Below are positions 1 through 64,000 of a stretch of 64,000 nt of DNA, one piece after another. Every line of letters begins with the position of its first letter. Position 1 is the first letter of the stretch. Both the position numbers and the translations under genes were made by a program. This DNA comes from an uncultured archaeon. GTDB taxonomy: Archaea; Thermoproteota; Nitrososphaeria_A; Caldarchaeales; Wolframiiraptoraceae. The stretch is taken from contig CALKCF010000002.1 of the NCBI GenBank assembly GCA_938083505.1, forward strand, positions 1-64,000. Direction: 5' to 3'. The notes below the pieces were generated by a model, which saw only the letters and a list, made by a program, of their open reading frames with translations, ran no database searches and had not been told where the DNA came from.

Positions 1-47
1 GACAAAGATTATCGGGTAAAGACTCATGACTCAAAAAAGAAGGGAAG

Positions 48-650
48 TTATTCGATTTTTTCTAGAAAACTCTTTGTGCATCATTACCTCCGCTATCAGA
101 GGAAAGAGCTTTGTCTCAGCGTACCTCTGCTCCTCCCATGATAGCGCCGCTGTGTAATCCTTGATTATTATAACGTGATAGTTCAGCTCGTAAGCGATCC
201 TTCGCTGTAGACTCGACGCAAACGTTTGTCAAGAACCCGCATATCGCAACGTTCTTAATCCCATTATACCTAAGTAACGCGTCGAGATTGGTTCCATGGA
301 ACCCGTCCAAGCCTCTCTTTCCTTCGACGTAGAGGTCTATTATGGCTTCAACTCCTCTATAAACTCTGCATTTTTTGTTCCTTTCCTAAACGTTCCACCC
401 TTCTTAACGTTTGGCCTTTATACCGAATTCCTGTCCGAGGTCCTTATAATCCGGCTCAAAAGTTATCGGACAACCTATAACAAGAACCCCTTTCTCCCTT
501 CGTACCCTTAGCAAGCTCTACAGCGTTTTCGATTACCCTGTATTCCTTTAATATCTGCTCAACGCCGGGATAAAGCGGAAAACCAGGCTTGCAAAAATCG
601 TTCTGAAACTCTATCATAACTATCGCTGTTTCTTTAGCTTTAAGACCCAT
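48..650 (-). pseudogene. cysteine hydrolase / isochorismatase family, multiply frameshifted
   Basis: N-term AIVMIEFQNDF (456-650) and C-term GFLTNVCVESTA (116-310) motifs sit in separate ORFs; several frameshifts and stops lie between and after them. Confidence 0.8.
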
Positions 651-778
651 AAAACCTTCCCTTAGTTAAATTTATTGTATATTAAGATTTTTGTGCTTAT
701 TATTTCCCGACCTTTACTTCTAATGAATGTAAGTTGCGGAGAGTGTGCCTAAATCTCATTTAACTTCCTAAAGATCGA

Positions 779-1276
779 TTAGGCTATTTTATTCGCAAGA
801 AGGTGGAACTGCTTCGCCCACTGATCGAGCTGCGTATCATAACCTATTCTCTTGAAAAAGTCTTTTAACACCCTTCCAAGAGGTTCCTCGACCAACTCAT
901 GCAAGTTCTCCATTATGTATATCTTCGGTTTGAGCTCGTTAACTAAAAGGATGAATTCTAATACCAGCTTCTCTGAACGTCGGACAAGCCTCTCTAATGG
1001 GTCTTTTTTCCTCATCTTATTCATGCTCGTAAATGGTTCGCAGGGCGGGACCGCCTATAACGACATCCACCCCCCAACAACCCTTAAGATCGCCTTACTG
1101 CTAACCCTCTTCACATCCTCCGGGAAGACATTGATCCATGGAAAGTTTTGAACATACGTCCTGACAACGTGTAGATGATTCTCTATAGCCACTTTGACCG
1201 TATTACTGAATCCTAGAGTGAACCCTCCGCCACCGGCGAAGACATTGACAACCTTTACGTCCAAGCCAATAGTCAT
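779..1276 (-). pseudogene. DNA cytosine-5 methyltransferase, frameshifted and truncated
   Basis: Motif I FAGGGG; motif IV GGPPCEPF recoverable only across shifts near 1045-1075; motif VI IMEN; TRD and motifs IX-X absent. Confidence 0.8.
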
Positions 1277-1314
1277 TAATTCCAGTTTGGATTTAAATTA
1301 TAATGCGCTTTAAC

Positions 1315-2097
1315 TCATGGTTCCCTCCAGACAGACTTTCTTCTTGCCACAAACAGAAGCACGACAGTCCATAAGAAAAGAACAAAAAAGCTTATCAGCC
1401 TTTGATGTTCCGTGAGTGATATTATACCGACGGCCTCCTTCGCTAGTAGTGCAGCATGCGTAGTTGGAATGCACATGGATACCGTTCGGGCCCATTCTGG
1501 CAGTAGGTCAATGGGATAGTATACAGGCGGAAGCATGCTGAGCGCTATCGTTAGCAAGCTTTCCAACGCCCATATGTGCCTGATGTCGGAGATGTGTGTC
1601 GAGAGATAAAAGCCGATGGAGAGCGCCGAGAGCCAGCACATTAGCATGGATAGCACAAGCATAGGAATGCCCGAGGTGCTTATCATTCCCCTCAAAGTCA
1701 TAAGTATCAAGAATGGGGCTATAGCTGGAGAGCTGTATACAAGCTCGGAGATCGCCATACCAACCATGTAGACGGTTGGTGAGACAGGAGATGCTACAGC
1801 CATATCTTGGAACTTGAGTTCTACTTTGTACCAGACTATGTCTGCTTGGATTGCTATACCACTCACCACAACAAGTGATATCAATCCGCCAATCAAAGCG
1901 TCAGATACTGCATACTCCGCGAAGATGTAGATGAAGAAGACAAGTATTAGAGGATAAGCAAGCATAACGATGAGCCAAAGCGGACTTCTAATCACAGGTT
2001 TAACACCATTGAACATCACGATCGCGAGTATTGCCCTAGCGCTCTTCATAAACTCCATGAGCGAGTACCTCCTTGATGAACAAATCCTCAACACCAA
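1315..2097 (-). CDS. ABC-2 type exporter permease
   Basis: About 6 TM segments, PVYYPIDLLP/PTTH motif, follows the ABC ATPase; true start likely near 2058. Confidence 0.85.
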   Translation of the reverse strand: MVLRICSSRRYSLMEFMKSARAILAIVMFNGVKPVIRSPLWLIVMLAYPLILVFFIYIFAEYAVSDALIGGLISLVVVSGIAIQADIVWYKVELKFQDMAVASPVSPTVYMVGMAISELVYSSPAIAPFLILMTLRGMISTSGIPMLVLSMLMCWLSALSIGFYLSTHISDIRHIWALESLLTIALSMLPPVYYPIDLLPEWARTVSMCIPTTHAALLAKEAVGIISLTEHQRLISFFVLFLWTVVLLFVARRKSVWREP

Positions 2098-2953
2098 CTG
2101 GCGAGATAGATACCTTCAAACTCTTTGTTGCGCAATATTCGTAGAGTCTTTTAGAGTCCTCCTCATTTCTCGGATAAATTATCAATCTTCTACCTACCAT
2201 GATGACTTTGCCGAACTCCGATAACTCTTCTGGGTCTGAGGCAGTAGCCTGAACTTCTGCCCTCATCTTGTAAGGAAACATGCGTTGTACCTCATCTACA
2301 TGACCCCGTATTATGAGTTCACCGTCGTTAATTAGCGCGAACTCTTCTGCGACCGCCTCAACTTCGTACATGTTATGCGTCGTTAAGAAGATCGTTTGGC
2401 CTGACGTTGCAACACTGTTTATGACGTCCCAGACAACCCTTCTAGCTATAGGGTCGAGGCCTGTTGTCGGCTCATCGAGAAATACCACATCTGCCTCCGT
2501 AGCGATCGCCATAGCAACAAGCACTTTCCTCTTCAGACCGCCTGAGAGTTTCATACAAAGTGTGTTTGCATACTCCTTAAGGTCAAGCTCGTCTAAAACT
2601 TTACGCGTCCTCTCTGATGCCTCAGCCATTGAGAGGCCTCTCATCATCAAGTAGTACTTTACATGCTCCTTGACCGTGAGAAGATACATTGGTTTTGACT
2701 CTTGGGGCACTACGGCTATTCTCTTCCTTACCTCAGTAGCCTCCTTGACGACGTCGTATCCCAGAACCCTTACGCTTCCACTCGTCGGTAAAAGCTGAGT
2801 CGCCATTATCCTCAAGAGTGTTGTCTTACCTGCACCATTTCTGCCAAGCAGGCTGAATACCCTTCCAGAATTTACACTAAGCGTAATACTCTTCAGGGCA
2901 TGGAAAGAGTTCCCATAAATCTTTACTAAGCGTTCGGCAGATATTGCTTCCAA
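2036..2953 (-). CDS. ABC exporter ATP-binding protein (DrrA-like)
   Basis: Walker A GRNGAGKT, LSGG signature, FLDEPTTGLD, H-loop. Confidence 0.95.
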   Translation of the reverse strand: MEAISAERLVKIYGNSFHALKSITLSVNSGRVFSLLGRNGAGKTTLLRIMATQLLPTSGSVRVLGYDVVKEATEVRKRIAVVPQESKPMYLLTVKEHVKYYLMMRGLSMAEASERTRKVLDELDLKEYANTLCMKLSGGLKRKVLVAMAIATEADVVFLDEPTTGLDPIARRVVWDVINSVATSGQTIFLTTHNMYEVEAVAEEFALINDGELIIRGHVDEVQRMFPYKMRAEVQATASDPEELSEFGKVIMVGRRLIIYPRNEEDSKRLYEYCATKSLKVSISPVGVEDLFIKEVLAHGVYEER

Positions 2954-3075
2954 TGCAATCTAGCGTACGAAGACCGACTTATTATCTATTTAATAAAGGC
3001 GCAACGTTCCACAAGCGATATGTTTTTATATTTCTCTGACCCTCATATCTTAAAAACTCTGAAATCGACCAATCT

Positions 3076-3702
3076 TTAGCGTCTATTCTTAAATTTGGGC
3101 ATTATTATCGTTCCTTCTTCTTCGTCGCCCAAGCTTATGTACTCTCCCTTCAGATAGAGATAACCTACCAGTGCACACGTAACCGCATCCAACTCGTCAC
3201 CACTCATGCCACGCTTTAACCCTTTAACACCGAGCCTCCTAAGGCCCCGAAGCAAACCTTCAAGGCTAGCATGCTTCCTCGGTATCCGTAAAACATCCTG
3301 AGCGCCTCCAGGATATACCTCGATTACTTTAAAACCAAGCTGTTTAATGATCCGCTTAAGCCCAATCCCCCTTTCCGTTAACTTCCTCATCGGCCCTAGC
3401 GTAACCGGGAAGAACTTGATTCCCATCTTCATAAGCTCACGGTCACACTCCCTAAGATGATACGGTTCCCTTGTTTCGAGCGACGTCCTTCCGCGCGGTA
3501 GGCTGAGCGGTGCGTCTATGGCAACTACACTTGGTGTTACGTTCTTGACGAGTTTGATTATTTCGTGGTCCTTATAAACGATGCTCGTTTTGGCGACTAG
3601 GTTTTCATTAATAACGCAAAAACCTGTTGGTCTATTTTCTGAACCAGCCAAATCTATACCAACAACTTTCACATTCACGGAAATTATCAGACAAGTACTC
3701 AT
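3076..3702 (-). CDS. DUF429 family RNase H-fold protein
   Basis: VGIDLAG, VAIDAPLS, IEVYP and DELDAV motifs; true start probably the GTG at about 3678. Confidence 0.8.
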   Translation of the reverse strand: MSTCLIISVNVKVVGIDLAGSENRPTGFCVINENLVAKTSIVYKDHEIIKLVKNVTPSVVAIDAPLSLPRGRTSLETREPYHLRECDRELMKMGIKFFPVTLGPMRKLTERGIGLKRIIKQLGFKVIEVYPGGAQDVLRIPRKHASLEGLLRGLRRLGVKGLKRGMSGDELDAVTCALVGYLYLKGEYISLGDEEEGTIIMPKFKNRR

Positions 3703-3724
3703 GATAAGCTTTTCATGCTAGATG

Positions 3725-3813
3725 CGGGCCCGGCGGGACTTGAACCCGCGACCTCCGGCTCCGAAGGCCTACGTGCTTTACTCGACGCCCTGTCCATTCT
3801 AGGCTACGGGCCC
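3725..3813 (-). tRNA. tRNA-Arg(TCG) with 14-nt intron at 29/30
   Basis: Acceptor GGGCCCG/CGGGCCC, T-arm GCGGG-TTCAAGT-CCCGC, loop CTTCGGA; removing 3769-3782 gives a 75-nt cloverleaf. Confidence 0.93.
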
Positions 3814-3913
3814 ATTTAAACAACTAAGGTTCCTTCTTTAAAGTTTTTTAAGACATTCAGGACAACCTGTCGATAATACTTGATGCTCACATAAATTTTA
3901 CCATAACATATCA

Positions 3914-3936
3914 TGTATGAAAAGATTTATCATACA
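3914..3936. promoter_or_regulatory. inverted repeat overlapping BRE/TATA of the HTH-PRT gene
   Basis: TGTATGA-N9-TCATACA with perfect arms. Confidence 0.5.
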
Positions 3937-3962
3937 GTTAATGAGTTATTTTAAAACGAAAG

Positions 3963-4691
3963 ATGGTTAGAACGTTTGTAAAAAGCTCATCTTCTATACA
4001 TGGCATGGAAACTGTGGCTCTTGATTTGCTCAAGCTACTTAAACAAAAGTATGACTACAAAACGTTGTCCAAAATGACTGGGTTACCGATTTCTACACTT
4101 AACCGTTACATAAAAGATAAAACAATACCACGGTCTCAGAATGTAAAGAAACTCATTGAAAAAGTTACGTCGCTAATAAACATGGATGAGCTTATCAAAG
4201 AGAAGGTATTGATAAATGAGGATGATGTGAACATTTACGAGCTCGCATCTAACCCAAGTTTGCTCAAGCTTATCAATTTCTTTATAGTGAACGAATTCTC
4301 CGGTAGCAAGCTAACAGCCATAATGCCGCTGGATGCACATAGCGTTCCGTTATCAGCCATCTCAGCTATAACCATCGATAGGAAAATATTGCTGTTAAGT
4401 GAAAGGCCGCTTTGGGATGACGATGAGTCTATAATGTTAACGTACAAAATTCCGGGTTTCATTGAAAAGTTTAGGCTTTGGTTGCCAAAAAATGTGGTGT
4501 CGAGCAAAGACAGCGTGCTAATGATATCTTCCTTCATAAATTCGGACTCTTTGATCAATTCTGCGGTTAATTTGCTTCAGAAAAGGGGTGCATCGATAAC
4601 TGGCTTATTCAGCATCATGGCAAAGGAACAACTCTGGAAGAAAATCACACTACCACCGGGCAGTAGAAAAAAGTGTTTACTTTTTATTTAA
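3963..4691 (+). CDS. HTH plus degenerate phosphoribosyltransferase-domain regulator (PurR-like architecture)
   Basis: N-term HTH YKTLSKMTGLPISTLNRY; PRT-like C-term whose PRPP loop reads VLMISSFINS instead of hhhDDhhxTG. Confidence 0.7.
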   Translation: MVRTFVKSSSSIHGMETVALDLLKLLKQKYDYKTLSKMTGLPISTLNRYIKDKTIPRSQNVKKLIEKVTSLINMDELIKEKVLINEDDVNIYELASNPSLLKLINFFIVNEFSGSKLTAIMPLDAHSVPLSAISAITIDRKILLLSERPLWDDDESIMLTYKIPGFIEKFRLWLPKNVVSSKDSVLMISSFINSDSLINSAVNLLQKRGASITGLFSIMAKEQLWKKITLPPGSRKKCLLFI

Positions 4692-5011
4692 CCGTATTCT
4701 CTCCATGTATACTTGCAACGCGTGCACCTGAAGAACGTTGTCATCGGCTCATCGGCAGACCTTGTTTGCACGGTCCACCAGTAAGCTTTATTGTTTCCGC
4801 ATTCTGGACATGTCGCGTCTATTGTGGGCAATACCTCCTCATCGGATACCTCCTTTTCAACCGTTAAAGCTTTAGATTTTTTCTTTGAGGATACCTGACT
4901 CACGACCTTCTCCATGCTCTTTTCGAAGCCGCATTTTTTGCATACTAGTACAACAGTGTCTGATTTCTTCACGAGGGACAAAACCTTTCCGCAATTCGGA
5001 CAGAATTCCAC
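4688..5011 (-). CDS. tfs: transcription factor S
   Basis: Two Zn ribbons and QTRSADEP acidic hairpin. Confidence 0.95.
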   Translation of the reverse strand: MEFCPNCGKVLSLVKKSDTVVLVCKKCGFEKSMEKVVSQVSSKKKSKALTVEKEVSDEEVLPTIDATCPECGNNKAYWWTVQTRSADEPMTTFFRCTRCKYTWREYG

Positions 5012-5087
5012 TATTAATCACCTTTGTGAACGCGTCGCCAAATACAATTCTGTACGCGATGCTATTTTATTAATCTTCTGAAAGCTT

Positions 5088-5381
5088 TTAAAGTCCTTCC
5101 ACATACAACTTTAATCTCTCCGTCATATTCACAAGCTCTTCCAGAGCTTTCAATAACGCTTCTCTTGCCTTGATTTCTTGAGGTTTTGTCTTAAGTATGA
5201 ACTTTATTTCGCCCGTTAATGGATGAAGTAAGGCATGACCGGCGTATTCCACGCCCTGCATTCTTTGAAGAACTTCGCTCAATGCATCTAACACGGACTG
5301 GTCCTCGTCCATGATTATAAGTTCGATGTAATCATCCCTTTCTTTAATTAAGTTCAATTTCATGTCATCAACCCCAACCAA
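5088..5381 (-). CDS. rpoL: RNA polymerase subunit L (Rpo11)
   Basis: VEYAGH..HPL motif; csl4-rpoL-tfs synteny. Confidence 0.85.
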   Translation of the reverse strand: MVGVDDMKLNLIKERDDYIELIIMDEDQSVLDALSEVLQRMQGVEYAGHALLHPLTGEIKFILKTKPQEIKAREALLKALEELVNMTERLKLYVEGL

Positions 5382-5953
5382 CTATATAACCTCTTTTCAT
5401 TTCCATGGTGAGCGCACATCTTTCTTGTATCAAATTTCCTGCATTTTGGGCAGTACACGTTATACTTATCTTTTTTGACGTTTGTCATCGTTGATCCACA
5501 ATTATCGCATATCGCTTGAATAACGCCCAAACCTGGCTCCCATATGGAAACGTTGAGGAGTCCTGAAATTATGCTAGTTACTTTGGCGAGTATCACATCG
5601 CCCACACTCACATAATGTCCTAAGGATTCTTTGCTTCCAGGTTTAGCCAGAAGGGCTGCGACACGTTGGTGCTTCAGAAGCCTACCGTTCTTGCCCAAGA
5701 TCCTGATCATGGCAGATTTGCTTTGGAGCTCCCTAACCTCACCTAATACAATATCACCAACCGTTATGTTATCCAGTTCCTTTATGACCTCCACATGAAC
5801 TTCGCGTTTATTCCTATCGAATTTGACCCTGCCGACCACTGTTGCAAATACTACACCGTCTGCCGAAACTCTCGTTCCCTTACCAGATAAAAATTCTTCT
5901 AATACACATAACCTCTCACCAGGTAACACTATCTGCGGCTTTTCCTCAACCAT
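5360..5953 (-). CDS. csl4: exosome RNA-binding protein Csl4
   Basis: VLPGERL..EEF N-term, S1 domain, LGVIQAIC..C/CPKC Zn ribbon. Confidence 0.9.
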   Translation of the reverse strand: MVEEKPQIVLPGERLCVLEEFLSGKGTRVSADGVVFATVVGRVKFDRNKREVHVEVIKELDNITVGDIVLGEVRELQSKSAMIRILGKNGRLLKHQRVAALLAKPGSKESLGHYVSVGDVILAKVTSIISGLLNVSIWEPGLGVIQAICDNCGSTMTNVKKDKYNVYCPKCRKFDTRKMCAHHGNEKRLYSWLGLMT

Positions 5954-7019
5954 TCCGCATACACCACCTAAAATAATCGTCAGTAGAGATGAGTTCTTCC
6001 CATGACCTTAAGTTTAAGGCAACCATGAGCTCGCTAGGCGACAATATTGGTTTCTTGAACTTGGCATGGTCATCTATGCTGATGCGTGGACATGCTGTAT
6101 TCACGTAAGCATCAAAGACTTCATCCTGCAAGAACCTTTCATCTACCTCATTCAAGACAAGCACATACGCATCCTTACCAGCTTTCCTCAACATAGAGAC
6201 TATGGACATTGCCAGACTCTCCCTTTTCTGTCCAGGTTTTGTGCAAAGTATGACACCGACTCTTCTTGAGTCCCTGAACGCGCATATCTGTGCGTACCTT
6301 TGCATGAGTGTCCTTCTCTTGATTTGGGCCACGTCCTCAACATGCATAGTCTCCGGGTCTGCGACTACGACACACTTATCGGTTATCATGGAGAGGCCTA
6401 ATCCGTGAAAAAAGCTTCCTATTATGAGAAACTTCTCAACTTGACCTTCAATGCTCTTTACAGTTGTGTAGTCGCACCCTATCACCTGTGAGGGATAAAG
6501 CCGTCCATTCTTATGCTGTCCGTAAAGAACCGAGAAGCCGTGGTTTTCAAGGGCCTGCTTGATGTGTTCTAGCAAGTTTAACCATTGAAGCGTCATGCCC
6601 AAACCGATTCTCTTCGCAGGTCTCAAGAGGTGAGTGGATTTCTCCATTAACTGTTCAACATCTATTTTATGTTGGTACTTGCATTCTAGATATATCGTTG
6701 GTATGGCTGATTGCTTCACGAACTCCGTATGACCAAGGTGCAGTATGGCATCCGCCGATACCTCCCTAGCCTCGTTTAATGCCAGGTCACAACCACCCCA
6801 GCATGGACCTCCAGATAGCATGACGTCAAAGCCGCGGTGTATTAACTCCTCGGACAGCTGGAGGGCAATACCTTTAAGGCCCTGGGGTGCCTGTACTAGA
6901 ACCCTCCTCGCCCCAACCCTCTCTAGCTCAGCAAATAAATACTCCAAGCTAACCATACTTTTGGCAGACGCTACCCTCGTAGATTCGACGCGACCACGTT
7001 GGTCTATCAAGAAATTCAT
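5946..7019 (-). CDS. dph2: diphthamide biosynthesis enzyme Dph2
   Basis: CWGGCD, QVIGCD and TACPRI Fe-S cysteines; KPGQ. Confidence 0.93.
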   Translation of the reverse strand: MNFLIDQRGRVESTRVASAKSMVSLEYLFAELERVGARRVLVQAPQGLKGIALQLSEELIHRGFDVMLSGGPCWGGCDLALNEAREVSADAILHLGHTEFVKQSAIPTIYLECKYQHKIDVEQLMEKSTHLLRPAKRIGLGMTLQWLNLLEHIKQALENHGFSVLYGQHKNGRLYPSQVIGCDYTTVKSIEGQVEKFLIIGSFFHGLGLSMITDKCVVVADPETMHVEDVAQIKRRTLMQRYAQICAFRDSRRVGVILCTKPGQKRESLAMSIVSMLRKAGKDAYVLVLNEVDERFLQDEVFDAYVNTACPRISIDDHAKFKKPILSPSELMVALNLRSWEELISTDDYFRWCMRNG

Positions 7020-7204
7020 TATTTCCGCACCACGTTTTGTATCACTAAAATTATGTTACTCCGTTATAAGTATCGACGTCTTCCTGTAAGCTATCTTAGC
7101 CCCTAATTTAAACTATTCGTGGCAAAACCAGTGCATAAGTATATAACTTCACGCGTCAAAAAAGAGAAAGATTTTAGTCGAGTTTGGACCTTTAAACCTA
7201 AAGG

Positions 7205-7717
7205 ATGCAAGTAAGGTTGCTCAACAAGAAAGAGAAGCAAGAAGTCATTGCATATATCAGTTCCGAATTTCCTAACATAAAGCTCGAGCTAAGTCCAAAA
7301 ACCGTTGTTAGGAAAGTAAAGAACGAGAAAACCACCCTCTATATTTTGGAGGGGCTGGCAGCCTTCGTGAAGTTTAATGAAATGTTCCTGCCTATTCTGG
7401 TCGAGTCGCTCAATAAGAACGTACTCGATCGTATGCCGAGCGTTGTTGTTGACATGGGAGCCATACCATACATCGCTAATGGCGCGGACGTTATGAGGCC
7501 CGGTATAGTCACGCTTGAAGGTAAGTTTGAAAAAGATGATCTAGTCATCGTTAGGGATGAAAAACACAGAAAGCCGATAGCCGTCGGCAAGGCTTTAGAG
7601 AGCTCAGAAAACATAATGAAAGCAGAAAAAGGAAAGGTCGTGACGAACTTACATTATGTCGGCGATAAAATATGGAAGTTTTGTGTGGAAGCACTGTCGC
7701 GCTACCAGAACATATAA
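7205..7717 (+). CDS. PUA-domain RNA-binding protein (MCT-1/Tma20-like)
   Basis: VVDMGAIPYIANGADVMRPGI and KGKVV..LHYVGD. Confidence 0.9.
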   Translation: MQVRLLNKKEKQEVIAYISSEFPNIKLELSPKTVVRKVKNEKTTLYILEGLAAFVKFNEMFLPILVESLNKNVLDRMPSVVVDMGAIPYIANGADVMRPGIVTLEGKFEKDDLVIVRDEKHRKPIAVGKALESSENIMKAEKGKVVTNLHYVGDKIWKFCVEALSRYQNI

Positions 7718-7751
7718 AAAGCGTTATTCAATCTTAAAGCGCAGAGCACGC

Positions 7752-9791
7752 TCAGAGCATGAGCAAACCTATGAAGATCGGGACGAAGACTATCGAGACC
7801 GTGTTGAGTAACTTTATCACGGTGTTCAGCGCAGGACCGGCAGTATCCTTGTATGGGTCGCCGACTAGGTCTCCAGCGACCGCTACGGCATGCTGGGACG
7901 TCTTCTTCAGACCTAGCACTTCTAAATACTTCTTGGCGTTATCCCAAGCCGCGCCTGAATTGGCCATTTGGTATGCAAGGTAAAGTCCGGACGCTACTGA
8001 GCCTGTTAGAAGACCCGTTACAGCCACGGGACCCAAAACGAGTCCGATTATTATTGGTGTTATTATAACTATGAGCGCCGGTGTGAACAGTTGTCTGAGC
8101 GATTCCCTTGTCGCTATGTCTATGCACTTCGCGTAGTCCGGTTTTGTCTTACCTTCAAGTATACCCTTAATCTCCCTGAATTGTCTTCTGACTTCTTCGA
8201 CGATCGATGAGGCAACCACACTGACGCTCCTCAGAAGGTAGCTCGAGACGTAGAACGGCAACAAGGCACCTATGAGGAGGCCGATTATCAGAGCAGGGTT
8301 TGTTAATGTATAGACGAATTCTTTTCCATACAACAAGTTACCAGGTGTGGAGGCAAGGGTCCAGACTTCGTGCTGGAATGCTTGAATGAGGGCTATGGCC
8401 GCAAGAGCGGCACTGGCAATGGCGAAACCTTTCGTGGTTGCCTTCGTGGTGTTACCGACAGCATCCAGCTGGTCAGTTATCTTCCTATTATCCTCACCAA
8501 GCCCACTCATCTCAACTATACCACCAGCGTTGTCGCTGATTGGCCCAAAACTATCTATGCTCAACACTATGCCGCTCAGCGATAGCATAGTAGCAGTCGT
8601 TATGGCGGTCGAATAGATGCCCATTAGGGGCTTACTGGTTATCGCAGATACCAAGAAGTAGGATATTGCCATGAACACGACTATGACCATTGCCATCGGA
8701 AACGTGGACCTCAGACCAGTAGCTATGCCCGTGAGTATGTTTGCTGAATGGCCCACCTTAGTCGATTCGGCAACTTCCTGGACCGGTTTGTAGTTGTAGC
8801 TGGTGTAGTAGTCAGTTATCTTCTGTATTATGGGAACTATGATCGCGCCCAGCAACGTGGATACAAAGAAAGCGTATGCTACCTCATTCCAACCAAAGGT
8901 GAATGTGGAAATGAAGAAGTTTAGAATAACGGTTATCAAGGCAGCGACCGCGAAGGACAACGTCAATGGTCTCATGGGAGAAGTAACGTTCCTCGACGTG
9001 ACGGTTAAGGTACCTATTAGCGAGGCCAATAGGCCTGCCGCTCCTATCATGAGCGGGAACGCAACAAGCTCTACACTACCTATGAGTGAGCCTAAAAGCA
9101 TCGCCGCTAACATAGTTACGATATACGATTCGTAGATGTCGCTCCCCATACCGGCTGCATCACCTATGTTGTCACCAACATTATCTGCTATCACGGCCGG
9201 GTTTCTTGGGTCGTCTTCAGGTATTCCCGCCTCAACCTTTCCGACCAGGTCAGCACCCAAGTCTGCTGCTTTTGTGTAGATCCCACCACCAATTCTTATG
9301 AACAGTGCTATCAAGCTTGCACCGACACCGACGCCCGCTATCGCTATCGGGTTCGGATAGAGGGCGTAAAGTAATGTAACGGCTATGAGGGCGGCTGCTG
9401 TTATCGTCAAGCCAGCCACAGCACCTCCTCTATAAGCCACGGAAAGTGTATGGCCGAGACCTTTTTCGGTCGCGTGTGCTGCCCTTGGTGCTGCGCTAAT
9501 GGTAGTCAGTATCGCGATTATTCCCGCTGCTGCCGAGAGTGCTGCCCCGATTGCGAACGCCATGGCATTGGTGTATCCGGACGCGAGACCTATAACTATT
9601 GCCAAGATTATTGCGATTGGCAGAATTGTTACGTATTCCCTTTTAATGAATGCGAGGGCTCCGGTTTTAACCGCGCTCGATATATTGCGCATCGTCTCGT
9701 TTCCCGGACTCTGTTTAAGCATCCATACAGTAAAGGCCATAGCTGCACAGAGCGCCACTATTGAGGCCGATACCGGTAAGAGCCAGAACAT
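7752..9791 (-). CDS. hppA: membrane H+-translocating pyrophosphatase, K+-independent type
   Basis: GGGIYTKAADLGADLVGKVE, DNVGDNIGD, GNTTKA, GDPYKDT. Confidence 0.95.
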   Translation of the reverse strand: MFWLLPVSASIVALCAAMAFTVWMLKQSPGNETMRNISSAVKTGALAFIKREYVTILPIAIILAIVIGLASGYTNAMAFAIGAALSAAAGIIAILTTISAAPRAAHATEKGLGHTLSVAYRGGAVAGLTITAAALIAVTLLYALYPNPIAIAGVGVGASLIALFIRIGGGIYTKAADLGADLVGKVEAGIPEDDPRNPAVIADNVGDNIGDAAGMGSDIYESYIVTMLAAMLLGSLIGSVELVAFPLMIGAAGLLASLIGTLTVTSRNVTSPMRPLTLSFAVAALITVILNFFISTFTFGWNEVAYAFFVSTLLGAIIVPIIQKITDYYTSYNYKPVQEVAESTKVGHSANILTGIATGLRSTFPMAMVIVVFMAISYFLVSAITSKPLMGIYSTAITTATMLSLSGIVLSIDSFGPISDNAGGIVEMSGLGEDNRKITDQLDAVGNTTKATTKGFAIASAALAAIALIQAFQHEVWTLASTPGNLLYGKEFVYTLTNPALIIGLLIGALLPFYVSSYLLRSVSVVASSIVEEVRRQFREIKGILEGKTKPDYAKCIDIATRESLRQLFTPALIVIITPIIIGLVLGPVAVTGLLTGSVASGLYLAYQMANSGAAWDNAKKYLEVLGLKKTSQHAVAVAGDLVGDPYKDTAGPALNTVIKLLNTVSIVFVPIFIGLLML

Positions 9792-9868
9792 ATTACCACC
9801 ACCGATGGACCTAGTCTTTTTAGAAAGCAGGCTCCTCTTAAATCCTTAACTACGCTAAATATCCGGCA

Positions 9869-10444
9869 TTGGAGGGGATTAGTGTGAGAAAGCGCGCCTC
9901 AGAAGCCGTAAAACCGTTGCATGCGCATGAATTCATGCTCGTATCGTCGGACGGTGTGTTCAATCAGATACTCAACTTTGACTATCACGATCCCTTCGGT
10001 TTTTACCGCTCTCTGCTTAAAGATGAGGAGCAATACTATATGGAAATGAGCAGGCTTATCTGGAATATGCAGTCCCTTCTTGATGAAGAGGAAGTAAAGG
10101 TAAACGGTAAGAAGTGCAGACCCGAAGTTCTGACGGTCACGCTAGATTTTAGGGGTTCTGAAAACCTGCCGTGCATAACGTTTTTTGTTCAATTCAAAGC
10201 GGACCTCAAGGTGGGCATGAATGTCTACGAGTGTTTTTATAATGAAGAAGTTGCAGAATATGATTACGAAGCTTACTGGGTTTTCCCACCTGGTTTCAAA
10301 GTGGTCGATGTGGATGTGAAGACTGAGAAGGACTTGGTTACGGAGAACGTGCTGGTACTTTGGGCAAGGGTTGGGGATAGTGTTGGATGTTATGAAAAGG
10401 TTGCTTTTAACATTCCAGCAACTTCATTAGACGCTTACTGTTAG
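9869..10444 (+). CDS. hypothetical protein
   Basis: 191-aa ORF filling the intergenic space; no motif assigned. Confidence 0.65.
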   Translation: MEGISVRKRASEAVKPLHAHEFMLVSSDGVFNQILNFDYHDPFGFYRSLLKDEEQYYMEMSRLIWNMQSLLDEEEVKVNGKKCRPEVLTVTLDFRGSENLPCITFFVQFKADLKVGMNVYECFYNEEVAEYDYEAYWVFPPGFKVVDVDVKTEKDLVTENVLVLWARVGDSVGCYEKVAFNIPATSLDAYC

Positions 10445-11102
10445 GCAACATTCCATGATCATTGTTCAAATATACGTATTTCTTCGAGGCGCTCAATTCT
10501 TTCAATTTCTTCGCAATCTCCACTAGTTCTGACTCGAGATATACATATGCATACCAAGCCTCTCTTCCATGTAACCTTAAGTAAACTATGTCGTTTGTCG
10601 CAAGTATATCCCTCGGCAAGTTAGGCGCATCGACTGAGCAGAATACTAGACCCAGAGACTCAACACTTTTTACCTTTTTCCACCATGATTCATGCCTAAA
10701 CTCCACGACGGCGCTACAAGGTAACTCCATCATTCTAAAAAACCTAGCTAACCTCTCAAGGTTTGTCTGGCTGGCAACGAAGCTCGAGGGCATCTGGAAG
10801 AGGAGGAACGATATCTTATCGAGAACGTCTTCAAGAGGTTTCATAAACTTTGGCCATAGTCGTATCGCGGCATCGCCCAGTCTGCTCCTGTGGGTGATGG
10901 AACTGTGAACTTTTATGCTAAAGTCGAAGTCCTTAGGTGCTTTAAGCCATGTGACCGTCCAGGACCTGCTCGGAAACCTATAGAAGGAGGCGTTTATTTC
11001 GACAGTCTTGAACCCTTGATTGATGTACCATTCAAAAGGTGTGGGCTTACCTTCATTCCAATAGTAGTTATAACCCGATGTGCCGACCTTAATTGTGTCC
11101 AT
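10407..11102 (-). CDS. DUF72 family protein
   Basis: VGTSGY, TVEINASFYRFP, VEFRHESW, YLRLHG, YLNND. Confidence 0.93.
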   Translation of the reverse strand: MDTIKVGTSGYNYYWNEGKPTPFEWYINQGFKTVEINASFYRFPSRSWTVTWLKAPKDFDFSIKVHSSITHRSRLGDAAIRLWPKFMKPLEDVLDKISFLLFQMPSSFVASQTNLERLARFFRMMELPCSAVVEFRHESWWKKVKSVESLGLVFCSVDAPNLPRDILATNDIVYLRLHGREAWYAYVYLESELVEIAKKLKELSASKKYVYLNNDHGMLPNSKRLMKLLEC

Positions 11103-11181
11103 TTAAGGTTAGCAATATTCATCTTGAATATAACCACTCATGGACGAAACGTTCATATGCAGTATAACTCTATTCGAGTTC

Positions 11182-11753
11182 ATGGATAGGCTGAAAGCGC
11201 CTCCAGGTCAGAAGTTCGTAGATGAATGGTAGATATATTCTGCCCTTGGTACGCCCAAAATAGACCTGAAGTCGTGGACGTTGACTGTTGGAGGCCTTAC
11301 TGAAAGGACGCTCATCTTGAGCTATGAGGAGCTGTCATCCATGCCCCAGACGAAGATCTTAGAATATTTTCATTGCGTCACAGGCTGGAGCATAGGCCCT
11401 CTTGAGTTTGAGGGGTACGTGTGCGTTATTTAGCGGAGCTTGCGGGCGTTAGACCAGAAGCAAAATGGTTCATGTTCAAATGTGCCGATGGTTACGCCGC
11501 ACCCGTACCCATTGAAGATGCGTTGCATGAAAGGTCTTTGATCGTGTTAAAGCTCAATGACGAGTCACTAAGCATTGAGCAGAGCTTTCCGGCTAGACCG
11601 TTCATACCACACCTGTATGCATGGAAGAGCGCAAAGTGGCTGGTTTTAGTAGAATTTATTGAGTCATACGTCGATGGTTACTGGGAAGCCAGAGGATATC
11701 ATGAGCGTGGCAACGTATACCTTGAGGAGAGATATAAAAGCAAAAGTACTTAA
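11182..11753 (+). pseudogene. sulfite oxidase-like molybdoenzyme (YuiH/MsrP-like)
   Basis: ATG 11182 PPGQ...FHCVTGWS; in-frame TAG at 11230; frameshift in a G-run near 11412; C-term [17 protein letters not shown]. Confidence 0.85.
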
Positions 11754-11790
11754 AACAAAGCTCTGCAGAAAAATACGACGGTGTAGTTGA

Positions 11791-12015
11791 TTGAGTCAAC
11801 AAAAAAAGGATAGGCCAAAGATATTCGACCATCGCCATTGTGTTGTATGCGGCCGAGCGATTCCACCCAATGAACAAACTTGCTCGCCGGATTGCAAGGA
11901 AAAGCTCGAGATAAGCAGGGAGAAGGAGAAGAAGAGTAGAAGGATGATGCTGATAATCTACGTAGTCGTGATAGTCATTTTGCTGCTCTTATTCCTTCTC
12001 AGACCAGTACCCTAA
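11791..12015 (+). CDS. DUF2116 Zn-ribbon membrane protein
   Basis: HRHCVVCGRAIPP..CSPDC plus C-terminal TM. Confidence 0.85.
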   Translation: MSQQKKDRPKIFDHRHCVVCGRAIPPNEQTCSPDCKEKLEISREKEKKSRRMMLIIYVVVIVILLLLFLLRPVP

Positions 12016-12057
12016 CTCAAAACATTTATTTGAGTACTTACAAACAAATATTGCATC

Positions 12058-12339
12058 TTGTCGCTCGTAGAAAAAGTCAAGGAGAAATTGCGTAACTTCA
12101 TAGACCCTGTCACAGGCTTGAGCATAGTAGAAAGCCAAGCGGTACTTGCCGTGAAGGAGGTTGAGGAGGGAGTTATACAGATAGAGTTTGTGCCAAGCAG
12201 CCCCTACAACCCAATGGCTTACAGCTATGCCATGGCGCTGAAGGCCATATCCTCGAAGGTCGATGGTGTTAAGAAGGTGGTCGTCATCTGTAAGAACCAC
12301 ATAATGGCTGAAAGGATAAACGAAGAGGTCAATAGATAA
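12058..12339 (+). CDS. DUF59/MIP18 Fe-S assembly-type protein
   Basis: IDPVTGLSIV motif; the usual CP reads NP (PSSPYNPMA). Confidence 0.75.
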   Translation: MSLVEKVKEKLRNFIDPVTGLSIVESQAVLAVKEVEEGVIQIEFVPSSPYNPMAYSYAMALKAISSKVDGVKKVVVICKNHIMAERINEEVNR

Positions 12340-12345
12340 AAGTAG

Positions 12346-12458
12346 TAGCCCGGGCCGGATTCGAACCGGCGTCCGCGGGGTTCTCCTCCGCGCGGCGGAT
12401 CCAAAGCCCGCGATCCCTGGCCCATCTGACCAGCATTTGGCCGCTAGACGACCGGGCT
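12346..12458 (-). tRNA. tRNA-Gln(TTG) with two 20-nt introns (21/22 and 37/38)
   Basis: Acceptor AGCCCGG/CCGGGCT, T-arm GCCGG-TTCGAAT-CCGGC; removing 12417-12436 and 12381-12400 gives a 73-nt cloverleaf. Confidence 0.92.
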
Positions 12459-12766
12459 ACCAAAAATATGAGCTCAGCAGAAAAATTTAAACTTAGGGTG
12501 CCGAATAGGGGGTTCCTTTTAAGCAATACGATCGCTGGGCCGAATTCCCCATTTTTATTGGAAGCCGCAACTTCATACTTGCTAGCTAACTTTCTCGGAT
12601 TAGTTCAGCATTCGTGGAAAAATTTTCTTTATCGATGTTTAACTAATTCCCTCTGGAAACCACAATCAAACTCCTGAAAAAAATTAGGTCATCAAAGCTC
12701 GTCCTCCAAAACGATAAAGGTTTAAGAGCCAGTCCTTTCTAGAGGTTTCAGGTGGGTCAGGACAAT

Positions 12767-13084
12767 ATGGAGTACATATACGCTGCTCTCCTCCTTCATA
12801 GGGCAGGAAAGCCTGTGAGCGAAGAAGGTATAAAGAGCGTCCTCTCTGCGGCAGGCATACAACCAGACGAGAGCAGGGTGAAGACCCTTGTGGCAGCGCT
12901 CTCGGAGATAAATATAGATGAGGTCCTAAAGAGTGCTGTAGCAGCACCCTTCGTAGCGACGGCTGCTGCGACTCCTGCCACACCGGCCCAGCCAGAGGCG
13001 AAGCCAAAAGAGGAGAAGAAGGAGGAAGAGAGGAAGAAGGAAGAGGAAGAGGCACTGGCTGGTCTAAGCGCGCTATTCGGCTGA
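12767..13084 (+). CDS. rpl12: 50S ribosomal protein L12 (P1)
   Basis: [11 protein letters not shown]...[13 protein letters not shown]. Confidence 0.97.
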
Positions 13085-13096
13085 AAATCTTGAAAG

Positions 13097-15847
13097 GTGC
13101 TAAGCTTCATGAGGTTTTCGCCGGAGGCGTATAAGTTAGGATTTTTTCTCGATAACGGTTTCGTTAGAAAGAGATGCACGGTATGTGGAGAACACTTTTG
13201 GACACTCGACGCAAACAGGGATGTTTGCGGGGAATCACCTTGCGTGCCCTATACCTTCATAGGAAAAAGGTTAACTAAAGAGAGGCTAAAGTTAAAGGAT
13301 ACACGCGAAAAGTTCCTGAAGTTTTTCGAGAGAAAGGGTCACGCAATCATAAAGCCGTACCCAGTCGTGCCTAGGTGGAGGGGAGACCTATACCTCGTCT
13401 CGGCAAGCATCGTGGATTTCCAGCCATGGGTAACGTCAGGCATAGCACCGCCGCCCGCCAATCCCCTTGTCGTGAGCCAACCATGCATAAGGCTCGTCGA
13501 TATGGATAAGGTCGGCCTCACGTTCGGTAGACATCTAACGATATTCGAAATGGGCGGAGCGCACGCGTTCAACTATCCTGACAAAGAGGTTTATTGGAAG
13601 GATACGACCGTTCAGTACCATCATGAGTTTGCGACGGAGGAGCTCGGAATAGATCCGGAGAGCATAACCTACAAGGAGTCAGTATGGTACGGGGGTGGAA
13701 ATGCTGGCCCTTGCTTTGAGACGATCTCAGGGGGTTTGGAGCTGGCGACGCTTGTGTTCATGCACTATAAGACGTTAGACGACGAGCTTGTCGAAATTCC
13801 GATAAGGACCGTGGACACTGGCTATGGTATCGAGAGGTACGCGTGGTTTAGCCAAGGAACGCACAGCTCCTTCGAGGTGATCTACGGTGAGCTTTACAAA
13901 AAGGTAATGGATATGCTTGGCGTCGAGCAGCCCGATGCCCACATACTTGATGCCTACGCACCATACACGGCCATCGTAACACCGAAGGAGGGGACAAGTA
14001 TCGCCGAGGTTCGGAAGAAGATATCAAAGTTCTCGGGCATATCGCTCGAGACGATAGAAAGGTTGATAGTACCTCTGGAGAGGTTCTTCGCCTCACTCGA
14101 CTACACTAAGTCCATATCCTTTATACTGTCCGAAGGGATAGTGCCCTCGAATGTCAAGTCAGGGTACTTGGCAAGGCTACTGATAAGGAAGGCATACAGA
14201 GTCCTTCAGACATTAGTTCATAAAGATAGATTGTTTGACCTTATTGATATGCAGATCGGATACTGGTCAAGGGACTTTCCCCATCTGGCGGAGATGCGTG
14301 ACGAGGTTCTGGACATAGTGATGACGGAGGTCTCGAAGTTTAAGGACACAATAGAGAAGGGGACGGCGTACGTTGAGAGGGAGCTGGCGAGTTTGAAAAA
14401 ACGCACGGACGCCGTACCTGTCGAGTTTCTCGTCAAGGTTTACGATGAGAAAGGCATAACGCCAGAGGTCATTGAACGCATAGCTCAGAAGCTACAACTT
14501 AAGGTTAACGTCCCCGAGAACTTTTACGAATACGTTGCATCCAGACATCTCCAGGAAATACCGGCAGCTACAACTGCAGAAAAAGGTTTAGACACCGTAG
14601 TCCAAAGTTTGAGTCCGACAATCAAGCTCTTCTATGATTTTCCGTTCGAAGTTAAATTCGAGGCGAACGTTCTAAAAGTTCATGGTGATTACGTAATCCT
14701 AGATAGAACGTTATTCTACGCCGAGAGTGGTGGTCAGGTGGGCGATACTGGCATTCTTCGCTTCAGTACTGGTGAGTGTAAGGTTGTCGATACGCAACTC
14801 GTAAACGGTGTCATCTTACACAAGGTTTTAGGAGCGAAACCATCTGAAGGTGAGCGTGTCGTCGGTGAGGTTGATATCGAACGAAGGTTAAAGATAATGA
14901 GGCACCACACAGCAACACATATACTGCTTAGTGTCGCGAGGCATGTTTTGGGAAAACACGTATGGCAAGCTGGTGCCAAAAAGGAGCCGGATAAGGCAAG
15001 GCTAGACATATTCCACCATAAGAGGTTAACGGCGGAGGAGGTTGAAAGGATTGAGTCTTTGAGTAACGAAATAGTTCATAAGAGCATACCTGTCAATATA
15101 CGCATGATGGACAGGAACGAGGCCGAGAGATTGTACGGCTTTCGTCTTTACCAGGGAGGCGAGGTTCCTTCAGCTGTGATAAGGGTCGTTGAGATACCTA
15201 ATTGGGACGTCCAAGCATGCGGCGGCTTACATTGTACAAACACAGAAGACGTTGGTTTCATAAAGATAATAAAGACCGAAAGGATACAGGACGGTGTAGA
15301 ACGCTTCATCTTCGCGGCAGGACCTTCGGCTTTACCGTACGTACAGGAACAAGAAAGAGTTGGACGAAAGATTGCAGAGATTTTGGGCGTATCTACTTCA
15401 GAGCTCGATAAGAAGGTTGAGGAGCTGCTAATGGAATTAAAAAATGTAAGGAAGGCTACCAAGAGACTCATGGAACTCTACGCGAAGAGAAGGGCGGCTG
15501 AGCTCGTATCTACAGCCGAAAAGGTCGGCGGAATATTTGTGCTCAAAAGCTACGAGGAGTTGGACGACAAAGATTACCTGATATTGCTGGCAGCTGAAGT
15601 GCTCAATAAAATATCCGAACCTGCCGTAACAATACTCTTGACTGGGATAGAGTCCATAAAGATCTTGACGATGGCAAACGAAGCTGCTGTAAAGGTTGGC
15701 GTAGACGCAGGTCGTCTTGCGTCAAGAATCTCGTCGGCGCTTGGAGGAAAGGGCGGGGGGCGCCCGAACTTAGGGCAGGGCGGGGCACCACACTCGGAGA
15801 GGGTGCACAAGCTTCTGAAAAGTTTGGAAAAATTCTTTCAAGGCTAG
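13097..15847 (+). CDS. alaS: alanyl-tRNA synthetase
   Basis: QPCIRLVD, VDTGYGIER, HTATH and CGGLH editing motifs, GGKGGG. Confidence 0.97.
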   Translation: MLSFMRFSPEAYKLGFFLDNGFVRKRCTVCGEHFWTLDANRDVCGESPCVPYTFIGKRLTKERLKLKDTREKFLKFFERKGHAIIKPYPVVPRWRGDLYLVSASIVDFQPWVTSGIAPPPANPLVVSQPCIRLVDMDKVGLTFGRHLTIFEMGGAHAFNYPDKEVYWKDTTVQYHHEFATEELGIDPESITYKESVWYGGGNAGPCFETISGGLELATLVFMHYKTLDDELVEIPIRTVDTGYGIERYAWFSQGTHSSFEVIYGELYKKVMDMLGVEQPDAHILDAYAPYTAIVTPKEGTSIAEVRKKISKFSGISLETIERLIVPLERFFASLDYTKSISFILSEGIVPSNVKSGYLARLLIRKAYRVLQTLVHKDRLFDLIDMQIGYWSRDFPHLAEMRDEVLDIVMTEVSKFKDTIEKGTAYVERELASLKKRTDAVPVEFLVKVYDEKGITPEVIERIAQKLQLKVNVPENFYEYVASRHLQEIPAATTAEKGLDTVVQSLSPTIKLFYDFPFEVKFEANVLKVHGDYVILDRTLFYAESGGQVGDTGILRFSTGECKVVDTQLVNGVILHKVLGAKPSEGERVVGEVDIERRLKIMRHHTATHILLSVARHVLGKHVWQAGAKKEPDKARLDIFHHKRLTAEEVERIESLSNEIVHKSIPVNIRMMDRNEAERLYGFRLYQGGEVPSAVIRVVEIPNWDVQACGGLHCTNTEDVGFIKIIKTERIQDGVERFIFAAGPSALPYVQEQERVGRKIAEILGVSTSELDKKVEELLMELKNVRKATKRLMELYAKRRAAELVSTAEKVGGIFVLKSYEELDDKDYLILLAAEVLNKISEPAVTILLTGIESIKILTMANEAAVKVGVDAGRLASRISSALGGKGGGRPNLGQGGAPHSERVHKLLKSLEKFFQG

Positions 15848-15957
15848 TTAGGAAAAGATAGCAACATTATAGTTCAGGACAGCACAGTATTTATATTTCG
15901 CCTGAAATAAAATTGTTTTACGACAACCCCCTTGTAAAAGGGTGACTGGGTACGCAG

Positions 15958-16947
15958 TTGTTTGATAGATACAGCAGACTTATAAACGCCGTCAGGATAT
16001 CGCTCACACCAAGTACTAAGTGCAACTTCAGATGTATCTTCTGTCACATGGAGGGAGTTTACGAAGACACGGATACCATGATGACACCGGAAGAGATAGA
16101 AAGGGTGATGAGAATTCTGAAGAAATTTGATATAAAGAGCGTTAAACTGACCGGTGGTGAACCGATGCTAAGGAATGACATAGTCGAGATAATCGAAAGG
16201 TTACATAACCTCGGGTTCGAGGACATATCCATGACGACGAACGGTACGAGATTTCCGCAACTTGCAAAAAGGTTACGAGATGCTGGCTTGAATCGGGTAA
16301 ACATCAGCTTGCATAGCATAAATGCACGGAAGTTTTGCTGGATAGTCGGCGCAGAGCTGGCTGATGGTGAAAAGAGGTTGCAGCATACCATAGAGGCTAT
16401 AAAAGCAGCACTGGATGCAGGCATAGAGGTTGTGAAGTTGAACGTCGTAATAATGAAGGGCATTAACGAAGATGAAGTTGACGATATGGTCAAGTTTGTA
16501 AAGGACATCGGTCATGAGAACTGCATACTTCAACTGATAGAGCTTGTTCATGAAGGTGATGTGAGAGACTCTGAATTTTTCCAAAAATATTACTACGACC
16601 TTGGACCTATTGAGGATGCCATAAAGAAGAGAGCGATAAAATATGTAACGCGTAAACTACAGATGAGGAGGCAGTACCTTCTACCAGAAAACGTTTGGGT
16701 CGAGTTCGTGAGGCCTATGAGGAATTGTGATTTCTGCATGAATGATTCAAGAATCAGGATAACGCATGATGGAAAGTTTAAACCGTGTCTAATGAGAAAC
16801 GATAACTATGTGGATTTTTTGACACCGATGAGGAACGGTACCTCAGATGAGGAGTTAGAAAGGTTATTTCTCAGGGCCGTTTATCTGAGGGAGCCGTTTT
16901 GGAAGCCTAATGACTTTCGTCCAACCGACGACGTAACAATAATTTGA
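15958..16947 (+). CDS. moaA: GTP 3',8-cyclase MoaA
   Basis: CNFRCIFCHMEG, KLTGGEP, FCMNDSRIRITHDGKFKPCL. Confidence 0.93.
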   Translation: MFDRYSRLINAVRISLTPSTKCNFRCIFCHMEGVYEDTDTMMTPEEIERVMRILKKFDIKSVKLTGGEPMLRNDIVEIIERLHNLGFEDISMTTNGTRFPQLAKRLRDAGLNRVNISLHSINARKFCWIVGAELADGEKRLQHTIEAIKAALDAGIEVVKLNVVIMKGINEDEVDDMVKFVKDIGHENCILQLIELVHEGDVRDSEFFQKYYYDLGPIEDAIKKRAIKYVTRKLQMRRQYLLPENVWVEFVRPMRNCDFCMNDSRIRITHDGKFKPCLMRNDNYVDFLTPMRNGTSDEELERLFLRAVYLREPFWKPNDFRPTDDVTII

Positions 16948-16953
16948 GTAAAC

Positions 16954-17157
16954 TCATTTCTTTTTGCTGAGCCACCATTCCAGGTATTCTTCCTTATGTC
17001 GCTTCTTCCTCTCTTGCTCTTCCTTGAGGGTCATCCTCTTTTCTTTTATCATAATGAGGTCCTGTAGCGTGTAAGAAACGCCGCAGTTGTTGCATACGTA
17101 TTGCCTAGTTTCCCTGTCGTAGAACATCGTTCCGCCGCAATCTGGACAGAACCGCAG
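16954..17157 (-). CDS. 67-aa Zn-ribbon protein (not in ORF track), probable CTG start
   Basis: (M)RFCPDCGG..YVCNNCG..EYLEWWLSKKK; GGAGG 9 nt upstream of CTG. Confidence 0.75.
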   Translation of the reverse strand: MRFCPDCGGTMFYDRETRQYVCNNCGVSYTLQDLIMIKEKRMTLKEEQERKKRHKEEYLEWWLSKKK

Positions 17158-17221
17158 AACCCTTAACCTCCTTCCGTATATTATTTAGCCCAGCTACAAT
17201 TTAAGCCTTGTCAATCAATAC

Positions 17222-17941
17222 CTATTCAACTATTACGAGTTCCAGGGGCGAAGTGTACCTAAACGGAAACATCTGACCCAGACCCCTCGAAACGTAAAGG
17301 ATGTTACCGTCTTTAAGCTCGTACAGTCCCCTTACGTATACCGAGTTTGAGTATATGGACTGGCCGGCAATAACTACGCCTCCGTGCGTATGCCCGGCCA
17401 AAATTGCTCGGGCGCCCGATACACTCAAAGCGGCGTTCGGGTCGTGAACGATTACAAGCCCCTCGAGTCTACGTTCGGGGTACTTCCTGTCGTCCCTCCA
17501 GTCGAGGCCCCATACCTTTCCGAAGGATGCTTGAGTCGATGCGTCCTTGAGGACGATAAACCTGTTGTCTTTTAATATTCTCGCTAAATCTCCAGCCTTG
17601 CCGCTCCAATACTCGTGGTTACCCATCACGGCGAACTTTTCTTTTGCCTCCAACATTGAAACGTATTTGCTTACCAAATTCATATCTAGAGTAAAGGCAT
17701 CTACAGTATCCCCTCCCAGAAGGATAGTGTCGGGTTGCTCTTTTGCTAGAATACTTAAAACCTTATTTTTGACACCATCAATCCCGTGAATGTGTAGATC
17801 TGCCAAGAAGGCTATCTTTCTACCTATGCCGAGTTTTATGCGGGTTACCTCGAGGTCCGTTGTCGTTACATAGCCCACGGATAGGAACGTTCCAGCAACT
17901 ATCAAAGAAGATATCAAGATGAAACGGCGTCTAGTCAGCAC
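17222..17941 (-). CDS. metallophosphoesterase (YkuE-like) with Tat-like N-terminus
   Basis: DLH, GGD..D, GNHE, GHTHGG; LTRRRFI. Confidence 0.9.
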   Translation of the reverse strand: MLTRRRFILISSLIVAGTFLSVGYVTTTDLEVTRIKLGIGRKIAFLADLHIHGIDGVKNKVLSILAKEQPDTILLGGDTVDAFTLDMNLVSKYVSMLEAKEKFAVMGNHEYWSGKAGDLARILKDNRFIVLKDASTQASFGKVWGLDWRDDRKYPERRLEGLVIVHDPNAALSVSGARAILAGHTHGGVVIAGQSIYSNSVYVRGLYELKDGNILYVSRGLGQMFPFRYTSPLELVIVE

Positions 17942-17945
17942 ATCT

Positions 17946-18266
17946 TTACACCTCGCTTCTATCCTGCTTCATTTTGATACGCCTTAGCCAAGTCACGAAG
18001 AGCAGCAGGGGGACCAATATCAATAAAACTGGCAGGAGAGCTATAAGCCAAGGCGCAGAGTTTTCGAATGTAAGTACAAGCGGGAAAGGACCTATCAGGA
18101 ATAATGCGCCGCCCTTAACATCCATGGATAAGGTCGATAGCGTGCCAAACATTATTAAAAAAACTGCAAGGAGAGTTATGGTTATACCTACTGCTAGCAA
18201 TATGAAGGCATTCAAGGAAGTTTGGTTCGTGGAGTCTTTCATCGGAGCACACCCACCATACATCAT
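17946..18266 (-). CDS. DUF131/TIGR00304 membrane protein
   Basis: GGALFLIGPFPLV motif between TMs. Confidence 0.75.
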   Translation of the reverse strand: MMYGGCAPMKDSTNQTSLNAFILLAVGITITLLAVFLIMFGTLSTLSMDVKGGALFLIGPFPLVLTFENSAPWLIALLPVLLILVPLLLFVTWLRRIKMKQDRSEV

Positions 18267-18278
18267 GTATTCAAAAAG

Positions 18279-18518
18279 TTACAGAATTAGAGCAAGTACC
18301 ACAAAGATCATTGCAAACAATACAGCAACAACTAAGAGAGCGCCAGCAAGATTTCTGTCACCGAAGATTATCGGTATCGGCCCCAGCATGACCACACCGC
18401 CAAAACATGTCTTTCCACCACTGCCCAAGCTTCTCAAGAAACCTATCGCAATCAGTATTATGAGTACGCCTATGAGAAGCAAGATTAGACCGATAACTGT
18501 TATCCAGTTCATCACCAC
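18279..18518 (-). CDS. DUF131/TIGR00304 membrane protein
   Basis: GGVVMLGPIPIIFG motif between TMs. Confidence 0.85.
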   Translation of the reverse strand: MVMNWITVIGLILLLIGVLIILIAIGFLRSLGSGGKTCFGGVVMLGPIPIIFGDRNLAGALLVVAVLFAMIFVVLALIL

Positions 18519-18551
18519 AAGATTTTTCGTTTCAAGTATTTTAGCATTCCT

Positions 18552-18644
18552 TCACATTAGGGCAACGTAGATTATTATGCAGATGAGCAGGGCTTCCAGC
18601 GCGACCAAAGATAGCATTATCGCTTCCCTCCTCGTTATCTTCAT
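18552..18644 (-). CDS. putative 30-aa single-TM micro-protein (not in ORF track)
   Basis: MKITRREAIMLSLVALEALLICIIIYVALM, co-oriented with flanking genes. Confidence 0.45.
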   Translation of the reverse strand: MKITRREAIMLSLVALEALLICIIIYVALM

Positions 18645-18743
18645 CGTTCCACGAATGTGCAGAGAGGTCTCGGAGATATACTTTTCGTTTTTCAAACTTT
18701 TAAAGTATGCGTACATATATCCGTACAAAATTCTGATGTATAC

Positions 18744-19304
18744 TTAGCTCTCTAGAATTTTTAGAAATGAATCGATTATCCGTGCAGTTAATCCCCATAT
18801 CACATACTCTCCATAAATATACGCCTTAACCGTTCTCGTTTCACCGTTTCGTAAGGTAACTTTGACATCGTCGTTCTTCAAACCTTTAATTGGTGCCCAA
18901 AAGTAGCTGGACAGTTCTGGAGAAAGCTTAAGCGGCCTTTTTTCTTCTAGAAGGGCAACGAAAGGTGTTACCACAATGTCTGGGTTTCTTAGAGACCATA
19001 CATCCGGTAGAGCGCCAAGCACCATGCTTTTAGGGTCAAGCAGTATTCCAACTTCCTCGAACGTCTCCCTAACAGCGGTTTCTAATATAGAGCTGTCCGA
19101 AGATTTCCGGCGACCTCCAGGTAGCGCAATCTGACCCGACCATGGGTCGTTATGGTCATCTTTGCGTTTCACAAAAAGCACTTCAACGTCATCACTGCTT
19201 GGAAGCAGTATCAGCATAACTGCAGCATAGCTCTCGTGCCGCGAAAGCTCATCAGGAGGTGTCAGCCGTTTGGTTAACAGCCTTACCAAGTCCGTTAATA
19301 ACAA
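18744..19304 (-). CDS. Nudix hydrolase, CoA pyrophosphatase family
   Basis: WSGQIALPGG..ETAVRETFEEVG, IWGLTA. Confidence 0.9.
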   Translation of the reverse strand: MLLTDLVRLLTKRLTPPDELSRHESYAAVMLILLPSSDDVEVLFVKRKDDHNDPWSGQIALPGGRRKSSDSSILETAVRETFEEVGILLDPKSMVLGALPDVWSLRNPDIVVTPFVALLEEKRPLKLSPELSSYFWAPIKGLKNDDVKVTLRNGETRTVKAYIYGEYVIWGLTARIIDSFLKILES

Positions 19305-19307
19305 CGC

Positions 19308-19787
19308 TTATCCACCTTTCTCAAGCATCTTTTTGAACCTTCGTATGAACGCGGAAGCGTTGTTCTCGATTATCTTATGTATAAGGCCCATGCTGAACAA
19401 CTTCGCCAACATACCAGCATCTGCCTCAACGTTATAAATAACCTCCGTTGAGCCGTCTGGAAGGCTCGAGAGGTTAACTGAGAGGTTTAAGAAAACGTTT
19501 GTGCCTGCAACAGAGCCCTCGGCATTCACTTTTAAAGATTCTTTGGGTTTAAGTTCCGTGTACTTTATGTCCATTTTTCCAGCAATTCTGGAAAGGTAGG
19601 AAGTTAGACTCTTATCTTCGGCACCAGATATGTCGACTCTGAACTTAACCTTCACGCTACCGTCGCTAAGCGTTTCAATCTTCTGCACGTTCGGAAAGCA
19701 CGATACAACCTCCGGCATGTTACTCACGACCGACCATACGTCTTCAACTTTTGCTTTAACTACAAATTTGTCGGAGATTTTTATCAA
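19308..19787 (-). CDS. coxG: CoxG/SRPBCC family protein
   Basis: VEDVWSVVSN.PEVVSCFP START-like fold; follows glpA. Confidence 0.8.
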   Translation of the reverse strand: MIKISDKFVVKAKVEDVWSVVSNMPEVVSCFPNVQKIETLSDGSVKVKFRVDISGAEDKSLTSYLSRIAGKMDIKYTELKPKESLKVNAEGSVAGTNVFLNLSVNLSSLPDGSTEVIYNVEADAGMLAKLFSMGLIHKIIENNASAFIRRFKKMLEKGG

Positions 19788-19793
19788 TGCGAA

Positions 19794-21125
19794 TCACCAT
19801 AAAGAAGATGCTATTAGCACGTAAAGAGTGTTCATTAATAGTTCTTCGTCTATTGTTCCTTTTTTCTCTAGAAGCCTTTTGATGAGGCTCTCAGGATATC
19901 CCTTAGTTCTCAGCTGTTCAACATTTAACATCTCGATCGGGTTTGGGAGTTTCGTCTCCTTTGTTTTGCACACCTTTTTAACACCAAGTTTCTTGCACAC
20001 AACGTCGGATATCGTTTCTGCCATGGCACGCGCCGTCGTAAACTTGCCGCCTATGACCGTCAGCAGTCCTTCCACATTATGTAATTCTTCGTGGTCATAT
20101 ATTTCATAACGTCTTGATATCTTTCTAGTATCTATCTCTTCATTCATGGATATCAAGGGTCTGATGGATGAGTACATTCTAGAGAATCCTATCTTCCTGA
20201 TCACGGGAAATATAGCGCTACCCTCCTCCATGAGAAACTCAGCATCCTCTGGTGGTATTGTGTAGTTATCTGGGTCATCTATCACATACGCCGTTGTACC
20301 TACTATGGAATTGTTGCCGTACGGTACAACTATATCACCGTCTGACGGAACCCTCATCTTGTTGATGACCTTTTTAGACAACCTATATGGGACCACGGCC
20401 ATTGTTCCTGCCGTTAAAACCATCTTAACGTTCTGGATGTTTGCCATATTCATGATCTTTCCTGACCAAGGGCCCGCGGCTACTATCGTTATTTCAGCTT
20501 TCTCATCGTATACCCTGTTGTTAATTTTATCGAGGACTTTTACACCAACGACATGTTTACCTTCCCTTAGCAACCCGATAACCTCACTATATATTCGTAC
20601 ATCAGCACCATTCATCTTGGCGGCTAGGCCTAAACTAACTGCAAACTTGTAAGCGTAAAGGACGGCGTCCTGAACTTCGACGATGGCTTTAACGTTGGGG
20701 TTAAGGTTCGGCTCCTCCCTCAGGGCTTCGCCGACGTCTACATCCTTTACCGGTATTTGGTTCTCTTTGCACCCTCTTTTGAAATCGTCATAGTATTCCT
20801 CCTCGTCCAGTAGGACAAAATATCCACCGGTATCTTCTACACAATGTCCTGCGATTTCTTTTATTATTTTGTTCTCAACTGCACACTCGTAGGCCGCTTC
20901 GGGGTCGTTAACAGCGTATCTCGCACCACTGTGTAGAAGTCCATGATACTTTCCAGACGTACCACTCATGATGTCGTTCCTTTCGAGCAATACTGGTTTG
21001 AGACCCCTCAATGCAAGGTCGTATGCAACCGCTAAACCGGTTACGCCACCACCTATTACTATTATATCATACTTTCCCAAATGAACATCACGTAGCGCTG
21101 ATATCCTTAAGCCAGCCCTTAGCAC
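19794..21125 (-). CDS. glpA: FAD-dependent glycerol-3-phosphate dehydrogenase (short GlpA type)
   Basis: [30 protein letters not shown]; no C-terminal BFD-like Cys domain; true start likely near 21080. Confidence 0.9.
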
Positions 21126-22629
21126 GATTTATAGCTGCCTTCCATCCCCTATACATCCTTTCTCTCTCCTCCTCAGACAATCTCGGTTGGAATATCTTGT
21201 CAACCTTCCAGAGTTTTTTTAGTTCATCCAAATCTTTCCAAAAACCTACTGCAAGACCTGCAGCGTAAACGCATCCTAGCGAGGTGGTCTCGGTAACCTT
21301 GGGTCTTATAACCTTAGCACCGATTATGTCCGCTTGAAGTTGCATGAGATAATCGTTGACCGCCGCTCCTCCGTCTACCTTAAGCTCTGTTAATCTGCTA
21401 CCCGTATCCGATGCTATGGACTCGAGCGCATCCCTCGTTTGATAACATATGCTTTCAAGCGTCGCATGAACTATGTGTTCTTTTCTCGTGAACCTCGTTA
21501 AGCCCACTATAACACCCCTAGCATCTAAGTCCCAATACGGTGCGAAAAGTCCGCTAAAAGCTGGTACGAAGTAAACGCCGCCCGAGCCTTCCTGCTCCAC
21601 GGACTTTGCGATCGCTTCGGTCTCAGATGCCGAACTTATTATCTTTAGATTGTCCCTCAACCATTGTATTGCAGCACCCGTAACGGCTATCGAGCCTTCG
21701 AGTGCGTAAGTGCATTTGCCCACCTCAGTGCTGTACGCCACGGTTGTGAGTAGGCCATGTTTGGATAGTTTAGGTTCCGTACCTATGTTCTGCAACAGGA
21801 AGCAACCGGTACCATATGTGTTCTTCGCCATTCCCTTCTCAAAACAAACTTGACCTACTAATGCAGCCTGTTGATCTCCTAAGTCTCCACAAACCGGTAT
21901 TTCCGCTCCAAAGGGACCGTCAGGTTTCGTGTAACCATAAATCGACTTATCGGATGATGGTCTTATTTCGGGCAGAATCGCATCCGGTATTTTTAGAAGC
22001 TCAAGTATCTCTTCACACCACTCAAGCTTCCTTATGTCCATTAGCATAGTCCTGGATGCATTTGTGTAATCGGTTACATGTACACCACCATTCGACCCAC
22101 CTGTTAGATTCCAAACTAGCCAAGAATCTATCGTTCCGAACTTTACCTCACCCCTTTTAGCCTTATCCATTAAGCCTGGAACGTTTTCGAGCAACCATTT
22201 AATCTTCGGACCGGAGAAGTAGGTAAAGGAAAAAACGCCAGTCTTTGGGTGTATTAGTGTTTCCTCGTAGTTTTCCATTCTTAGTCGTTCGCAGATGTCT
22301 TTAGTCCTAGTGTCTTGCCAGACTATAGCATTCGCTAAAGGTTTTCCTGTTTTGGGGTCCCATATCACCGTTGTCTCGCGCTGGTTCGTAACACCGATTG
22401 CCACTATTTCTTTAGGGTCCACGCCAGAACGTTTCAGGGTCTCAGAGATCACGTACCGTGTCTTCTCCCATATCTCGATTGGGTCGTGTTCGACCCATCC
22501 GGGCACCGGGTATATCTGTCTATGCTCCTCGTAAACCCAACCTATTATGTTGCTCTCTGCGTCGAAAATCATACACCTAGTGCCGGTCGTACCTTGATCG
22601 ACAGCTGCCACATATTTACCTTCTTTCAC
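21088..22629 (-). CDS. glpK: glycerol kinase
   Basis: [34 protein letters not shown]. Confidence 0.97.
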
Positions 22630-22733
22630 AAAATTGTTAAATCCCTAAAACCTATATAAGCATCTCTAAAAATGAACATTCTAAAACCTTTTAATAAAGC
22701 ATGGTAAACTCCAACTTGAGTAGGTGAAGTTAT

Positions 22734-24287
22734 TTGTCTGTTACTGGGCCGCGGCTGGAATACGGAACGCCTAGGCTGAGGCTTGGCACTTTTTTCGATG
22801 AGATTTATGAGGTAGGGCCTGATAACATACCAATCTTTAAAATGTTTTTGGACGGCAAATGGGTTCAAGCTTCAACGAACGAGACATTTGATATAGACAC
22901 GCCCATCGACGATAGCGTTATTGCAAGGGCGCAGAAAGCCGGAGAGAAGGACATGGAGTCGGCGATAGACGTGGCTAAAGAAAACCAAAGAAGGATAAGG
23001 GATATCGCCGCGATCAGCAGGATAGAGATATTCCACTTAGCGGTAGAGCTCATGAAAGAAAGAGTCCAAGATTTTGTTGAGACGCTAGTGCTCGAGGCCG
23101 GAAAGCCTAGAAGGGATGCGCTAGGAGAGGTGAGAGCAACGATCGACAGGATGCGACTGACCATGGAAGAGGCGAGGAAGATATTTGGTGAATACATACC
23201 AGGCGATTGGTCGGAGGACACTGTAGGAAAGATAGCCTTGGTGATTCATGAGCCCGTAGGTGTGGTTGGCGCGATAGGTCCATTCAACTATCCGCTTTAC
23301 ATACCCGCGGCGAAAATCATACCGGCTCTCTTATCAGGTAATTCCGTGGTGGTCAAGCCTGCTAGCGACGACCCGCTCAGCCAGCTACTTTTTGCTAGGA
23401 TATTGGAGGAGGCTGGTTTGCCGCGTGGTTGCCTGAATGTTGTTACAGGTCCTGGGAAGATTGCCAGCCTCTTGGCTTCCAGCGAGAAGATCCGTCTGGT
23501 TTCTTTTACAGGAAGCACGACTACTGGAAAAGAACTTTATAAGGCATCGACGATAAAGCCCATGCATCTTGAGTTGGGTGGAAAAGCGCTTGCGATAGTT
23601 CTTGATGATGCGGATTTAGACCTCGCGGCAAAAAGGTGCGTTGAGGGGTCCTTAAAGAATGCGGGACAGAGGTGCGACGCGATAAGTGTGGTCCTAGTCC
23701 AAAAAAGCGTTGCAGATGTTTTTGTTGATAAAGTGTTGAAGGAAGTGGATGGTTGGAAGTTCGGGGACCCCAGGGACCCGGACGTCATGATGGGCCCCTT
23801 GATTAACAGAAAAGCGGTAGAGTATGTTTATGATTTGGTGAAGGATGCCATAGAGAAAGGAGCAAAGCTGCTCAGGGGCGGGAGGTATTGGGGATGTTAC
23901 TTTGAGCCAACAGTTCTCGACTATGTACCGCTCGATGCAAAAATAGTATGGGAGGAGACGTTTGGTCCAGTCATACCAATCGTCAGAATAAATAACGAAG
24001 ATGAGGCAATAGAAATATCGCATAAGTCTAAGTATGGACTTGATTCTTGTGTGTTTACGAACAACTTTTATAGAATGTGGAAGGTTGCAAAGAGATTACA
24101 GGTTGGAGAGGTTACGATAAACGACATGCCTAAGCACGGTGTCGGCTTCTTTCCGTTTGGTGGTGTAAAGGACTCAGGCATAGGTAGAGAAGGTATAGGT
24201 TATAGCATAGATGAGATGACGGTACTTAAGACTATCGTGTTCAACCTAGAACCTGCTGGGCTCGGAAAGATAAAGAAGGTATTTTAA
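22734..24287 (+). CDS. gapN: non-phosphorylating glyceraldehyde-3-phosphate dehydrogenase (ALDH superfamily)
   Basis: GEYIPGDW, PFNYP, ELGGK, AGQRCDA, PKHGVGFFPFGG. Confidence 0.88.
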   Translation: MSVTGPRLEYGTPRLRLGTFFDEIYEVGPDNIPIFKMFLDGKWVQASTNETFDIDTPIDDSVIARAQKAGEKDMESAIDVAKENQRRIRDIAAISRIEIFHLAVELMKERVQDFVETLVLEAGKPRRDALGEVRATIDRMRLTMEEARKIFGEYIPGDWSEDTVGKIALVIHEPVGVVGAIGPFNYPLYIPAAKIIPALLSGNSVVVKPASDDPLSQLLFARILEEAGLPRGCLNVVTGPGKIASLLASSEKIRLVSFTGSTTTGKELYKASTIKPMHLELGGKALAIVLDDADLDLAAKRCVEGSLKNAGQRCDAISVVLVQKSVADVFVDKVLKEVDGWKFGDPRDPDVMMGPLINRKAVEYVYDLVKDAIEKGAKLLRGGRYWGCYFEPTVLDYVPLDAKIVWEETFGPVIPIVRINNEDEAIEISHKSKYGLDSCVFTNNFYRMWKVAKRLQVGEVTINDMPKHGVGFFPFGGVKDSGIGREGIGYSIDEMTVLKTIVFNLEPAGLGKIKKVF

Positions 24288-24311
24288 TTGAACCCCAATG
24301 TTTATGCTACT

Positions 24312-25760
24312 TCACAGCGGCGGTCTCCTGTATCCATTACCGGTTATTTCTTCGTAAGTTAGGGCTGCAGCAAGCAACAAATCGTCATAAAAAGGCCAGG
24401 ACACCATCTGTAGACCTACTGGCAAGTCATCTTTTGACATACCGCAAGGAATAGAGATTGCTGGAAGCCCAAGCACGTTGAACGGTTCCGTTAACCTCAG
24501 CAGGGCCAGCCTTACGCTTAGTTCCTTGCCATTTATTAGGATTTTTTCCTCACTTATACGTGGAGCGGCCACTGATGTTGTGGGACATACCACAATGTCT
24601 AAGCCCTTCATAGCCCTCAGAAAATCTCTGATGAGCACCTTCCTAACCTTTTGTGCCTTCAGGTAAACGTCCGACGGGACTAGCAGGCCCAGCATCAACT
24701 TATGTCTTAGCTCTTCGCTGTAAAGCTCAGGATTCGTTTCGAGCCAACGCGCGTGTAAAGAGGCTGCCTCTGTCAACAGGATGATGTACCTGCATGCAGA
24801 CAGTTGCTCGAAGTGCTTAAAGTCAATCTCGTGTATCTGCCAACCTTCATCTTCCAACTTTTTTAATGAGCCCCAGAAAAGTTCATTAATATCTTCTTGG
24901 AGCGGTTCCAAGAATTTGTCATTCGGCACACCTACTCTTAGCCTTCTGGTATTAAAGTTCTGGATCCGTTTCGCTTCAAAAGGTTTGGAAATTAACTTCG
25001 CTTCAAAAGGTTTGGAAATTAACGTCGTGATGTCCGCTGGGTCAGGTCCTGCAATCGTCTCCAGCAAAATACCTATGTCCCATACGCTTCTCGCTAATAT
25101 CCCAACATGGTCTAAAGACCATGCGAGCGGAAAGACGCCGTGTTTGCTCACCAGACCGTAAGTTGGCTTGAAACCTATAATGCCACAGAGCGCTGCTGGT
25201 ATTCTAGTCGAGCCACCCGTATCCGTGCCCAAGGAGGCAAAGCACATGCCAGACGCCACGGCTGCTGCAGATCCGCCACTACTGCCGCCTGCAATCCTAT
25301 CCAAATTCCAAGGGTTTTTCGTTGCACCAAAGTGCGGGTTGACGTTTGTCACACCGTAGGCGAATTCATGTAAATTCGTCTTACCTATTAAGATAGCGCC
25401 TGCTTCGCGCAACATCTTCACGACAGATGCATCATGCTTTGGTATGAAATCTTTAAGGATAGGCGAGCCTGCGGTCGTTATCGTATTCTTTACATAAAAT
25501 ACATCTTTGAGCGCTATCGGTACACCGTGTAGAGGACCCAACCATCCTCCAGCACGTATCTCCTTCTCTGCCTTGGTAGCTACCTCAATGGCGGATTGCT
25601 CGAATACAGAAATGTAAGCGTTCAGTAAACCGTTTAGACGTTTAATTCTCTTGATGACTGAGGCCGTCAGATCTACGGGCGAAATCTCGCAGGTCTTAAC
25701 AGCTTCTGAGATTTCTTTTATGGGAAGGTAGGGAAGCTCATACTTCTCCATCATCCTCAA
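24312..25760 (-). CDS. amidase-signature enzyme (AtzE/GatA-like)
   Basis: GVPIALKD, GGSSGGS, GTDTGGSTRIPA (Lys-Ser-Ser triad). Confidence 0.9.
   Translation of the reverse strand: MRMMEKYELPYLPIKEISEAVKTCEISPVDLTASVIKRIKRLNGLLNAYISVFEQSAIEVATKAEKEIRAGGWLGPLHGVPIALKDVFYVKNTITTAGSPILKDFIPKHDASVVKMLREAGAILIGKTNLHEFAYGVTNVNPHFGATKNPWNLDRIAGGSSGGSAAAVASGMCFASLGTDTGGSTRIPAALCGIIGFKPTYGLVSKHGVFPLAWSLDHVGILARSVWDIGILLETIAGPDPADITTLISKPFEAKLISKPFEAKRIQNFNTRRLRVGVPNDKFLEPLQEDINELFWGSLKKLEDEGWQIHEIDFKHFEQLSACRYIILLTEAASLHARWLETNPELYSEELRHKLMLGLLVPSDVYLKAQKVRKVLIRDFLRAMKGLDIVVCPTTSVAAPRISEEKILINGKELSVRLALLRLTEPFNVLGLPAISIPCGMSKDDLPVGLQMVSWPFYDDLLLAAALTYEEITGNGYRRPPL
24970..25023. repeat. perfect 27-bp tandem duplication inside the amidase
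   Basis: TTCGCTTCAAAAGGTTTGGAAATTAAC x2, giving LISKPFEAK twice. Confidence 0.95.
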
Positions 25761-25947
25761 CCCTTAATAAGAAAAAGACCGCCGGCTCTTCTTCATATGA
25801 TAGGATCTCGTCAAAGGTCTTAGAAACCTTAAGAAGGTTATTTAAATCGTGAGATAACTTTGAAAGCTCCTCCTTTGAGGGGCAAATGCCTAAAGATGCT
25901 AACCGTGCTTTTATAATATTTGCTAAATTTTCGTACTCACAGACCAT
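25738..25947 (-). CDS. small GatC/AtzG-like amidase partner
   Basis: 69 aa, helical, C-term EEEPAVFF, overlaps the amidase start. Confidence 0.55.
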   Translation of the reverse strand: MVCEYENLANIIKARLASLGICPSKEELSKLSHDLNNLLKVSKTFDEILSYEEEPAVFFLLRVEDDGEV

Positions 25948-26088
25948 GTTCTTTCAAATGATGCTGAAAAGGAAAATATATATTTGTAAATGTTCATCAT
26001 GTTAATTTAATGTTGTTTATCTTACTCGTGTCTGATGAAGCTTATATCCAAGCATCCTTAGCAATGAGACAGCTCGTACCGACTGATC

Positions 26089-26301
26089 GTGAAAGGGGGC
26101 AATTGTATGGAAAAGGATGCCAAAACACGTGAGAAAAAGGGCATGAAGTTGATATCTGTTAAGATGCCAGAGGCTCTGATAGAAGGCATGGATGAACTCG
26201 TTAGAAAGGGCGTTTATCCGAGCAGAAGTGCTGTTATGCGTATAGCAGTAAGAGACCTTTTGAAGAACGAGTTAGGTAAGTTTAAGTCCGGCACTACCTA
26301 A
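26089..26301 (+). CDS. ribbon-helix-helix regulator (CdrS/aCcr1-like)
   Basis: MKLISVKMPE..MDELVRKGVYPSRSAVMRIAVRDLL. Confidence 0.85.
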   Translation: MKGGNCMEKDAKTREKKGMKLISVKMPEALIEGMDELVRKGVYPSRSAVMRIAVRDLLKNELGKFKSGTT

Positions 26302-26317
26302 CGTCGAAAGAAAGGAG

Positions 26318-27082
26318 CTAACCTATGTAGAATGGCTCCCTCGTTGGCCTCTCTTCGCGGGCTGGCTCAGTTTGTTCGAGTACGCTTTTTTCAAGACCTT
26401 CAAGTAATTGTTGGTACCTTTTTATATCTTCATCCAGTTTGCTCAGGTCCAACTCCATCTTTAATGACCTGAGGAGTGTTTCTAACAACTTTTTGGCGGC
26501 GCTCGGATCGGGTATATAGGATGGTGAGTCTGATAGGAGCAAACACGTTCTTTTTCCATCCCTCGCGAAGAAGAGCAAAAGAAACGACGTCAGTCTATCT
26601 ATCGGGAGGGCGTCTTGATTGGGCGCCAATTTGGCACCCGCGTTTAAAAGTTCCTTAGCATGCTCCAACTTTGTGGTCGAGATAAAAACTTCACCATTCC
26701 CAGTTATCCTTCCACTTCCCAAACAATAGATGGCTTCGATGTCGTTTGATTTTAAAAACTCATAGATCTTTTTCGCCACTAAATAGCTACCGTCACCGCT
26801 TTCCATGGGAAAATTCCTAACTATAAACAAAAGTTTTAGATCTTTTTCTTTGTTAACATAAAAATGTAACTCTATACGTGATGGGAACGCTATGCCATTT
26901 TCATTGACGAGGCTCACTTGGGGGAAGTACGGCGATATAATTTCACCGACCTTCTCAGCTTTTAGCGCATCTATCAAGAAGGCGCCTGCTATTAAACCAG
27001 CGGCACCAGGCGAGGGAGCTATCTCTATTGCATACGCACCCTTGAGCTCTACAGCCTTCTCGAGTGTTATGCTTGTTTCCAT
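26318..27082 (-). CDS. PAC2 family proteasome assembly chaperone
   Basis: PG..GLIA, PDPSAAKKLL, C-term YIG; lies after nop10. Confidence 0.85.
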   Translation of the reverse strand: METSITLEKAVELKGAYAIEIAPSPGAAGLIAGAFLIDALKAEKVGEIISPYFPQVSLVNENGIAFPSRIELHFYVNKEKDLKLLFIVRNFPMESGDGSYLVAKKIYEFLKSNDIEAIYCLGSGRITGNGEVFISTTKLEHAKELLNAGAKLAPNQDALPIDRLTSFLLLFFARDGKRTCLLLSDSPSYIPDPSAAKKLLETLLRSLKMELDLSKLDEDIKRYQQLLEGLEKSVLEQTEPAREERPTREPFYIG

Positions 27083-27240
27083 TTTGTCTCCCTCCTTAAC
27101 TTTACTATGGTATTGATATACTTATCCTGAAAATTAATGTTTGGTGGGTGCGGATTTTTTACAGGCCCACCGCATGACGGACACTTATCGCTTGAAAGTG
27201 TGTACCTGCCGCACACCACGCATTTCCATATCCTTGTCAA
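27067..27240 (-). CDS. nop10: H/ACA RNP protein Nop10 (not in ORF track)
   Basis: TTG start; KCVVCGRYTL..CPSCGG..PHPP..DKY, 57 aa. Confidence 0.92.
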   Translation of the reverse strand: MTRIWKCVVCGRYTLSSDKCPSCGGPVKNPHPPNINFQDKYINTIVKLRRETKWKQA

Positions 27241-28019
27241 CTCTTCTTGAACTCTCCTTTTCCTCCTTTTTTAACTACGTATTCTATACACTTCTTTGCT
27301 GCTTGGTTTAATAACATCTCGGACGTTTCATCATCTTCTGCCTCTACCCTGAGGAGGTACCTAGGAGGGCCTATGACGGTTATCGTCACGTTTTGGCCCT
27401 TGCCTGAAAGTGACGTGGCCTCCTTGATCGCATCCCTGATGACCGCAACACCATTCTTAGAGTGGCAATAAAGCATAAGGATGCCCTTCTTTATGACACT
27501 CTTTCTCTTTATCTCCTGCTTTACGATCTCTTTCAGGGCTTTAAGGACGTTTTCGGGAAGGTTCTTTAAAAAATCGGAGACTTCTTCATCCTTTGACATC
27601 TTTTCGAAAATGTCGTAAAGTTCAATCTCATCCTTCTTTAGAGATTCGAGAATACTTTTATCGAGTTCAGGCTTGGTAAGCTCAGTCTTCTCAGCTAAAA
27701 GTTTTATTATCCTTTTGACTTTTTGCTTTTTCTTCCACCAAAGTAATTTCTCTACCTTCTCCCTTTTCGAAACCCTCCTTAAAGATAGGTCAACTTGCAT
27801 CGTGGTTGGGTCGGAGCGCAATACTTTAAATACCGCTTTCTGCCCTTCTTTGAGATAATCCCTAATGTTCCTTACCCATCTTAAAGAAATCTCAGAGATA
27901 TGTACAAAGGCATCTGCATTCTCATATTCATCTAGCAAGACATAAGCACCAAACTTATCAATCCTCTTCACGGTTCCTATAACTATCTCGCCGATTTCCG
28001 GCAACTTTTTTTCACTCAT
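27237..28019 (-). CDS. eif2a: translation initiation factor 2 alpha subunit
   Basis: LPEIGEIV, GAYVLLDEY, HISEIS, VDLSLRRV, GPPRY. Confidence 0.95.
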   Translation of the reverse strand: MSEKKLPEIGEIVIGTVKRIDKFGAYVLLDEYENADAFVHISEISLRWVRNIRDYLKEGQKAVFKVLRSDPTTMQVDLSLRRVSKREKVEKLLWWKKKQKVKRIIKLLAEKTELTKPELDKSILESLKKDEIELYDIFEKMSKDEEVSDFLKNLPENVLKALKEIVKQEIKRKSVIKKGILMLYCHSKNGVAVIRDAIKEATSLSGKGQNVTITVIGPPRYLLRVEAEDDETSEMLLNQAAKKCIEYVVKKGGKGEFKKS

Positions 28020-28218
28020 AAACATCGAGCACCTTTCCAATTATCTGGGCCTTTCCGCCTCTCGGCTTCGCCAAAATCGAGTTACAAATCCTGCACCTTA
28101 CAGCGGTCTTAGCATGTTCGAACACTATCTGCTTACTATTACACTCATCACAACTTACTAACAAGAACCTTGACGTGGGTTTGGGAATGAGCTTGCTCCA
28201 ATCGGTTTCTCCGACCAA
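28012..28218 (-). CDS. rps27e: 30S ribosomal protein S27e
   Basis: IPKPTSRFLLVSCDEC..CRIC..PRGGKA. Confidence 0.97.
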   Translation of the reverse strand: MVGETDWSKLIPKPTSRFLLVSCDECNSKQIVFEHAKTAVRCRICNSILAKPRGGKAQIIGKVLDVYE

Positions 28219-28224
28219 ATATGA

Positions 28225-28503
28225 TCACCTAACTATTTCTAACTTCTTCAGCCTTATTCCGCCCCTAAAAACCTGGAAGCCGCAGACTTGACACTTGAGG
28301 ATGAGGGTCTTACGCTCAGTTGTCTTGGCCTTTTCGCGTTGGATAGGGTATTTTTGTCCACCGTATCCCTTTAACTCCCTTTGGTGCCTTCTAGCACCTA
28401 TTGCTAAACTCCTCTCTTTACCCTTTTTGTAAAGTGATACCGTATGCTGCGTATGCGTGTTGCACTTAGGGCAGTATGTACGAATCGTTGCAGGGACTTT
28501 CAA
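28225..28503 (-). CDS. rpl44e: 50S ribosomal protein L44e
   Basis: RTYCPKCNTHT, GYGGQKYP, KAKTT. Confidence 0.97.
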   Translation of the reverse strand: MKVPATIRTYCPKCNTHTQHTVSLYKKGKERSLAIGARRHQRELKGYGGQKYPIQREKAKTTERKTLILKCQVCGFQVFRGGIRLKKLEIVR

Positions 28504-28595
28504 AAGTCATCACTCTTAAGCGCTCAATACCACTCAGCAAAGGCTAAATTTAAATGTTAGGGCATAGTGTGTCGAAAATATTAAGGTTCTTTTTC

Positions 28596-28913
28596 CTAAC
28601 TCTTAGTTAGGAAAATCTCTATGCAGCTCACGAATCTCTTCTGTCCATTAGACGTCTCGTACTCATCGCTACCTATCTTTACATCAACAACCTTCAGGTT
28701 CTTCAAGAAGCCGTTTCGTAAAAGCCTGATGGTCTCCAAGCATTTGTTTATGTTCTTGCCCCTAGCCCTTAGCACAACCACCTCGCTTCCTCTGTTGAAG
28801 AGTGTTATACAAGCTGTTACGTACCTTATTGCAGGTTTGCTGCCTACGAGTATCAACCCAGGCCTTACGGTTTGCGACGTATGCACACCTTTTAATGGGT
28901 TTGTTGAAGACAT
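28596..28913 (-). CDS. alba: Alba DNA/RNA-binding protein (divergent paralog)
   Basis: VGSKP..YVTAC, VLRARGKNI, VSCIEIFL. Confidence 0.88.
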   Translation of the reverse strand: MSSTNPLKGVHTSQTVRPGLILVGSKPAIRYVTACITLFNRGSEVVVLRARGKNINKCLETIRLLRNGFLKNLKVVDVKIGSDEYETSNGQKRFVSCIEIFLTKS

Positions 28914-28939
28914 CGAATAAGAATATAATACTACCTAGG

Positions 28940-30703
28940 TTATATAAATATTAGCAACGTTAACGTCAAAAGTATAATACCCAGTAACATACAGGTGATA
29001 AAAATCCTGAAAGACCTTATCGTGCTCTTTGCCATGTAGTTGATTACGCTTTCCGAAAATACCCTAACATTCCTTACCATTAGTCTTTGGAAATGTACCT
29101 CGGCTGGTCTCATGGCAGCCCTTGCTTGCCTGTATAAATTCTTCGCATACTCTGCGACAACTTCTGGTGTCAGCACTTCACCAACTGGATGATAACCCCT
29201 TCCGCCTAAGCTTATGGCGCAAACGAGATGTGTATCTGTCGTCAACAACTCGCTACCCGACACGCCATCTTTGAATAACACATCCTGCACCAAGGACCTT
29301 ACCTGCGGTAAAGCATTATTGCCGTCTACAACGACGTAGGCAAATTCTTCACCATCAATACCTATTACCCAACATGATATTCCGCCGGGTCCTAAGCCAT
29401 CGTTCAGCCCATATTCGTTCGGGACGATCTTTGCATAACCTACAGAGAAATCTTCGTAAGTTTCACTTAGAGGAAGGGCTTCCACCTTCTTTATCAACTC
29501 TGCAACATCATGAACGTCAGAGTTGAATTGATAGTCACCGTTATCTGCAAAGGAGTTGTGCGCATCTATGACCACCATTCTGTTCGATTCTTGCATTAGT
29601 ATGTTTGGTAGCAAGTCCTCCATTGGGTTGGGGTGCAGACTCACTATGGCAACCTTTACACCATCAAAAGCGAAAACGTTTGCCGATGCCTTGCCGGACG
29701 TTATTGTCATAGGCTTTAGGGCCATTACGCTGAAGTCCCCCTCCTTTAAGGCTTTGAGCGAGGATTCGACTAACTGTTTAGCTAACCTTAGACCGTCCTC
29801 ACGTGATGCTAGATCCATTTCGTGTCCAGCCAGCCCTTTGAGGACTATCGCCTCTAAACCATAAGCGGCAAACGTCCTCTCTATGATGTACGGCGTGATG
29901 CTACCTCCTATTGACCTTACGGGTCCAGGGTGGAAGCGCGGAACAATGACGGACAGTATAGGAGTTTTTTCATTCTTATCCCTGAAGAGCATCATGTCTA
30001 CAGGTATATCGACTGCCTTACCGATTTCGTACAGTATCCCCTCAAGATAGGAGGTATCGCCTTCAAGCATGCTAAGAACAAAACCTCTGAGTAGTCTGAT
30101 AGGAGATTGTCCCAATATTTTACCGAATGTCTCCATCATGAACACTGTGAGTAATGAGAATGCTATGCCAAGACCGTAAGATGTTAAGATGAGTAATACT
30201 GCCACGTTGAAGTCAAGCCTCAAAATAAGCGCTATGCCTACTGCCTCTACGAATGTCGGTAAGAAGACGTAAAATAGGGAAAGGCGCTTGAACCTAAGCG
30301 ACAAGAGGGCTGTTGTGCTCAGAAAGGTTGATATATGCAGTCCAACGTATACTGACACGATCATATGCCAGCTGTCATTCGTAATGAGCGATATTAGAAA
30401 CCCTACAAGCGTAGCAGAAGATAGGAGTATCATCCGGACAAAAGATAACGTGTTGAGCCTATTGAGTGAAAATATGGACTCATGTTTTAGTAGAGTTTTC
30501 TTAAAAATTACGTTTAGGCCTAAAGACGATGACAACAACAGATAGAGGTACAACATCGAACTTGTTGTTCCTACACGCAGAGAAATAAGTAGAGCCACCA
30601 GCAATGACAACGAAACCATTGACGTTACAACGACCTTCAGGTTCGGCATCCTGAACAACAACCTATACCTTGAAGCCATAGCTGAGATTCCGCTACTTGT
30701 CAA
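28940..30703 (-). CDS. DUF2070 membrane protein
   Basis: N-term TMs, HPGP..GGS, IDAHN, DGNN, TTDTH. Confidence 0.88.
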   Translation of the reverse strand: MTSSGISAMASRYRLLFRMPNLKVVVTSMVSLSLLVALLISLRVGTTSSMLYLYLLLSSSLGLNVIFKKTLLKHESIFSLNRLNTLSFVRMILLSSATLVGFLISLITNDSWHMIVSVYVGLHISTFLSTTALLSLRFKRLSLFYVFLPTFVEAVGIALILRLDFNVAVLLILTSYGLGIAFSLLTVFMMETFGKILGQSPIRLLRGFVLSMLEGDTSYLEGILYEIGKAVDIPVDMMLFRDKNEKTPILSVIVPRFHPGPVRSIGGSITPYIIERTFAAYGLEAIVLKGLAGHEMDLASREDGLRLAKQLVESSLKALKEGDFSVMALKPMTITSGKASANVFAFDGVKVAIVSLHPNPMEDLLPNILMQESNRMVVIDAHNSFADNGDYQFNSDVHDVAELIKKVEALPLSETYEDFSVGYAKIVPNEYGLNDGLGPGGISCWVIGIDGEEFAYVVVDGNNALPQVRSLVQDVLFKDGVSGSELLTTDTHLVCAISLGGRGYHPVGEVLTPEVVAEYAKNLYRQARAAMRPAEVHFQRLMVRNVRVFSESVINYMAKSTIRSFRIFITCMLLGIILLTLTLLIFI

Positions 30704-30862
30704 GACCGCGCCCGCCCTAACCCAGTATCTATTCCGGGAACAAGACGTTAAATTAACCTATCTTTCTTTTTACCAAAATCTCTAAAATGAGCTAAACAGC
30801 AGAACTAAAGGTTTTATACAGTCCCTTAAGTCTTTTCAAAAGGATGGTGCTGAGCCGTAGGT

Positions 30863-31864
30863 ATGAGGACGTCCTATGAAAATGGGGTGCTCGTCGCGTG
30901 TAAAGGTATGGTGTTGGCATTCGACGCAGCTGGGGATCGTTTAGATGTCTCTTTGAGGTGCATAACCCACGCACATATCGACCACGCCATGAAGACGAAC
31001 GACCCTAACACGCTAATGAGTGCTGAAACCTACGAACTTCTAAAGGTTACGGGACGCTTAAAGCGGAGCGCGGATACCCTAGAATTCGAGAAAACTATAG
31101 ACATAGGATCTGTGAAATTAACCGCGGTGAACGCTGGTCACATATTGGGCTCATGTCAATATGTGATCGAGTGTGAAGGTACTACGCTGCTCTTCAGCGG
31201 AGACATAAATGTCCATGATACGCTTATCACCAAAGCAGCTAAACCTGTAAACGCTGATTTCATGATTCTAGAAGCGACGTACGGTGACCCTAACTTTCTG
31301 TTCCCTGATAGGGAGGCGATCTATTCTAAAATCGTGAAGTGGATTTGTGAATGCCTAAAGAGCGATAAAATTCCGGCGTTCAAAGCATACCTTTTTGGTA
31401 AATCTCAAGAGTTAATAAAATTGGTTAACGAGTATCTAGACATACCTGTCGTTGTGTGCGATACTGTTGCTAAAGCGTGCGAAGTTTATAAGAAGTTTGG
31501 TATAGATCTTTCATATTTCCGTGAGAGTACGGCTGCCGGTAAAGAACTCCTAAAGACTGGCGAGTGTGTATATGTGAGCAACCATAGGACCTATATTCCA
31601 CTCAACAGAAAAATGAAGTGGGCGACGGCTACCGGTTGGGCACTCAGATATAGCTTCGAATCTTACGACGCTGCGTTTCCGCTGAGCAGTCACGCTGATT
31701 TTATGGGACTGATAAGTCATGTTGAAGCATGTATGCCAAGGAGAGTCTACACGATGCACGGTTATAGTAAGCGCCTCGCCAAGGAGTTAGAGAGAAGGGG
31801 TTTAGCGGCTACGGCTCTTGAATCTGCCGGAGCTTTCGTATCTCTCATTCGTAAAGAAAAGTAG
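30863..31864 (+). CDS. MBL/beta-CASP nuclease
   Basis: THAHIDH, AGHILG, FSGD, SSHAD, MHG. Confidence 0.9.
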   Translation: MRTSYENGVLVACKGMVLAFDAAGDRLDVSLRCITHAHIDHAMKTNDPNTLMSAETYELLKVTGRLKRSADTLEFEKTIDIGSVKLTAVNAGHILGSCQYVIECEGTTLLFSGDINVHDTLITKAAKPVNADFMILEATYGDPNFLFPDREAIYSKIVKWICECLKSDKIPAFKAYLFGKSQELIKLVNEYLDIPVVVCDTVAKACEVYKKFGIDLSYFRESTAAGKELLKTGECVYVSNHRTYIPLNRKMKWATATGWALRYSFESYDAAFPLSSHADFMGLISHVEACMPRRVYTMHGYSKRLAKELERRGLAATALESAGAFVSLIRKEK

Positions 31865-31906
31865 GTCCAGCAAAAATTAAAATACGGCCAAGGCATAAAA
31901 CCTTAC

Positions 31907-32080
31907 GTGAGCTCCAAGAAAAGACGTAGAGAGGCACCAATGCCGGCCACGATGGCGGGATTATTAGCGTTTTTTGGTGAGGAATCCAAAGGTTTTAAGG
32001 TTAGGCCTGAAGTTGTGATCATTTTTGCTGCTGCAATGATTGTCATGGTTCTGGTCGTTGCCAGGATCTGGCCGTTTTAG
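31907..32080 (+). CDS. secG: preprotein translocase Sec61beta (not in ORF track)
   Basis: GTG start; MPATMAGLLAFFGEE..KVRPE plus C-term TM, 57 aa. Confidence 0.9.
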   Translation: MSSKKRRREAPMPATMAGLLAFFGEESKGFKVRPEVVIIFAAAMIVMVLVVARIWPF

Positions 32081-32355
32081 GTCTCGTCTATAGCCTGCTG
32101 ACCTAAACCTGTTAGTGTCCAGAGGTTTTTGCCCTTATCTTTCAGTGTTTTGATTATACCTTCTGTGCCCATATTCTTGAGGTGTCTCCTTACAGCCGAC
32201 GGTGTTAGGCCGATCTCCTCCGCGATCTGTATCGTTGACATAACATTACGCTCCTTAAGCATCTCGATTATCGCGCTTCGCACTTTAATTCCCCTTGACG
32301 TGTTCTTTATTCTGCTCAAGAAAGCCCTTGGATTTACTTCCCGATGGGGTGGCAT
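32077..32355 (-). CDS. winged-helix (ArsR-like) protein
   Basis: STIQIAEEIGLTPSAVRRHLKNM..W.LTG.GQ. Confidence 0.8.
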   Translation of the reverse strand: MPPHREVNPRAFLSRIKNTSRGIKVRSAIIEMLKERNVMSTIQIAEEIGLTPSAVRRHLKNMGTEGIIKTLKDKGKNLWTLTGLGQQAIDET

Positions 32356-32407
32356 GTCTCAAAAATCATTAAATATGGTGCGATTAATTCTTTTAATAAG
32401 ATTTTGT

Positions 32408-32576
32408 TTAATAAATTTCATCAACTTTAATAGGTTGCTTTAAAACCCATAAATGACCGCAACGTGGGGCACCACATGTCCCATACTTTTTCAACATTAC
32501 AGTCTCTCGGTTTAAAGGGGATTACAAGTTCATAGCCGCATCTCGGACACTTAATATCCTTTTTATTTCCACACAT
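32408..32576 (-). pseudogene. small Zn-ribbon protein with +1 frameshift
   Basis: MCGNKKDIKCPRCG...; deleting one base of the 32466-32469 run yields WCPRCGHLW..IY*. Confidence 0.55.
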
Positions 32577-33684
32577 CTTTTCTGCTAACCCTCAAAACAG
32601 GCGGTATTAAGGCGGCCCTTATAGCATGGTCTGCCAGTACGATTGCAACGACTGCCTCCACAACAGGTACGGCTCTAGGAACGATCGTCGGGTCATGTTT
32701 ACCCTTTACCTCGATCTCGACCTCTTTCATGCTGCTAAGGTCCACAGTCATCTGTTTCTTAGTTATCGAAGGTGTTGGCTTGAAAGCAACCCTAACGATC
32801 AGCGGCATGCCCGTAGATATTCCGCCGAGTATACCACCTGCGTTGTTCGTGACCGTTACGACTTTTCCGTTTACTATCGTGTAAGGATCGTTGTTCTGTG
32901 AGCCCAGCAACCTAGCTGCGGCAAACCCTGCGCCGAATTCTACACCCTTAACCGCCGGTATTGCAAAGAGCGCTCTGCTTAGGTCAGAATCCAGCGATGA
33001 GAATATAGGTTCACCAAGACCAACAGGTAGCCCGAGTACCTGGCATTCGACTATGCCGCCGAGGCTGTCGCCCTTCTCTCTAACCTCATTTATTCTCCTG
33101 ATCATCTCGTTAGCTACTACCTCGTCTGGACATCTGACCTCGTTACTGTACCTCTTGCTCCTAATATCATGCAAGGTGAAGTTTTTAGCCCTTATACCGC
33201 CTATTTCCAGAGCGTAGGCCATAATCTCGATTCCCAACGTCTTTGAGAGCAATTTCTTGGCGATAGCTCCTGCCATCACTAGGCTAGCAGTAACCCTACC
33301 AGAGAACCTCCCACTACCTCGCCAATCTGCGAACCCACCATATTTCACATGAGCGACGTAATCTGCATGTCCTGGTCTAGGCCTATTAACAAAAACCCTA
33401 TAATGCTCTGAGTTTACGTCCTTATTCCACACGAGCATGCAGATGGGCGAGCCTGTCGTCCTACCTTCGAACACGCCCGACAGTATCTCAACTTTGTCCT
33501 CTTCTGCTCTAGTTGATGTAACGCTGAGCACGCCCGGCTTCCTCAAGTCTAGTTCTCTTTGAATGTCAGCTTCTGAAAGCTCCAAACCTGCCGGACAACC
33601 ATCAACAACCGCTCCGACACACTTTCCGTGACTCTCGCCGAAACTTACGACAACAAACCTCTCGCCTAAGATATTCCCCGTCAA
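32563..33684 (-). CDS. aroC: chorismate synthase
   Basis: FGESHG, PRPGHAD, SGRVTA, NNAGGILGGISTG, GKHDP. Confidence 0.97.
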   Translation of the reverse strand: MTGNILGERFVVVSFGESHGKCVGAVVDGCPAGLELSEADIQRELDLRKPGVLSVTSTRAEEDKVEILSGVFEGRTTGSPICMLVWNKDVNSEHYRVFVNRPRPGHADYVAHVKYGGFADWRGSGRFSGRVTASLVMAGAIAKKLLSKTLGIEIMAYALEIGGIRAKNFTLHDIRSKRYSNEVRCPDEVVANEMIRRINEVREKGDSLGGIVECQVLGLPVGLGEPIFSSLDSDLSRALFAIPAVKGVEFGAGFAAARLLGSQNNDPYTIVNGKVVTVTNNAGGILGGISTGMPLIVRVAFKPTPSITKKQMTVDLSSMKEVEIEVKGKHDPTIVPRAVPVVEAVVAIVLADHAIRAALIPPVLRVSRKDVWK

Positions 33685-33739
33685 ACCCAGGTGTTAGTTT
33701 ACGCTCTGGATTTAAAGCTTATTATGTATGTTTGCGGAC

Positions 33740-34195
33740 TTACCAGACTGGGACTTCGTATCTGAACATTATTCTTTCTCCGCCTCTTAGCTTATAACTT
33801 CCGGCACCGACTGTTGCATACTCCCATTCTGCCTTTTCCTCGTTCCAGATGTACCACATCCAGTACTTGCCCATTTCTGGGTCGTTCCTTATTCCATCGA
33901 TGGATTCTATGAATTCTCCTAAACCACTAAAGTATTTTGTCTCCACAACAGCCATCCTCCTCAAGGCCTCGAGGGCTGATGCTCCCTTTGTCAACCAGAT
34001 AACTTCCGTTTTAGTCGCATTTCCATTATCTATGGTAACCTCGATTTTGAGCAACAGCCCCCTAAGCTCGTTTATGTTCTCCGCCTGTTCGGCTAACTGC
34101 ATCTGCAGAGCGTAAACCTGGTAGCCCACGTACACTAACGCAAGGCTCAACATTATGAATGCGATTATGATTGCTTGAGATTCTTTACTAACCAA
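33740..34195 (-). CDS. membrane-anchored DUF4430 (transcobalamin beta-domain-like) protein
   Basis: N-term TM, coiled coil, GEFIESIDG..YWMWY..VGAGSY.L..GE.I.F.Y. Confidence 0.8.
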   Translation of the reverse strand: MVSKESQAIIIAFIMLSLALVYVGYQVYALQMQLAEQAENINELRGLLLKIEVTIDNGNATKTEVIWLTKGASALEALRRMAVVETKYFSGLGEFIESIDGIRNDPEMGKYWMWYIWNEEKAEWEYATVGAGSYKLRGGERIMFRYEVPVW

Positions 34196-34201
34196 AGAGG
34201 C

Positions 34202-34873
34202 TCACCTCCAGCTCTCGCCTGAGGCGACCCTTATACTGGATCGGGCTACAACGGCTACTGGAACCTTAACCTTCACCATAAGCTTGGCGAGCGCGACGAG
34301 TGGCGGGATAAACACTAACGACGTAAGGTGATAGAGGGTAAATGGTATTTGGCCGATGAAAGATAACCAGAAGGATCCAATCCATAGTCCGCAACCTATT
34401 ACACCAGTCCAAAAATCGAAAAGCAAGATGGCAATCGCTGTCGTGAGGAGCGTGCTACCGAGTAACCTCTTGTACCTATCGAACATCGAAAGTTTGCTCC
34501 GCATGCCAAGTAACCATGCAAAAACGAAACCGGACCACTTAAAGAGCCATACGTGCCAAAGTCCGGGACCGAAAAAGATTAAGTCAAAGACTATTACGCT
34601 GGCAAGTGCTAAAACGCCAAAATACCTGTTGAACATCCTCCAAAACTTGCTTCCTCCTAATGGAAGCGAGAAAGATCCGACAGTCACGAGTGTCGGTATG
34701 ACCCATTCTAGGTTTGGCAACAGCTCTATTCCGGCAATGGCCCTGTATGCCCAGAACAGAGCCGAAAAAAGGGTCCCTAGCAGGACGAACAGCCCAAATC
34801 TTCTCGATAAGATCTCATCGAGTGTTTTTCCATACCATATTTTGTTTGATAACTGGACAAACACACTTAACAT
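34202..34873 (-). CDS. polytopic membrane protein, ECF S-component-like
   Basis: About 6 TMs, LPNLE and IPFTLYH motifs; operonic with the DUF4430 gene. Confidence 0.55.
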   Translation of the reverse strand: MLSVFVQLSNKIWYGKTLDEILSRRFGLFVLLGTLFSALFWAYRAIAGIELLPNLEWVIPTLVTVGSFSLPLGGSKFWRMFNRYFGVLALASVIVFDLIFFGPGLWHVWLFKWSGFVFAWLLGMRSKLSMFDRYKRLLGSTLLTTAIAILLFDFWTGVIGCGLWIGSFWLSFIGQIPFTLYHLTSLVFIPPLVALAKLMVKVKVPVAVVARSSIRVASGESWR

Positions 34874-34876
34874 GGC

Positions 34877-34895
34877 TGGATGGATATACCATCCA
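34877..34895. promoter_or_regulatory. palindromic operator between TATA box and start codon
   Basis: TGGATGG-ATATA-CCATCCA; minus-strand TTAAATA immediately upstream. Confidence 0.65.
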
Positions 34896-34951
34896 ATATT
34901 TAAGAGTTATGTGTTAAAAAGGTCATGCATGCATAATACAAGGCACATAGA

Positions 34952-35872
34952 TTAGGCCGGCATGAAAACAGGACTGGAATCCGTTATCGGTCTGGCGGCC
35001 TCAAGAACCCGAGCTAAATAGGGCGGTATCGTAAAGATTCTCTGGTGAATGTCAGGAGAGTAAAATTCAAGATGCTCGACCCCTCTTTCTTTCAACCTAC
35101 GCTCAACCTCTTCTGGAGTAAGGCTAAGGGGGTCGGCTGCCTTTGAGCCTAGGACAAAACCCCACTCTGATGCATACGACGGTACGAAGGCATGGTATGC
35201 CCTAGCAACTGGAAACGTACACGCGACGGTCTTGTAAATGGCCGCGAAACAATTCCTGCTGTAGTAAGTGGACGTAGCTTGGGTCACGAACACGCCATCA
35301 TTGTTCAGCTTTCTCGCCAATATCCGGTAAAATTCTGTAGTGTATAGAAGGTAGGAAGGTCCACCTTCCAAGGGGTCCGTCACGTCGATTATCGCCACGT
35401 CAAACGAGTTATCCGGAAGCCGTTCGACGTATCTTCTTCCGTCCTCGATTACTATCTCAGCCCTTGGATCGTCAAAGGAGTTCATATGGAATTCCGGCAG
35501 ATACTTCTTACATAGCTGGACCACTTCCTCATCTAAGTCGACCATCACGGCTTTCTCAACCGTCCTGTGTTTCAAGACTTCCCTAAGCGTCGCTCCCTCG
35601 CCGCCACCTATTATCAAGACCCTTGAAGGTTTTAGATGCGTGAGCATAACAGGGTGTACCAAAGATTCGTGGTAAATCTTTTCATCCGCACTTGACGACT
35701 GCACCTTGCCGTCAAGAACCAAGCATAAACCAAAGTCATAGGTTTCTACTATATCGACCTCCTGATACTTCGTCCTACCGCTATAGATGACACGCTTGAT
35801 TATGTGGAGTACTGCCGAGGTTGGTGTCTGCCATTCTAGCAAAAGTCTCCAATTTACTCCTCCTTCTGCCAA
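34952..35872 (-). CDS. speE: polyamine aminopropyltransferase
   Basis: LDGKVQS, YHESLVHP, IGGGEGATLRE, IIDVTDP. Confidence 0.95.
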   Translation of the reverse strand: MAEGGVNWRLLLEWQTPTSAVLHIIKRVIYSGRTKYQEVDIVETYDFGLCLVLDGKVQSSSADEKIYHESLVHPVMLTHLKPSRVLIIGGGEGATLREVLKHRTVEKAVMVDLDEEVVQLCKKYLPEFHMNSFDDPRAEIVIEDGRRYVERLPDNSFDVAIIDVTDPLEGGPSYLLYTTEFYRILARKLNNDGVFVTQATSTYYSRNCFAAIYKTVACTFPVARAYHAFVPSYASEWGFVLGSKAADPLSLTPEEVERRLKERGVEHLEFYSPDIHQRIFTIPPYLARVLEAARPITDSSPVFMPA

Positions 35873-36252
35873 ACCTCCTCGACCTCTATGAATCCACGCT
35901 TAAGCTCCTTGACATATGCACGTTTTGGTCTGATGTTCTTGCAGATGACCTCATATGCCTTCCAAGGGTCTACACGCTCCCCACATGTGAAAAGGTCAAC
36001 GGCAGCGTAACCATATTCTGGCCATGTGTGTATTGAGAGATGAGACTCCGCAATCGCTAAGATACCGGTAACACCACCGCCCTGTGGAAACTTTTTAAAA
36101 AATTCTCCGAGAACTTTAGCCCCCGAGGCTTCCGCAGCCTCGAGTAAGGTCGTCCTCAGAGCTTCTAGGTTTCTGAGGATCGAAACATCACATCCATACA
36201 GTTCTGCTATTAGATGCCGTCCCAACCCCTTCACCCAAATCACCTCCCTCAA
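35854..36252 (-). CDS. speD: S-adenosylmethionine decarboxylase proenzyme
   Basis: AESHLSIHTWPE, DLFTCG; adjacent to speE; true start likely the GTG after GGAGGTGA. Confidence 0.92.
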   Translation of the reverse strand: MREVIWVKGLGRHLIAELYGCDVSILRNLEALRTTLLEAAEASGAKVLGEFFKKFPQGGGVTGILAIAESHLSIHTWPEYGYAAVDLFTCGERVDPWKAYEVICKNIRPKRAYVKELKRGFIEVEEVWQKEE

Positions 36253-36256
36253 AGTG

Positions 36257-36281
36257 AAGGAGTGGTCCGTCCCACCCCCTT
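36257..36281 (-). promoter_or_regulatory. GC-rich hairpin in the speD-speE 5' leader
   Basis: AGGGGGTGG-GACGGA-CCACTCCTT just upstream of the SD; G-U pairs form on the minus strand. Confidence 0.45.
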
Positions 36282-36429
36282 TTATGATGAATTGTTTTTA
36301 GTTTGTTTGAATGTTGAAGTTGGCTACTTTTAAACCCTTCGGCATTTTATTTCTCATCAACTCAATTAAATTTTAATTTAAGACACAAATTAACGAATGA
36401 GTTGAACGGATTCAAAATTCTAATTAGTA

Positions 36430-37582
36430 ATGAGCTCGAAGAGCATTTTTTTGCTTTTACTTGCAACCCTTGTCGTGTTTCTCATTGGTTTCTGGCTTCA
36501 CATACCTTATGGCGGTGGCTATGTGTACAGCGACATAGTCTCAGTATACCAAGTCAGGCTGGAGGGGTTTCCACCAAAAGCTCCATATGTTGAGGTCTTC
36601 TTTGAGTACCCGGTAATAATCGCTACTTTAGCCTACGCTTCCGGCTTGATGGCAAGCTTGTTCACCAAGGAACACTATACCGCCCTTACCATTTACTATA
36701 CAATCACCTCAATAATCTTGTTCCTTGCAACGTTCTTAACAGTCTTGGAGGTTAGAAAATTATGCAGAAAGAAGGATTTATGCGTACTTTATAATCACGC
36801 CGAGTATGCTTTTCATGAACCTCCTTAACTGGTATATCGTAGGCGTTTACTTCATGGTAAGAGCTATTAGACTATTCCTCAAAGACAAGGCCGCATCTTC
36901 TGCTATCTTCTTCGGGATTTCGGCCGCATCGAACCTGATAACAGCGATTCCATCGGTTGCTATGTTAATAACGCATGGTGATTTTAGAAGAAGAATGCAA
37001 TTCCTCATCCTAGGCCTCGCAACCTATTTCATCGTAAACCTTCCAGCGCTCGTCCTGAATCCTAGCAACTGGTTAAGGTTTTGGGAATACCATGCTTCGT
37101 GGTACGTAGAGTGCAACTGGCAGATACTGTTGTTTAATATGTTTGACCCGAATGCGAGAATATTCTCGGCAAGATTAATGCCCATGTTATTCATCCTACT
37201 ACTGGCTGTAGTTTACAAAACCCAGCTTCCAAAACACAGTAAAATTTTGTTGGCATCTTGGTTAGCTATGGCCTGGTTCCTGTTTGCCAACTACGTCTAC
37301 GCACCCCAGATGAACATAACGCTCCTACCCTTCTTTACACTTCTAGCCGTGGCACCGTATCAACTCTTCATACTCTTTGATGTTTTGAACTCTGCGATAA
37401 TCGTGGCAGGGTTTTCGAGATTCTTGCAGAACGTATTGGGTATAAAATACGAGCTCAAGTCGTGGGGCATAGATTCACCCATACAATGGATGGCCATCGC
37501 TAGGTCTTTTATCCTTCTGGGATTCATCCTTTATTCGCTATATATAATTTTAAGAAGATCACCTAGTAATCTCATAGCCTGA
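36430..37582 (+). pseudogene. GT87/DUF2029-like membrane glycosyltransferase split by a frameshift
   Basis: YSDI and FEYPV in 36430-36828; the other frame from about 36770 reads RRIYAYFIITPSMLF into 36806-37582 (YAPQ). Confidence 0.7.
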
Positions 37583-38680
37583 GATTGTTTTGAAAAGCTC
37601 CTTAGCTTTCTTGTTGCTTTCGAAGTACGTCCTTATCGGCTCAAGTATCTTATCGAGAGCGTCAACAACTGCTCTTTTTAAGTCCAATGGGTGGATATTA
37701 CCAAGTTCGTAATCTTTCTTTAAGTCTTCAAAATTCTCGTATAAAACGTCTCCACCATACTTTTGTGGTCTTTCTATATACAGCTTCCCCATTTTCGGGA
37801 AGATTATGTACTTACAGTATTCTATTATAGGGTTTGATTTTGTGTTCTTCGGTGGACAGTAAGCTTTCATCACCTTTTCCTCCAAAACTTCCCTGCTGTC
37901 ATGCACGTATATGCTGGTCTCAGGTACACTCTTGCTCATCTTCGAGCTTATCTGCATATCTATTTCAGAATCGTCATCAAGTCCTTTCGCTCCCATAGGT
38001 CCTGTTAGTCCCATGAGCATATGATGGTGTACTGCTACAGGCTTTGGCCGTCCAAGCTTTGGAGCGATCTCTCTAGCCAACATATTGGCCCTCCTTTGAT
38101 CAAGACCGAGCTGACATATATCGACGCCAAGATAGAATATGTCAGCAACCTGCATTGCTGGATAGAAGAGTTGGGCAGCCTCCTGAAGCTCGCCCTCCTG
38201 TCTACCCATTATCGGGAGGCACCTAAGGAACCTCTTGAGCGTAGCCTCTTTCGCCACATTTATAACCAGCTTCCAGTATTCTCTATCGGCCGCGACGTCG
38301 TTAGCCCAAACGATCTCCACCTTGTTAACGTCTATACCAGAGGCCTTCCAAACCTCTATTAGGTATTCGCCGACCTTTCTTATCTTCTCCAAGTCACCAT
38401 CCATCTTCTTGTTTACCATTGCATGCCAGTCTGCAAGCAACAACTTGAACCTGCAACCAGCATCCAGCATGTCTTTCAGCTTTATTGCCCTGAGTACCGC
38501 AAACGGTATATGGGCAAAACCGCTTGGCTCGAATCCATCATAAGCGACTGGTTTATCGTTCGTTTCGAGGAGTTGTCTCAATTCCTGAAGCGTTATCACC
38601 TCTTCGGTCGGCGCTCTAGTTATCAACTCCATCCTTGTCTCGACGTCCAAATTGACCACGTCCCTTCTAAAACTACGCAC
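37559..38680 (-). CDS. tyrS: tyrosyl-tRNA synthetase
   Basis: YDGFEPSG, YPAMQVAD, GLDQRR, KMSKS. Confidence 0.97.
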   Translation of the reverse strand: MRSFRRDVVNLDVETRMELITRAPTEEVITLQELRQLLETNDKPVAYDGFEPSGFAHIPFAVLRAIKLKDMLDAGCRFKLLLADWHAMVNKKMDGDLEKIRKVGEYLIEVWKASGIDVNKVEIVWANDVAADREYWKLVINVAKEATLKRFLRCLPIMGRQEGELQEAAQLFYPAMQVADIFYLGVDICQLGLDQRRANMLAREIAPKLGRPKPVAVHHHMLMGLTGPMGAKGLDDDSEIDMQISSKMSKSVPETSIYVHDSREVLEEKVMKAYCPPKNTKSNPIIEYCKYIIFPKMGKLYIERPQKYGGDVLYENFEDLKKDYELGNIHPLDLKRAVVDALDKILEPIRTYFESNKKAKELFKTISGYEITR

Positions 38681-38719
38681 CTACCTACATGAGTATTTAA
38701 AAAATACTGTAGCGGGTTT

Positions 38720-38796
38720 TGCCCCACCACGAACACCACACCCCATAGAGCAGGGCGGCAACCCTTTCTCGGTGCGGCTCAAGGCATGGTGGGGCA
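38720..38796 (-). ncRNA. candidate structured small RNA (H/ACA-like hairpin)
   Basis: 12-bp basal stem, internal loop, 8-bp stem with G-U pairs, apical hairpin; own TATA at 38819-38826; T-run at 38699-38704. Confidence 0.6.
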
Positions 38797-38832
38797 GTAG
38801 TAAAAATAGTTAGGACGTACTTAAAACTCTTA

Positions 38833-40506
38833 CTATAATTTACTAAACAGGCTACGAAGTTTCTGCAGCTCTATCTCGGCTGCGCTCACGGGCATCGTTA
38901 TGCCGAAATTTTCCAGGACTTCTGGGCTTATCTCACCCATTATCCCTACCTTAACATCGTTAACCTCTACCTCTGCGACTCTTCCCTCAATGAAACTTGC
39001 ATGCTCAACCTCTCTTAAACTCCATTCCCTTAAGCCGAGGCTTCTTAATAGTTCTTCCGTAATAGATTTAACTTCTGAGAACGACGTGTCAACATGGGAG
39101 CTTACGAACGCTAATTTAACCTCCCTCCTAACACCTTCATCGGAAGATTCATCAACTATCAGCACATCACCTATCTCAAAAAGCTTGTGTGGGTAAGGAT
39201 TTTGTTTGTTCATTTTCAAGTTATAGAGTAAGCTTGGAATGATCCACGTCCTAAGTATGTCGTACTCGGCCGAGACCGGATTAAGAATCTTCACAGGATT
39301 CTGCGGCTCGAGCTTCATCCAACGATAGTCCCTAGTGCTGTTGGAAAGTGTGAGGTTTACTACTTCTGTAAAACCAAGGCCAAACATTATTTCCTTACAT
39401 ACATCCTCAAAATTCGTGTCAAGATGGTATCTGCCGAAGCCCAACGTCTTAGGCATCACTGGTTGTAAGTTCTTATATCCAAGACCCACAGCTATCTCCT
39501 CAACTAGGTCAACCGGATGTAGGACGTCGAGTCGGTACGCAGGCACTTCGGCAAATATCGCGTCGCCCTTAATCCTCTTAACACCAATCCTTGACCTTCT
39601 TAATGCTCTTACGGCCTCCTTCATCGATATGTTTAGGCCAAGCAAACCGTTGGCGTAGCTTAGCTTAAGCTTCCATGTCTTCGTCATAAAGTTCGGCGTC
39701 TTTATTCTCATTCCATCGTAAATTATCTTTACCTGTCTGATCTTTCCGCCCATGTCCGCAAGCGCCGCCGTCAGTATGTTTAAAGCGCCGCTTACAGCTT
39801 CCAAGTCCGTACCGGTTACGTCTATGAAGAGTGTCTCCGTACCCTCCGTTAGCTCTGTCAACGCCGCGTTTATTATGGGCGGGAGCGAAAGCACTTCTCC
39901 GCATGAATCCATGATAACCGGAAACAAACCAGTTCCGGCCACTATATGGCCATACTTACGGCCGACCTCATGCTGCTCGACTATCTCCTGCGGCGTCATC
40001 CTCCTAAAGCTTTTGAGTGGTACGAAGCTTATTTCGTCCCCTCTTAAGGCCTTGTAGATTATCGGCGGTTTTATGGCGCCGGCGTTGTGCAAGCCTATGG
40101 CCACTTTCCTCCTATTTCTTCCCACGACCCAGTGCAGGTCTTCTTGCATAGCTATCAGCTCCTCAATATCTTCTGCCGATAGGGTGAGGCCCTCAACGTA
40201 GGCCGCTACGATCCAAGGTCTAACTGTTTTAACGTTCTTATCGACCTTTAAGAACGTCTTGGGAGGGAGCGTACGGAACGTAGGAGCGCCGGTCTCTATA
40301 TCAAGAATGCCTTTAAGGGCCCTTGCAAGACCTGCAGGGCTTGAAAAGTCCGGTCTGTTGGGATTATATTCCACCTTAACGCAGTCTGTCCCTAACTCCT
40401 CGATGGCGACACCTATACTTGTTAGGGCATCAATTAACACGTCTTTGTCTAGTCTTTGGCGCAATAATTTGAATAGCCTTTCCAGCTTAAGGTTAAGTAT
40501 CGGCAT
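38833..40506 (-). CDS. pheT: phenylalanyl-tRNA synthetase beta subunit
   Basis: NPNRPD, QEDLH, SLPPIIN, YRLDVLHPVDLVEEIA. Confidence 0.97.
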   Translation of the reverse strand: MPILNLKLERLFKLLRQRLDKDVLIDALTSIGVAIEELGTDCVKVEYNPNRPDFSSPAGLARALKGILDIETGAPTFRTLPPKTFLKVDKNVKTVRPWIVAAYVEGLTLSAEDIEELIAMQEDLHWVVGRNRRKVAIGLHNAGAIKPPIIYKALRGDEISFVPLKSFRRMTPQEIVEQHEVGRKYGHIVAGTGLFPVIMDSCGEVLSLPPIINAALTELTEGTETLFIDVTGTDLEAVSGALNILTAALADMGGKIRQVKIIYDGMRIKTPNFMTKTWKLKLSYANGLLGLNISMKEAVRALRRSRIGVKRIKGDAIFAEVPAYRLDVLHPVDLVEEIAVGLGYKNLQPVMPKTLGFGRYHLDTNFEDVCKEIMFGLGFTEVVNLTLSNSTRDYRWMKLEPQNPVKILNPVSAEYDILRTWIIPSLLYNLKMNKQNPYPHKLFEIGDVLIVDESSDEGVRREVKLAFVSSHVDTSFSEVKSITEELLRSLGLREWSLREVEHASFIEGRVAEVEVNDVKVGIMGEISPEVLENFGITMPVSAAEIELQKLRSLFSKL

Positions 40507-40657
40507 CTTATCGGCTCACCTAACTAAATTTACGGTACTACTGAGTTGCTATAGGTCAGTCCTTAAAAAATATTTTTAAATATTCTTAAAGAGCAAATGT
40601 TATCGCAGAATTAAGTACATATATCAAAAGACTTGAGAACAAACTCAAGGGATAAAG

Positions 40658-41638
40658 ATGGTTGGCGAGGATTCTGTAACGAAAAGGTATGAGGTGCGTA
40701 GACTACTTCAAAAAATGAGAGATGGTATTATCAAGGAACTCTCAGTAACCATCGACCCAAAACTCGGTATAACCTACCCAGAGGCTGAGGTCGATTTGAA
40801 GAGCAACGTACAGAATACACTCGAAGCGCTACACCAAGAGGGTTACCTTTTAAAAAAGCAGAAAGAAAATGTGATGATTTGCAAAAAATGTAGCGGCGCA
40901 TCGTTCATGATAATGCATCGTTGTCCAAACTGTAATTCTTTAAGCTTAAGAAAAGGAATGATTATCCAGCACCTGACATGTGGATATACGGAGTTAGAGT
41001 CAATATTTGCTGAGCGCAATTATGTATGCCCAAAATGTAAAAAGAAGCTCAGAGCCTTAGGTGTTGATTATGTGAAGCCTGGCATACAATACGTCTGTAA
41101 TGAGTGTGGCAATATAACACAAAGCCCAGCAATTTTACTTAAATGCTGGACATGCGGAGAGCTGCAGACGATCGATGAGGCGAGGTACATAGAGATTAAT
41201 ACTTATCTGTTAGACTATACTAAGCGCGAGCTCTTGGCAAAGGTGACTTTTAACCTGACACCCATCATCCAGAGAATTTCTGCAGTAGGTTGGATTGCAA
41301 AGAAAGATTATAAGATAACAGGCAAATCGGGCGTCGAGCACACCTTTACGTTGGCTTTATGGTCATATGAACATGGTTTAAGTAAAACTCCAGATATTGT
41401 TGCGGATATCCACATGGATATTGTTGACGAAACACGCGTGCTTGCGCTATATGCGAAAGTTCTCGACGTCGGAATAGAGAACGCAATACTTGCTGCGGTT
41501 CCAATAGCAAGCGAGAAAGCGAAGACTCTAGCAAAATATTATGAAATAACCATAGTAGAGGCTGAGAATACGGATGTTTTGATAGAAAAACTCGCTTTTT
41601 CAATAGAGGACGTTATAAAAAAGTTGATACTACGTTAG
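40658..41638 (+). CDS. TackOD1-type multi-Zn domain fused to a degenerate restriction-endonuclease-like domain
   Basis: CKKC/CPNC/HLTC/CPKC/CNEC/CWTC with LRALGVDY; C-term GKSGVEHTF..ADI..KVLD. Confidence 0.75.
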   Translation: MVGEDSVTKRYEVRRLLQKMRDGIIKELSVTIDPKLGITYPEAEVDLKSNVQNTLEALHQEGYLLKKQKENVMICKKCSGASFMIMHRCPNCNSLSLRKGMIIQHLTCGYTELESIFAERNYVCPKCKKKLRALGVDYVKPGIQYVCNECGNITQSPAILLKCWTCGELQTIDEARYIEINTYLLDYTKRELLAKVTFNLTPIIQRISAVGWIAKKDYKITGKSGVEHTFTLALWSYEHGLSKTPDIVADIHMDIVDETRVLALYAKVLDVGIENAILAAVPIASEKAKTLAKYYEITIVEAENTDVLIEKLAFSIEDVIKKLILR

Positions 41639-41639
41639 A

Positions 41640-42929
41640 TCACCACCGCATGCTTGGTTTGAGTAGTTCACATATGTAGGCATAGAACCTAATGATGGAA
41701 TATATCGGTCTGTAGAACAAGGAAACCAAAGGCAATAGATAAGCACTCTTTAGGTCTGATAAGAATTCGATTACGGAAAATGCGCTTAGAACCGTGTGCA
41801 ACTCTATTATCAGGTAAAACAGAACAAGCAACAATCCAACACCCAAGATATTCTGCGTGTACATAAAATACGCAAACCATGTCGGCCTAATAATCACGGC
41901 CAAAATATCCATCAAAACCATGTCTGGTGCGCCCATTATGGCGGGCGTTCCAAAAATTCTTCTGAAAAATAAGCTCCTATGCATTATCAGAACCCTAACT
42001 TGACCCCTATGCCATCTTTCCCTCTGCTTGAACCATGAGCGCCAAGTTTCGGGAACTTCGGTGAATGCGTAAGATTCAGGTACGAAAATAACCCTACCCT
42101 TTATCTTGTGCACCTTTAGTGTGAGATCAAAATCTTCACCAAGTACCGGGTCGAATCCTCCAATGGACTCTAAAATGTGTTTTCTTACGATAGACTTTGC
42201 ACCAGGTATTATAAGCAACGTTCTGAACAATGCTTGCAACCTTCTGCCTATATCGAAAGCCACTACATATTCATAAGACTGCAACCTTGTTAGTAGATTC
42301 TTGTTTACATTTAACACTCTCAAATTTCCGCTCGCGGCCAATATCTTTGGATTGGAAAAGTATGCGGCAATCTTGCTGATAGAATCCCTTGCGATGATCG
42401 TATCAGCATCAACCGTTACTATAACCTCACCCTTTGCAAAATCTAAGCCATAGTTCAACGCATACGCCTTAATTCCTCCTTTGGGTTTCGACAGAAGTTT
42501 TATCTGTCCCTTAAACTTCGATGCAATGATATATGTTCCATCCGTAGAACCATCGTCCACGACTATTATCTCTTTAAACTTATAATCGTTTTCAAGAACA
42601 GAAGATATACAGGCGGTTATGGTTCTCTCCTCGTTGTGGGCAGGTATTATGATACTTATTATGGGAGTGTATGTAAGTCGCGGGGGCTTCCTGACGATTT
42701 CGTAAATCGGCAATACCACGGATTTGCCGATAGCTCTGGTATAGTCTAAGAGAAACGTTGGAAGGGATATCAGAAGGAAGTCCCGGACACCGATATTAAA
42801 ATAGCTCATGATAGAAATCATAACGTAAAGCATCAAAGGGATTAACGCGAGGTTTATTCCGAATGCCAATAGATTAAATCTGCTAACTTTGACCATGTGG
42901 TCTATATCACAACTCTTTAAATTTTCCAA
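41640..42929 (-). CDS. processive GT2 glycosyltransferase (PgaC/IcaA/cellulose-synthase-like)
   Basis: PAHNEE, DDGSTD, DAD, GED, QRERW; N- and C-terminal TMs. Confidence 0.9.
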   Translation of the reverse strand: MENLKSCDIDHMVKVSRFNLLAFGINLALIPLMLYVMISIMSYFNIGVRDFLLISLPTFLLDYTRAIGKSVVLPIYEIVRKPPRLTYTPIISIIIPAHNEERTITACISSVLENDYKFKEIIVVDDGSTDGTYIIASKFKGQIKLLSKPKGGIKAYALNYGLDFAKGEVIVTVDADTIIARDSISKIAAYFSNPKILAASGNLRVLNVNKNLLTRLQSYEYVVAFDIGRRLQALFRTLLIIPGAKSIVRKHILESIGGFDPVLGEDFDLTLKVHKIKGRVIFVPESYAFTEVPETWRSWFKQRERWHRGQVRVLIMHRSLFFRRIFGTPAIMGAPDMVLMDILAVIIRPTWFAYFMYTQNILGVGLLLVLFYLIIELHTVLSAFSVIEFLSDLKSAYLLPLVSLFYRPIYSIIRFYAYICELLKPSMRW

Positions 42930-42938
42930 AATATACTT

Positions 42939-44483
42939 TTATAGTCTTCCGCTCTTTATGTCCACGTAAACTCTGGCCATGCTCCTTATCCAGTTAAGGT
43001 CGTTAACGTATAACGTCCTTATGTCGTCGAGCTTGAATAATGCCATTGCTAATCTTTCCAAACCACCACCCCATGCCAATACTGGATATCTGACGCCCAA
43101 CGGAACGGTAACCTCCGGCCTGAATATGCCCATGCCAAACAACTCTAACCACTCACGCTTCTCAGGTATGTAAACGATGACTTCTGCCGACGGTTCCGTG
43201 TAGGGGAAATAGGACGGCCTGAATATTATCTCCTTGAGGCCTATTCTGCTACAGAACTCCTTTATGAGGCCCATCAACTCCCTGAACGTCGCTTTCTTAT
43301 CCATTATTATGCCTTCTACTTGGTGAAATTCGGCGAGGTGCTTCCAGTCAACCTTTTCATTCCTGTATATCCTGTCAACTGAGAATACTTTGATGGGTGG
43401 TTCGTTGTGGTATGCAAGATGCCTGATGGTCGTCGCGGTCGTATGCGTCCTGAGTACCAGCTTTCTGGCCTCCTGCTCACTCCACTTATACCTCCATCCC
43501 TTAGAGCCCGTGTTGCCACCAAACTCATGTGATTGCCTCACAGGCTCGACGAGCTTTTCTGGAAGTCTGCCAACATTAGGGTATGCCAAGTAAAAGGTGT
43601 CGTGCATTTCTCGCGCCGGATGGTCCTGGGGTTGGAATAACGCATCGAAGTTCCAGAATGCAAGCTCGACGAGTGGTCCCTTAATTTCTTCAAAGCCGAG
43701 TTCGATGAAGACGTCCTTTATCAGCTTGATGAGAGTTGTAAGAGGATGACGTTTTGCTACGAAAACAGGTTTTGTGGGTGCGTGTATATCGAAGGGGCTC
43801 AGTTCAAAATCGCGCCATTTGCCCGTTATCAGCAGATCGGGCGTTAACCTTGTAATCAAGGGTCGCTCCAATTCCAACTCCTCTAACGGTATGTTGCGTA
43901 TCAGCTCGCTCGGAGCCATCGTGTACTTTCTTTCCTCGTACAACTCCACGACTCCTGGCCTACCGGAAAGCTCAAGGCAAGCATCCAGAAGCTCCGGCGG
44001 TAGGGCGTCAACCCTTAACTCACCCCTTCCAAGCCATCCTAACAGTTTCTCCTCGGCCGTGACCTCTGGCACCTCACCAACGATTTCAATGACCTTGAAA
44101 CCATCACGATCCTTAATGGTTATCCAGCCCTTCTTTTTAGCCCACATTATCGCGACCGCCAGCTCACCTTGCAAGATCTGTTCCTTCTCAAGCTCGCTTA
44201 CGCTCATACAACCTTCGGCGTTTTTCAAAACGTTGACAAGTCTCCTTTCTGGAAGACCGATCTTGAGGTACTCAATCCCAGTCGGACCCAATTTAGCCAT
44301 CTTTATGGACGTCTCTTTTACCTCAATCAACCCTTTCTCCTTAAGCCAGAGCGAAGCCTTAGCCACGGCGCCTTCATCCTTTGATATCGCGATAGCAACC
44401 TCGCCGTATTCCATCGGCCTGCTCTTCTCTATAAGTGTCCGAAGGATAAGCCTTTCAAGCCAATGAAGCCTCAGCTTAGCCAT
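42939..44483 (-). CDS. pheS: phenylalanyl-tRNA synthetase alpha subunit
   Basis: FWNFDALFQPQDHPAREMHDTF, EFHQVEG, YFPYTEPS, GGGLERL. Confidence 0.97.
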   Translation of the reverse strand: MAKLRLHWLERLILRTLIEKSRPMEYGEVAIAISKDEGAVAKASLWLKEKGLIEVKETSIKMAKLGPTGIEYLKIGLPERRLVNVLKNAEGCMSVSELEKEQILQGELAVAIMWAKKKGWITIKDRDGFKVIEIVGEVPEVTAEEKLLGWLGRGELRVDALPPELLDACLELSGRPGVVELYEERKYTMAPSELIRNIPLEELELERPLITRLTPDLLITGKWRDFELSPFDIHAPTKPVFVAKRHPLTTLIKLIKDVFIELGFEEIKGPLVELAFWNFDALFQPQDHPAREMHDTFYLAYPNVGRLPEKLVEPVRQSHEFGGNTGSKGWRYKWSEQEARKLVLRTHTTATTIRHLAYHNEPPIKVFSVDRIYRNEKVDWKHLAEFHQVEGIIMDKKATFRELMGLIKEFCSRIGLKEIIFRPSYFPYTEPSAEVIVYIPEKREWLELFGMGIFRPEVTVPLGVRYPVLAWGGGLERLAMALFKLDDIRTLYVNDLNWIRSMARVYVDIKSGRL

Positions 44484-44573
44484 ACCACGACCTATCTTTG
44501 TCAGTTAGGCTGGTATAAAAAAGGTGTTTTGCGGCGCAATAAATATATGTAACATAAGGTCCAAGCTTTATAC

Positions 44574-44867
44574 ATGATAGATTATGCCGTGCTGATACCT
44601 AACATCATTCTGTTTGTAGTAGGTTTTCTGATAGGCTTCGGCCTCATTAAAGTTTTAAAGGGTGCGCTCCTAATAATAATGGCCATTGTCATACTCAGTA
44701 TTGTCGGCATAACGATAGCTGGCTTTGTGCTGCCGGGTTTTCATGAGCTCCCTAGCGTCGTAGCATCCCTAGAGGACGTTGCTAAAGGCTTTCTTGCGGT
44801 CTTGAAAACCTACCCCATGCTGACCGCGGGCCTTCTCATAGGCTTAATAGCAGGCATAGTTAAGTAA
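44574..44867 (+). CDS. small membrane protein (FUN14-like)
   Basis: 97 aa, 3 hydrophobic segments, GFLIGFGL. Confidence 0.55.
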   Translation: MIDYAVLIPNIILFVVGFLIGFGLIKVLKGALLIIMAIVILSIVGITIAGFVLPGFHELPSVVASLEDVAKGFLAVLKTYPMLTAGLLIGLIAGIVK

Positions 44868-44922
44868 CGGTAGGTGGTTTTGGGATTTATAGTAAGGCTT
44901 CCTAAGAGAGGACAGATTAGAC

Positions 44923-45474
44923 ATGTCTCCCGAAGAGACTTATCTCGTTAAGCTCAAGCTGTACTTTGATGGTGAGAAGGTTTACACAGAAGTATCGGAG
45001 CAGTCTTTAGCCCTTTTGTCGAAAGGTTATGGTCAGCTCGATAAAGAGAACGGAATAATTACCTACAGTAATGTGGAGGCTCTTTATCTACTCGAAAGCA
45101 AGATGGCATCCGTCATTTCCGGGAATTCTGAGACGTCGTTTAACGAGCTCCTTAGCGCCCTTGAGAGTAAGAGCGAAACATTGTGGAGGGACTATGTAAT
45201 CTACAGAGACCTAAGGAACAGACGCTACACAATCAAAGAAGGGTTCAGTCCAGATCTCATCTTTAGAGTCTTCGAAAGGGGCGAGTTCCAGAAGGAGGCT
45301 GCAAAATACCTGGTAGCTCCCTTAAGCGAGGGGAAAAGTATCAAGCTCAGTAAGCTCAAACAACTGTTATCCATCTGTAGGGCCCTTAAGAAAGAGATGA
45401 TAATTTCCGTCATCGATAGAAGGAACGAGGTCGTGTACTATCTGGCAAATCAGGTCGATTTGAGGAATGTCTAA
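44923..45474 (+). CDS. endA: tRNA splicing endonuclease, non-catalytic structural subunit
   Basis: EALYL and YRDLRNR motifs; catalytic Tyr/His region reads FRVFERG..EAAKY. Confidence 0.8.
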   Translation: MSPEETYLVKLKLYFDGEKVYTEVSEQSLALLSKGYGQLDKENGIITYSNVEALYLLESKMASVISGNSETSFNELLSALESKSETLWRDYVIYRDLRNRRYTIKEGFSPDLIFRVFERGEFQKEAAKYLVAPLSEGKSIKLSKLKQLLSICRALKKEMIISVIDRRNEVVYYLANQVDLRNV

Positions 45475-46330
45475 AAAGGGTGGCTTCAGCAAGCTCGTAG
45501 CATACATTAAGTTAACGAGACCACAAAACGGAATTATGATGTTTATAGCTGTACTCGTCGGCGTTGTTTTCTCAGAGAGCAGGTCCATGCACGTCTATCA
45601 GGCATCGTTGGCTTTTGTGACAGCATTCTCCCTTAGTGGAAGCTCTATGGCGATAAACGACTATTTCGACAGAGATGTTGATGCCGTGAACTCGCCGAAC
45701 AGACCCATACCTTCGGGCAAGGCATCACCGAAAGGTGTCATCATCTTTTCATCCATCTTAGGAACCTTAGGTTTGATGGCCGCCGCATTTACCTCATACG
45801 TTTGCTTAGCATTCGCTATATTTGCGTATACCTCCGCTATTTTGTATAACTCGCTGGTCAAGACGAGTGGGTTGCCTGGAAATATGTTGGTGAGTTTTAA
45901 CGTGGTAGCACCGTTTATCTACGGCTCACTCATAAGCGATGGCATGATTGGGGCAAAGGTACTCACCTTTGCTCTGTTGGCTTTCTTAGCAAACACGGGA
46001 AGGGAGGTGATTAAGGGAATTTCCGATGTCGAAGGTGACGCGCTTAGGGGCGTGAAGTCTATAGCTAGGAGCATAGGCGAGAAGCGTGCGGCCATACTCG
46101 GCGCGGTCCTTTACGTTTCAGCAGTCTGTCTTAGCCCCCTGCCTTACATCCTTGGCTATGTCTCGTTCTTGTATGTGCCTATTGTGCTCGTATGCGACGC
46201 TGGCTTCATTTACTCCTCGGTATCGATAATAAAATCACCAACAAAAGATAATGCTATAAGGGTAAAGAACCATTCTTTGTTGTGGATGCTTATAGCCTTG
46301 CTTTCTTTCATAGCCGGAGGCTTTTTATAA
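45467..46330 (+). CDS. digeranylgeranylglyceryl phosphate synthase (UbiA family)
   Basis: INDYFDRDVDAVNSPNRPIPSG, REVIKGISDVEGD. Confidence 0.92.
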   Translation: MSKKGGFSKLVAYIKLTRPQNGIMMFIAVLVGVVFSESRSMHVYQASLAFVTAFSLSGSSMAINDYFDRDVDAVNSPNRPIPSGKASPKGVIIFSSILGTLGLMAAAFTSYVCLAFAIFAYTSAILYNSLVKTSGLPGNMLVSFNVVAPFIYGSLISDGMIGAKVLTFALLAFLANTGREVIKGISDVEGDALRGVKSIARSIGEKRAAILGAVLYVSAVCLSPLPYILGYVSFLYVPIVLVCDAGFIYSSVSIIKSPTKDNAIRVKNHSLLWMLIALLSFIAGGFL

Positions 46331-46368
46331 AAACCCTTAATTTGAACTCATGTGTCTCCGAAAGAATG

Positions 46369-46453
46369 GCGGGGGTTGCCAAGCCTGGTCAACGGCGCAG
46401 GGCTTAGGACCCTGTCCCGTAGGGGTTCGTGGGTTCAAATCCCACCCCCCGCA
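46369..46453 (+). tRNA. tRNA-Leu(TAG)
   Basis: GCGGGGG/CCCCCGC acceptor, CAGGG-CTTAGGA-CCCTG, long variable arm, no intron. Confidence 0.96.
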
Positions 46454-46537
46454 TTAATTTACTAGTATAATGTTAAAATATCTTCACACTATAACTTAAC
46501 ATGCTACAGAATACCAGACCCAACCAGCCCGATAAAG

Positions 46538-47200
46538 ATGAGTGAAGAGGTTGAGATAACACCTACAACCCAAGAAATACCCTCAGACCTATTCGACATA
46601 ATAGTTGGGCACAATGATGTTAAGGAGATCCTGTAGAGGGCGATAAGGTCTAAAGAAACTGTACACTGCCTACTACACGTCTCACCGGCCAGCGCCAAGT
46701 CCCTATTCATCGAAGAGCTCTCAAGACTCCCAAACAGCAGATTCATCCTCGGATCATCCCTCTCAAAGGCCGGACTAATAGAGACACTATTCGAATACAA
46801 GCCGAGATACCTAATACTCGACGAGATAGATAAGATAGACTCCGCCGACAACCTAAGCGCCCTACTAAGCCTAATGGAGAGAGGAATAGTGGTCGAGATA
46901 AAGTATAAGCGGCATAGTAGGATACAGCTAACAACAACAGTACTCGCAGCCTGCAACAAGGTAGAATTCCTACCACCAGAGCTACTGAGCATGTTCCTAA
47001 GACTAAGATTTAGAGACTACACCATCGACGAATTCCTGGAAGTAGTGAAGGTAGTGCTGACAGAGCGGGAGAACATACCGTTCCCAACAGCAACCTACAT
47101 AGACGAAAAAGTCCTCACAGAGCTGCTAAGCAGGGATCCGAGAAATGCAATAAAAATAGCCCGGCTTTTAGAATACTTTCACACAATGGTTCAGCGCTAA
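46538..47200 (+). pseudogene. AAA+ ATPase remnant (RuvB/MCM-like)
   Basis: FDIIVGHNDVK, in-frame TAG at 46634, degenerate Walker A VSPASAKS, Walker B LILDEIDK. Confidence 0.8.
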
Positions 47201-47416
47201 TCTCATCTTATTATTCATTTGCATTATTTCGTCCAGATTAGCTGAGATTTATACAGCCTACTGACTCAATACTTCAGTCATAAGGGTTGACTTTAGAACT
47301 GTAGCCAGAGAATAAAGGGTGTTGTTGCATCTATCCCTGTATTCTCACGCTCCCTTAAAGGTGTTCGGGGTGCAACCTTGAGGAGAATGAAGAAAGACAG
47401 TATCCAGTATGTTGGC

Positions 47417-48907
47417 TTAGTCACCATACAATATTCTGAGTATGGGCCTTAGAAATGGTGAGAGGGCGGCTAGGGCTTTCTCTGAGATAAGAGCTGTAGA
47501 CAACTCCTTCAAGTCCTCTCTAGTGATTATTCTGAGTCGAGCATAGAGTATGTAGGAGGGGATGAGGATTAATGGTATCCCGAGGATTGGTAAGAGCTTG
47601 AGAAGAAGAATGACTAGGTATGCGCAGAGAGGTATCAGCAATGTTATCAGATTATCCTTCAGGCCCAACTGGTATCTAGCCTTCTTGGATAGGTGGATGA
47701 CGAGGAGTAGGCTTGGTATGAAGCCGAGGGCGAAGGAGGCCGCGGCTCCCTCCTCTGCGAGAGTCTGTATCAGGGTTAGGTAGAGGGCTAGCCTAGCCGC
47801 ATTTCCGGCCACCCCGATGGCTGTGACTTCACCATACCTCCCGGCGGCGTATGCGTAGATTGTATAGCTATTCACGATGGGTGCTAGCAGGAAGCCTGCG
47901 CTCAGGATCATTATTGGAGCTGAGGCAGGGATATATGACTGCCCCAGCAATGATGGGATAAGGGCCGGGTATGCAATCAGTGTGAAAGCAAGCGGAAAGG
48001 TCATGGCTGAGGCTAGCCTAGCGGCCCTCACCATAAACCTCTTTCTGCCATCCTCCATCGAGCTCAGAACAGGGAAAGACAGGGTCAAAACATTCATGGG
48101 CAGCGCCAGTATACCCGTAGTTATAGCAAAAGCTATAAAATATGTCCCGGTCTCGTAGCTCCCAACCAAGCCTCTCAGACCCAAAACCCCTAGCCACTGA
48201 CCCATAAGCGTAAGGATCGATGGAATCCAAGTGGCAAGCCCTGCCTCAAGCGACTCCCTAACAGCCCGCAGAGATGTAGAGAACTCCACCCTAAGCCTTC
48301 GGAGCTGCCGGCTCGCCAATAACAACAGCATCGCGTCCGATACTAGGGCGGCCGAGACATAGCCCAGCATTATCCCGTAGAACCCCAAACCGAGATAGAC
48401 CAGCGAAATTCCTATCACTAACCTACCCAGACCCGTTATGAGATTCGCCAGAGCGACGTACTCCGTCCTCAGAATCGAGCTGAAGAACGATATTACTACA
48501 AACGGCCAACCATTCATCCCAATCAACATCAGCAGAGATGTGAAGAATACGGAGTCAGGGTCCAGCGGAACAACACCTACAAACAGCCCTAATACCAAGA
48601 ATATCAGCGCGGAAGCCACGTCAATCACAAATAGGAATATTAGTGGCGAGTAGAAGTAGCGGCCCAATTCTATCGAATCTCGACGGCCAAACTCCCTGCC
48701 GAGCAAGCGCATAACACCAGTCGGTATTCCGAAAGAGAGGGTTGAGAGGAGCAGACCCTCGATCGCGAGCACAGTAGCAACGCGCCCCACAACCTCCGGC
48801 GACACAAGAGGTGAGACGAGGAGCCAATAAACGAACCCGAAAAAGCTGGTCAGAATAGACCCAATACTGAGCCAAACACCCCCCCTCAGAACCCTATCCA
48901 GACTCAT
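47417..48907 (-). CDS. oligosaccharide flippase (Wzx/MOP family)
   Basis: 12-14 TMs, FGFVYW N-term, TGTYFIAF, FPVLS. Confidence 0.88.
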   Translation of the reverse strand: MSLDRVLRGGVWLSIGSILTSFFGFVYWLLVSPLVSPEVVGRVATVLAIEGLLLSTLSFGIPTGVMRLLGREFGRRDSIELGRYFYSPLIFLFVIDVASALIFLVLGLFVGVVPLDPDSVFFTSLLMLIGMNGWPFVVISFFSSILRTEYVALANLITGLGRLVIGISLVYLGLGFYGIMLGYVSAALVSDAMLLLLASRQLRRLRVEFSTSLRAVRESLEAGLATWIPSILTLMGQWLGVLGLRGLVGSYETGTYFIAFAITTGILALPMNVLTLSFPVLSSMEDGRKRFMVRAARLASAMTFPLAFTLIAYPALIPSLLGQSYIPASAPIMILSAGFLLAPIVNSYTIYAYAAGRYGEVTAIGVAGNAARLALYLTLIQTLAEEGAAASFALGFIPSLLLVIHLSKKARYQLGLKDNLITLLIPLCAYLVILLLKLLPILGIPLILIPSYILYARLRIITREDLKELSTALISEKALAALSPFLRPILRILYGD

Positions 48908-49173
48908 TTCTTAGCACCGATGCGCCTAGCGATCCTTATAATCATAAGACGTTAAGTATCTTCAGTCTTTTGCCTGTGGATATCTCGCTATTGATGAAGC
49001 AGACTCTCGATTCTGGCTTTCCCACGCTATGCCAATCAATTGTTTTCTTTCATTTCCTTGACTATCAGGGCATGTCTACCCCAAGCTTAAACCCTCCAAT
49101 AATAACATGTACACCTCCCTATCTCTCCCAATAAGCCTCTTCAACCAGCCGACCATGTTTTAAAGTAGTTCTC

Positions 49174-52100
49174 TTAACTGACTGTGAGCCTTTTATGGAA
49201 AATGATTTTTAGCTTTAACGATTTCTTCCGTTCTAGAATGCTTTTTTCCCTCACCCAATCGTAGACCAAATATGTAGTGCAAGCTATTAGGGTGGTGATT
49301 GATACTATTAAGCCTATGTAAAACCATTTTTGAGGCTCGTATTCGATGGTAATCTCCAAGAGGCCAGTCTGGTTTATCCAGAAGCCATTTATCACGCCGT
49401 ATAATGGCATGGACTGTATTCTTTCTCCATTTACATACGCAACCCATAGAGAGTCGTAAGATTCTGCGAAAGAGAGCATAAATGGTTTGGTTGCGTTTAC
49501 CTTTACCACGTATTTTGTTGGATCGATTTTCTGGTAGCTTATCACCTCTGCTGGATTTTCTTTAGGTGCAAAAATGTCTTCCAAGGTTTCGTTATTATTT
49601 TGGACCGAGTAGAGCCAAATTACGTCCAAGTCTGCTAATGCGTTTATAACCTCTATCATATGTCTTCCTTTTTCTAGGTTTATCGGCCCGATGTAGATCC
49701 ACTTCAGTTGCGGTGAGCTGACTTCATATTTCTTTTCGTTTATATTTATTGTTAGGTTTCCTTTGCTTCTGATTCCGAGTGTGTAGCTTCCAGGTTTTAT
49801 TATCTCTATTTCACCCCAGACTTTTGATGTTAGGTTTAATTCTAGGACTTTACCATTGCTGGCTTCTCCGCCATACTTATTCGATACTATGCTATTTTGG
49901 TAGTAGAGATCTGACTCCGCTTCTAGGACATAGATTATCCTTTTGTCCTGAAGAAGCTGTTCTATTTGATTTTGGACATTTTGATATTCCTGTTTGGGGA
50001 TTAATGCGAATAGGTTTATTGCATTGAGTCCTCCAATGTTTATTAGAGTTATTCTATGAGAGCCTTTTTCTAGATGTAGAACATCTATTTGTTTCCATAC
50101 AAATTTGTTAAGTTGATCTTTAGTGTTTATAGTGTAGCTTTTATTGTCTAGTTGGATTTGAATACTTCCACCTCGCTGGTTTTGGAAGAGGCGGATTAGA
50201 AATACGTATTCGTCTGTTTCATGTATTGTAAATGGAATTTCCAGAGCAACTGTCTTGTCTTTCAGGGTTGAAACAGCCCAAGTGAAAACTAACCCTTCAC
50301 TATAGTCAGATTGCCAGTTCTCAATACCGAATTTTTCTAAGTAAGGGTGCCAATCTGCATGTAGTAAATCTGCTGTTGAGGATTTAGACCAGAGTCTCGC
50401 TGGATTGACGAAATATGTAAATTTAAAGGGTGCTAAAATGACGCCCACCTTGCTAGCCTTCGCATAGAGACATAGTGATTCGAAATCAAGTATTGCTGCT
50501 TGAGCTGCTTTTACCACATCATCCCTACACTCGGTTATCACTGCGATATGAAATGGAAATTGCGGAAATGTTATCGTGTAGAAATTTTCCCCATCTAGAT
50601 CAGATAATATCAAACTCTTTGGGATGTAGAAAAGTGTGAGATTACGCGGATTCTCACATATCGTCAGATAATTTAGTTTATTACAATTCAAATACTGGTA
50701 GTCCACTCTAAAGTTTGATGCGCCTAATATATCGGTTCTCTTAATGATATATTTTATGTTGAGATCGTCTAGAAGCTGCTGAGGCCCCTCTTTTCGAGTC
50801 AACATTTTCACATATTCGAGACCTATATTGTGTGTTGAGCCTATGGATCGTTCCAAGTTTTTAGATATTGATTTTTGATCGTTCCAAACATATCTCCATG
50901 TGCCAAGAATCTTTTGAGCCGAGCTCGGATATATCCATAAAACCTTGTGATCCAAAAGGATTTTATCTTTCATGTCGTAATACTCTAGTGGCATGTAGGT
51001 TGGTGAATATACATCATTTATATAGACTAGCGATGGGGAAGATACTACATTCATAATGATCAGAGCTAGGAGTAAGAATGTCAGGCTAGAACTTTTTTTG
51101 CCCCTTAACGAGCTAAGACCCAATAGTAGTATCATAATAAGGAATATTGGAAGTAAAATGCTAAGTCTTCCCCATTCTCTAAGCGGAGCGAAGAGGTCGA
51201 TATATCCCAATTGTCCGAAGATGTGAATGATGTTGTAGAGGAGGGGATTATTCGTTCCTTGAATAAAGAAGATCAGCCCTATAACGAACACTGCTGAAGG
51301 AAGAACGAGTGCTTTATGTTTCTTTTGTGATACCTCTGAGATGAGTATTGCGAATGTAAACATGAATAAAAGTAGAGAAGTCACACGAAACAGGGGGTTT
51401 TTGAGAAGGGTCGCTGGAACTTTTGGCCACCAATTATTGGAAAACGTGAAGATGTTAATCAAATTTCCATTTCTCGAAAGCATCGATAGCTGATCTATAC
51501 TCATGGGAATAGGATACTCTAGACCCTTAAACATATGCAATAACAGAAGTGGCATGTTCATAAAGAAATAGATAATAATAGGTCCACCAATAAATAAAAG
51601 AAGATTCTTTGCTTTCTTATTAAACAAGAATATCGAAGATATAGTTAAGAACGTATGTATGATAAACATGTAGATAAAGTTGTGAGGTATTATACCGTAG
51701 ATCGCAAATAGCAACGAATAAATTATTAAATTCTTCAGTCTTCTATTCGATATATAGGCCAATCCAAAATATAGATATAATGGAAATATCGCATAAGCAA
51801 CCCATATCCATATATGTGCCAGCCTTTCAACTGACCATAGATTGAGGTAATAGAATAAAGTTATAACCAGAACTAGCATGGCTCGGCGACTTTTTCCTGC
51901 TTCAAACAGAGAACTTAGCTTTAATATACCATAACAGCCTAGAATAATTGAGACTAAAATGGCGACACTTGTAATCTGACTATCAGTAATGGTAGATATT
52001 AAATTTGTTAACGCAGTTATACTTCCTTCCAACAAAAAACTCCGTATAATGTGTAATGTTGGGGCCCCGAGCCGCTCGTTAAATACATAGTAGATCATTC

Positions 52101-52272
52101 GATATTTTTCAAGTCCGGAACTGACACCTATATTTGATGAGAAATCTCCATAAGCAAAATTTAAGTAGCCGTCAAGCAGCGGAAAAAGCAGAGGTTTAAA
52201 TAGAGCAATAAAAATAACTAAAGAAAGCAAAAAAGATACTAAAGGTAAATTTTTTGTGAAAAACTTCTTCAT
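49174..52272 (-). CDS. 1032-aa membrane protein: GT-C-like (YfhO/AftD-like) N-term, beta-rich extracellular domains, C-term TM
   Basis: Many N-term TMs, KYIIKRTD, ESYD..W..ING F, EYEPQKWF plus TM. Confidence 0.7.
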   Translation of the reverse strand: MKKFFTKNLPLVSFLLSLVIFIALFKPLLFPLLDGYLNFAYGDFSSNIGVSSGLEKYRMIYYVFNERLGAPTLHIIRSFLLEGSITALTNLISTITDSQITSVAILVSIILGCYGILKLSSLFEAGKSRRAMLVLVITLFYYLNLWSVERLAHIWIWVAYAIFPLYLYFGLAYISNRRLKNLIIYSLLFAIYGIIPHNFIYMFIIHTFLTISSIFLFNKKAKNLLLFIGGPIIIYFFMNMPLLLLHMFKGLEYPIPMSIDQLSMLSRNGNLINIFTFSNNWWPKVPATLLKNPLFRVTSLLLFMFTFAILISEVSQKKHKALVLPSAVFVIGLIFFIQGTNNPLLYNIIHIFGQLGYIDLFAPLREWGRLSILLPIFLIMILLLGLSSLRGKKSSSLTFLLLALIIMNVVSSPSLVYINDVYSPTYMPLEYYDMKDKILLDHKVLWIYPSSAQKILGTWRYVWNDQKSISKNLERSIGSTHNIGLEYVKMLTRKEGPQQLLDDLNIKYIIKRTDILGASNFRVDYQYLNCNKLNYLTICENPRNLTLFYIPKSLILSDLDGENFYTITFPQFPFHIAVITECRDDVVKAAQAAILDFESLCLYAKASKVGVILAPFKFTYFVNPARLWSKSSTADLLHADWHPYLEKFGIENWQSDYSEGLVFTWAVSTLKDKTVALEIPFTIHETDEYVFLIRLFQNQRGGSIQIQLDNKSYTINTKDQLNKFVWKQIDVLHLEKGSHRITLINIGGLNAINLFALIPKQEYQNVQNQIEQLLQDKRIIYVLEAESDLYYQNSIVSNKYGGEASNGKVLELNLTSKVWGEIEIIKPGSYTLGIRSKGNLTININEKKYEVSSPQLKWIYIGPINLEKGRHMIEVINALADLDVIWLYSVQNNNETLEDIFAPKENPAEVISYQKIDPTKYVVKVNATKPFMLSFAESYDSLWVAYVNGERIQSMPLYGVINGFWINQTGLLEITIEYEPQKWFYIGLIVSITTLIACTTYLVYDWVREKSILERKKSLKLKIIFHKRLTVS

Positions 52273-52282
52273 AATTCACCAA

Positions 52283-53190
52283 TCAACTTCTCTTTTTTGA
52301 CGGATGTTCTAAAAAAGCATATAAGTCCATTCTGGTGGATATGATAAGAGTTTATTAATATCAACAACTGTGATGTCATTGTCATGCGATGCAAGTGGAA
52401 CATCAATATTTTCTTGGAATGAAATACTCAACTGTATAGCCTAAGCCTCTCAGCATAAATAGCAAGTCAATATGTTTATGTTTGCCCAGCAATGTGGGAT
52501 GCATCTCAATAAAGAGGTCGGGTAGGTGTTTAGAGATTCTTCTATAACACCCTTTGACTAAGTGGTATTCATGACCTTCTACATCCATTCTAATCAAATC
52601 AATTTTTCGAGTGATTGAAGAAGCTCATCTCCTGTTGTGACTACAATTTCGAATTGGGATACATTATCATGATCCTCGTCTTCTAACAAGCGGTGCCAGT
52701 TTGAACCATGGCTATATATTATTTTTGACAATACAACTTTATCAGATAAAGCCACATTAATTGCCTTTACATTATTGATATTATTTAGCTTGATATTCTT
52801 CATTAAATATTAGAAGTTTAGCCGAACGGGTTCAATACTAATAACTACACCATCCATACCAAGAAGCTTCGCTTTTAAAATTGTGTAATATCCTATATTA
52901 CTACCAACATCAACTACAACCACTTTGCTTATAGTCTTCTTTAGTTTTTTAATTTTTTGATTAGTATTTTCGTTGATAATGGTTCATGTATTTTAAATAT
53001 TTTTAATTCTCGTGATATGCCACGGTCGTGGAGGATAATGTACATTTTTTGGCTTGTATTTAGTCATAATAATATCTATTTTATGGGGTGGAGGCCAAAT
53101 GTGAATTACCAAATTGAAAATGAATGTTTTGGTTGCCTTCCGTAGACCCCATATTCTGGCTACAGTAATATTTGATGAATTCCCCAAGTT
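52283..53190 (-). pseudogene. FkbM family methyltransferase
   Basis: IHEP, VDVGSNIGYY, IEP and RMDVEGHE spread over frames with stops; ends approximate. Confidence 0.8.
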
Positions 53191-53204
53191 TCTTAATATT
53201 CTTG

Positions 53205-53800
53205 AAAACCATAGTTCTCATCCTTTTTATATACCCTATTTAAGTTCGGGGAAGGGTTTATGGCCTGGTTTGTCTCAGCTGACTTGCATTGGATAGGTTT
53301 GAGGTGGAACGTATAATCTCTGTCATATCTACTACCGTCTCTAGGCATTATCCTAGGTTTGTGGTGATGAGCCTGTACGAGCTGATAGCCTTCGGTGTTA
53401 TGGCCCATAAGTATTTTGATACCTTGGTTAAGCGTCTATGCCTCGAATAAGGTATAACAAGGTTGTTGAGAGGCTTAATAGGTATGAGGAGCTTCTACTG
53501 AGGTGTTTAAGTATGTTTGAACTAGGCGATCTTGTTATTGTGGATTCTACACCTATAGAGACCAAGGCCTTGGCTAGGCATGGTAGGCATCGGAGGAGGG
53601 GTGAGAGCACCTTGATAGAGGAGGCCGAGTCGATGGAATATAATGCCTCAAAAAGGGGTTCTACGAAGGCTACAAAGCCACTGTTGCCTCAGACGGCTTA
53701 TACGTCCGCCTGATAGGGATAGACCCTGCCAGCGTCCACGACGAAGGCTTTGATGAATAGGTTCGTAGAGGGGTTTCAGGGGTTAAGGTCATGGTTTCAC
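53205..53800 (+). mobile_element. IS982-family transposase remnant
   Basis: PRIRYNKVVERLNRYE and IVDSTPIETK, then (F)YEGYK in a shifted frame; truncated; ends approximate. Confidence 0.75.
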
Positions 53801-53849
53801 ACCCACAACTCTTCTTTCACTACTTTAACACCTGGAGGGTTCCTGCTAT

Positions 53850-54510
53850 TTAATCACTTTTCACTTTACTTGCTAAATATCCTAATCCTGCTGAAAAATA
53901 TTCTAAGATTTTTAAAATGATTACTCCTAAAGTAAGTGAGGGCTTAGAATAAAATCGCTTATTTTTGAGGAAGATTGAAAATCTGTAAAAAATGTCCATT
54001 TGCTTATCGGCGTATTCGCCAAATTTTTCTTTGTATTTGGAGGCGTTTTTTCCATAGTAAAACTTCTTTTTCAACCACTTCCAAAGAGAGAAGTTTTCCT
54101 CGTGATGTAAGATTTCAGCCTTTATTCTTTGCTTAACATTATAGCCTAGTGATTCTATCTTTTGTGGCAAGATGGTCTCCTCAAAGAAAATTATGTCTTC
54201 GTCAAAACCATTTACCTTCTTAGCTAGATCTTTCTTGAAAAATCTTGCAGACTCTATTTCTGTTCCAGCGTAGAAACTTCTCTCGAAATCTCTAACCTTA
54301 GTCCAAGATGAGTTGCCAATAGATTTTTCCGGAATAATTATGCCACCAATCCCTTTGTCATTTTTCATTAGACTGGCACACTCTCAAATTACATTTCTGG
54401 TCAATTCCATATCGGGATCTATAAAGTAAACATATTTACCTCCAGCCTTTTTGAGACCAAAAGTTTTTTACTTCAAAACGTTTGGCATCTAACTCTAAAA
54501 CTTTTACCCA
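53850..54510 (-). pseudogene. GT2 glycosyltransferase, N-terminus disrupted
   Basis: GGKYVYFIDPD in another frame; ARFF..GFDE..EE..KKFYYG in 53850-54368. Confidence 0.75.
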
Positions 54511-54611
54511 TGATTTTTTGTAATTTCTTTAAGAAACACCCTTAAAGTGTTTAAGCAATCTAGGATACAATATAATATGTTGTATATATTATAAATCATA
54601 ATATTTTGGTT

Positions 54612-55487
54612 TTAACTTTGGATGATCTTAATGAGCGTAGTTAATCGTTGAATATATGTATGTTCCTTGTAAGCTCTTTTTTGTGCTCGCTCAGAAATTC
54701 TTTTCCTTTCTTCCTTCATTGCTATGTAATATCTAGCTAGTTTAATGAGCTCATTATTGTCGTTATACACGATAACTTCTTCCCCACTTTTAAACATATT
54801 ATCTATCCCATAAGCATTATCGGTGAGAAGGAATGCTCCACTTCCCGTAGCTTCAAAGGTTCTCATATTAACTTTATATGGTAAGTCATCCTCCATGTGT
54901 ACGTTTAGGACTATTTTCGCAGCATTAAAAGCCTTAACCATTTCTGTCCCGTATATCCCATCATCTGCCTCAACTCCATGAAAGAAATACTTCCAGTATG
55001 GACCCCAAACCTTAACTTTCAGTCCAACTTTTTTAAGCAATTTTATAATTCTGCCCCTTCTCAACGTGTATGTACCAACAAAACATATATCTGAGCCGTA
55101 AAGCCTAGTCTCCTCATCACTTAGTTTAACCCTTCTATGCACAGTTGGTTCACACGCAAACGGAAGAAAGTGAACGTTATTGCATCCTATTCTTTTATAC
55201 ATTTCCATAGCCCTCTCTGAGGCTGTAAAGATGTAATCATAGCTTGGTGCTATATATCTAACGAGGCTATTGAAAAATCTCGGATCGTCAGGATACCATA
55301 AGGCCGTCCTCGCCCCCAAGTTTTCTTTAATCCATTCAATAGTCTCCGGTTTCACCGCTTCGCCCTTAATTGACAAAACTAAATCTGGACAGAATGTTTC
55401 GGCACTCCTCCTTATCTCCTCATTTACCTTATTCAGCCATAGCAGATTCGCTATATCCCTTAAGGATTTAGACCTAGTAATTGCCAT
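54612..55487 (-). CDS. CgeB/DUF3880-type glycosyltransferase (N-terminus possibly damaged)
   Basis: WYPDDP, FVGT, NMRTFEATGSG, EHTYIQR. Confidence 0.8.
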   Translation of the reverse strand: MAITRSKSLRDIANLLWLNKVNEEIRRSAETFCPDLVLSIKGEAVKPETIEWIKENLGARTALWYPDDPRFFNSLVRYIAPSYDYIFTASERAMEMYKRIGCNNVHFLPFACEPTVHRRVKLSDEETRLYGSDICFVGTYTLRRGRIIKLLKKVGLKVKVWGPYWKYFFHGVEADDGIYGTEMVKAFNAAKIVLNVHMEDDLPYKVNMRTFEATGSGAFLLTDNAYGIDNMFKSGEEVIVYNDNNELIKLARYYIAMKEERKRISERAQKRAYKEHTYIQRLTTLIKIIQS

Positions 55488-55622
55488 TCTAACGGTGTTT
55501 ACAAACCGACCGAGCCTTTCTTTATAACCATAGAATTTGACAGCATATCCGAGCCTAGTAGCAGTATTCTCATAGCTAAAATAGTTTAAGGTTATTTTGC
55601 AGTCCAGTACATGATGCCCTGT

Positions 55623-57635
55623 TTACGCTTTGTAGAATATAATATTGGTTTTAGTTAATTTCTTCAACCGTTCTAGCGTGACGTTATTCTTTATCCAACT
55701 ATAAGCCAAGTACAGGGTACAGGCGATTAGAGTTATACCGGATATTATTGAACCAATATGGAACCATTTTTGGGGCGGGTACTCTATGATGATCTCCAAT
55801 AAGCCGGTCTGGTTGATCCAAAAACCATTAATGAAACCATAAAGAGGAATTGATGAATAGCTTTCGTTGGAAACATAGGCGCGCCATTCACTGTCATAAG
55901 GGGCCGCAAATGCTAGTAAGAAAGGAGATGAGGTGTTTATTGTTACTTTCCATAAGGTAGGACTTTCTTGTTTATACTTAATTATTTCTGTCTTCCCCAT
56001 ATTTTGCAGAAAAACTTCTTTCAACTTTTTGTTTTCATCGCTTGTATAAATCCATATATCTCCTAAACGCGTGTTATCTAACGCTTTAATTTTTAGTTCT
56101 TGGCAACCCCTTGTTAAAAATGTGGAACCGACATCGATTATTCCATATTGGTTAGAAGCTACATAGAATGTTTGGTTGGCGATGGTTATTTCGGCAGTTC
56201 CTAAAATTTCAGCCGAAATTCTATAGTTACCTTCTTTGAGGATATGCAAGTTTTTTATTACGATTTTCTGTTTTGGAATTATCAAGATATCATCGAATTT
56301 CTGTTTTGGAATTATTAAGATATCATCGAACCATGTGGTTGCATTTCCTTTTGACGTGTCTAACACCCAGCCGGCATTTAATGCTATCCGTAGCATAGTT
56401 ATTTCACTATCTAATTCTAAGTCGGCAATGTGTTTCTTCCAATTATATGATCCATATTGAGCTGCGGGCACTTGAATGAGTTGAATCCATGTGTTTGTAG
56501 TCCTGTTTAATCCTTCTATGACTATATGGCTTGCTTCGGCATTTTCCTGTTTTATATGCGTTACTATTTGATATTCGCCTGGAGTTATTGGTATCGCTGA
56601 GCTTCTTATCCAGCTCCAATGCCAAGTGGAGGTTACCTGTGTTGTTACTTTAAGGCTAACGTTTCCTCGATATTTTACCTGGTCGTCAAGTGTAGCCGTA
56701 AACCCTTCTTCTGGTTGAGACCAGTAAAGTGGATAATGGTCTACTGCTTCTTCAAAAGAAGGGTTCTTTACAATGTTAGTTTCAAAACTTAGTGGATCTA
56801 TGAGGTAAATTATTGTTGCGTTTTTTAGTTTTGATGTGAGCATTTGTTCTGTTTGCCCTTTGCTCAATATTAATATTTGGTCTATGTAGTTTTCTCCGTC
56901 TATGTTGGAGATTGTTAATGTATGAGATTGACTTGAGTTTCCTTGGTATAGTTTCACCCACTCAAGTGAAAAGGCACTAGATAAAGTTATCACATTTCTT
57001 TCATTCTCACCATCTAACATGAATCTTATTTTTCCTCCGTTTGGCCATTTAAGGATCTTCGCCCATATTTCAAAAAGGCCTTTCATTTCTATTGGTATTT
57101 TTAACTCGCTTTCAGCTTTCGTGAACGCTCCGTTGTTTATTGTAGATGCGAAGAGATAATTGTACCAGAACCAGTTTTTGCTATTTATCCAACCTTTTTG
57201 GGCGTCTGTTTGTATTGCATAGTTTCCAGGATCTATTTTTGTCCCTAACAATATTGATATTATGTCAAGCATGTCGTTTTTTATAACGAATATTGGAGTA
57301 TTGATTTTCAGTTGAGTAATGTCAGTTAAATAAGCAATGTCTGTTAGGTTTAATAATTTTGCTAGGTGGATCAATATTGATAGTTCAGCCGTCCCATATA
57401 TTACCGTGGAAGGCGTATATATGAATTCTGTTGTTTTTGTATTTTGATACAACTTGAACTCAGGTTTTTCGTCTTTAAGTTCGAGGTCCCGTTGATGCGT
57501 GATGAAGTTAGATGTCACGTCAGGCTCCCACTTTTCGAGGAGGTAGGGATAAAGAGCTAACGGGACGTAAAGTGGATACTTTGATGTAAAGTCTTTTCTT
57601 TGGATTACGTATTTTGTGGCGAATAGGCTTATCAA
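55623..57635 (-). pseudogene. 5'-truncated paralog of the 1032-aa protein with a CBM4/9-like domain
   Basis: Starts at KYVIQRKD just after an in-frame stop; NPSFE...WFDD module; C-term closely similar to 49174-52272. Confidence 0.7.
56265..56330. repeat. 33-bp tandem duplication with one synonymous difference
   Basis: FDDILIIPKQK x2; TTA vs TTG Leu codon. Confidence 0.95.
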
Positions 57636-57763
57636 ATTACCGAATTGTTGTGTTTAGTTTTCGTCTTTAGATGTAGTCGCGACATTTCAGGTGCTACAAG
57701 AAATACTACGAAGATCCAAAGATGGATGGGTTTAAGCACAACCCCCATGTACAAATAGTTTTT

Positions 57764-57786
57764 ATAATAAGCTTAAAACTTATTAT
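57764..57786. promoter_or_regulatory. inverted repeat over the iscS promoter
   Basis: ATAATAAG-N7-CTTATTAT. Confidence 0.35.
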
Positions 57787-57814
57787 GAAGTTGATAAATA
57801 AAGTATGTTTTTAG

Positions 57815-58579
57815 ATGATCGTGACAGAAAATGTCCGTAAACTTCTTAAAGCCCACGAAGGGCTAAAACGTGAAGTTTACTTAGATATTGAGAACTCAAG
57901 CTTCGTTCTCCCAGAAGTGATTGAAGCTATGCTTCCATACTTTAACAAACGTGCTTATGTCAACCCTACGCTTACTCATAAACCGGGATGGGAAGCTTAC
58001 GACGCTATAATGGAGTCAGCCCAAACAATTGCAAGGTATTTTGGCTGTAAAAGTATCGAAGAGATCAACTTTACGCCAGGAGAGGCTGAGGCTAACAACC
58101 TTGCCTTGCTTGGTGCAGTCTCTCAAATGTGTGTAAAACGCGGAAAAATCGTGATTTCTGAGATTGAACCGTTAAGCATCATGCACGTAGCGGAAATACT
58201 TTCCAAACAAGGATTTTCAATGATTAAAGTGTCCGTGGATGGTGAGGGTTTTATAGACCTTGAAAAACTTAAAGAGGCTGTAGACGATGAAATAGTTATC
58301 GCGAGCTTCTCCGCTGTTAACTGTGAAGGTGAGGCATTAACCATTGAGTTAAGCTTGAACAGTGTGTACGTTTCAAGCGGAAGCGCTTGCACAAGACACT
58401 TATTGCAACCAAGCCATGTGTTAGTCGCCATAGGTAGAAAATTTGAGGAAGCTCACGGCAGCATCCTCATGAAAGCTACACGTATACGCACAGAGGCGGA
58501 TATAGACTATGTATTTGAAGTTTTGTCAAAGGTCGTTGAAAGACTTAGAGGAATAACGGGCTCAATGGTGGCCGAGTAG
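57815..58579 (+). CDS. iscS: IscS/NifS-like protein with large in-frame internal deletion
   Basis: VYLD, FTPG..EANN, then SAVN fused directly to CEGEAL..SSGSAC; no HxDA or SxHK PLP motifs. Confidence 0.8.
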   Translation: MIVTENVRKLLKAHEGLKREVYLDIENSSFVLPEVIEAMLPYFNKRAYVNPTLTHKPGWEAYDAIMESAQTIARYFGCKSIEEINFTPGEAEANNLALLGAVSQMCVKRGKIVISEIEPLSIMHVAEILSKQGFSMIKVSVDGEGFIDLEKLKEAVDDEIVIASFSAVNCEGEALTIELSLNSVYVSSGSACTRHLLQPSHVLVAIGRKFEEAHGSILMKATRIRTEADIDYVFEVLSKVVERLRGITGSMVAE

Positions 58580-58581
58580 TC

Positions 58582-59043
58582 TTGTCGCGCTTCCCCCTAC
58601 CCTACACTCAAAAAATCTTGGATCTGTTTAGGAATCCAAAGAATTTAGGGAAAATGAAGGACGCCACTGTTTCAGCGGTAGCCGGCAACCCTCAATGCGG
58701 AGATATGATAACTTTCTATTTGAAGATCAACGAGCAAGACGTGAGTGAAAAGTCGACATTTGAAAGAACTGAAAAAATTAATCAGATGAAGCTTGAAGAT
58801 GCTTGGAAAATTTTGTGGAAGAGCATTGTCGAAGAGTTGGGAGGGCTGCCGGCTGTCAAATTTCACTATGGCATATTGGCTGTTGGAGCTTTGAGACGGG
58901 CTATTCGCGCTTCCTACAAAATGCGGCAACAAATTCCAGAGTGGCTACCGAAAGAATTAACCTTTGAAGAAAAACAAGCATTAGAAGAGGAGCTGGCAAA
59001 AATCCTTTCGAAGAGAATGAAGATGGTAGAAGAAGGTGCTTGA
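58582..59043 (+). CDS. iscU: IscU-like scaffold with in-frame deletion and lost cysteines
   Basis: FRNPKNLG and GNPQCGD kept; GC..AS segment missing; KFHY instead of KxHC. Confidence 0.8.
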   Translation: MSRFPLPYTQKILDLFRNPKNLGKMKDATVSAVAGNPQCGDMITFYLKINEQDVSEKSTFERTEKINQMKLEDAWKILWKSIVEELGGLPAVKFHYGILAVGALRRAIRASYKMRQQIPEWLPKELTFEEKQALEEELAKILSKRMKMVEEGA

Positions 59044-60284
59044 AGATGTTCAATCCCTACAAGGTTAGGGAAGACTTCCCTATATTGAAACGAAAGATAG
59101 ACGGTAATCAGATCATATACTTTGACAATGCGGCAACATCCCAAAAGCCAAGGCAGGTCATCGAAGCGATGAAAAAGTTCTACGAAGAACAAAATGCCAA
59201 CGTTCACCGCGCAGTGCATACATTATCACTGGAAGCTACGGAACTTTATGAGGAGGCCCACGAGGAGGTTGCTGAATTCATAGGCGCCAAGAGTATGGAA
59301 GAAATAATCTTTGTAAGGGGCACAACGGAGGCCATAAACCTCGTTGCCTATTCGTGGGGGCTTCACAACCTTAAACGGGGAGACGAGGTTCTCGTAACTC
59401 TCATGGAGCATCATAGCAACATAGTTCCATGGGAGATTCTCTCAGAAATAAAAGGATTTAAAGTTAAGTATTTAGATGTTAACCTGGATGGTACATTAAA
59501 CTATGAATTGTTAAAGGAAATGTTAACACCTAGAGTAAGGCTTGTCTGCGTAACCCATGTTTCGAACGTGACGGGCGTCATTAATGATGTGGAAACTGTT
59601 GCGAAACTCGCCCATGAAAATGACGCTTTAGTTCTTGTGGATGGTGCCCAATCAGTACCCCACATACCCGTAAATGTCCAAAAGTTGGACTGTGACTTCT
59701 TGGCTTTCTCCGGTCACAAGATGCTTGGGCCAACGGGGATAGGCGTCTTGTATGGTAAACGGGAAATTCTTGAAAAAATGAAGCCCTTTCATGGCGGTGG
59801 CGGAATGATTAATGAAGTTTCCTTTAACCTAGAGATGCATAGATGCAAAATCTCATGGAACGAACTACCATGGAGGTTTGAGGCTGGAACCCCGGACATA
59901 GGTGGGGCTGTTGGCTTAACGGCCGCCATAAAGTATTTGAGGACTCTTGGAATGGAAAACGTGAAGACCCACGAATACAAATTAACCGAATACACCATGA
60001 AACACTTGAAGGAATGCCCAAAAGTCACGGTTTACGGTCCTAAAGATGCTGCGCTAAAATGTGGGATAATACCATTCAATGTTGAAAGATTAGATTCTCA
60101 TGATGTAGCCTTACTTTTAAACAGTTATGGAATAATGATAAGGAGCGGGTTCCACTGCGCCCAGCCTCTTCACGAAAAGCTTAAAATTCCCTCATCCGCA
60201 AGAGTCAGCTTTTACGTTTATAATACTCAAGAAGAAGTGGACCGCTTTATCGAAGCCTTAAAGGAGATAGAAGGGGTTTTATGA
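59040..60284 (+). CDS. sufS: cysteine desulfurase SufS
   Basis: YFDNAATSQKP, EHHSN, DGAQ, SGHKMLGPTG, RSGFHCAQP. Confidence 0.96.
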   Translation: MKMFNPYKVREDFPILKRKIDGNQIIYFDNAATSQKPRQVIEAMKKFYEEQNANVHRAVHTLSLEATELYEEAHEEVAEFIGAKSMEEIIFVRGTTEAINLVAYSWGLHNLKRGDEVLVTLMEHHSNIVPWEILSEIKGFKVKYLDVNLDGTLNYELLKEMLTPRVRLVCVTHVSNVTGVINDVETVAKLAHENDALVLVDGAQSVPHIPVNVQKLDCDFLAFSGHKMLGPTGIGVLYGKREILEKMKPFHGGGGMINEVSFNLEMHRCKISWNELPWRFEAGTPDIGGAVGLTAAIKYLRTLGMENVKTHEYKLTEYTMKHLKECPKVTVYGPKDAALKCGIIPFNVERLDSHDVALLLNSYGIMIRSGFHCAQPLHEKLKIPSSARVSFYVYNTQEEVDRFIEALKEIEGVL

Positions 60285-60559
60285 CCGCAAACACGAGCCT
60301 TAAGGAATATATAGCGAGGATAGAAGAGGCATGTGGTGAAGAAAAGGACATCATAGTTCACTTCAAATATGAGAAAAAGGATGAGGTAATAAAGAGAATA
60401 CTCAAAAAAGCAAAGGTGGAGAGGACGGTCGCCGGAATAATCCTCGACCTAACTTACAAGGAGTTTTCCATCCGCCTTTATAATATGGGGAAGGCCGTAT
60501 TCAGAAAAGTGAAAGAAAAAAGTCGGGTGCAAGAGGTTTTAGCTGAACTTTTGTTATAG
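60281..60559 (+). CDS. hypothetical protein coupled to sufS
   Basis: ATGA overlap with the sufS stop; 92 aa. Confidence 0.65.
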   Translation: MTANTSLKEYIARIEEACGEEKDIIVHFKYEKKDEVIKRILKKAKVERTVAGIILDLTYKEFSIRLYNMGKAVFRKVKEKSRVQEVLAELLL

Positions 60560-60719
60560 CTCATCGCTTAAGCTAACCTCTCATAAAGTAAAATTTACCG
60601 GTAAATTTGTGCGTAACTCCCAGCCTCAACATATTTTTGCTAGTAAATTGTATAGAGTGTTGCGTTTTGCGGCCAAACTTAGCATCTCTATGATGCCGTG
60701 GGTGCCTTAATAACTTCGC

Positions 60720-61373
60720 TCAAGGAATGAACTTCTTATCGCGTCCGGATATCGCGATAATCACAGCATAATAAATTATACCAATGTAAAAACACAGATG
60801 TGCTAGAAAGCGTAAAGGATGCTTAACTCTGAATGGCATGCTAAGCTGCCTCAACCACTCCTTAAGGTTCCGTTCATTCTTAAGCATATACAGTGCTTTA
60901 TTGAACCGCATCAGGAAAAGCTTTTTAAAGGTCGGCACCTTCTTTTGGTGCTTTACACCTTTTACCCCCAAGAATAGCCCAAGCCTCCTAGCCCTATCGT
61001 TAAAATCTATATCCTCCTCGTAAACTCTTATGAATCTCTCGTCAAACCCGCCCACCTTCATGTAAACATCCGGTCTGAAGAACCAACTCGCAGCGCTATG
61101 AACTATCATAGAACTTTCATAAGCCATTTTTACAAGATTCAGAAATACCTCCGATTCAAAGCTCACATCATCATCGATAAGCGCTATAACATCAACGCTA
61201 TTGGCTATTTCTTTAACGCCTATGTTTCGCTGTCTGGAAACATTTTTTCCATATATGACCTTTATAACACTAACGTAATTTTGAATACTGTCCAGCGATT
61301 TTTTTGTCTCCTCGCTTAAGGATCCACCTAACCTGACAGGAATGACAACCCCTATTTTCACTTTGTGGTCCAT
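60720..61373 (-). CDS. GT2 glycosyltransferase
   Basis: VVIP, QRNIG, IDDD, VGGFDE..EEDID. Confidence 0.85.
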   Translation of the reverse strand: MDHKVKIGVVIPVRLGGSLSEETKKSLDSIQNYVSVIKVIYGKNVSRQRNIGVKEIANSVDVIALIDDDVSFESEVFLNLVKMAYESSMIVHSAASWFFRPDVYMKVGGFDERFIRVYEEDIDFNDRARRLGLFLGVKGVKHQKKVPTFKKLFLMRFNKALYMLKNERNLKEWLRQLSMPFRVKHPLRFLAHLCFYIGIIYYAVIIAISGRDKKFIP

Positions 61374-61660
61374 GATAGAAGCGCTTATAATCTTTATATG
61401 GGTTACGCCACTCTATAGGTTGAGGATAATCACTGATGAAACTAAGCACGCTTATCTCACACCTCTATACAAGTTTCATACGAAGTTTCAGAAGTTGATA
61501 TTTGATAACTACTCCAATCGTATACGGTTTTGTTAAGAGGTTAAGTAGAATTATTTTATAGTAAAATTTAGGTTTATGTAGTGCGACGATTTAGGAAAAT
61601 GCATTTTCACGTATGGATGCATTAGTAACAAAACTATCAAAAAATAAACTGGCAAACAAA

Positions 61661-62036
61661 TCAACCACGGTACAGTTCACATGTTTCCGGTAACGTGATG
61701 AACCGTTTATGTATATCACATACCACATCTTCTCTCCTTAAAATTTTGCATACTTCGCAAAATTTCAGCATAGCTTCAACTGATGAAAGGTTATGTGCCA
61801 CTATGCCTGCTGCAATTTGATCGGCCAGGGAACGGACGGGGTCTATGGACTCTAACTGTTTTAGTATTTTCACCCCTCTTTGTAAAGATATTAACTTATT
61901 GCCGTTTGGGTTATTCCTATTTTTTTGTTATAGTTACTTGTGAGAAAATGTATTTTTTATTAAATTAATTCTTGGCTATTAGAGACCTGAACCCGGGAAG
62001 TATTAGCTTTACAACGGCCTTGCAAGGTGCTCTCAA
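61661..62036 (-). pseudogene. HTH regulator with C-terminal Cys/His motif (COG2522-like)
   Basis: TTG at 62036 RAPCKAVVKLILPGFRSLIAK; shifted FSQ..KKIGITQTAIS*YL; C-term FCEVC..CDIH..C. Confidence 0.75.
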
Positions 62037-62165
62037 TATGGATAACTCTAAAATCTTTATCTATATAAAGTGCAACAGATAAACTCATTTCCTTGTTTTT
62101 AGAAGTGTGGGTAACTCAACAAGTTGTGCACTTACACTTATATTCTAAAGTTTATAACGAAAACA

Positions 62166-62396
62166 TTAACACCTCATAACGAAAACACGCCAGTTTTCGT
62201 TATCGTCCGTTTCAACTTTAATAACTTTAACATTCAATTCCCTTGCAGCCTTAATTATATCATCTCTTGATGGTTTATGTGTTCCCTTCACCACTAATAT
62301 CTCTCCGTGTTCAAGGTTATCTACACTTCTCCTAAACTTTATCAGAGGTACAGGACAGATATCGCCGGATGTATCTAAAATTTTGTACTTCTCCAT
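62166..62396 (-). CDS. tusA: TusA/SirA sulfur carrier
   Basis: LDTSGDICPVP motif, 76 aa. Confidence 0.92.
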   Translation of the reverse strand: MEKYKILDTSGDICPVPLIKFRRSVDNLEHGEILVVKGTHKPSRDDIIKAARELNVKVIKVETDDNENWRVFVMRC

Positions 62397-62398
62397 AA

Positions 62399-63562
62399 TT
62401 AATTGCCCTCCTTATGGCTGAAATTCGAGCATTTTACAGCCTTCATTAAAGTTTCGACTAACATTACCTTTCCTGTTCTTAGGTTCAACACATGCTTTTC
62501 TCTTTCCTCCTGCGCTTTTGCTTTAAGCTCTTCAAATTCTTTGTAATGTTCTTTAAATTCCACACCTGTGATACCTCTTAAGTGCCTCCGCAAAAACTCT
62601 CCATAATTTTCGCATGAGTCAGGGATGATAGTAACAACCACTCCTCTTCTTCCTTCATTGTTTAATCTTTCAGCAATTTTTAGGGCTCCAAAAAAATTGG
62701 TACCGCTCGAAATCCCTGCAGGGATGTCCGCGTTCCAAAGCGCTAACATTGCGTTATATGCATCTTTATCGGTGACCTCCATTATCTCATCACATACTGT
62801 TTTTGCTTCTTTGAAAAAATTTGATGCACCTAGCTCGTCTTTACTCCTAAGTCCAAGCTGATGGTGACCCTCTTCAGGAATAAGCCCTACAAATCTTATA
62901 CCTTCTACGTTTTGTCTCAGCCAATTTGCGCACCCAATCATGGTTCCGCACGTTCCAAGAGCAATAACGAAATGTGTCATTTCTCCAGCAGTTTGATGAT
63001 ATATTTCTGGTGCTGTTGTTAAAAAGTGAGATAGCGGATTGCCAATGTCGTCATATTGGTCGAAATTGATCACCTCGGGGTCTATTTTTTCTACATACCT
63101 GGCCGCTGCTATGGCTTCGCCCCTTTTAGCTGCTACTGTAGGGCAGTATTTGTCAGAGAACGTTTCGATTTTTGTCTTATTCTTAATCAATTTCGTAATT
63201 AGCCATTCATTTTCTTTAACAGTATTTTCGGACATGTAAACTGTGAAATCAAACTTCTCCATCAAAAGAAAAGAACCAGCTAGTCCAAAATTTCCGGAAG
63301 TTGCTGTAACAACTTTTCTTTTCCCATCTAATTTCCCTTCATGTAATTTTAGGTAATACATTGTGGCAAAAGGTCTGGCCTTTACTGATTCCCCAAAATT
63401 CGTATACTCCAACTTTGCATATATGGGAACTTCTTTGTCGAATGGGTTTATAGTTCGGGGTATGCGTATAAGTGGAGTAAATCCTATTCCTAACTCTTTT
63501 AACCAGGAATAAAAATGACGGAGGGTGAACTTTTTACTAACTGTTAGGATTTCGTTCAGCAT
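62399..63562 (-). CDS. PLP-dependent cysteine-synthase-family enzyme (atypical)
   Basis: GFTPL, KLEYTNFGESVKAR, TSGNFG, DQY..N..H..TTAPEI, GTCGT, GISSG, PDS. Confidence 0.88.
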   Translation of the reverse strand: MLNEILTVSKKFTLRHFYSWLKELGIGFTPLIRIPRTINPFDKEVPIYAKLEYTNFGESVKARPFATMYYLKLHEGKLDGKRKVVTATSGNFGLAGSFLLMEKFDFTVYMSENTVKENEWLITKLIKNKTKIETFSDKYCPTVAAKRGEAIAAARYVEKIDPEVINFDQYDDIGNPLSHFLTTAPEIYHQTAGEMTHFVIALGTCGTMIGCANWLRQNVEGIRFVGLIPEEGHHQLGLRSKDELGASNFFKEAKTVCDEIMEVTDKDAYNAMLALWNADIPAGISSGTNFFGALKIAERLNNEGRRGVVVTIIPDSCENYGEFLRRHLRGITGVEFKEHYKEFEELKAKAQEEREKHVLNLRTGKVMLVETLMKAVKCSNFSHKEGN

Positions 63563-63578
63563 GGTATCATCCCTACTG

Positions 63579-63998
63579 TTAGTCTTTCTGAGGAGGACAA
63601 GTTTCGTTTAGATCCGTGTTTAACATATAATCTGTTGGGATTTGTCTGCAGAATCTCAGAATCATGTTAGCTACAATCATGGATTTTGAAGCGAACCTTG
63701 GCCTGCGATACACCATACTAAGAGGTTCTACTTTGAGCTGGCGGTTCAAAAAAGCGGCGGTTTCACTAAGCTTTTCTAAAAAGATCTCTTTAATAACAGA
63801 GTAACTGCTACTTATAGTAAAGTCGATTTTTTCAGCGGGTGGTTCTGTTAGGATTTTAAAATTTTTCACAACACCTTTGTCCAGTTGAATGAAGAGCGTT
63901 ATTTTTTCGCTGGAGTATAGCTCTCGCAATTTTGGAGGAATGTCTGTAATAACGTATGCAAGATTTAAACTGTAGCCGGAGGTGAGTCTATTAAATTC
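63579..63998 (-). CDS. SCP2 sterol-carrier-like protein (5' end outside window)
   Basis: DFTISSSY....IF..L....AFLNRQLKVE; frame open to the window edge. Confidence 0.65.
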   Translation of the reverse strand, partial: EFNRLTSGYSLNLAYVITDIPPKLRELYSSEKITLFIQLDKGVVKNFKILTEPPAEKIDFTISSSYSVIKEIFLEKLSETAAFLNRQLKVEPLSMVYRRPRFASKSMIVANMILRFCRQIPTDYMLNTDLNETCPPQKD

Positions 63999-64000
63999 CT

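Follow-up and report, generated by a model that had tools for sequence, protein, structure and literature searches.

Where a CysM-like enzyme is encoded next to a sulfur carrier, does it take its sulfur from that carrier, and is cysteine what it makes? The question is raised by the end of the window (the whole stretch of 64,000 nucleotides analysed here), where the final three members of a five-gene operon are encoded. All five genes are co-directional, on the minus strand, in the order hemerythrin-like, DsrE-like, SCP2-like, CysM-like PLP enzyme and TusA, with gaps of 16 nt between the SCP2-like and PLP enzyme genes and 2 nt between the PLP enzyme and TusA genes. An earlier note on this DNA had described a three-gene operon, and its genes and gaps were right; the count has to be raised to five, as the DsrE-like and hemerythrin-like genes follow directly upstream of the SCP2-like gene, just past the window end. 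The operon and its surroundings are laid out as follows.

59040..60284, plus strand: SufS cysteine desulfurase (TIGR01979), on the same island, outside the operon
61661..61873, minus strand: 70-aa ORF, C-terminal remnant of an HTH_3/CxxC regulator (BLASTP to an intact paralogue)
62166..62396, minus strand: TusA-family sulfur carrier, 76 aa (PF01206), last gene of the operon
62399..63562, minus strand: CysM-like fold-type II PLP enzyme, 387 aa (PF00291)
63579..64000, minus strand: SCP2-fold protein (PF02036), cut by the window end
64099-64524 (contig coordinates, beyond the window), minus strand: DsrE-like gene, 141 aa (PF02635)
64524-65051 (contig coordinates, beyond the window), minus strand: hemerythrin-like gene, about 175 aa (PF01814), first gene of the operon
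65797-65873 (contig coordinates, beyond the window), minus strand: tRNA-Thr(GGT), right boundary of a strain-specific island

The SCP2-like gene is likely to start at contig position 64082, giving 167 aa, with its longest open reading frame extending to 64121. The operon consists of two independently conserved modules, the PLP enzyme with TusA on the one hand and hemerythrin-DsrE-SCP2 on the other, and it lies on a 19-kb strain-specific island bounded by two tRNA genes, in a small genome. Read depth was even, at 8-12, over the cassette and the core flank in a marine metagenome DNA run that is probably the source sample; it is the only run listed as containing the stretch, RNA runs included. 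The cassette arrived with the island. In all six same-genus genomes, a member of the clade to which the PLP enzyme belongs (see below) is absent and an intact 326-aa CysM is kept; the ancestral cysM of the present genome is frameshifted and spread over three reading frames. Presence of the cassette coincides with decay of both this cysM and an older copy of the hemerythrin-DsrE-SCP2 trio. A second acquired CysM-like gene of 452 aa, located beside a ThiF/MoeB E1 enzyme gene, could equally have replaced the broken cysM. Searches of the genome (98.5% complete) for NIR_SIR, ATP sulfurylase, CysE, SepRS and YeeE found none of them.

The PLP enzyme matched the PALP family (PF00291) with 126 bits and stayed below the cut-offs of the NCBIfam CysK/CysM models, namely cysKM (TIGR01136; 150.2 bits against 344), cysM (148.5 against 394) and cysK (121 against 351). 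The deviant motifs that had been reported for it are all present: SVKAR (residues 59-63) and TSGNFG (88-93) stand in place of the canonical SVKDR and TSGNTG, neither of which occurs, and are accompanied by GTCGT (203-207), a YCPTVAAKRG loop (139-148) and a C-terminal extension (about 322-387) that forms two helices. Across the clade, the motifs, the loop and the presence of the extension are kept, the sequence of the extension itself is not, and F92, C140-P141, C205, H233, R239, R354 and H357 are invariant. Cysteate synthase and SbnA-like functions were considered and rejected on NCBIfam scores of only 74 and 103 bits, with cut-offs of 600 and 350, respectively.

The AF2 model of the enzyme (pLDDT 92.8) superimposes on CysM and CysK with TM-scores of 0.85-0.89 (by target length), and the best 60 of its 104 PDB sequence matches (E up to 1e-10) are CysM, CysK, CBS and same-fold enzymes of cysteine metabolism. 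Aeropyrum-type O-phosphoserine sulfhydrylase falls outside these best 60 of 104. The closest by sequence among them is CysM of E. coli/Salmonella (PDB 2bhs, 2jc3; E 6e-29 to 1e-28, ~30% identity; TM 0.87-0.89 by target length), with which the enzyme shares the residues for beta-replacement through aminoacrylate: the PLP (Schiff-base) lysine K61, the Asn loop (N91), Q169, the phosphate loop (G203-T204), S285 at N1 of PLP, and the anion-binding R239, which aligns with CysM R210; the catalytic H179 is retained as well. Relative to CysM, KDR has become KAR, TSGNTG has become TSGNFG and GTTGT has become GTCGT, and the enzyme further possesses a Cys-Pro loop insert, N- and C-terminal extensions of 22 and 65 aa, and the pairing with TusA. 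Since all catalytic residues of CysM are retained, the enzyme might be an ordinary sulfide-using cysteine synthase (an O-phosphoserine or O-acetylserine sulfhydrylase) that has merely diverged, in which case TusA, DsrE and the other sulfur proteins would serve tRNA thiolation, Moco or Fe-S synthesis. We regard this as somewhat unlikely, given that the invariant C140, C205, H233, R354 and H357, together with the extension, have no role with plain sulfide.

The assertion that this is not an ordinary CysK/CysM was borne out both by the low profile score (150 of the 344 bits required) and by phylogeny, where the enzyme falls in a distinct clade, separated from ordinary CysK/M by a branch of 0.66 with an SH-aLRT of 99. 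The clade is rare, long-branched and archaeal, with members mainly in Bathyarchaeia, Thorarchaeota and MSBL1. The E-values of homologues drop from 1e-64 to 1e-28 with nothing in the gap, and about eight clusters (50% identity) reach at least 275 bits to the enzyme among 1.84 billion representatives. Among 400 further genomes sampled from the phylum, a member was found in only one, at 36% identity, and none was found in the six congeners; vertical inheritance in this lineage was therefore rejected.

The partner of the enzyme is a clear TusA-family protein (PF01206, 60.3 bits against a cut-off of 28.6) whose CPxP cysteine is C14; wherever a TusA is paired with a clade enzyme, C14, P15 and P17 are all kept. 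Both this cysteine and a C-terminal one are present, as the earlier note had pointed out, but the latter varies among TusAs paired with homologous enzymes, so it is not conserved, and we rejected it as a resolving cysteine. TusA adjoins the clade enzyme in 9 of 11 distinct contexts (Bathyarchaeia, Thorarchaeota and metagenome contigs), and in 6 of the 11 the enzyme has Sat, PAPS reductase or sulfite reductase as a neighbour; one Bathyarchaeia contig carries PAPSred-Sat-Sir-TusA-PLP enzyme in a single direction. Across loci, the TusAs rank by identity nearly as the enzymes do; the one exception is a swap between the two most divergent loci, both from Bathyarchaeia. The linkage between the two genes is thus kept across phyla, and carrier-dependent cysteine synthesis, which had been one part of the original sulfur-transfer proposal, is for this reason a reasonable reading. 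The near-constant TusA neighbour and the frequent sulfate-reduction genes suggest a carrier-fed route to cysteine that was previously undescribed; a literature search found no paper describing a clade PLP enzyme paired with TusA. Fusions of the clade enzyme with TusA were seen neither among near-length homologues nor among the best 150 representatives.

The same contexts bear on whether the enzyme could be an ordinary synthase after all. Sulfite reductases normally release sulfide, so that their genes next to the enzyme would fit a plain terminal step, and two clade loci, MSBL1 L007 and L027, have no TusA nearby. Against this stand the 9 of 11 contexts, from more than one phylum, in which TusA adjoins the enzyme, and the nearly parallel identity orders of the two proteins. 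Moreover, an ordinary CysK/M already adjoins the clade enzyme at two loci (L027 and L028), which speaks against a second ordinary enzyme there and means that the product of the clade enzyme could differ from cysteine.

A predicted complex of the PLP enzyme with TusA had an ipSAE of 0.42, as compared to 0.00 for the best control, with at least 96% of contacts shared between three runs and a partner pLDDT of at least 84. Of 80 solved complexes, 58 reach the mark used for such scores, as do 2 of 110 mismatched pairs; scores of 0.60 or lower come from only 7 of the 80 solved complexes, plus both mismatched pairs above the mark. Judged on this scale, the prediction lends weak support to contact between the two proteins, and neighbouring genes are in themselves no proof that sulfur passes directly from one product to the other.

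Going by sequence and gene neighbourhood, we consider it an evenly balanced proposition that the clade enzyme is a TusA-fed, probably O-phosphoserine-using cysteine synthase. Such an enzyme would make cysteine by beta-replacement via an aminoacrylate intermediate, with O-phosphoserine as the probable substrate because no serine acetyltransferase was found, and the sulfur would come from TusA in persulfide or thiosulfonate form, not from free sulfide. More speculatively, C140 in the inserted loop and C205 in the PLP-phosphate loop could provide the two electrons that convert sulfane sulfur into a thiol. A working analogy is the CysM-CysO pair of Mycobacterium tuberculosis, which uses O-phosphoserine and a protein-bound sulfur donor, CysO being a ThiS-like thiocarboxylate carrier that is activated by an E1 enzyme. 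The proposed system resembles it in combining a CysM-like enzyme (the PDB search found M. tuberculosis CysM at E 7.5e-19), a small carrier and O-phosphoserine, but the carrier here is TusA, with a persulfide or thiosulfonate on a cysteine, and neither a ThiS nor a ThiF (E1) gene was found in the five-gene operon. A separate CysM-like gene is located beside ThiF in this genome and beside ThiS-ThiF in Bathyarchaeia contigs; because it coexists with the clade enzyme, the CysM-CysO-type and the TusA-paired systems are distinct. In many anaerobic archaea, CysE is missing, or no source of free sulfide can be recognised, or both are the case. If the proposal holds, this would be the second case of protein-carrier-dependent cysteine synthesis after the mycobacterial one, with a different carrier chemistry.

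The enzyme might instead work in the opposite, catabolic direction, as a cysteine desulfhydrase or a persulfide-forming enzyme that loads TusA from cysteine, in parallel to a TusA-paired cysteine desulfurase. CysK/CysM/CBS-family enzymes are capable of cysteine beta-elimination, the NCBIfam model of the Cds1 desulfhydrase hits residues 255-322 of the enzyme weakly, at 40 bits, and cysteine desulfurase genes are found nearby, both here and on a Thorarchaeota contig. We nevertheless judge catabolism improbable: beta-elimination yields sulfide and not sulfane sulfur, the recurrent place of the enzyme in sulfate-assimilation operons points to synthesis, and no genome but the one with the acquired cassette has a broken canonical cysM.

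If TusA feeds a cysteine synthase, what loads TusA? The earlier note had nominated SufS, which would charge TusA from cysteine, and had let the PLP enzyme act on an unusual, possibly lipid-like substrate, which in this reading the SCP2-like protein would present. SufS is genuine (TIGR01979, 586 bits against a cut-off of 475) and was correctly placed within 2 kb, as it lies on the same island at a distance of 1.9 kb, and the SCP2 fold is likewise real. SufS is, however, encoded on the opposite (plus) strand, in a different unit that holds hollowed-out IscS and IscU genes, and cysteine synthesis fed by SufS would be a futile cycle because the sulfur of SufS itself comes from cysteine. Nor does the substrate side fare better: the enzyme keeps the CysM-like contacts for PLP and for an amino-acid carboxylate, a conserved Cys is absent from the SCP2 family, the majority of clade enzymes are encoded away from any SCP2 gene, and in most contexts SCP2 is tied to hemerythrin and DsrE instead of the PLP enzyme. 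We therefore retained neither the SufS supply nor the lipid-like substrate, and hold this combination to be very improbable.

The SCP2-like protein matched PF02036 with about 25 bits (25.4, against a cut-off of 21.3), and its AF2 model (pLDDT 84.6) has Thermus TT1886 SCP2 as its best PDB match (Foldseek E 6e-8; TM 0.62 by model length and 0.78 by target length). As a persulfide carrier it was rejected, on account of the missing conserved Cys. The DsrE-like protein (PF02635, 36 bits against a cut-off of 22.7; PDB 2qs7 at E 9e-22) has a Cys101 that is invariant in 11 sequences. In the hemerythrin-like protein (PF01814, 34.4 bits against 25.3), H14, H50, E54, H78, H116 and E119, the predicted His/Glu di-iron ligands, are invariant in 10 sequences, and so is C120. 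Hemerythrin-DsrE-SCP2 is a separate conserved module, found without the PLP enzyme at two loci (L104 and L106), carried also by relatives within the genus, and present on a Chloroflexi contig in the arrangement PAPSred-Sir-TusA-trio. The SCP2 link is for this reason not core to the PLP enzyme, and the claimed linkage of SCP2, PLP enzyme and TusA was found only in close relatives. The trio defined here recurs beside sulfur genes in archaea and one Chloroflexi genome.

In place of SufS, the trio may act as a sulfur-mobilising unit that loads TusA; it would stand where an assimilatory sulfite reductase adjoins TusA in other organisms. In the DsrE3A-TusA pair of Metallosphaera cuprina and in sHdr systems, DsrE is documented to pass sulfur on to TusA (PMC4175335, PMC11094781). 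These relays and the operon have in common a co-encoded DsrE-like protein and TusA with single conserved cysteines. Whereas the former serve dissimilatory sulfur oxidation via Hdr-like complexes, the sink in the operon is a PLP beta-replacement enzyme, the additional partners are hemerythrin-like and SCP2-like proteins, and the operon has no Hdr gene. TusA and DsrE relays would, if the proposal is true, be assimilatory as well as dissimilatory. On the assimilatory side, CysM takes free sulfide or thiosulfate and is fed by thiosulfate uptake through YeeE-YeeD (TsuA-TsuB) (PMC11073785), in which, as in the operon, a TusA-like protein takes part in sulfur assimilation to cysteine via a CysM-type enzyme; in contrast to that system, no YeeE-family transporter was found in the genome, and the TusA scores 19.5 bits against the YeeD cut-off of 147.

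Taken together, the two modules might be read as assimilating sulfur at the sulfane (S0) level, never as free sulfide, with TusA as the hub, although we consider this wider scheme unlikely as a whole. TusA would receive its sulfur either from a small sulfite reductase of the ferredoxin type, much as DsrC does from DsrAB, or from the trio. In the latter, hydrophobic S8 or polysulfane could sit in the SCP2 pocket and be activated by the putative di-iron protein, which carries an invariant Cys. The persulfide of TusA would then be added to the aminoacrylate, with C140 and C205 as a built-in two-electron reductant freeing cysteine.

Downstream of the operon, the 70-aa ORF gave no match in family profile searches. 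An HTH_3/CxxC regulator of 112 aa is encoded intact elsewhere in the genome, and the ORF corresponds to its C-terminal half (BLASTP E 4e-6), with tblastx matches in two frames; the HTH half of the ORF is lost or frameshifted. The description of this ORF as a decayed regulator was thus accurate.

The SCP2-like, PLP-enzyme and TusA genes, which an earlier note had taken for a three-gene operon, do lie together on the minus strand, and reading contig C2 beyond the window raises their number to five by adding a DsrE-like and a hemerythrin-like gene. The window covers positions 1-64000 of this contig, in a 1.15-Mb genome of 10 contigs rated 98.5% complete. The cassette comprises:

62166-62396, minus strand, TusA, 76 aa
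62399-63562, minus strand, PLP enzyme, 387 aa
63579 to contig position 64082, past the window end, minus strand, SCP2-like gene, 167 aa from its likely start
Beyond the window, upstream of the SCP2-like gene, minus strand, DsrE-like gene, 141 aa
Beyond the window, upstream of the SCP2-like gene, minus strand, hemerythrin-like gene, ~175 aa

These co-directional genes are spaced by -1, 16, 16 and 2 nt, and Pfam and NCBIfam confirmed the family of each.

Judged by its sequence, the PLP enzyme is a member of a distinct clade and not an ordinary CysK or CysM. It scored only 150 bits against the cysKM model, for which the cut-off is 344, and among 5.8 billion proteins it had ~42 relatives of 360–410 aa (labels include Bathyarchaeia, Thorarchaeota, MSBL1 and one 'Aenigmatarchaeota'), after which E-values jumped from 1e-64 to 1e-28, where ordinary cysteine synthases start. 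Searched with a profile, 1.84 billion cluster representatives yielded only ~8 clusters at ≥275 bits, and across 185,579 species genomes a pattern scan picked out six carriers, of which five bear a Bathyarchaeia or Bathyarchaeota label and the sixth a Thermoproteota label. A tree, as proposed in the earlier note, indeed set the group apart from ordinary CysK/M, by a branch of 0.66 (SH-aLRT 99), with a support of 95 for the core clade.

The protein is a complete beta-replacement-type enzyme in which the CysM catalytic set is present (K61, the Asn loop, Q169, H179, the phosphate loop and S285). The best fold matches of its confident AF2 model (pLDDT 92.8) are CBS, CysM and CysK. In the alignment, R239 falls on R210 of E. 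coli CysM, an arginine that there binds thiosulfate and that, in mycobacterial CysM, binds the phosphate of O-phosphoserine. Every motif quoted in the earlier note was found in the sequence. Invariant and specific to the clade are F92, C140-P141 in an inserted loop, C205 (GTCGT), H233, Q235, L238 and S240, together with R354 and H357 in a C-terminal extension modelled as two long helices.

TusA is a conserved partner of this enzyme. Across 11 distinct contexts of clade members, TusA adjoins the enzyme in nine, and ATP sulfurylase, PAPS reductase or sulfite reductase does so in six, a repeated link to sulfur assimilation; in a Bathyarchaeia contig (L025) the order on a single strand is PAPSred-Sat-Sir-TusA-PLP enzyme, and the MSBL1 member adjoins CysRS. 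The only residue feature common to the paired TusAs is the CPxP cysteine; the terminal Cys remarked on earlier is present here and is not conserved among them. A predicted PLP enzyme-TusA complex (ipSAE 0.42, best control 0.00; contacts agreeing ≥96% across three runs; partner pLDDT ≥84) lent weak support to the pairing. Of 80 solved complexes, 58 attained the score mark, as did 2 of 110 mismatched pairs; scores ≤0.60 took in only 7 of the same 80 and both passing mismatches. On a Thorarchaeota contig (L003, 7493-8668), a 391-aa, cysteine-desulfurase-like class-V aminotransferase comes immediately after the PLP enzyme and TusA in the same orientation, with NifU_N, a second Aminotran_5 gene and ThiS in the vicinity.

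The enzyme was gained laterally in this genome, alongside decay of cysM. Synteny with all six congeners breaks at a tRNA at ~46.47 kb and restarts at tRNA-Thr(GGT) (contig C2, 65797-65873), and thus the cassette sits in a ~19-kb strain-specific island between two tRNA genes; the same flanks are only ~2.5 kb apart in one same-genus relative. Source-run depth is even over both cassette and core flank. The six congeners all lack the clade enzyme and all have an intact 326-aa CysM (330–339 bits), the ortholog of which is here split over three reading frames (contig C3:199988-200853; L019 1468-2381). An older second copy of the hemerythrin-DsrE-SCP2 trio with TusA is also broken (contig C1:93000-96000; L022 3038-5952), its TusA carrying an in-frame TAA; it surrounds two intact genes, one for a 112-aa HTH_3/CxxC regulator and one for a ThiF/MoeB-like E1 enzyme. 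Another acquired CysM-like gene (452 aa; contig C8:7713-10134; L017 714-3134), with an N-terminal extension of ~150 aa, for which the six congeners gave no counterpart at E ≤1e-20, is followed by a MoeB/ThiF/UbaA-like E1 gene, and displacement of cysM therefore cannot be attributed to the TusA-linked enzyme alone. SufS shares the island with IscS and IscU genes that are hollowed out and with several glycosyltransferase genes. At 57815-59043, directly upstream of the intact SufS, the NifS/IscS-like ORF (254 aa, matching only profile positions 1-149 of 371 and a second stretch) and the IscU-like ORF (153 aa, far under family cut-offs) are still open.

We infer that the enzyme makes cysteine, probably from O-phosphoserine, since no CysE turned up and ORFs resembling, by eye, SerA and a class-V aminotransferase adjoin a TrpB-like gene on locus L018. 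Sulfite reductase, ATP sulfurylase, serine acetyltransferase, SepRS and YeeE were not found in the genome at its 98.5% completeness. Sulfur would reach the enzyme on TusA; more speculatively, the C140/C205 pair might provide the two electrons that sulfane sulfur requires, and the trio might mobilise S0, polysulfide or thiosulfate. The suggestion that SufS charges TusA is not supported, as it would amount to a futile cycle for cysteine synthesis and lacks conserved gene linkage.

Nor does SCP2 belong to the PLP enzyme-TusA linkage as first proposed, but to another module. Its family (~28 cluster representatives, SCP2 fold confirmed, conserved Cys absent) is always accompanied by genes for a hemerythrin-like and a DsrE-like protein, whether or not the PLP enzyme is there; the trio stands alone on L104 and L106, occurs in same-genus and same-family genomes too, and on a Chloroflexi contig (L105) follows the order PAPSred-Sir-TusA-hemerythrin-DsrE-SCP2. 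The full cassette is found only in the closest relatives (L012 and L013, enzymes 80–90% identical), with flanks unlike those here. The DsrE-like protein has one invariant Cys; in the hemerythrin-like protein, four His, two Glu and a Cys beside one of these six residues are invariant. From its trio, sulfite reductase and clade-enzyme neighbourhoods, TusA therefore looks like a common hub. In one congener (G042 contig C14; L133 6162-8771) a hemerythrin-SCP2-DsrE trio adjoins a different CysK/M-like gene that groups in the tree with P0120, a protein also having a Cys-Pro loop and a GHHIQGLRN motif. A literature search gave no description of a TusA-paired CysM-like enzyme and no paper on the trio; the systems that come nearest are E. 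coli CysM, CysM-CysO of mycobacteria, DsrE3A-TusA relays (PMC4175335, PMC11094781) and YeeE-YeeD (PMC11073785).

The decayed regulator noted downstream proved to be a remnant: a 70-aa ORF (61661-61873) aligns to residues 57-103 of the intact 112-aa regulator on contig C1 (E 4e-6), and upstream of it the regulator match continues in another frame only. MSBL1 has a regulator of the same family (E 1e-23) directly 3' of its clade enzyme. These small HTH_3 regulators, which carry a PCE motif near the N-terminus and CxxC near the C-terminus, form one family recurring beside sulfur-relay loci, with members at:

L007:7277-7657 (MSBL1 contig)
L022:4210-4548
Contig C2:194303-194503 of the studied genome
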